A DNA stretch of 20,000 bases from an uncultured virus (IMG/VR IMGVR_UViG_3300020582_000004). Lineage: Duplodnaviria > Heunggongvirae > Uroviricota > Caudoviricetes. Both the position numbers and the translations under genes were made by a program. Under the pieces are notes generated by a model. The model was not told the DNA's origin and searched no databases. It was given only the letters and a program-made list of their open reading frames with translations. Shown here piece by piece: positions 1-20,000 of the stretch. The DNA is taken from IMG/VR virus record IMGVR_UViG_3300020582_000004; one strand, written 5' to 3'. How positions within the stretch are numbered: position 1 is the first letter of the stretch; every line of letters begins with the position of its first letter.

Positions 1-67
1 CGCGCGGCTCGACTCCCATTGCCGCGTCAATCTCTTCTCTAGACTTCGGTGTCTGATCCATAGTCAT
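1..67 (-). CDS. 5' part of a hypothetical protein running off the window (MTMDQTPKSREEIDAAMGVEPR...)
   Basis: ATG at 67-65 lies 2 nt after the stop of the upstream gene; the frame is open to position 1. Confidence 0.55.
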   Translation of the reverse strand, partial: MTMDQTPKSREEIDAAMGVEPR

Positions 68-69
68 CC

Positions 70-453
70 TCAACGGTTGTTGTACGCGTTAGACGTGCTG
101 ATAAAGCGCTCTTTCCAACCCCAATCGTCCATCACATATTGGCTGTACTCGGTTGACGTGATGAGCACGTTCTCATCAATCGACATTTCGAGCATGCCGA
201 TCACACGATCGTAATCCTTTACGTGGTCCTCTGGAATGTCGAGATGAATCATGTGCTGCACCTCGAGCCCCTTTCGAGCGTCGTCGTACATCTTGGCAAC
301 GGTCTCGATAAGTGCTTTTCGATAACCCGCGTGCGCTGCTTCGTATTGTGCGTGATGCCCGTCGCGATTCTTTTTGAGCGCGTCGATGAGCGCGGATTTC
401 TTGACCACGATGTGCTGAATGCCTTTGATCGTTTCGGGAGCAGCCATGTTCAT
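70..453 (-). CDS. Conserved phage hypothetical protein (127 aa)
   Basis: ATGA-coupled; PEDHxxDYDRxIxMLEMS...QYVMDDWGW pattern resembles a widespread phage family of unknown function. Confidence 0.8.
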   Translation of the reverse strand: MNMAAPETIKGIQHIVVKKSALIDALKKNRDGHHAQYEAAHAGYRKALIETVAKMYDDARKGLEVQHMIHLDIPEDHVKDYDRVIGMLEMSIDENVLITSTEYSQYVMDDWGWKERFISTSNAYNNR

Positions 454-929
454 TCCTCTTTCTTTTCTTCTCGTAGCTTGAGATCTTCACCACAGAATTC
501 CGAGACAGCCTTGCTGAGATTCACGCCGTACTTATGAAACTCGAGAACCTTGGCGTGAACACAGTAAGGATTCATATCGAGATCCATATTGCAATACTTG
601 CATGTCGAGCATCGACCAGGATCAGTCCAGACGCTCATTTGCCGAGACCAGACCAGCGTGCGATTCGCCTCGAGACGCAAAAGCGTCTTGTCACGGGGCA
701 TCTTGCACACGTTCGCGCGGTAAATCGCCGCGCCTGCACACTGCGGGCCGTTGATCGCGTGGCAATCGATTCGCGAATCGCTATGAAGAGTCTGGACCCA
801 CTCTTCACGTGTAGCCGCTCCAAGCCACCCTGGAAGCGCCGTTCGAGCGAAGGGACAGTCGGTACACGGATGGGTGTGCTGGACGTTCGAGACGGGGGCT
901 TCGTCACTGATGATGGCTCTTCGAGTCAC
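450..929 (-). CDS. Cys-rich metal-binding protein, possibly a fusion of two genes
   Basis: PCxxCPF...GWLG...CH...QCAGA N-terminal part, then a second CxxCxxC...C unit starting at an internal Met (638). Confidence 0.75.
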   Translation of the reverse strand: MTRRAIISDEAPVSNVQHTHPCTDCPFARTALPGWLGAATREEWVQTLHSDSRIDCHAINGPQCAGAAIYRANVCKMPRDKTLLRLEANRTLVWSRQMSVWTDPGRCSTCKYCNMDLDMNPYCVHAKVLEFHKYGVNLSKAVSEFCGEDLKLREEKKEE

Positions 930-1258
930 GACTCGTCCTCCTTCTTTTCTTCCTTCACCCCTTCAATAGCTGCATCACGTGCATCGCCGCGTGCATTCCA
1001 GTCTTGGTTCCAGCGCGCCCAGTCATCACGATTCCGCGCGCCTGCGTCACGAAGCTGCTCAAGAGCGCTCTTTGCAAACTGTGCAGTCTCCAGGTTCGTC
1101 ACCGCGAGCTTCTGCCACTTGTTCGACATATGAAAGCAATAGGCGCAAGCGATCCATCCGAGCACGTTTTCCCAAGCAAGTGCCGTGGACGAAAACCAGA
1201 ATGACGCAGACACGCCAAACAGAATCACGATAAAGAACGCGATCTTCAAAATCTTCAT
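926..1258 (-). CDS. Small membrane protein (two hydrophobic segments plus helical tail)
   Basis: Hydrophobic N-terminal ~45 aa; ATGA overlaps at both ends. Confidence 0.7.
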   Translation of the reverse strand: MKILKIAFFIVILFGVSASFWFSSTALAWENVLGWIACAYCFHMSNKWQKLAVTNLETAQFAKSALEQLRDAGARNRDDWARWNQDWNARGDARDAAIEGVKEEKKEDES

Positions 1259-1512
1259 TCGTTCTTATCCGACTTGAGGAGACCATCACATGCAGCTTCA
1301 ACAGCTCGCACGGCTCTTTCAAACGAACGCATGTAACCTGACGCCTTCGCAAACTGCACTGCACGACGAGGTCTTTGCACGTACTCGAGCGGCGTCACCG
1401 AGTAACGCCAGCGAACTCCGTTCGCGGCCTTTGCGACGAGAAGGTAGTACCCGTCGCGAATACGTTCGCATGACAGCGTCTGCCAATCAGTAGAACGGCT
1501 CGCGCGACTCAC
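1255..1512 (-). CDS. Hypothetical protein (85 aa)
   Basis: GTGA/ATGA coupling with both neighbours. Confidence 0.65.
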   Translation of the reverse strand: MSRASRSTDWQTLSCERIRDGYYLLVAKAANGVRWRYSVTPLEYVQRPRRAVQFAKASGYMRSFERAVRAVEAACDGLLKSDKNE

Positions 1513-1763
1513 GGAGGTTTACCTCCCTTCGAGTAATCCGGCTTGAGATCAGCGTGACCGCCCCATTCCCTCGGCACTTTGGATATGTCGAGCGGCATGG
1601 CCTTCATGCGATGACATCGTTTGCACGAGACACGCTCTACAGGACGAAGCGGGATTCCGAGGTGCGAAACGTTGTTCGTGCCGCACGCACCACACACCCA
1701 TCGCATGTTCGGCTTGAAGATCGTTCCGAAAAGCTGCGTCTTCGGCATTTGTTCCGCTGTCAC
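1509..1763 (-). CDS. Zinc-ribbon protein (84 aa, GTG start)
   Basis: CGAC...CKRC pairs; GTG at 1763 is preceded by GGAGG and overlaps the upstream TGA. Confidence 0.65.
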   Translation of the reverse strand: MTAEQMPKTQLFGTIFKPNMRWVCGACGTNNVSHLGIPLRPVERVSCKRCHRMKAMPLDISKVPREWGGHADLKPDYSKGGKPP

Positions 1764-1882
1764 GTCGCCACCTCCGCACTCGGATTCTCTTTTTCCTTCT
1801 CCCATACGCAAAGACCGATGTGACCCGCAGGCTTGACGCACTGCTGAAACTCGGCGCTCGTCCAACCGCAGCGCTCAGTCAA
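1760..1882 (-). CDS. 40-aa Cys/His micro-protein (MTERCGWTSAEFQQCVKPAGHIGLC...)
   Basis: Not in the ORF track; TTG start overlaps the helicase stop, its TGA overlaps the next GTG, and it fills the gap exactly. Confidence 0.5.
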   Translation of the reverse strand: MTERCGWTSAEFQQCVKPAGHIGLCVWEKEKENPSAEVAT

Positions 1883-3693
1883 TGTTTCGTTTTTTCCTCG
1901 CCGAGGTCCATGGCATCGAGGAGTTTCTCTTTGCGTTCGAGGATGATCGCAACGCGTTGATCGATAGCATGAGCTGCATTCAAGATCGTAACGATGACAC
2001 CGCGCGTTTGTCCGATTCGAACTGCGCGGTCCTCTGCTTGAAGATTATTTGCTGGTACGAAGTCGCGATCCAGGAACATGACGTTCGCCGACTTGGTCAA
2101 CGTGACGCCGACGCCCATCGAGCCGATCGTTCCCGCGATACCACGAAGCTCACCACGCTGAAACTTTTCGACAAGCGCCGTCCGCTCGACATCGGACGTG
2201 CTTCCCGTGATGCACGCCCAGCCCTTTCGAGCCCCGAGCGAAATGATCGGATCGCGGTGATAGGAGAAAGCGATAACGGGTTCCTCGACTTGCTCGCATT
2301 CTTTGATCAAGTCGATGAGCGTCGAGAGCTTGAGCAGCGCAAGCTCTTTTCGGATCATCGAGAGCGCGCCGCCCGCGGCGCACTCTTCAAGCACCTTGTC
2401 ATCGGACCAATCTTGGAACTGGAGGAGCAGATTCTCGGTGAGCGTAACGAGCTTCGAGAGCGCACGTGACTCGACTTTGACCTCCACGATGCGACGCGTT
2501 TTGACCGGTAAGTCAGGAAGCACGTCGACGCGCATGCGACGAAGCATGACTGTTCCGAGACACTCACGCGCTTCGGGAGAAGCGTAGCCAGGACGCCATT
2601 CATAGCCACGAGGTTGGCCTTTGAACTCGAGCTTGCGACCGCCGAACATTTCGACGAAATCTTTCCAGCCTCCGAACGTGTCCCAAGCTCCGTCATCGAA
2701 TTGACCGCCTTGTCCTGGAAAGAGCTGACAGAGAGACCAAAGCTCAGGAGGATGATTCAGGAGCGGAGTACCTGTCAAAACCCATACAGAAGAACCGCGG
2801 CCCACGACTCCCGTACTGCATGCCGCTGCGATGGTGCGCACCGCGATCGTGCGTTGAGAATCTTTGTTTTTGCAGTAATGCCCCTCGTCGACCACGAGCT
2901 GCACGGAATGCTTCGCCGGAGGACCGATCCACACCCACTCGGGCCACGCGTCTTCGCGTTGTTGAAAACGCCTCATGGCTATCGTCATATCCGTTCTTGT
3001 GCATCGACCTCCGCGCTCAGGATCGCACTTGTCCGTCCAAGGCTGCTCCTGCTTCCGAGCAAAGAGAATTTCTTCGTCCTCGAGAGGTACGACAGAAAGA
3101 CGCCCGCAGTAAGGACAGCGCGTGCGCTTCTCGAGCCACTCATGCGGAAGCTGCGAATACGGAACGATGTTCAGCTCGCCGGGCTCGGGGAAAAGCGGAT
3201 ACGGGAAACCCCAGAGTCGCAAAGTGAAGTCCGGACGCCCACGTTGTGCTTCTTTTAACCAACTACCAACAACTACCGATGGAACTATAAAGAGCGCGCC
3301 TTTCCTAATGTCTAGTGCTGCTAATGAGGTAAAACTTTTTCCGGTCCCCATCTGATCAGCTAATAATGCACGCCTTCTAGAGCGTAAAAACTCAGCACCA
3401 ATTCGTTGATAGGGATAAAGCCTATTATCAGTGCACTTCCAGGCTGACGACCTTAGCGTCTCTGGCACACCTGATTTTGAACGAAGCTCGATGCCGTGCT
3501 TTTGCAAGGCCCCACATGCGCGCAGCGCAGCTTCGAGCGGCACCACGTAGTCGACGTTCGAGCCTTTCTTTTGACGAAGGCCGTACGGACCTAGGACTCG
3601 GCGAAAGAGCGCGGCGCCGCCAGCACTTGGCGAGAAGAGAGCAAGGCGCTCCCCATCAGCCCCCGTACCGAGTGCGACGCTCACCGCGGGCAT
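1879..3693 (-). CDS. SNF2-family (SF2) DNA helicase/ATPase
   Basis: Q motif LYPYQ, Walker A LLADQMGTGKS, motif II VVDEGH, motif III LTGTPLLN, motif VI QAEDRAVRIGQ. Confidence 0.95.
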   Translation of the reverse strand: MPAVSVALGTGADGERLALFSPSAGGAALFRRVLGPYGLRQKKGSNVDYVVPLEAALRACGALQKHGIELRSKSGVPETLRSSAWKCTDNRLYPYQRIGAEFLRSRRRALLADQMGTGKSFTSLAALDIRKGALFIVPSVVVGSWLKEAQRGRPDFTLRLWGFPYPLFPEPGELNIVPYSQLPHEWLEKRTRCPYCGRLSVVPLEDEEILFARKQEQPWTDKCDPERGGRCTRTDMTIAMRRFQQREDAWPEWVWIGPPAKHSVQLVVDEGHYCKNKDSQRTIAVRTIAAACSTGVVGRGSSVWVLTGTPLLNHPPELWSLCQLFPGQGGQFDDGAWDTFGGWKDFVEMFGGRKLEFKGQPRGYEWRPGYASPEARECLGTVMLRRMRVDVLPDLPVKTRRIVEVKVESRALSKLVTLTENLLLQFQDWSDDKVLEECAAGGALSMIRKELALLKLSTLIDLIKECEQVEEPVIAFSYHRDPIISLGARKGWACITGSTSDVERTALVEKFQRGELRGIAGTIGSMGVGVTLTKSANVMFLDRDFVPANNLQAEDRAVRIGQTRGVIVTILNAAHAIDQRVAIILERKEKLLDAMDLGEEKTKH

Positions 3694-3696
3694 GAC

Positions 3697-4101
3697 TCAC
3701 AGAGCCTTGTTCCCGTGACGAAAAGGTCGAGTTTTGTTGTAAGCCATCTTCTCGAGCACGATGCGCTCGAGATCGATTTCATGCTCTCCGCAGAAGTCGA
3801 AGACACGAATGACGATGTCCGCGATCTCACTCGCAACACCTACGGGCTTATGAGCGCACTCGTTCGTCCCATCGTCTGGATAACACCTCGGAGAACCGTA
3901 ACCGCCGCAATCTCCCTTTGGGTGTCTGCATTCGTATCGCACTTCTGCGACTTTACTTCCTTCACGAAACGCTTCGTAGGCCTCGCCGACTTCAGTCGTG
4001 ATGAGCATAAGCGCGTCTCCGACGGTGCGCTTGACGTCGTGAAAGCCGTGAGCTTTTGCGTTTGCGTAAGCCTCATCGCGAAGCTCGTTGAGCGATCTCA
4101 T
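3697..4101 (-). CDS. MazG-like nucleotide pyrophosphohydrolase (134 aa from ATG 4101)
   Basis: LITTEVGEAYEA and SEIADIVIRVFD acidic motifs, KMAYNKTRPFRHG tail; AAGGAG RBS before ATG 4101. Confidence 0.85.
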   Translation of the reverse strand: MRSLNELRDEAYANAKAHGFHDVKRTVGDALMLITTEVGEAYEAFREGSKVAEVRYECRHPKGDCGGYGSPRCYPDDGTNECAHKPVGVASEIADIVIRVFDFCGEHEIDLERIVLEKMAYNKTRPFRHGNKAL

Positions 4102-4316
4102 TATCGCGTTCTCCTTCCGCGTCGCGATGTGCTCGGCGACGAGAGCCTCATGCCGCACGCTTCGCGAATTTGACGCGCATGATCGAGCGCGTTCGTCTTC
4201 GAGCCATAAGAGGTAAGAGGTAACTCGGTAAAGCCCCGCGCTCCGACATACACAATGTGATTGCCTTGAGGACCGCCTTTTCGAACCCATGCCGTCACTG
4301 CGAAGTAGCTGCTCAT
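4101..4316 (-). CDS. Hypothetical protein (71 aa)
   Basis: ATGA and TAATG overlaps with neighbours; the 3' end frame is uncertain. Confidence 0.55.
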   Translation of the reverse strand: MSSYFAVTAWVRKGGPQGNHIVYVGARGFTELPLTSYGSKTNALDHARQIREACGMRLSSPSTSRRGRRTR

Positions 4317-4567
4317 GGCTTTTTCTCCTCTCCATTATTCTCTCGAGCAAGCTCTTCCCTTGCACGCATCAACGTCGCCGTTGAAAAAAGAGTCGCGTCC
4401 TCACGAATCCCGGCTTTCAAGGTCTTCTTTGCCAGCACGATCTCACGCTCGATGTACGCCTGAAACTCTTCTGGAGTTGGATGCCAGCGAGCTTTCTCGT
4501 ACCAGTCTTCCTTGGTGTTACCTCGCGAAGGCGTCAACGACGTTGCCGAATCATCACGTCTCTCCAT
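4313..4567 (-). CDS. Hypothetical protein (84 aa, MERRDDS...)
   Basis: ATG at 4567 sits just after the upstream stop; a longer start would overlap the upstream gene. Confidence 0.6.
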   Translation of the reverse strand: MERRDDSATSLTPSRGNTKEDWYEKARWHPTPEEFQAYIEREIVLAKKTLKAGIREDATLFSTATLMRAREELARENNGEEKKP

Positions 4568-4568
4568 C

Positions 4569-4994
4569 TCACTCACCTTTTCCGAGACCGATAATATATT
4601 CAAGTGCTTCCTCGTGCGACTCAAAGCGTACATCGGCCAGATCGCTAAAGATGCATTTGCGTGACGCGCCTGATACGACAATAGTCTTTGACGACTTCTG
4701 AACCAAGTCACGATAAGCCAGTGCGTGCCCAAGCTCCACCCATGCTCCCGTCGACGTAGATGTCACCTCGGGCTGCACAAGCCAGACAACACGAGCTTTG
4801 GCAACGCCTCCCAAGTCCGCAAGCGCCGCACTACGACGAATGCCGGGATCATCCGGCGAAGCATTTCCGACTTGACGCACCGGGACCGTCCAATCGAACG
4901 TGATCGTCCAACCAGCATCGAGCAATGCCGCTATAAAAACTTCAATCTCATCAATCTGAGCCGAGGCTCCCGCGACGTAAGCTTCTTTTCTCAC
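4569..4994 (-). CDS. Nucleoside 2-deoxyribosyltransferase / nucleotide N-hydrolase-like protein
   Basis: N-terminal YVAG, DW, DLxGV and STGAWVELGHALA motifs typical of the NDT fold with catalytic Glu. Confidence 0.75.
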   Translation of the reverse strand: MRKEAYVAGASAQIDEIEVFIAALLDAGWTITFDWTVPVRQVGNASPDDPGIRRSAALADLGGVAKARVVWLVQPEVTSTSTGAWVELGHALAYRDLVQKSSKTIVVSGASRKCIFSDLADVRFESHEEALEYIIGLGKGE

Positions 4995-5218
4995 GACGCG
5001 TTCTCGCTATCCGTGCGCATCGCCTCGCGCATGTAGCCCATGTAGTCCACGCTGATCGCGTTGAGCGCGTCCACGATAAACTGCGCATTGGCCTTGTCGT
5101 AGCAATGCGCGAGAGCGCAGTCCGTTCGAATGTACCTCACGCGATAACGAACACCTGGCGTGGGACCTGTCGTCACCGAGGCGTCTTTGATCGTCTCGAA
5201 ATCGTACTTCGCAGTCAT
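4991..5218 (-). CDS. Hypothetical protein (75 aa)
   Basis: Coupled overlaps; ANAQFIVDALN-type helix seen in small phage proteins. Confidence 0.65.
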   Translation of the reverse strand: MTAKYDFETIKDASVTTGPTPGVRYRVRYIRTDCALAHCYDKANAQFIVDALNAISVDYMGYMREAMRTDSENAS

Positions 5219-5421
5219 TTGGCACTTTCTCCTGCAGCTCTTCGAATTTGCCCAGCCAACGCATCAAGACATGCCGCGCAAAGCGGAAAGGGATCGCTAC
5301 GAGTGATGTGAAGGCACAAAACCATGCGCTCACATCCTACGCACTTGGTGTGCTCGTACCACTCGAATACGCGCGCAGTGGGCTTGATAGTCAGATCAAG
5401 ACTCATCACGTCACTCGTCAC
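5215..5421 (-). CDS. Small zinc-finger protein (68 aa)
   Basis: CVGC...LCAAC; GTG directly follows the upstream stop. Confidence 0.6.
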   Translation of the reverse strand: MTSDVMSLDLTIKPTARVFEWYEHTKCVGCERMVLCLHITRSDPFPLCAACLDALAGQIRRAAGESAK

Positions 5422-6459
5422 TCAGTGCAGAAGGCCGTGAATCTCGGCGTACCTACGGCGCTCGTGACGCGGAACGGTGTGCGGGATGTTTTTCTCCTGC
5501 ATCAAGGTCGTGATGTTCGCGGTCTCCCAGAACTTCTCACGCGTTGCCTCGCTCGCCTCGAGCCAGAGCTTTTGTGTGAGGAGCACATCGCCGATCGGTA
5601 CGCCGGAAGGCTGAATGCAGAACGAGCGAATGATGGAGCCTTTCTCATCGACCTGCTTCACGTTGCCATGAGAGCCGCGGTCGATGCGATAGCGCTCTTT
5701 CTTTCTGCCATCCGAAGAGGTGACCTCGATGTAGAAGCAATTCTTCTTTTCGAAGTCCTCGATCTGCTGCGGCGAGAGACAGAGACGCAAGAGGTCATCG
5801 GCACGCTTTTCGGCCATCTTTGCCGCGAGCGCTCGCTTCTCGGCTTCTTCGCGCGCGCGTTTTTCTTGCTCGAGAGCCGCGAGTAGCTCGGTGTCCGATA
5901 GCTTGCGACGCGAGTAGCGTTGAATGTTGGCCGCGTGATCGCCGGCTTCCTTGATACGCTCGTAACGATCAACCCATGCGTTCCAGGCGAAGTGATTGAT
6001 GGTGTTCGTGGAAGAGGTAATCGTATTGAACGGAAAATTGTTATACGTGACAGCGCTGGTAGACGTGTATTGAATGTTCCAAAGTGGCCACGTGTTGTTC
6101 ATGGTCGCCGCTCCAGTTCCGATCGTTTGCGTAATCGTATAATTCGCACAGGTGCCCGCCCATACCTCGATGATTGGCGGATACATCTCCTCGTACTTGC
6201 GACGCGCTTCGGCAATCTCCTCGTACTTGCGACGCGCTTCGGCAAGAGCTTGACGTTGCTGCAACTGTCGCTCTTCCAACTCAATACGAGCAGCAATGAC
6301 TTCACGCCGTCGCTGATCAGCGGCGAGTGAATTGATCGATACTGGCGGCGGAGGACCCGCGAGCGCGTTGATCGGCACAGGCGGAGTACCAGCATTGATC
6401 GGCACAGGCGGAGTTGCAGCTCGCAACTCCGCAGCCCCAACAACCTGTAGGCCTGGCAT
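5422..6459 (-). CDS. 345-aa protein: Pro-rich repeats, coiled coils, Thr/Asn-rich segment, globular C-terminal domain; partner of the GG-ending protein
   Basis: TGATG coupling at 6457-6461; C-terminal domain RADDLL..LSPQQ..RYRI..GNV..FCIQP..DVLLTQKLWLE..F..AN. Confidence 0.85.
   Translation of the reverse strand: MPGLQVVGAAELRAATPPVPINAGTPPVPINALAGPPPPVSINSLAADQRRREVIAARIELEERQLQQRQALAEARRKYEEIAEARRKYEEMYPPIIEVWAGTCANYTITQTIGTGAATMNNTWPLWNIQYTSTSAVTYNNFPFNTITSSTNTINHFAWNAWVDRYERIKEAGDHAANIQRYSRRKLSDTELLAALEQEKRAREEAEKRALAAKMAEKRADDLLRLCLSPQQIEDFEKKNCFYIEVTSSDGRKKERYRIDRGSHGNVKQVDEKGSIIRSFCIQPSGVPIGDVLLTQKLWLEASEATREKFWETANITTLMQEKNIPHTVPRHERRRYAEIHGLLH
6185..6245. repeat. Perfect 30-bp tandem duplication (AEARRKYEE x2)
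   Basis: atctcctcgtacttgcgacgcgcttcggca at 6185-6214 and 6215-6244. Confidence 0.95.
6368..6414. repeat. 27-bp-period repeat encoding TPPVPIN
   Basis: ttgatcggcacaggcggagt at 6368-6387 and 6395-6414; a degenerate third copy follows in the protein (PPPVSIN). Confidence 0.9.
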
Positions 6460-6734
6460 CAGCCGCCTGCTTGTGGCCGCGTAAAGATGATTCGCTCCGC
6501 GTTTGCGTCGAATTCCTTCATCTGCTCGCCTGGCTCGCCGTTCTTTCCAGTCACGCGAAACGCCGTGTAGCCTTTTGCGACCATGTCTTTAAAGGTACGA
6601 CGCGCATTTGCAACCTCGTCCTCGTTATCACGAGACCACATCACCTTCGTGTCGCCGGTCTCGTCCGTGATCGCCATCCAATGCTTGCCGTCGAACGGAG
6701 TCGTCATTGCCTCGGTCATGAGATCTGATGCCAT
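6459..6734 (-). CDS. Putative ubiquitin-like (beta-grasp) protein ending in Gly-Gly (91 aa)
   Basis: C-terminus ERIIFTRPQAGG*; the strand/helix pattern fits beta-beta-alpha-beta-beta-beta. The ORF is solid, the fold is inferred. Confidence 0.65.
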   Translation of the reverse strand: MASDLMTEAMTTPFDGKHWMAITDETGDTKVMWSRDNEDEVANARRTFKDMVAKGYTAFRVTGKNGEPGEQMKEFDANAERIIFTRPQAGG

Positions 6735-6758
6735 GGGATTCTCTCTTTCTTTTTCAAT

Positions 6759-6905
6759 TTCGGCATTCGAAAGAGGCAGAAGAAGCGAGTACTAATCGCT
6801 TCACGATCTAATCATCAACGCGTTAGTACCCGATAGCACCGGGTTATAAAACCCGACTCGGACGCCATGATGGATCATTTCCTTCTGCCTCTTGCGAATG
6901 TCGAA
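6759..6905. ncRNA. Candidate structured RNA (long closing stem, internal hairpins, kissing/pseudoknot pair)
   Basis: 6759-6782 vs 6882-6905 inverted repeat (22/24 Watson-Crick); hairpins 6782-6802 and 6840-6855; loop GTACTAA (6789-6795) is complementary to TTAGTAC (6823-6829). Confidence 0.6.
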
Positions 6906-6941
6906 GAAAGACGCACGGAGTCTACCAAGACTCCGTGCATC
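6903..6941 (-). terminator. Probable intrinsic terminator after the SSB-like gene
   Basis: Perfect 11-bp stem gcacggagtct/agactccgtgc (6913-6938), extendable to 14 bp with a G-U pair on the minus strand, followed by UUUCUUC. Confidence 0.6.
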
Positions 6942-6958
6942 CTTGCTGCACAATCCGC

Positions 6959-7531
6959 TCAGTCCGCCTCGACCTGGAACGTCGGATCGGCAGCTGTCTC
7001 GGCCGCCTCGTCGCCCACGCCCTGAACCTCGCTGATCGCGATGATACGATGCGGCGCCGCCGAAACCTTGAGAGGCTTGACGTCGTACATCTTGCGACCC
7101 TTGCCGATGTCACGCTGCGGAAGACGCGTGAACGAGACCTTGTGACCAGCCTTCGCCGGCCACATCCCGACGAAACCCTTCCACTCGGGCACCGCGACCA
7201 TGCAGCCCTTCGGAGCCTTGTGGAGTTTGTTATCGCCCTTGCTGCCTGGCATCCTGTCCGAGCCGCCGTTCTTGACGTGCTCGGTGGTCTCGAGGACCTC
7301 GAAGACGAGCGAATTCGACTGAAGCTTCTCCGAACGCGCCTTGTCGATGAAGTTCACGAGAATGCCCGTGAACGAAGCGGAGATGTCCTTGGGAGGAGAC
7401 CACCATCCGTCCACGCTTCCGCCGAATTGACCCTGCCAATCCTGCATGTCGTCATCCGCGCCGTTGGCGGGAGCCGAGGCACCCGTCGTTCCGGCCGGAG
7501 CTGCTTGCATCTTTTCATTCGCTTTTGCCAT
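6959..7531 (-). CDS. Probable single-stranded DNA-binding protein (OB-fold-like)
   Basis: Aromatic/beta-rich core, acidic C-terminal tail ending DPTFQVEAD, strongly biased codons, GGAG RBS, replication context. Confidence 0.55.
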   Translation of the reverse strand: MAKANEKMQAAPAGTTGASAPANGADDDMQDWQGQFGGSVDGWWSPPKDISASFTGILVNFIDKARSEKLQSNSLVFEVLETTEHVKNGGSDRMPGSKGDNKLHKAPKGCMVAVPEWKGFVGMWPAKAGHKVSFTRLPQRDIGKGRKMYDVKPLKVSAAPHRIIAISEVQGVGDEAAETAADPTFQVEAD

Positions 7532-7556
7532 TTGGAATCTCCATCAATCACTAGAA

Positions 7557-7583
7557 CACAACTCACAACTCACAACTCACAAC
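7557..7583. repeat. Heptamer tandem repeat (CACAACT) x~4 in the SSB-like leader
   Basis: cacaact at 7557, 7564, 7571 and cacaac at 7578. Confidence 0.9.
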
Positions 7584-7588
7584 ACCGA

Positions 7589-7610
7589 GATCGGGACCGA
7601 AGTCCCAATC
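7589..7610 (-). promoter_or_regulatory. cUUCGg tetraloop hairpin in the SSB-like leader
   Basis: Minus strand GAUUGGGAC-UUCG-GUCCCGAUC, 9-bp stem with one U-G pair. Confidence 0.7.
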
Positions 7611-8121
7611 ACGACTCTTTTGATTTCTCTAAATAATTCGCAGCCGCACGAAGCCAGTCTGGCCGATCAGCAAAACGGCCCAAACCATTATTGCACGAAG
7701 AGCACAACAAGCCTCGTAAAGCATTGGTAAACAAGCCTCGTAAAGCATTGGTAATATGATCATGATCAACTGCAAGCTCGCGCACCTTATCGCGGCACTT
7801 GCTAGTTTCCTTTCGAAAACAAATCGCACATACACCATGCTGAGCCTTCAGCATCTCCTCATATTCAGAGACAGAGATGTTGAATTTTCGACGCAATGCA
7901 GAACGCCGATCAGCCTGAAGCGCTTGAGCCCTATTGAGTGAACGCCACTTCTGTGAGTACTTTACTGAACGGCCGTCGGCCTTCGCTGCTGCTGCAATAG
8001 CAGCCATCTTTTCGGGATGACGACGTGAGTAATCACGACATCTCGCTCTGCATTTTTCACAAGTCTTCAGCTTGACGCCTAATGCCTTTTGCACTCGGCA
8101 CCTTCTACAGCCGCCAGCCAT
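7609..8121 (-). CDS. Endonuclease VII-family (His-Me finger) nuclease, probably a free-standing homing endonuclease
   Basis: QHGVCAIC...LAVDHDH...RGLLCSSCNNGLGRF; visibly more AT-rich than its neighbours. Confidence 0.9.
   Translation of the reverse strand: MAGGCRRCRVQKALGVKLKTCEKCRARCRDYSRRHPEKMAAIAAAAKADGRSVKYSQKWRSLNRAQALQADRRSALRRKFNISVSEYEEMLKAQHGVCAICFRKETSKCRDKVRELAVDHDHITNALRGLFTNALRGLLCSSCNNGLGRFADRPDWLRAAANYLEKSKES
7706..7754. repeat. Perfect 24-bp tandem duplication inside the nuclease active-site region
   Basis: aacaagcctcgtaaagcattggta at 7706-7729 and 7730-7753 (TNALRGLF/TNALRGLL). Confidence 0.95.
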
Positions 8122-8732
8122 TACTCAGCAGACGTCGTGGTTGCCTCGGTCGCGGCTGCCGTGACGCCGTTCGTGTGAGCGGCCTTCTTCGAAGCGTGAT
8201 GCCTCGACTTGCTGCGCGCCTTGCCACCCTTCGGAGCTGTCTTCTTTGCCGCTTTCTTCTTGGTCTTCTTCGCGCCGCCTTTGCCACTCGCGCTCTTCTT
8301 GCTGCCAGCGAAGTACATCGTCGCGCGCTTGTGACCGCGCTTGGTGATCAAATGCTTTTTGAGAGCCTCTGCAATCAAGCGCGGAAGCTCTTTTCGCTCA
8401 ATGCCGAGTTCCTCGCGAATGCCCTCAGCGTTGATGCCGTTCTTGCCACGGCCCCTAACTACACGAGCAAGAATCAAAGAGCCCGAAGCAATATCCTCTT
8501 CTGAACGACGAACGCGTTTGCCTCCACCGCTCGCCTTGCGACCCGGCTTGCGACCGGGCTTACGACCCGGCTTTTTTCCATTGCTAGCCTTTTCCGACAA
8601 AGCGATCAGCTCGCCAATCGAAAGACTGCCCAAAGACGCTAGCGCTTCCTGCCTGCCGTCCTCTTTGCCCTCTTCGTATGCGTGATCCGCAACTTCAACA
8701 GCCAGCGACCTGTACTCTTTCTCTTCAATCAT
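8121..8732 (-). CDS. Histone-like DNA-binding protein (KPGR repeats, winged helix, Lys/Ala-rich tail)
   Basis: KPGRKPGRKPGRK (12-bp repeats 8535-8570); RRSEEDI...AEGIREELGIERKELPR...KRGHKRATMY; KKTKKKAAKK tail. Confidence 0.8.
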   Translation of the reverse strand: MIEEKEYRSLAVEVADHAYEEGKEDGRQEALASLGSLSIGELIALSEKASNGKKPGRKPGRKPGRKASGGGKRVRRSEEDIASGSLILARVVRGRGKNGINAEGIREELGIERKELPRLIAEALKKHLITKRGHKRATMYFAGSKKSASGKGGAKKTKKKAAKKTAPKGGKARSKSRHHASKKAAHTNGVTAAATEATTTSAE

Positions 8733-8751
8733 GATCGTTCACCTTTGTTTG

Positions 8752-9582
8752 TCAGTCGTAATTCTTGATCAAAAGCTCGCGGACCCCAACGCGGGATGAC
8801 GCTTTCGCTCCGATCATGTGCTTCACGGTTACCGGGACAATCGTGAACTCCTTGTATAGCGCACGAATCGTACTGGAGTCACCCTGAGAGCACAAAAACT
8901 TTGCGCCACGCTTATGCACACTCGTGAGCGATTGCGCAAGTCGCTCGTGGTCTTTCTCACCGAATTTGCCTGCCGTGTAAGAGGTGAAGTTCGCGGACTC
9001 GGACCTCGGCAGGTAAGGAGGATCAGCGTAAACGAAGTCACTCTTCTTTACTTCCGCAAGTCGATACATAAAGTCTTCTGACCAAAGATCGACGCCTTTC
9101 AATGCCGCACGCCATGTGTTCATGACGTCGGGCTCCACGATCGTCGGATTCACGTACGAGCCTATGGGCACATTGAACTTTCCCTTTCCGTTCACGCGCC
9201 ACAAGCCATTGAAGCACGTCTTATTGAGATAACAAAAACGAATTGCACGAGCCAGCGACGTATCTGGCTCCTCATCTCTAATGCGATAATATTCTTTCTT
9301 CGAATGCTTGATCGCTTGAAGCCCTCGAATCAGCTCTGAAGTCTTGTTCTTTACAACCGAGTAAGCGTTCATCAACTCGGCATTCACATCATTGAGGACA
9401 GCCCACGACGTACCAAACTCGCGAACTCTAGCCTCACCCTCGGACTCATAGAGAGCCAAGAACACGGCTCCGCCACCTACGAATGGCTCGTGGTAGCAAC
9501 CCGTAAACGCGGGCACGTGCTGCATGATGGTGGGAACAAGCTTCGTCTTCCCACCTGCGGCTTTAAAACACGGCTTAGACAA
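8752..9582 (-). CDS. dam: Dam-family (D12 class) N6-adenine DNA methyltransferase
   Basis: AGGK, EPFVGGGAVF, LNDVN, YLNKTCFNGLWRVN..GKFNVPIG, FVYADPPY; TTG start after AAGGGG. Confidence 0.93.
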   Translation of the reverse strand: MSKPCFKAAGGKTKLVPTIMQHVPAFTGCYHEPFVGGGAVFLALYESEGEARVREFGTSWAVLNDVNAELMNAYSVVKNKTSELIRGLQAIKHSKKEYYRIRDEEPDTSLARAIRFCYLNKTCFNGLWRVNGKGKFNVPIGSYVNPTIVEPDVMNTWRAALKGVDLWSEDFMYRLAEVKKSDFVYADPPYLPRSESANFTSYTAGKFGEKDHERLAQSLTSVHKRGAKFLCSQGDSSTIRALYKEFTIVPVTVKHMIGAKASSRVGVRELLIKNYD

Positions 9583-9719
9583 CTACCCCTTCAAACTACC
9601 GAGCCTAGCGAGCCTCGGATCGTGGACGCGAGAGCGTCGCCACGCACCGTTCTTCTGCCAGCTCAGATGACCGCTCGTCAAACAAAATCGACGCGCTTCT
9701 AACAAAAACGACACACAGC

Positions 9720-9728
9720 TTATCCACA
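9720..9728 (+). promoter_or_regulatory. Perfect DnaA-box 9-mer in an intergenic region
   Basis: TTATCCACA; single copy, function unproven. Confidence 0.35.
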
Positions 9729-9810
9729 GCCGGCCTCACCGACGTGCATTCAACCACTTAGCTGACGCACTTAACGAAGTACTTCATCAACCACAAACGA
9801 ACCAACGAGC

Positions 9811-10293
9811 CTACCTCGGTCGCAGCTGATAGACGGGTTGACTGTTTCGCGAGTCACTCACGTGAAGCTCGTACTCATCTCCTTCAATCTCGATATCCGA
9901 AAGCTTGATGTGCGGATCAATGAAACCGTCTTCTTTGAGCACTCGCAAGATGTCAGCGTCCTTGGCCCCAGATGGAATTTCGATCGTGCCACTCGACGAA
10001 TAGACGTTGACCCCGAATCCGTCTTCTTCGTTGCCCCACACGTCGAGCGAATGTACATTATAGAGTTTGCCTCGAATCTTGATGGCGCGAGAAAGACGCG
10101 ATTCTTTGAGCAAGTGTTCGACTTCATCAGGTTCGCGCTCATGATCGATGACGACAGCGCCCTTATCTACAACCGTGAATTCTGCGCGCTTGCCTCTTTC
10201 AACAAGTACCGTTCCCCCACGTGCCTTGGCGTCATATCCCGCTTCCTGTAACGCGTCGACAATGACTTCGGCTGTCTCACTCGCACGACTCAT
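9811..10293 (-). CDS. Phage hypothetical protein with DVWGNEEDGF motif
   Basis: 160-aa ORF, AGGAG RBS, acidic C-terminal domain. Confidence 0.8.
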   Translation of the reverse strand: MSRASETAEVIVDALQEAGYDAKARGGTVLVERGKRAEFTVVDKGAVVIDHEREPDEVEHLLKESRLSRAIKIRGKLYNVHSLDVWGNEEDGFGVNVYSSSGTIEIPSGAKDADILRVLKEDGFIDPHIKLSDIEIEGDEYELHVSDSRNSQPVYQLRPR

Positions 10294-10606
10294 GACTCGC
10301 TCCTAATGAACTACGGTCCTTCGCTGAAAGCCGCACAAGAGGCCTATTGTGCGTGTCGCTGATCTTGACCCTCGGCCAAGGAAACACGAGCGAGCCCGGA
10401 ATCGTGCCGTAAGTCCACGACACGCGATCCCCACTACGCGGCGCGTGAAGTCCGAAGACGAGAAGCGCGTGTGCAAGCTCCATGCGATACGCGTTATCCG
10501 GTAAAAGTACGGAACCGCAGTCTTTCCAGTGATCGAGCATCGCGTCGTAGCGCTCGACGCGAAAGATGAAAAGCGGCCTGCGAAAAGCTAGCTGCTTACG
10601 AGTCAT
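10277..10606 (-). CDS. Hypothetical protein (109 aa)
   Basis: GAGGG RBS; short overlap with the downstream gene. Confidence 0.7.
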   Translation of the reverse strand: MTRKQLAFRRPLFIFRVERYDAMLDHWKDCGSVLLPDNAYRMELAHALLVFGLHAPRSGDRVSWTYGTIPGSLVFPWPRVKISDTHNRPLVRLSAKDRSSLGASHESCE

Positions 10607-10625
10607 GCGACACCCTCACCTCGAA

Positions 10626-10859
10626 TCACGGCTCGCCTCTCCCGCCGCGTCCACGATCCGTGAACGCGAGACCGAGGTTCACGATGCCGAAGATCACATT
10701 CAAGACGCCGACGAATACGAAAAAGCCACTGCGAATCGGGTGCGCATCAAATCGAAAGACTCCCCAGCCGATGAGCGCGACTCCTATAGCGAGAGCAACC
10801 AGCCCGTCTTTCACGTTCGAACGCGAAAGCGGAAGCTTGGGCGTCAAGTCGTCGCTCAC
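10626..10859 (-). CDS. Small two-TM membrane protein (77 aa, GTG start)
   Basis: Two hydrophobic segments; GTGA overlap at 10856-10859. Confidence 0.65.
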   Translation of the reverse strand: MSDDLTPKLPLSRSNVKDGLVALAIGVALIGWGVFRFDAHPIRSGFFVFVGVLNVIFGIVNLGLAFTDRGRGGRGEP

Positions 10860-11089
10860 AGAGACACCACTCGACGTTCGAATGCGTCGAGACATGCGTT
10901 GCACGTTGCCAGAGACGATCGCGACTCCCAAACGAATTCTATTTCAGGAGTGAATGAGCCGTCGAAAAGCTCGATGAACGTCGCGCCGCACCACATCGTC
11001 GTGGTCATCTCCGACGATGGGCTCTTGCTCTCATTGACGATGTGCCGCATTCCTGGCGCCGATCCTACCACGACATCAGAGCGGCCCAA
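10856..11089 (-). CDS. Small His/Cys metal-binding protein; start uncertain
   Basis: H...WCG...TCNAC pattern; the coupled ATG at 11119 is cut off by an in-frame TGA at 11096-11098. Confidence 0.55.
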   Translation of the reverse strand: MGRSDVVVGSAPGMRHIVNESKSPSSEMTTTMWCGATFIELFDGSFTPEIEFVWESRSSLATCNACLDAFERRVVSL

Positions 11090-11118
11090 AAATCCTCATC
11101 CCCTGGCTACGCCTCTCA

Positions 11119-11298
11119 TCATCGACCTCGTCGCTCCTCTTGATTGAGCTGCCTCACGGCTTCACGAGCCTCGCTGCGCGTGTCCCAGTAGCTCACGAGC
11201 CCGAGCCCCGTTTCGAACCTCTCGAGCACGCACCACTTCGAATCCAGCTTCCGAACCAAAAACGGCACCTTCCATTTTTGGGCACTACTCTTTGTCAT
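11119..11298 (-). CDS. Hypothetical protein (59 aa, MTKSSAQKW...)
   Basis: Internal ATG at 11298 avoids a long overlap; WDTRSEAREAVRQLN helix. Confidence 0.55.
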   Translation of the reverse strand: MTKSSAQKWKVPFLVRKLDSKWCVLERFETGLGLVSYWDTRSEAREAVRQLNQEERRGR

Positions 11299-11512
11299 CG
11301 CTATCTGTTCGCTTCTTTCTCGTATTCCGAGCATGCAGGCTCGGAATGCAGCTCGTATGAATCCCGGCTTGAGGTTCACGTTCTCCATTCGAGAGAGTCT
11401 CGGCAGCGACCGGTAAAATGGCCCAGTCCGTTCGGAACCCGCCGCACGAGACGCAGATCAAGTCCGTGCGTGACACGCGCTCGAGTGCGACTTTTACCAT
11501 CTTACGTTTCAT
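11285..11512 (-). CDS. Small zinc-finger protein (75 aa)
   Basis: CVSC...HTSC; GGGAG RBS. Confidence 0.6.
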   Translation of the reverse strand: MKRKMVKVALERVSRTDLICVSCGGFRTDWAILPVAAETLSNGEREPQAGIHTSCIPSLHARNTRKKRTDSDDKE

Positions 11513-11723
11513 GTTTCTCCCTTGGATGATCGAGTATCTCGAGCACGACGTTCTCGACGAAAGCAGGCGTCTTACTTCGCAACCACTCGAGCAAGCTCTC
11601 TCGAGTGAGGTACGAGATGTCGACTACATCCAGCCTTCCGTTCTCATCTACAGCGCACACACGAACTCCTGTTTTGTGCTTTAGGCGACGGCCTAATCGA
11701 TTAGGGTCGACGCGCAGAATCAC
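11502..11723 (-). CDS. Hypothetical phage protein (73 aa, GTG start)
   Basis: GTGA overlap; DIxxLxRESLLxWLRS pattern. Confidence 0.6.
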   Translation of the reverse strand: MILRVDPNRLGRRLKHKTGVRVCAVDENGRLDVVDISYLTRESLLEWLRSKTPAFVENVVLEILDHPREKHET

Positions 11724-11953
11724 CCCTGGAGACCCCAAGTCACGCGGAGCTGATCGCAGTAGTCTTTGGAATCTTTCAGGCCCAACCCAGTCAAAGTGCG
11801 GTGCAACTTGATGGCACTGATGATCCCGTTCTGCTTCATCTCACGCATAACAGTAAGCTCGATTGCGGCCGGACCCGAAGACGAACCATTCACGACCTCT
11901 TTGCACTGAGCCACAATCTCGGCCCACGTATCACCGCGAACAATCAGCTCCAT
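11720..11953 (-). CDS. Ribosomal protein bL12 (L7/L12) C-terminal-domain-like mini-protein
   Basis: ISAIKLHRTLTGLGLKDSKDYCD matches the bL12 CTD signature (KIxVIKxVRxxTGLGLKEAKDxV). Confidence 0.7.
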   Translation of the reverse strand: MELIVRGDTWAEIVAQCKEVVNGSSSGPAAIELTVMREMKQNGIISAIKLHRTLTGLGLKDSKDYCDQLRVTWGLQG

Positions 11954-12001
11954 GACATCAACCCTCGCTTATCACGATGACAAGCGTGTAAACAATGGCG
12001 T

Positions 12002-12109
12002 TCACGGCTGCACCGCTGCGCGAGCAAGATACGCTCCCGCCATCAAGAACACCAGACAAGGAAGAACGAACGACGCAATCAACTTCACTCCATAGATGAA
12101 CCGCTTCAT
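12002..12109 (-). CDS. 35-aa single-TM peptide coupled to ftsK (MKRFIYGVKLIASFVLPCLVFLMAGAYLARAAVQP)
   Basis: ATG overlaps the ftsK TGA (ATGA); hydrophobic core; below the ORF-track cut-off. Confidence 0.45.
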   Translation of the reverse strand: MKRFIYGVKLIASFVLPCLVFLMAGAYLARAAVQP

Positions 12110-14073
12110 GACCACACCTTCACGCGCGCATCCTTGCGCGCCACCTTCACGGGTTTCACACCATCATCTCCAACATCATTCGAACCATTCGAAAGAATGC
12201 TCTCGTCGTACGCAGGAACTCCCTGCGTGCACAAGTAACCAGTCACCGACTCAATCTCGCCCTCGGTGATCATCGGGCACTGCACGCGAACCGCGGCATC
12301 GGCACCATTGAGTTTCACGAGCGAATCACCGCGACCCGTGAGCTGCTCAGCGCCTTGCTCATCGAGCACCACGCGCGAGTCGACTTTCTGCGACACGCGG
12401 AATGCGATGCGCGTCGGGAAGTTTGCTTTGATCGTGCCCGTGATGACATCAACCGAAGGACGCTGCGTCGCAAGGATCAAGTGCATGCCTGCGGCACGCG
12501 CCTTCTGAGCAAGCCGAGCGACGAGCGCTTCAACGGCTTTTCCTTGCGACGCAATGAGGTCCGCGAACTCGTCCACGACGATCACGATGTAAGGCAGCTT
12601 CCCCGAAGAGGTCTTCGCACGAGCGTTGAACGTCGCGATGTTCTTTGCACCCGCTGACGCAAGGAGCTGGTAACGACGCTCCATCTCGCTCACGGCCCAC
12701 GTGAGTGCGTCGACGGCTTGCTTCATGTCAACAATCACTGGAGTAACCATATGAGGAATACGAGCATACGGCTGCAGTTCGACGACCTTCGGGTCGATCA
12801 TCATGAGCTTCAACTCGTCAGGCCTGCGGCAGTAAAGAAGTGAGGTGAGCATCACGTTGAGGCCCACGGACTTGCCCGCGCCCGTCGCACCTGCCGCGAT
12901 GACGTGCGGCATGTCCGCGAGATCCGCGAAGACGCCCTCGCCTCGCACATCACGACCGAGCACGACGGGAAGCGCCATCTTCGACGACGCGACTCGGAAG
13001 CCGTCGCTCTCGATCAGCTCTCGAAGCGCCACGCAAACGCGCTTCTCGTTTGCGACCTCGAAGCCCACGCGACCGAGGCGCGACGGAACAACACGCACCT
13101 TGCGACCGAACGCGAGCGACAAGTCGTCCGCGAGGCCCATGACCTTCGAGAGCTTCGTTCCTGGAGCAACGCGCGTCTCGAACGTCGTCACGATCGGGCC
13201 GGTTATGATTTCCTCGACCTTAGCGTCCACGTCGTACGCTCCGAGCGTCGAGGCCAAGAGCGCGCCTTCTTCCTGGAGTTGCTTCTCGCTCACGCTCGCA
13301 CCGGCCGACTCGCCGCGCACGAGGAGCTTCGACGACGGAAGCGCGAACGACCCCATCGACGCCGACGAGCCGCGCAAGGGCTTCACGAGCGACAGGTGAC
13401 GCGGACGCGGAGCCTTCTCCGTCACAGGCGCATCCGAGTCCGAGTCATCCGAGTCCGAGTCCGAATCAACCGAGTCCGAATCCAAATCATCCGAGTCCGC
13501 GTCATCCGAGTCCGAGTCCGAGCCCTCATCGCCCTCGTCCTCATCCGAGACCTCGTTCTCATCCTCGCCACGCACAACCGTCATCGCCTTCACGTGAGCG
13601 CGAACGGGAATCGCACGAGCGCGCAACGCACTCAAACCACGACGTGTGAAGCGCTCGGCAAGAACGAGGAGAGCGAGCGCCATGAGCACGACGAACGCGC
13701 CAGGAACCGACAGAGCTGCTACGGCGCTATCGCCAAGGAACGCGCCGACTACGCCACCGCTCTCAGACGACGCGAGGGCCGCGAGTGCCGATGCCACCAG
13801 CACGAGCACCACGTCGCCGCCCACGCGAAACATCGTCAAGCCTCGCCGTCCCCGTGCGTCTCCCGCGCTACGGAACACCGTCACGCCGGCAAAGACGAAC
13901 ACAACTACGACGACCCACGACGCGAGCCCGAAGAGACCCGAGACCGCCTCGGACAAGCCCTCACCCGCGGGACCAAAGAGCCCGCACACGAGGGAGAGCG
14001 AGACGAAGCTCGCCACCATCCAAAGTCCAACCGCGAGCGTTACGCGACCTGCTTCGACCTTTCCGCGATTCAT
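12106..14073 (-). CDS. ftsK: FtsK/SpoIIIE DNA translocase with N-terminal TM domain, lacking the gamma domain
   Basis: About 4 TM helices; DLADMPHVIAAGATGAGKS Walker A, IDPKVVEL, IVVDEFADL Walker B, LAQKARAAGMHLILATQRPSVDVITG, DSRVVLDEQGAEQLTGRGD. Confidence 0.95.
   Translation of the reverse strand: MNRGKVEAGRVTLAVGLWMVASFVSLSLVCGLFGPAGEGLSEAVSGLFGLASWVVVVVFVFAGVTVFRSAGDARGRRGLTMFRVGGDVVLVLVASALAALASSESGGVVGAFLGDSAVAALSVPGAFVVLMALALLVLAERFTRRGLSALRARAIPVRAHVKAMTVVRGEDENEVSDEDEGDEGSDSDSDDADSDDLDSDSVDSDSDSDDSDSDAPVTEKAPRPRHLSLVKPLRGSSASMGSFALPSSKLLVRGESAGASVSEKQLQEEGALLASTLGAYDVDAKVEEIITGPIVTTFETRVAPGTKLSKVMGLADDLSLAFGRKVRVVPSRLGRVGFEVANEKRVCVALRELIESDGFRVASSKMALPVVLGRDVRGEGVFADLADMPHVIAAGATGAGKSVGLNVMLTSLLYCRRPDELKLMMIDPKVVELQPYARIPHMVTPVIVDMKQAVDALTWAVSEMERRYQLLASAGAKNIATFNARAKTSSGKLPYIVIVVDEFADLIASQGKAVEALVARLAQKARAAGMHLILATQRPSVDVITGTIKANFPTRIAFRVSQKVDSRVVLDEQGAEQLTGRGDSLVKLNGADAAVRVQCPMITEGEIESVTGYLCTQGVPAYDESILSNGSNDVGDDGVKPVKVARKDARVKVWS
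13431..13522. repeat. (TCCGAG)n-type degenerate repeat encoding the Asp/Ser linker of FtsK
   Basis: Many tccgag/tcatccgag units; SDSDSDDADSDDLDSDSVDSDSDSDDSDSD. Confidence 0.85.
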
Positions 14074-14303
14074 GACTCCTCACGCTCCTGTGCTGCAATG
14101 TCGAGTTCATCAGCCTCACTTCGTTGAACACGACAGTAAGAGTCGCGCGCCAACCGAGACTCGATCTGTCGAATAAACTCGAACGCGTCCTGACGAAGGG
14201 CGAACAGGTATTCTTCCGTGCACTCGCCAGAAAGCGAGCCCATCGTCCCATGCATCACCAATTGCGCCCTCGCGTCGTCCCTCGTCTTGTGTTGATTGTC
14301 CAC
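14070..14303 (-). CDS. Hypothetical protein (77 aa, GTG start supplied by repeat copy 1)
   Basis: AAAGAGG RBS; ATGA overlap with ftsK. Confidence 0.7.
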   Translation of the reverse strand: MDNQHKTRDDARAQLVMHGTMGSLSGECTEEYLFALRQDAFEFIRQIESRLARDSYCRVQRSEADELDIAAQEREES

Positions 14304-14431
14304 GGCGATCCTCTTTCGTTGCGCCTTGCGGCGTCTGTCAACTTGTCTACTTAGCTTTATAGCAACCCTTGGGCCAACTGGAAACCCCTTGTTTCCGTGC
14401 TCTCGGACCCCGATGTGAACACCGGGTTACT
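14300..14431 (-). repeat. 132-bp direct repeat, copy 1 (promoter + leader + RBS + GTG)
   Basis: Matches 14914-15045 at about 122/132 positions by manual alignment, offset 614. Confidence 0.95.
14361..14377 (-). promoter_or_regulatory. Sigma54-type -24/-12 promoter
   Basis: TTGGCCC-AAGGG-TTGCT, exact GG-N10-GC spacing. Confidence 0.7.
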
Positions 14432-14636
14432 CCGTCTCCTCATCGGCATCCTCGAGCTGAAGACGTGCGTCACTAAGCGATGCCTCAACAGCCATGCCAA
14501 TCACAGTCTCCACCTCGCTACGGGTCGCAAGACGTAAGCACGACCCACGGCCATCGCGACTATAGGCAATCGCTGTAAGATCTTCATCACTCAGCACAAA
14601 CCGAATGACGAACACACGCCGCTTCGGCGCCTTCAC
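14427..14636 (-). CDS. Hypothetical protein (69 aa, GTG start)
   Basis: GTGA overlap at 14633-14636 with GAGGGG RBS; the stop lies in the repeat end. Confidence 0.6.
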   Translation of the reverse strand: MKAPKRRVFVIRFVLSDEDLTAIAYSRDGRGSCLRLATRSEVETVIGMAVEASLSDARLQLEDADEETE

Positions 14637-14917
14637 GTTCCCCTCGTCATGCGGCAGCATTGATACGGAAGCTCCAGCTCAGGAAAGACAGAAAGAAGCA
14701 GGTCTCGCCCTGCATCGGTCACAAACAACCGTTGCGGGTAACAGAGTCTACCGCCCGCATTACGAGGCGGCATCGGGCCACGACGAACGAGACCCGCGCG
14801 AAGAAGCCCAACGTATCGACCCATGCGATAGCGCTGAACCGGCAAGCCCTCTTCAGTCATGGCCACACGACCCAATCGGGCCAGCTGGTCATTACTGATC
14901 TTACGAACCTTCACCAC
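14633..14917 (-). CDS. Small winged-helix-like protein (94 aa)
   Basis: LLRAGLVRR...VTDAGRDLL wing motif; start codon supplied by repeat copy 2. Confidence 0.65.
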   Translation of the reverse strand: MVKVRKISNDQLARLGRVAMTEEGLPVQRYRMGRYVGLLRAGLVRRGPMPPRNAGGRLCYPQRLFVTDAGRDLLLSVFPELELPYQCCRMTRGT

Positions 14918-15045
14918 GTCGAGCCTCTTTCGTAGAGCCTTGCGGCGTCTGTCAACTTGTCTACTTAGCTTTATAGCAACCCTCGGGCCAACGGGAAACC
15001 CCTTGTTTCCGTCCTCTCGAGACCCGATGTGAACACCGGGTTACT
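14914..15045 (-). repeat. 132-bp direct repeat, copy 2
   Basis: Matches 14300-14431. Confidence 0.95.
14975..14991 (-). promoter_or_regulatory. Sigma54-type -24/-12 promoter
   Basis: TTGGCCC-GAGGG-TTGCT; differs from copy 1 only in the spacer. Confidence 0.7.
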
Positions 15046-15056
15046 ATGCCTCCGTC

Positions 15057-15239
15057 TTACTTCAAACCCGAAGCGCGCAACGTCTTCATAACGATCTTGA
15101 CAAGCTCGCTAAGAAGCTTGTCGCGCTCGTCACACGACAAGCTCTCAGACGGCCCAGTGAAGTATACCTCACGACGCTCTAGCTCTTCGGAAAGGTCTTC
15201 CACAATGAGTGCGGCTAATTCAGTTAGCTTCGTAGTCAT
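15057..15239 (-). CDS. Hypothetical protein (60 aa, MTTKLTEL...)
   Basis: ATGA overlap at 15236-15239. Confidence 0.6.
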   Translation of the reverse strand: MTTKLTELAALIVEDLSEELERREVYFTGPSESLSCDERDKLLSELVKIVMKTLRASGLK

Positions 15240-15478
15240 CTCACTCGTCCCTTCGTTCGACGATTCCAGCTTTCGCGAATGGTATCCTCTCGGTTTTCTG
15301 CCTCTGAGGCCGTGTCGTCGAACACAAAGGAGCTGCCTTTGGCCCCGCACGAGCTGCACTCGACGTAACCGTAGTCATCATCATTCACGAATGAACCGGC
15401 ACCTCCGCAAAACGGACACGGTAGAATCTTGAGACGCGTCGATTGCTTCGCTTCTGTCATTTCCGCAACCGCTTTCAC
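15236..15478 (-). CDS. Lar-family restriction-alleviation-like zinc-ribbon protein
   Basis: LPCPFCGG...VECSSCGA...WNRR signature. Confidence 0.8.
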   Translation of the reverse strand: MKAVAEMTEAKQSTRLKILPCPFCGGAGSFVNDDDYGYVECSSCGAKGSSFVFDDTASEAENREDTIRESWNRRTKGRVR

Positions 15479-15759
15479 TTGGCACCATCCGTCGCAGCAA
15501 GCGTCTCGAAGTCCGCGAGCACCCCGCACTCGCGCGCGAACGCTTCGAGGTCCACGTGCTTGCGTGTCACGAAGCGCTGATCGTACACGATGAAGTAAGT
15601 GCCGAATTCCTTCTCGCGCTCCGTCAGGCCTTTGCGCTTACCGCGCGCTTTCTTGTTTTTCAAGAGCTTCCAGTTTTTCTCGACGAGGTGCCGGTTCACT
15701 CGCTTGATGACCGTGTTCTCGAGAATGGGCACTTTATTTTTCGAAGAGGTCATCTTCAC
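15475..15759 (-). CDS. Basic hypothetical phage protein (94 aa)
   Basis: GTGA-coupled; VIKRVNRHL...GTYFIV...VDLEAFARECGVL. Confidence 0.7.
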   Translation of the reverse strand: MKMTSSKNKVPILENTVIKRVNRHLVEKNWKLLKNKKARGKRKGLTEREKEFGTYFIVYDQRFVTRKHVDLEAFARECGVLADFETLAATDGAK

Positions 15760-15998
15760 TTCTCCACTCCATCGAGATCGAATAATGCGATATCAACTTT
15801 CGCAGCAATAATCTGCAAGCGATTATTTGGCAGTGAAGTCTCCGGCGTCAAGTCAGCAAACACATGCGCACGAATCTCTTCCAACGTTCGACGAAGGCTT
15901 GCCACATCCATGACAAGCTTACCGATACACGCCGCGTTATCATGATCAACGTTCAGCGCGGCCTTGCAAAACTTACACGTCTTATACGAATGCTTCAC
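15756..15998 (-). CDS. Hypothetical protein with CxxC (80 aa)
   Basis: Coupled overlaps; CKFC...H...C. Confidence 0.6.
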   Translation of the reverse strand: MKHSYKTCKFCKAALNVDHDNAACIGKLVMDVASLRRTLEEIRAHVFADLTPETSLPNNRLQIIAAKVDIALFDLDGVEK

Positions 15999-16294
15999 GA
16001 CGTCTTCTCCCGCGTTGCCTCTTCCTCTTTCAGGATTTCAGCCTGAATCCACTTCCAATGCTCACCGCCATCGACGAGCGCGGCGATATCCGACCACAAA
16101 GTCTCGCGCGCCGTATCAACAGATGCCCGATGACGAAGCCACTTCGCAAGCCACACATCACCATCCGCGACGAGCACTTTCATTTCGTCGATGCAGAAGC
16201 GAGCCAGTCGCACGTGCAATCTCTCGGGCGCCTCGTAAACGAGGATCGACTTGATTCGCTTCATCAGGTCCAACGTCCGCTCATCCGCGTTCAT
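15995..16294 (-). CDS. Hypothetical protein (99 aa)
   Basis: Coupled overlaps at both ends. Confidence 0.65.
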   Translation of the reverse strand: MNADERTLDLMKRIKSILVYEAPERLHVRLARFCIDEMKVLVADGDVWLAKWLRHRASVDTARETLWSDIAALVDGGEHWKWIQAEILKEEEATREKTS

Positions 16295-16506
16295 GACCGG
16301 CCTTTAGCGTCAGCTTCTTCTCGAGTCACAAACACATGCTTGTCTCGATCAAGCTCAACATGAGCCTCTCGATCCAAGAATGACAAAATCTCATTCGCAT
16401 CTTCATCACCCACGTCATAACGAAGGTGCTGATCGAAACGCGCAGTCGTCCATGAACCGACTCGATTGAGTATCCGACAAATAGCTTCACGTTGACGCTT
16501 AGTCAT
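16291..16506 (-). CDS. Hypothetical protein (71 aa)
   Basis: GAGG RBS, ATGA overlap downstream. Confidence 0.6.
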   Translation of the reverse strand: MTKRQREAICRILNRVGSWTTARFDQHLRYDVGDEDANEILSFLDREAHVELDRDKHVFVTREEADAKGRS

Positions 16507-16533
16507 TGCTTCTTTCCTCTTTGGCTTCTTCTC

Positions 16534-16692
16534 TCATTCATTGTCATCATCGTCATCGTCATCGTCGCCCAAATGGGAATCGTACTCCAACTGAGAAATC
16601 ATCCCAGTATCCAGAGCTTCATCCCACAAATGTTCAACGTGGTCTTCGTAGACTTCCACCTGCTTATTCTTTCGTGGCGCCATAATCACCAT
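16534..16692 (-). CDS. 52-aa highly acidic micro-protein with a poly-Asp tail
   Basis: AGGAG RBS 7 nt before ATG 16692; MVIMAPRKNKQVEVYEDHVEHLWDEALDTGMISQLEYDSHLGDDDDDDDDNE; below the ORF-track cut-off. Confidence 0.6.
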   Translation of the reverse strand: MVIMAPRKNKQVEVYEDHVEHLWDEALDTGMISQLEYDSHLGDDDDDDDDNE

Positions 16693-17080
16693 GACTTCAC
16701 TCCTGTTGACAAAAGCATGTCGCGCGCAGTCTCCGGATCATTACACTCAAGATCAGAGAGAGCGATACGAATGGCGCCCTCCAACTCCTTTCGCTTCTTC
16801 CACGGCGCATAAAGACCTCGCACGATGGCACGACCAAGAGTCTCGCGCTCAACCTCGGTCGGCTCGTAATCAACACAAAACGCCTCGGGCGGATGCGAAG
16901 AGCGGTACTCGTGACTCTCGTTTCCGTCGCGATCAAAGACGAAAGATTCTCATGCTTACTCGAGCACCAATAGAGATCCCATCTCCGGAATTCGCCTCGA
17001 ACATGGCGATCAAAAGTACCGAGATAAACGCAGCCCTCGCAGTCGTGCGTAAAACGCGGCTTTTTATCGATGCCGTCCAC
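16686..17080 (-). pseudogene. Frameshifted phage gene (PRFTHDCxxC...DLYWC family)
   Basis: GTG 17080 with AGGAG; after SLIA (~16928) the coding-like frame switches to DGNESHEYRSSHPPEAF..., ending at a TGA that overlaps the next start. Confidence 0.6.
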
Positions 17081-17271
17081 TCTTACTCCTCGCCTTACGG
17101 GCAGCCAAGCTCTGCTCGTACTGCTCTCCAAAGTGAACACGACCGCAACCATAATGCGTCCAATGTCGAGACGTACGCTCCTCCAAACACAGATGAACCT
17201 CCACACGAAAGGCAACGTGCTTTCACCTTACGGTTCACCCACTCAATCATCCCGTTCTGCTCGACACTCAT
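17064..17271 (-). CDS. Small hypothetical protein, 3' frame ambiguous
   Basis: ATGA-coupled ATG at 17271; stops at 17095 as written, or at 17064 if shifted at the AAA run 17221-17223. Confidence 0.4.
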
Positions 17272-17678
17272 AACAACCCCTTCATCGAACGCCTCGTACC
17301 TTGTCTCACGAGAAGTTCGATCGCAGACTCGAGACCCTCGATCTTGCCTTGGATGAAGTCCTCGCCGCCGTGCGTCTTATCCGTGACTCGAAGAGCTACC
17401 AACATCCCGCGCAGCTCCTCGACGGCGCCCGTTGTCGAACGCATTCTCTCCTCGAGCACGAGGTCCGCCGCACAGTGCGTGCACATGTGCGCGGCATTGT
17501 CGCAACTCGAAGACATGCACGGTTTCGCCGTCACACGCGTCATGACACGCTCTGCTTTGGACGAGCACGTCAGGCACACGAGCTTTCGGACGAGGCGACC
17601 GTCACGCATCGGGAAGAGCACGCGTTTGCCCTTGAGAAAGCCGCGACCGCAACCGGGACAGTCCTTCGTCGTGCTCAT
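17268..17678 (-). CDS. Cys-rich zinc-finger protein (136 aa)
   Basis: CPGC, CLTC, CxxxxC, CTHC. Confidence 0.7.
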   Translation of the reverse strand: MSTTKDCPGCGRGFLKGKRVLFPMRDGRLVRKLVCLTCSSKAERVMTRVTAKPCMSSSCDNAAHMCTHCAADLVLEERMRSTTGAVEELRGMLVALRVTDKTHGGEDFIQGKIEGLESAIELLVRQGTRRSMKGLL

Positions 17679-17911
17679 CTAAACACGTTTCTCTTGACCA
17701 AGAGACCTCGCGCCGCGAGCGCCTTCTCGACTGCACAAGCCACCCGTCGCGCGCTTCGCTCGCCACCGAACAAGTAATGCATGCACTCGTTCAAGAGAGC
17801 TTCCTCGATGTACTTGCCCGCGAGTCCAAGCTCGGGCTCCACCGCGTCGCCGTCCTCGTCCTCGGCTTCTCGAGGCTCGGGAACGCTGAAATCGTCATCG
17901 TCGAACGTCAC
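17675..17911 (-). CDS. Acidic hypothetical protein (78 aa, GTG start likely)
   Basis: Purine-rich sequence before GTG 17911; ATAG/ATG overlap with the next gene. Confidence 0.55.
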   Translation of the reverse strand: MTFDDDDFSVPEPREAEDEDGDAVEPELGLAGKYIEEALLNECMHYLFGGERSARRVACAVEKALAARGLLVKRNVFR

Positions 17912-18131
17912 GACTCCGTCCCTTCTCAATGCGAATGTCTACACCATATGCCCCCACTTCAGTTTCTTCCGCGAGAAAGCTGACACGTGCTCCACTGTCG
18001 AGAATGAGCGTCCAAGTGTGCACCCACATCGGTTTGCTCCCATCCTGAGCCCCATCCCAGCGCTCGCAAGTGGCGTCAACAATCTTACGACCGATGAGCG
18101 CTTCCATCACTGATCTACGCGCGCGTTTCAT
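17895..18131 (-). CDS. Hypothetical protein (78 aa)
   Basis: GAGGTG RBS; LIGRKIV...LILDSG pattern. Confidence 0.65.
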   Translation of the reverse strand: MKRARRSVMEALIGRKIVDATCERWDGAQDGSKPMWVHTWTLILDSGARVSFLAEETEVGAYGVDIRIEKGRSRDVRR

Positions 18132-18333
18132 GACTCACCTCTCTCATCAAATCACGGCCAGCGTCCGTGATTTCCCACCATTCTTGCGTCTTCCCGTTGA
18201 CGTAGCGGACTAGACCGCGACTAACAAGATTGCGAAGCGTCCTCGGCATTCCTGGTGGCGAAGTATCTGAATTGAAACTTGCGAAGTGCTTCAAAAGTTT
18301 ATGCTGAGCCTTTGTCAGCTTCGGCGTGGTCAT
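18115..18333 (-). CDS. Small winged-helix-like protein (72 aa)
   Basis: KLTKAQHKLL...TLRNLVSRGLVRY...WEITDAGRDL. Confidence 0.7.
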   Translation of the reverse strand: MTTPKLTKAQHKLLKHFASFNSDTSPPGMPRTLRNLVSRGLVRYVNGKTQEWWEITDAGRDLMREVSHETRA

Positions 18334-18577
18334 GATGCCGCCGCGAATCATGCAAATTCGCGATCAAGCCGCGCCTCGCATACCTGCGCTCGCTCACGGT
18401 AATGTTGTCCGCATAGATGTCGAATGGAGAAGCCCAGCAAGCTCGCACGATGCGAATGCACTCCTCCGCAGTAAAGCCGTCCCATGCACTCTCAGTCGTG
18501 GTGTTGATGAAACTCATCGCACGACGCAGCTCCTCTGCACCACTCTCCAACACCTCTTTCATTTGTTCACGGATCAT
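18299..18577 (-). CDS. Hypothetical protein (92 aa)
   Basis: ATGA-coupled start with GAGG RBS. Confidence 0.6.
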   Translation of the reverse strand: MIREQMKEVLESGAEELRRAMSFINTTTESAWDGFTAEECIRIVRACWASPFDIYADNITVSERRYARRGLIANLHDSRRHHDHAEADKGSA

Positions 18578-18753
18578 GACAAGTCCTCACCATTCACTTT
18601 GCCCCACGCTTGAAGAAGAACCGGATCGGTGCATTGTTCAATCTTGATTACGCCTCGTTTTCCTCCTTTAGCTTCGGTCTTTGAGTAGGCCGAATGAACA
18701 AGAGTTGAGCCATCAGCAAACGTTAGTCGATAAAGATGAGGACGGCGTTTCAC
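18574..18753 (-). CDS. Hypothetical protein (59 aa, MKRRPHLYRLTFADGS...)
   Basis: Not in the ORF track; GTGA and ATGA overlaps fill the gap exactly. Confidence 0.55.
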   Translation of the reverse strand: MKRRPHLYRLTFADGSTLVHSAYSKTEAKGGKRGVIKIEQCTDPVLLQAWGKVNGEDLS

Positions 18754-19800
18754 GACTTCACCTCGGCTTTCTTCGTCACGCTTGCCTTCGTCGGGCGCTT
18801 CGCAAACGCGAACTCCGGAGTCCGGCCTGCTTCGAGTGTCGCATCAAACTGCACTTCGTCGCCGCGCTCGCACTCGAGACCCGCGGGAACCGTTCCCCAC
18901 GCGAGCCACACGCCTTCCGCCGTCACGACCTTCACCGTCATCTTCGTCGTCACACCCCACTGACCTTCGTGCTCTTTGAGCGAGACGATCACGCCCCACG
19001 GGTGCTGCGACTTTGACCTCGGCGTCACGCTCGGCCTTGATCTTTGCCTGACGCGCGAGGCGCTCGCGAACGGACTCCGCCGCGCTGATCGTCGCTCGGA
19101 TCATGTTCGGCGTGAGGTTCCCTGGAGTGTTGTTCCACATGCGCGTCATGTTCGAGATGAAGTCGATGCCGCTCACAAGGTTGTTCGATTCGAAGAGAGC
19201 AATCGCCTCGACGAACGCAGGTGACTCCGCCGCGATGCGCTCGCGAGCTTTCGCGTTCCGCATCGCCGTCTTCAAGCCCTTGATGGCGCGCTCGCGCTCG
19301 TCACGCACTGCGTTCCAGTCGGTGCCCGACACCATCTCGTACTTCTCGCAGCAATCGCAGCCGATGTGGACGAGGTCCATGCGGTCTTTGTGCTGCCAGA
19401 TCTCACCCATGCTGAAGTGCGCGCCGCAGACGCCGCAGCGCCCGAAATCGCCGTACACCATCGCCTTGAAGTCTTGCGCTTCCTCGGAACCGAGGTACGC
19501 CTCGACACGAGCCGACATCTTCATGACGGCGCTCCGACCCCACGCACGCGGGCTTCCCGGAGCATTGTACCCCAGGTCGTAGCAACCCCCGAACGTGTAC
19601 TGATCAGGCTGAAAGGCGCCGCGACGATGAATGTCGTTTCGGCCTTTGCCCGTAAGCGTACGCTTGTCGTTCTCTTTGCGGATGACCTCGATGAAGTCCA
19701 CGTTGCCCTCGGGCGTCACCTTGCCGCTCGCGTCGTCCACGGCACACAGCGTAGCCGTTTCCCGGACGTTGTCAACTTGGCTTTTTGTCCCGTTGTCCAT
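18750..19800 (-). pseudogene. Split phage gene: N-terminal Zn-finger/helical region plus C-terminal OB-fold-like domain, frameshifted at ~18990-18996
   Basis: The ORF ending at 18844 becomes Arg-rich nonsense after VAAPVGR, while the 18750 frame becomes protein-like from GVIVSLKEHEGQWG at the same point. Confidence 0.65.
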
Positions 19801-19812
19801 GTAGGTCGGTAA

Positions 19813-19829
19813 TGCAGGAGACAGGCCAG
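19813..19829 (-). promoter_or_regulatory. Third sigma54-type -24/-12 motif
   Basis: CTGGCCT-GTCTC-CTGCA, GG-N10-GC spacing, just upstream of ATG 19800. Confidence 0.5.
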
Positions 19830-20000
19830 TGCTAACCATGCGAAACAACGAAAGGACTTGGAAATCTGTATCCAGAAGTTATCGCCCCCGCCACCCCTCC
19901 CCTCTCCAAAGCTCCCTGCGCCACCTCCTTACGACCTACGCGCGCTCCAACGATCTATTGCCGCGTAAGCGGTAAGCGCCACGGCTCGCGCGTTCCCCCC

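Follow-up and report, generated by a model that had tools for sequence, protein, structure and literature searches.

The DNA analysed here, referred to throughout as the window, is a phage-like stretch of 20,000 nt. The sequencing runs that carry it are labelled soil metagenome, with no RNA run among the 10 listed, and two further contigs, L018 and L019, are near-identical to it. All plausible genes from about position 70 to about 14250 lie on the minus strand, and family searches place among them an SNF2-type helicase (1879-3693), a MazG-like pyrophosphatase (3697-4365), an endonuclease VII (7609-8121), a D12-class (Dam-type) adenine methylase (8752-9582) and an FtsK/SpoIIIE-like translocase (12106-14073). 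Within this run of genes, a gap of 224 nt separates up190, which encodes a 190-aa protein, from a gene for a 91-aa protein with a C-terminal Gly-Gly (hereafter the Gly-Gly gene). This gap holds the element that concerns us, 147 nt at 6759-6905 in which 24-nt inverted arms surround a structured 99-nt core. The features of the locus are these, with the minus strand being the sense strand of all neighbouring genes:

5422-6459, minus strand: 345-aa partner protein, whose C-terminal domain is found downstream of the Gly-Gly gene in many loci (tblastn)
6459-6734, minus strand: 91-aa Gly-Gly protein with a predicted ubiquitin-like fold (43 homologs; AF2 model)
6735-6758, minus strand: purine-rich leader with a ribosome-binding site (sense AUUGAAAAAGAAAGAGAGAAUCCC, then AUG), unpaired in a 246-nt sense fold
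6759-6782, no strand assigned: outer arm of the inverted repeat, 3' in the sense RNA (repeat search; pair probabilities)
6783-6881, no strand assigned: 99-nt structured core (z about -3 on each strand; homolog not found)
6882-6905, no strand assigned: outer arm of the inverted repeat, 5' in the sense RNA (repeat search; pair probabilities 0.94-1.0 on both strands)
6907-6944, minus strand: terminator-like hairpin after up190 (core stem 6913-6923/6928-6938, 4-nt loop)
6959-7531, minus strand: up190, a 190-aa protein of no assigned family (open reading frame; no Pfam or PHROG match)

The Gly-Gly protein and its partner recur as a pair on large contigs that reach about 260 kb, and neither protein matches a family in Pfam or PHROG. 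All 43 homologs of the Gly-Gly protein keep the C-terminal GG, and in the partner the residues C281, P288, D291 and Q296 do not vary across 42 distinct sequences. The AlphaFold model (AF2) of the Gly-Gly protein is of moderate confidence (pLDDT 72.6), and its Foldseek matches are weak (E at least 0.019), many of them to ubiquitin-like, UBX or Ras-binding folds. A single-sequence query of IMG/VR with this protein returned no relatives. In a literature search on ubiquitin-like diglycine proteins of phages, the matches listed all concerned eukaryotes or archaea, and none of them was relevant.

On the other side of the gap, up190 has 32 homologs and no relative in IMG/VR, whether sought by single sequence or by profile; it stands beside the Gly-Gly gene only in the window's phage (L019) and in one other locus, L033. 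The terminator-like hairpin that follows up190 is succeeded on the sense strand by an interrupted U-tract, GUCUUUCUU, and its stretch 6913-6938 is absent from the terminators listed by a consensus scan. The initial annotation had placed the element between a terminator and the start of the gene that it called Ubl, and this position was borne out, with the terminator-like hairpin on one side and the start of the Gly-Gly gene on the other. No promoter-like (sigma-70-like) site was found on either strand between 6300 and 7700.

Several repeats occur elsewhere in the window. In-frame tandem duplications lie in the partner gene and the endonuclease VII gene, at 6185-6244 (30 nt, 100% identical), 6365-6418 (27 nt, 89%) and 7706-7753 (24 nt, 100%). 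A 182-nt direct repeat (14258-14439 and 14872-15053, 82% identity) sits where gene orientation switches from minus to plus, and this region, near 14.3-15.0 kb, may be a control or origin region. Finally, repeats with a 21-nt period (plus strand CATCCGAGTCCGAGTC) occupy 13410-13563 within the FtsK-like gene, which therefore encodes a repetitive acidic/serine-rich linker in the protein.

Sequence and predicted folding of the element

The arms of the element, 6759-6782 and 6882-6905, were recovered by an inverted-repeat search of the window as 92% complementary. Read on the plus strand, they pair through 22 Watson-Crick pairs, one wobble (G6763-T6901) and one mismatch (A6770/G6894), so that the 24-bp closing stem of the initial annotation, with its one G-U and one mismatch, is present in the sequence together with every other feature listed there. 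The element is poorer in GC than its surroundings (0.47 versus about 0.6). The plus strand reads ...TTCAAT up to the element and GAAAGA... beyond it, and no direct repeat in this flanking sequence marks a target-site duplication. On the sense strand the closing stem runs into AAUUGAAAAAG, and on the plus strand into GAAGAAAGAC; no U-tract follows it in either direction, and the element thus does not have the form of an intrinsic terminator, a GC-rich hairpin with a directly adjoining U-tract.

Three other ways of accounting for the sequence were discarded. The nearby Dam-type methylase raised the idea that GATC sites cluster here, which was rejected: the window holds 120 sites against 129.5 expected, two of them in the element. 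A 25-codon open reading frame on the sense strand (6878-6801), preceded by GAGG, has no homologs and was taken as chance. A degenerate tRNA was likewise rejected, with ARAGORN reporting 0 tRNA or tmRNA genes in the window and no similarity between the element and the tRNAs that precede the Gly-Gly gene in the related loci L098, L039 and L032.

Predicted folding of the element is far stronger than that of shuffled sequence, as the multi-stem RNA claimed for it would require. The plus-strand RNA reaches -65.0 kcal/mol against -34.1 +/- 3.9 kcal/mol for the shuffles (z -7.84), the minus-strand RNA reaches -66.6 kcal/mol (z -7.10) and the single-stranded DNA reaches -40.3 kcal/mol (z -8.66), and in each case 0 of 200 shuffles folded as well. 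The structure is thus real and highly non-random on either strand. Even without the closing stem, the 99-nt core still folds better than shuffled sequence: its z is -3.0 for the minus strand, where 0 of 200 shuffles do as well, and -2.9 for the plus strand, where 2 of 200 do. In a scan of the 20-kb window by 150-nt segments at a step of 15, regressed on GC, the element was the top fold outlier on both strands. A longer sense fold, covering the 246 nt of 6715-6960, has a predicted energy of -102 kcal/mol (z -7.0) and runs in order from the up190 stop codon through a 17-bp hairpin (core 6913-6938, with the interrupted U-tract), the element and the leader to the AUG. In this fold the 24-nt leader between the element and the start codon is unpaired.

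The two strands are predicted to fold differently inside the closing stem. The inner features are as follows:

6782-6802, plus strand: hairpin GAAGCGA-GTACTAA-TCGCTTC (probability 0.73-0.999 on the plus strand, about 0.03 on the minus)
6787-6831, minus strand: alternative 13-bp helix with one bulge (probability about 0.96 on the minus strand, 0.0 on the plus)
6840-6855, both strands: tip hairpin CGGGTT-ATAA-AACCCG (probability 0.76-0.996)

The minimum-free-energy fold of the plus strand contains the hairpin at 6782-6802, a nested arm at 6805-6876 and the tip hairpin, and this three-way junction, the one described in the initial annotation, is dominant on the plus strand. On the minus strand, the sense strand of all neighbouring genes, roughly 6787-6799 pair with 6819-6831 in the 13-bp helix, which takes in the complementary segments proposed to kiss (6789-6795 and 6823-6829) and extends them by G-U pairs. 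A contact between hairpin loop and bulge is consequently possible in the plus-strand fold only, and the sense strand is predicted to form an ordinary helix in its place. The sense strand also has two folds lying less than 1 kcal/mol apart (-65.7 and -66.6 kcal/mol). The complementarity itself is unusual: by a mononucleotide model, and in a test chosen post hoc, the exact complement of the 7-nt loop would occur within the remaining 79 nt with a chance of about 0.004. TTAGTAC occurs twice in the window, both times within the element and on opposite strands, where 0.34 occurrences are expected and 10 of 200 shuffles reach two.

Two wobbles had been noted as favouring the plus strand. These wobbles, G6763-T6901 and T6809-G6872, do suit the plus strand better, but the total energies do not favour it (-65.0 kcal/mol for plus versus -66.6 kcal/mol for minus), and because the two indications diverge, sequence and energies give no call on the strand of the element.

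Absence of the element from related phages

Searches for relatives of the element returned only the phage itself. We assembled 98 related loci with relatives of the Gly-Gly protein, comprising 17 viral, 80 metagenomic and 1 genomic, and a blastn search of these with the intergenic region matched L018 and L019 only, which are copies of the same phage with 100% identity. When a covariance model (R1) was applied to the window together with the remaining 96 loci (368,921 bases), the window was its sole match, and no second copy of the element was found within the 20-kb window. Searches of phage records and plasmid records by blastn gave no match to the element. In IMG/VR, an inverted-repeat pattern scan gave a single match, in an unrelated coding region of L099 (chance), and two core-motif scans gave nothing. 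The metagenome-assembled genome (MAG) that carries L098 yielded short chance matches only (best E 0.06), a DNA search of 401 sampled genomes from the class of that MAG gave just a 20-nt flank match, and the covariance model matched nothing in 151 sampled genomes from its family.

Known RNA families gave a similar result. Rfam returned 0 matches over the whole window at gathering thresholds, and at E<=10 the segment 6600-7050 matched just two miRNA models, both far below threshold, namely MIR161 with 20.4 bits (threshold 90) and mir-4716 with 13.5 (threshold 76), in agreement with the earlier remark that no known riboswitch or ribozyme consensus could be recognised. The ribozyme, riboswitch and self-multimerising functions then suggested find no support here. 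A reading of the element as a conserved non-coding RNA fails as well, as the element has no homolog in the loci searched in which its pairing could covary. Nor does the element appear to be part of the Ubl module, as had been thought possible, given that both the blastn search of 98 loci and the covariance model on 96 matched only the same phage. Because no homolog was found in the sequences searched, we are confident that the element is lineage-specific and lies outside the conserved Gly-Gly/Cys-partner module.

Within its own phage, the element is invariant in the contigs examined. Across 5400-8200, contigs from 4 soil DNA runs have identical sequence, with no variants and no alternative junctions. 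The contigs of one low-depth run, X7, stop at 6767 and resume at 6776, within one arm, and we read this as a low-coverage break.

Other phages with the Gly-Gly gene carry different sequence at this position. In L020, L021, L022/L023, L025 and L028, whose Gly-Gly proteins are 76-80% identical to that of the window, a small gene of about 60 aa lies upstream instead and ends 30-45 nt before the Gly-Gly start. The purine-rich leader motif AAGAAAGAGAG is common to the window, L020, L022, L025, L028 and L033. That the element might be a remnant of the small gene of L020, L021, L022, L025 and L028 was considered and rejected, as tblastn against the window gave nothing (best E 0.063, elsewhere).

The most informative relative is L033, the sole one with up190 directly upstream (up190 identity 68%). 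Here too a terminator hairpin stands in the corresponding position; its stem differs in sequence yet still pairs, and its U-tract is better. The purine-rich leader is also kept, but a 34-nt spacer takes the place of the element. Homology between this spacer and the element was also rejected: a gap-friendly alignment gives scattered blocks of 4-8 nt, and 55% of 2000 shuffles score as high locally. Because L033 keeps a re-paired hairpin without the element, the terminator next to the element appears, on this comparison, to behave like a conserved functional hairpin, and the element to behave like sequence that one lineage alone has gained, by insertion or by replacement.

Two other loci, L098 and L039, have a tRNA array just upstream of the Gly-Gly gene. 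ARAGORN identifies in each, after four tRNA-Leu genes, a tRNA with the anticodon TTA (L098:2339-2411 and L039:2329-2403), which would read the UAA stop codon; this tRNA may serve stop-codon suppression or recoding in these phages. The same tRNA-Leu array is present in L032.

Considered more broadly, the region upstream of Gly-Gly genes shows a weak pattern of structure. Among 77 distinct 150-nt windows taken from this position, that of the element is the most extreme (z -6.5), and 8 of the 76 others have z <= -3.4, compared with 0 of 75 coding control windows. The strongly folding upstream windows that we inspected are unrelated hairpins, terminators or tRNAs. For example, in L046 a 13-bp closing stem encloses two hairpins (approximately 2380-2470), and L047 has a 14-bp perfect stem with no U-tract (approximately 2365-2415); both stems stand 35-60 nt before the Gly-Gly start, and both are unrelated in sequence to the element. 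The excess of upstream structure is what is expected if the Gly-Gly gene often starts a transcription unit, and shows no shared RNA element.

Possible roles of the element

We propose that the element is a lineage-specific insertion into the sense transcript whose 24-bp stem acts as an intercistronic processing or stability signal of the RNase III type, a reading to which we give a probability of about 0.4. Because the neighbouring genes are all on the minus strand and promoter-like sites were found on neither strand, the element would be transcribed only within the sense RNA, by read-through of the weak terminator. This RNA would then fold into the 24-bp closing stem holding two hairpins, with the leader and the start codon, 24 nt downstream, left single-stranded. 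At the mRNA level the stem could serve as a substrate for host RNase III or as a barrier to exonucleases, and would in either case separate the fates of the up190 and Gly-Gly messages. One report (PMC5371410) gives 22 nt as the minimum target size of RNase III and names targets in phages lambda, T7 and T3. The RNase III reading is favoured because the 24-bp stem exceeds this minimum and because such phage sites are known; pair probabilities of 0.94-1.0 on the sense strand are consistent with a stem of about 22 bp or more, and cleavage itself is only proposed.

Comparison with known sites is instructive in both directions. The RNase III sites of T7, T3 and lambda and the closing stems of rRNA resemble the element in placing a stem of >22 bp in a non-coding spacer between genes of the same strand. 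As at those sites, the upstream message would end up with a stable hairpin, and the ribosome-binding site downstream would be free. By contrast, it encloses a branched core of 99 nt and not a simple bubble hairpin, its cleavage is only predicted, it has no sequence relation to any known site, and the recognition rules of the host's RNase III may differ.

Several observations count against a processing stem. First, both wobbles fit the plus strand better than the sense strand. Second, the up190 hairpin is absent from the consensus terminator scan, and if it were nevertheless an efficient terminator, transcription from upstream might never reach the element. Third, the core's own structure (z about -3) would be superfluous for a simple RNase III stem. 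Finally, without homologs there is no sign of selection on the structure. We hold the RNase III mechanism with much less confidence than the lineage specificity of the element, which may equally have little or no function. In either case, it is a single example of a large intergenic stem in a phage transcription unit and not a new RNA class.

Nearly as likely as the processing-stem reading, and itself a real if tentative possibility, is a neutral or selfish palindromic insertion, either MITE-like or the product of a replication template switch, whose stability would be a by-product of its inverted-repeat origin. The element is a singleton, absent from the sole syntenic relative (L033), bounded by 24-nt terminal inverted repeats and lower in GC than its flanks, and the three in-frame tandem duplications nearby suggest that slippage-type events are frequent here. 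Its 147-nt size, terminal repeats, intergenic site and presence or absence between close relatives are all features of MITE-like elements. Unlike these, it is single-copy in all searched sequence (the 20-kb window, the 96 other loci, the 401 genomes searched as DNA and the 151 searched with the covariance model), and neither a target-site duplication nor a related transposase was seen. Moreover, the core has a nested structure of its own, and the identical sequence in contigs from several soil runs indicates that the element is stably kept.

A further alternative, which we consider unlikely, is that the element works as DNA, forming a single-strand hairpin or cruciform that serves as a priming or single-strand initiation signal or as a site of replication, recombination or packaging. 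The DNA fold has a z of -8.66, the structure is equally good on both strands, the element is AT-richer than its flanks, and neighbouring genes encode proteins of DNA transactions, namely the SNF2 helicase, endonuclease VII, Dam-type methylase and FtsK-like translocase. However, iterons or repeated boxes were not found in the sequence, GATC is not enriched, and a 99-nt spacer makes cruciform extrusion unlikely. Related phages with the same functions encoded nearby also lack the element, and the strand switch with its 182-nt repeats near 14.3-15.0 kb is the likelier control or origin region.

More ambitious proposals can also be framed, and we regard them as improbable. The element could be a functional, lineage-specific RNA device that sets expression of the Gly-Gly/Cys-partner operon, through a bistable fold of the sense strand or through a small RNA released by cuts in the 24-bp stem, or it could be a tiny DNA inversion switch for that operon; more generally, large stems might have been placed repeatedly and independently upstream of the Gly-Gly gene in this phage group.

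Still more doubtful is an independent non-coding RNA, which would be either a plus-strand antisense RNA with a loop-bulge pseudoknot or an RNA of about 100-147 nt cut from the sense transcript, possibly bistable or catalytic. Such an RNA would account for the wobbles that favour the plus strand, for a 7-nt complementarity improbable by chance (about 0.004 in the post hoc test) and for the two near iso-energetic sense folds, and in L098 and L039 the corresponding place before the Gly-Gly gene is indeed taken by RNA genes, in the form of tRNAs. But the element bears no likeness to the tRNAs of L098, L039 or L032, and ARAGORN finds nothing in the window; promoter-like sites were found on neither strand of 6300-7700, no U-tract follows either end of the closing stem, and with no homologs found there is no covariation. 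In its plus-strand fold the element recalls the three-way-junction ribozymes of the hammerhead type, which also combine a closing stem with two arms and a possible contact between loop and bulge. It nonetheless matches no Rfam family, ribozymes included, even at E<=10, and its junction strands of 0, 2-3 and 5-6 nt are too short for the hammerhead conserved core, which needs longer ones.

Least probable is an inverton, in which the 24-bp inverted repeats would let a recombinase invert the 99-bp core and so switch the Gly-Gly operon on or off. The geometry fits, since as in invertible promoter switches the repeats bracket a short segment, here with a gene directly downstream and a terminator upstream. 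However, no recombinase or invertase family appeared among the 36 ORFs scanned in the window, which covers 20 kb of a longer genome, and the core has no promoter-like site in either direction. The contigs of 4 runs contain no strand-changing joints or inverted form (a weak test, as contigs drop rare variants), and one of them spans 6216-8200 in the reference orientation. Known switches of this kind are typically about 150-300 bp, longer than 99 bp, and the core's own structure is left unexplained.

The element serves at present mainly as a caution, in that a very stable and elaborate fold beside an interesting gene is not in itself evidence of a conserved RNA class. The Gly-Gly/Cys-partner module, which combines an invariant C-terminal GG with an invariant cysteine and is widespread in large phage contigs, is a more interesting object than the element that precedes it here. 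If the stem does work as a processing or stability signal, one soil phage would use it to uncouple expression of the undescribed, ubiquitin-like Gly-Gly/Cys-partner pair from the gene upstream, and L033, which lacks the element, would provide a natural on/off comparison.
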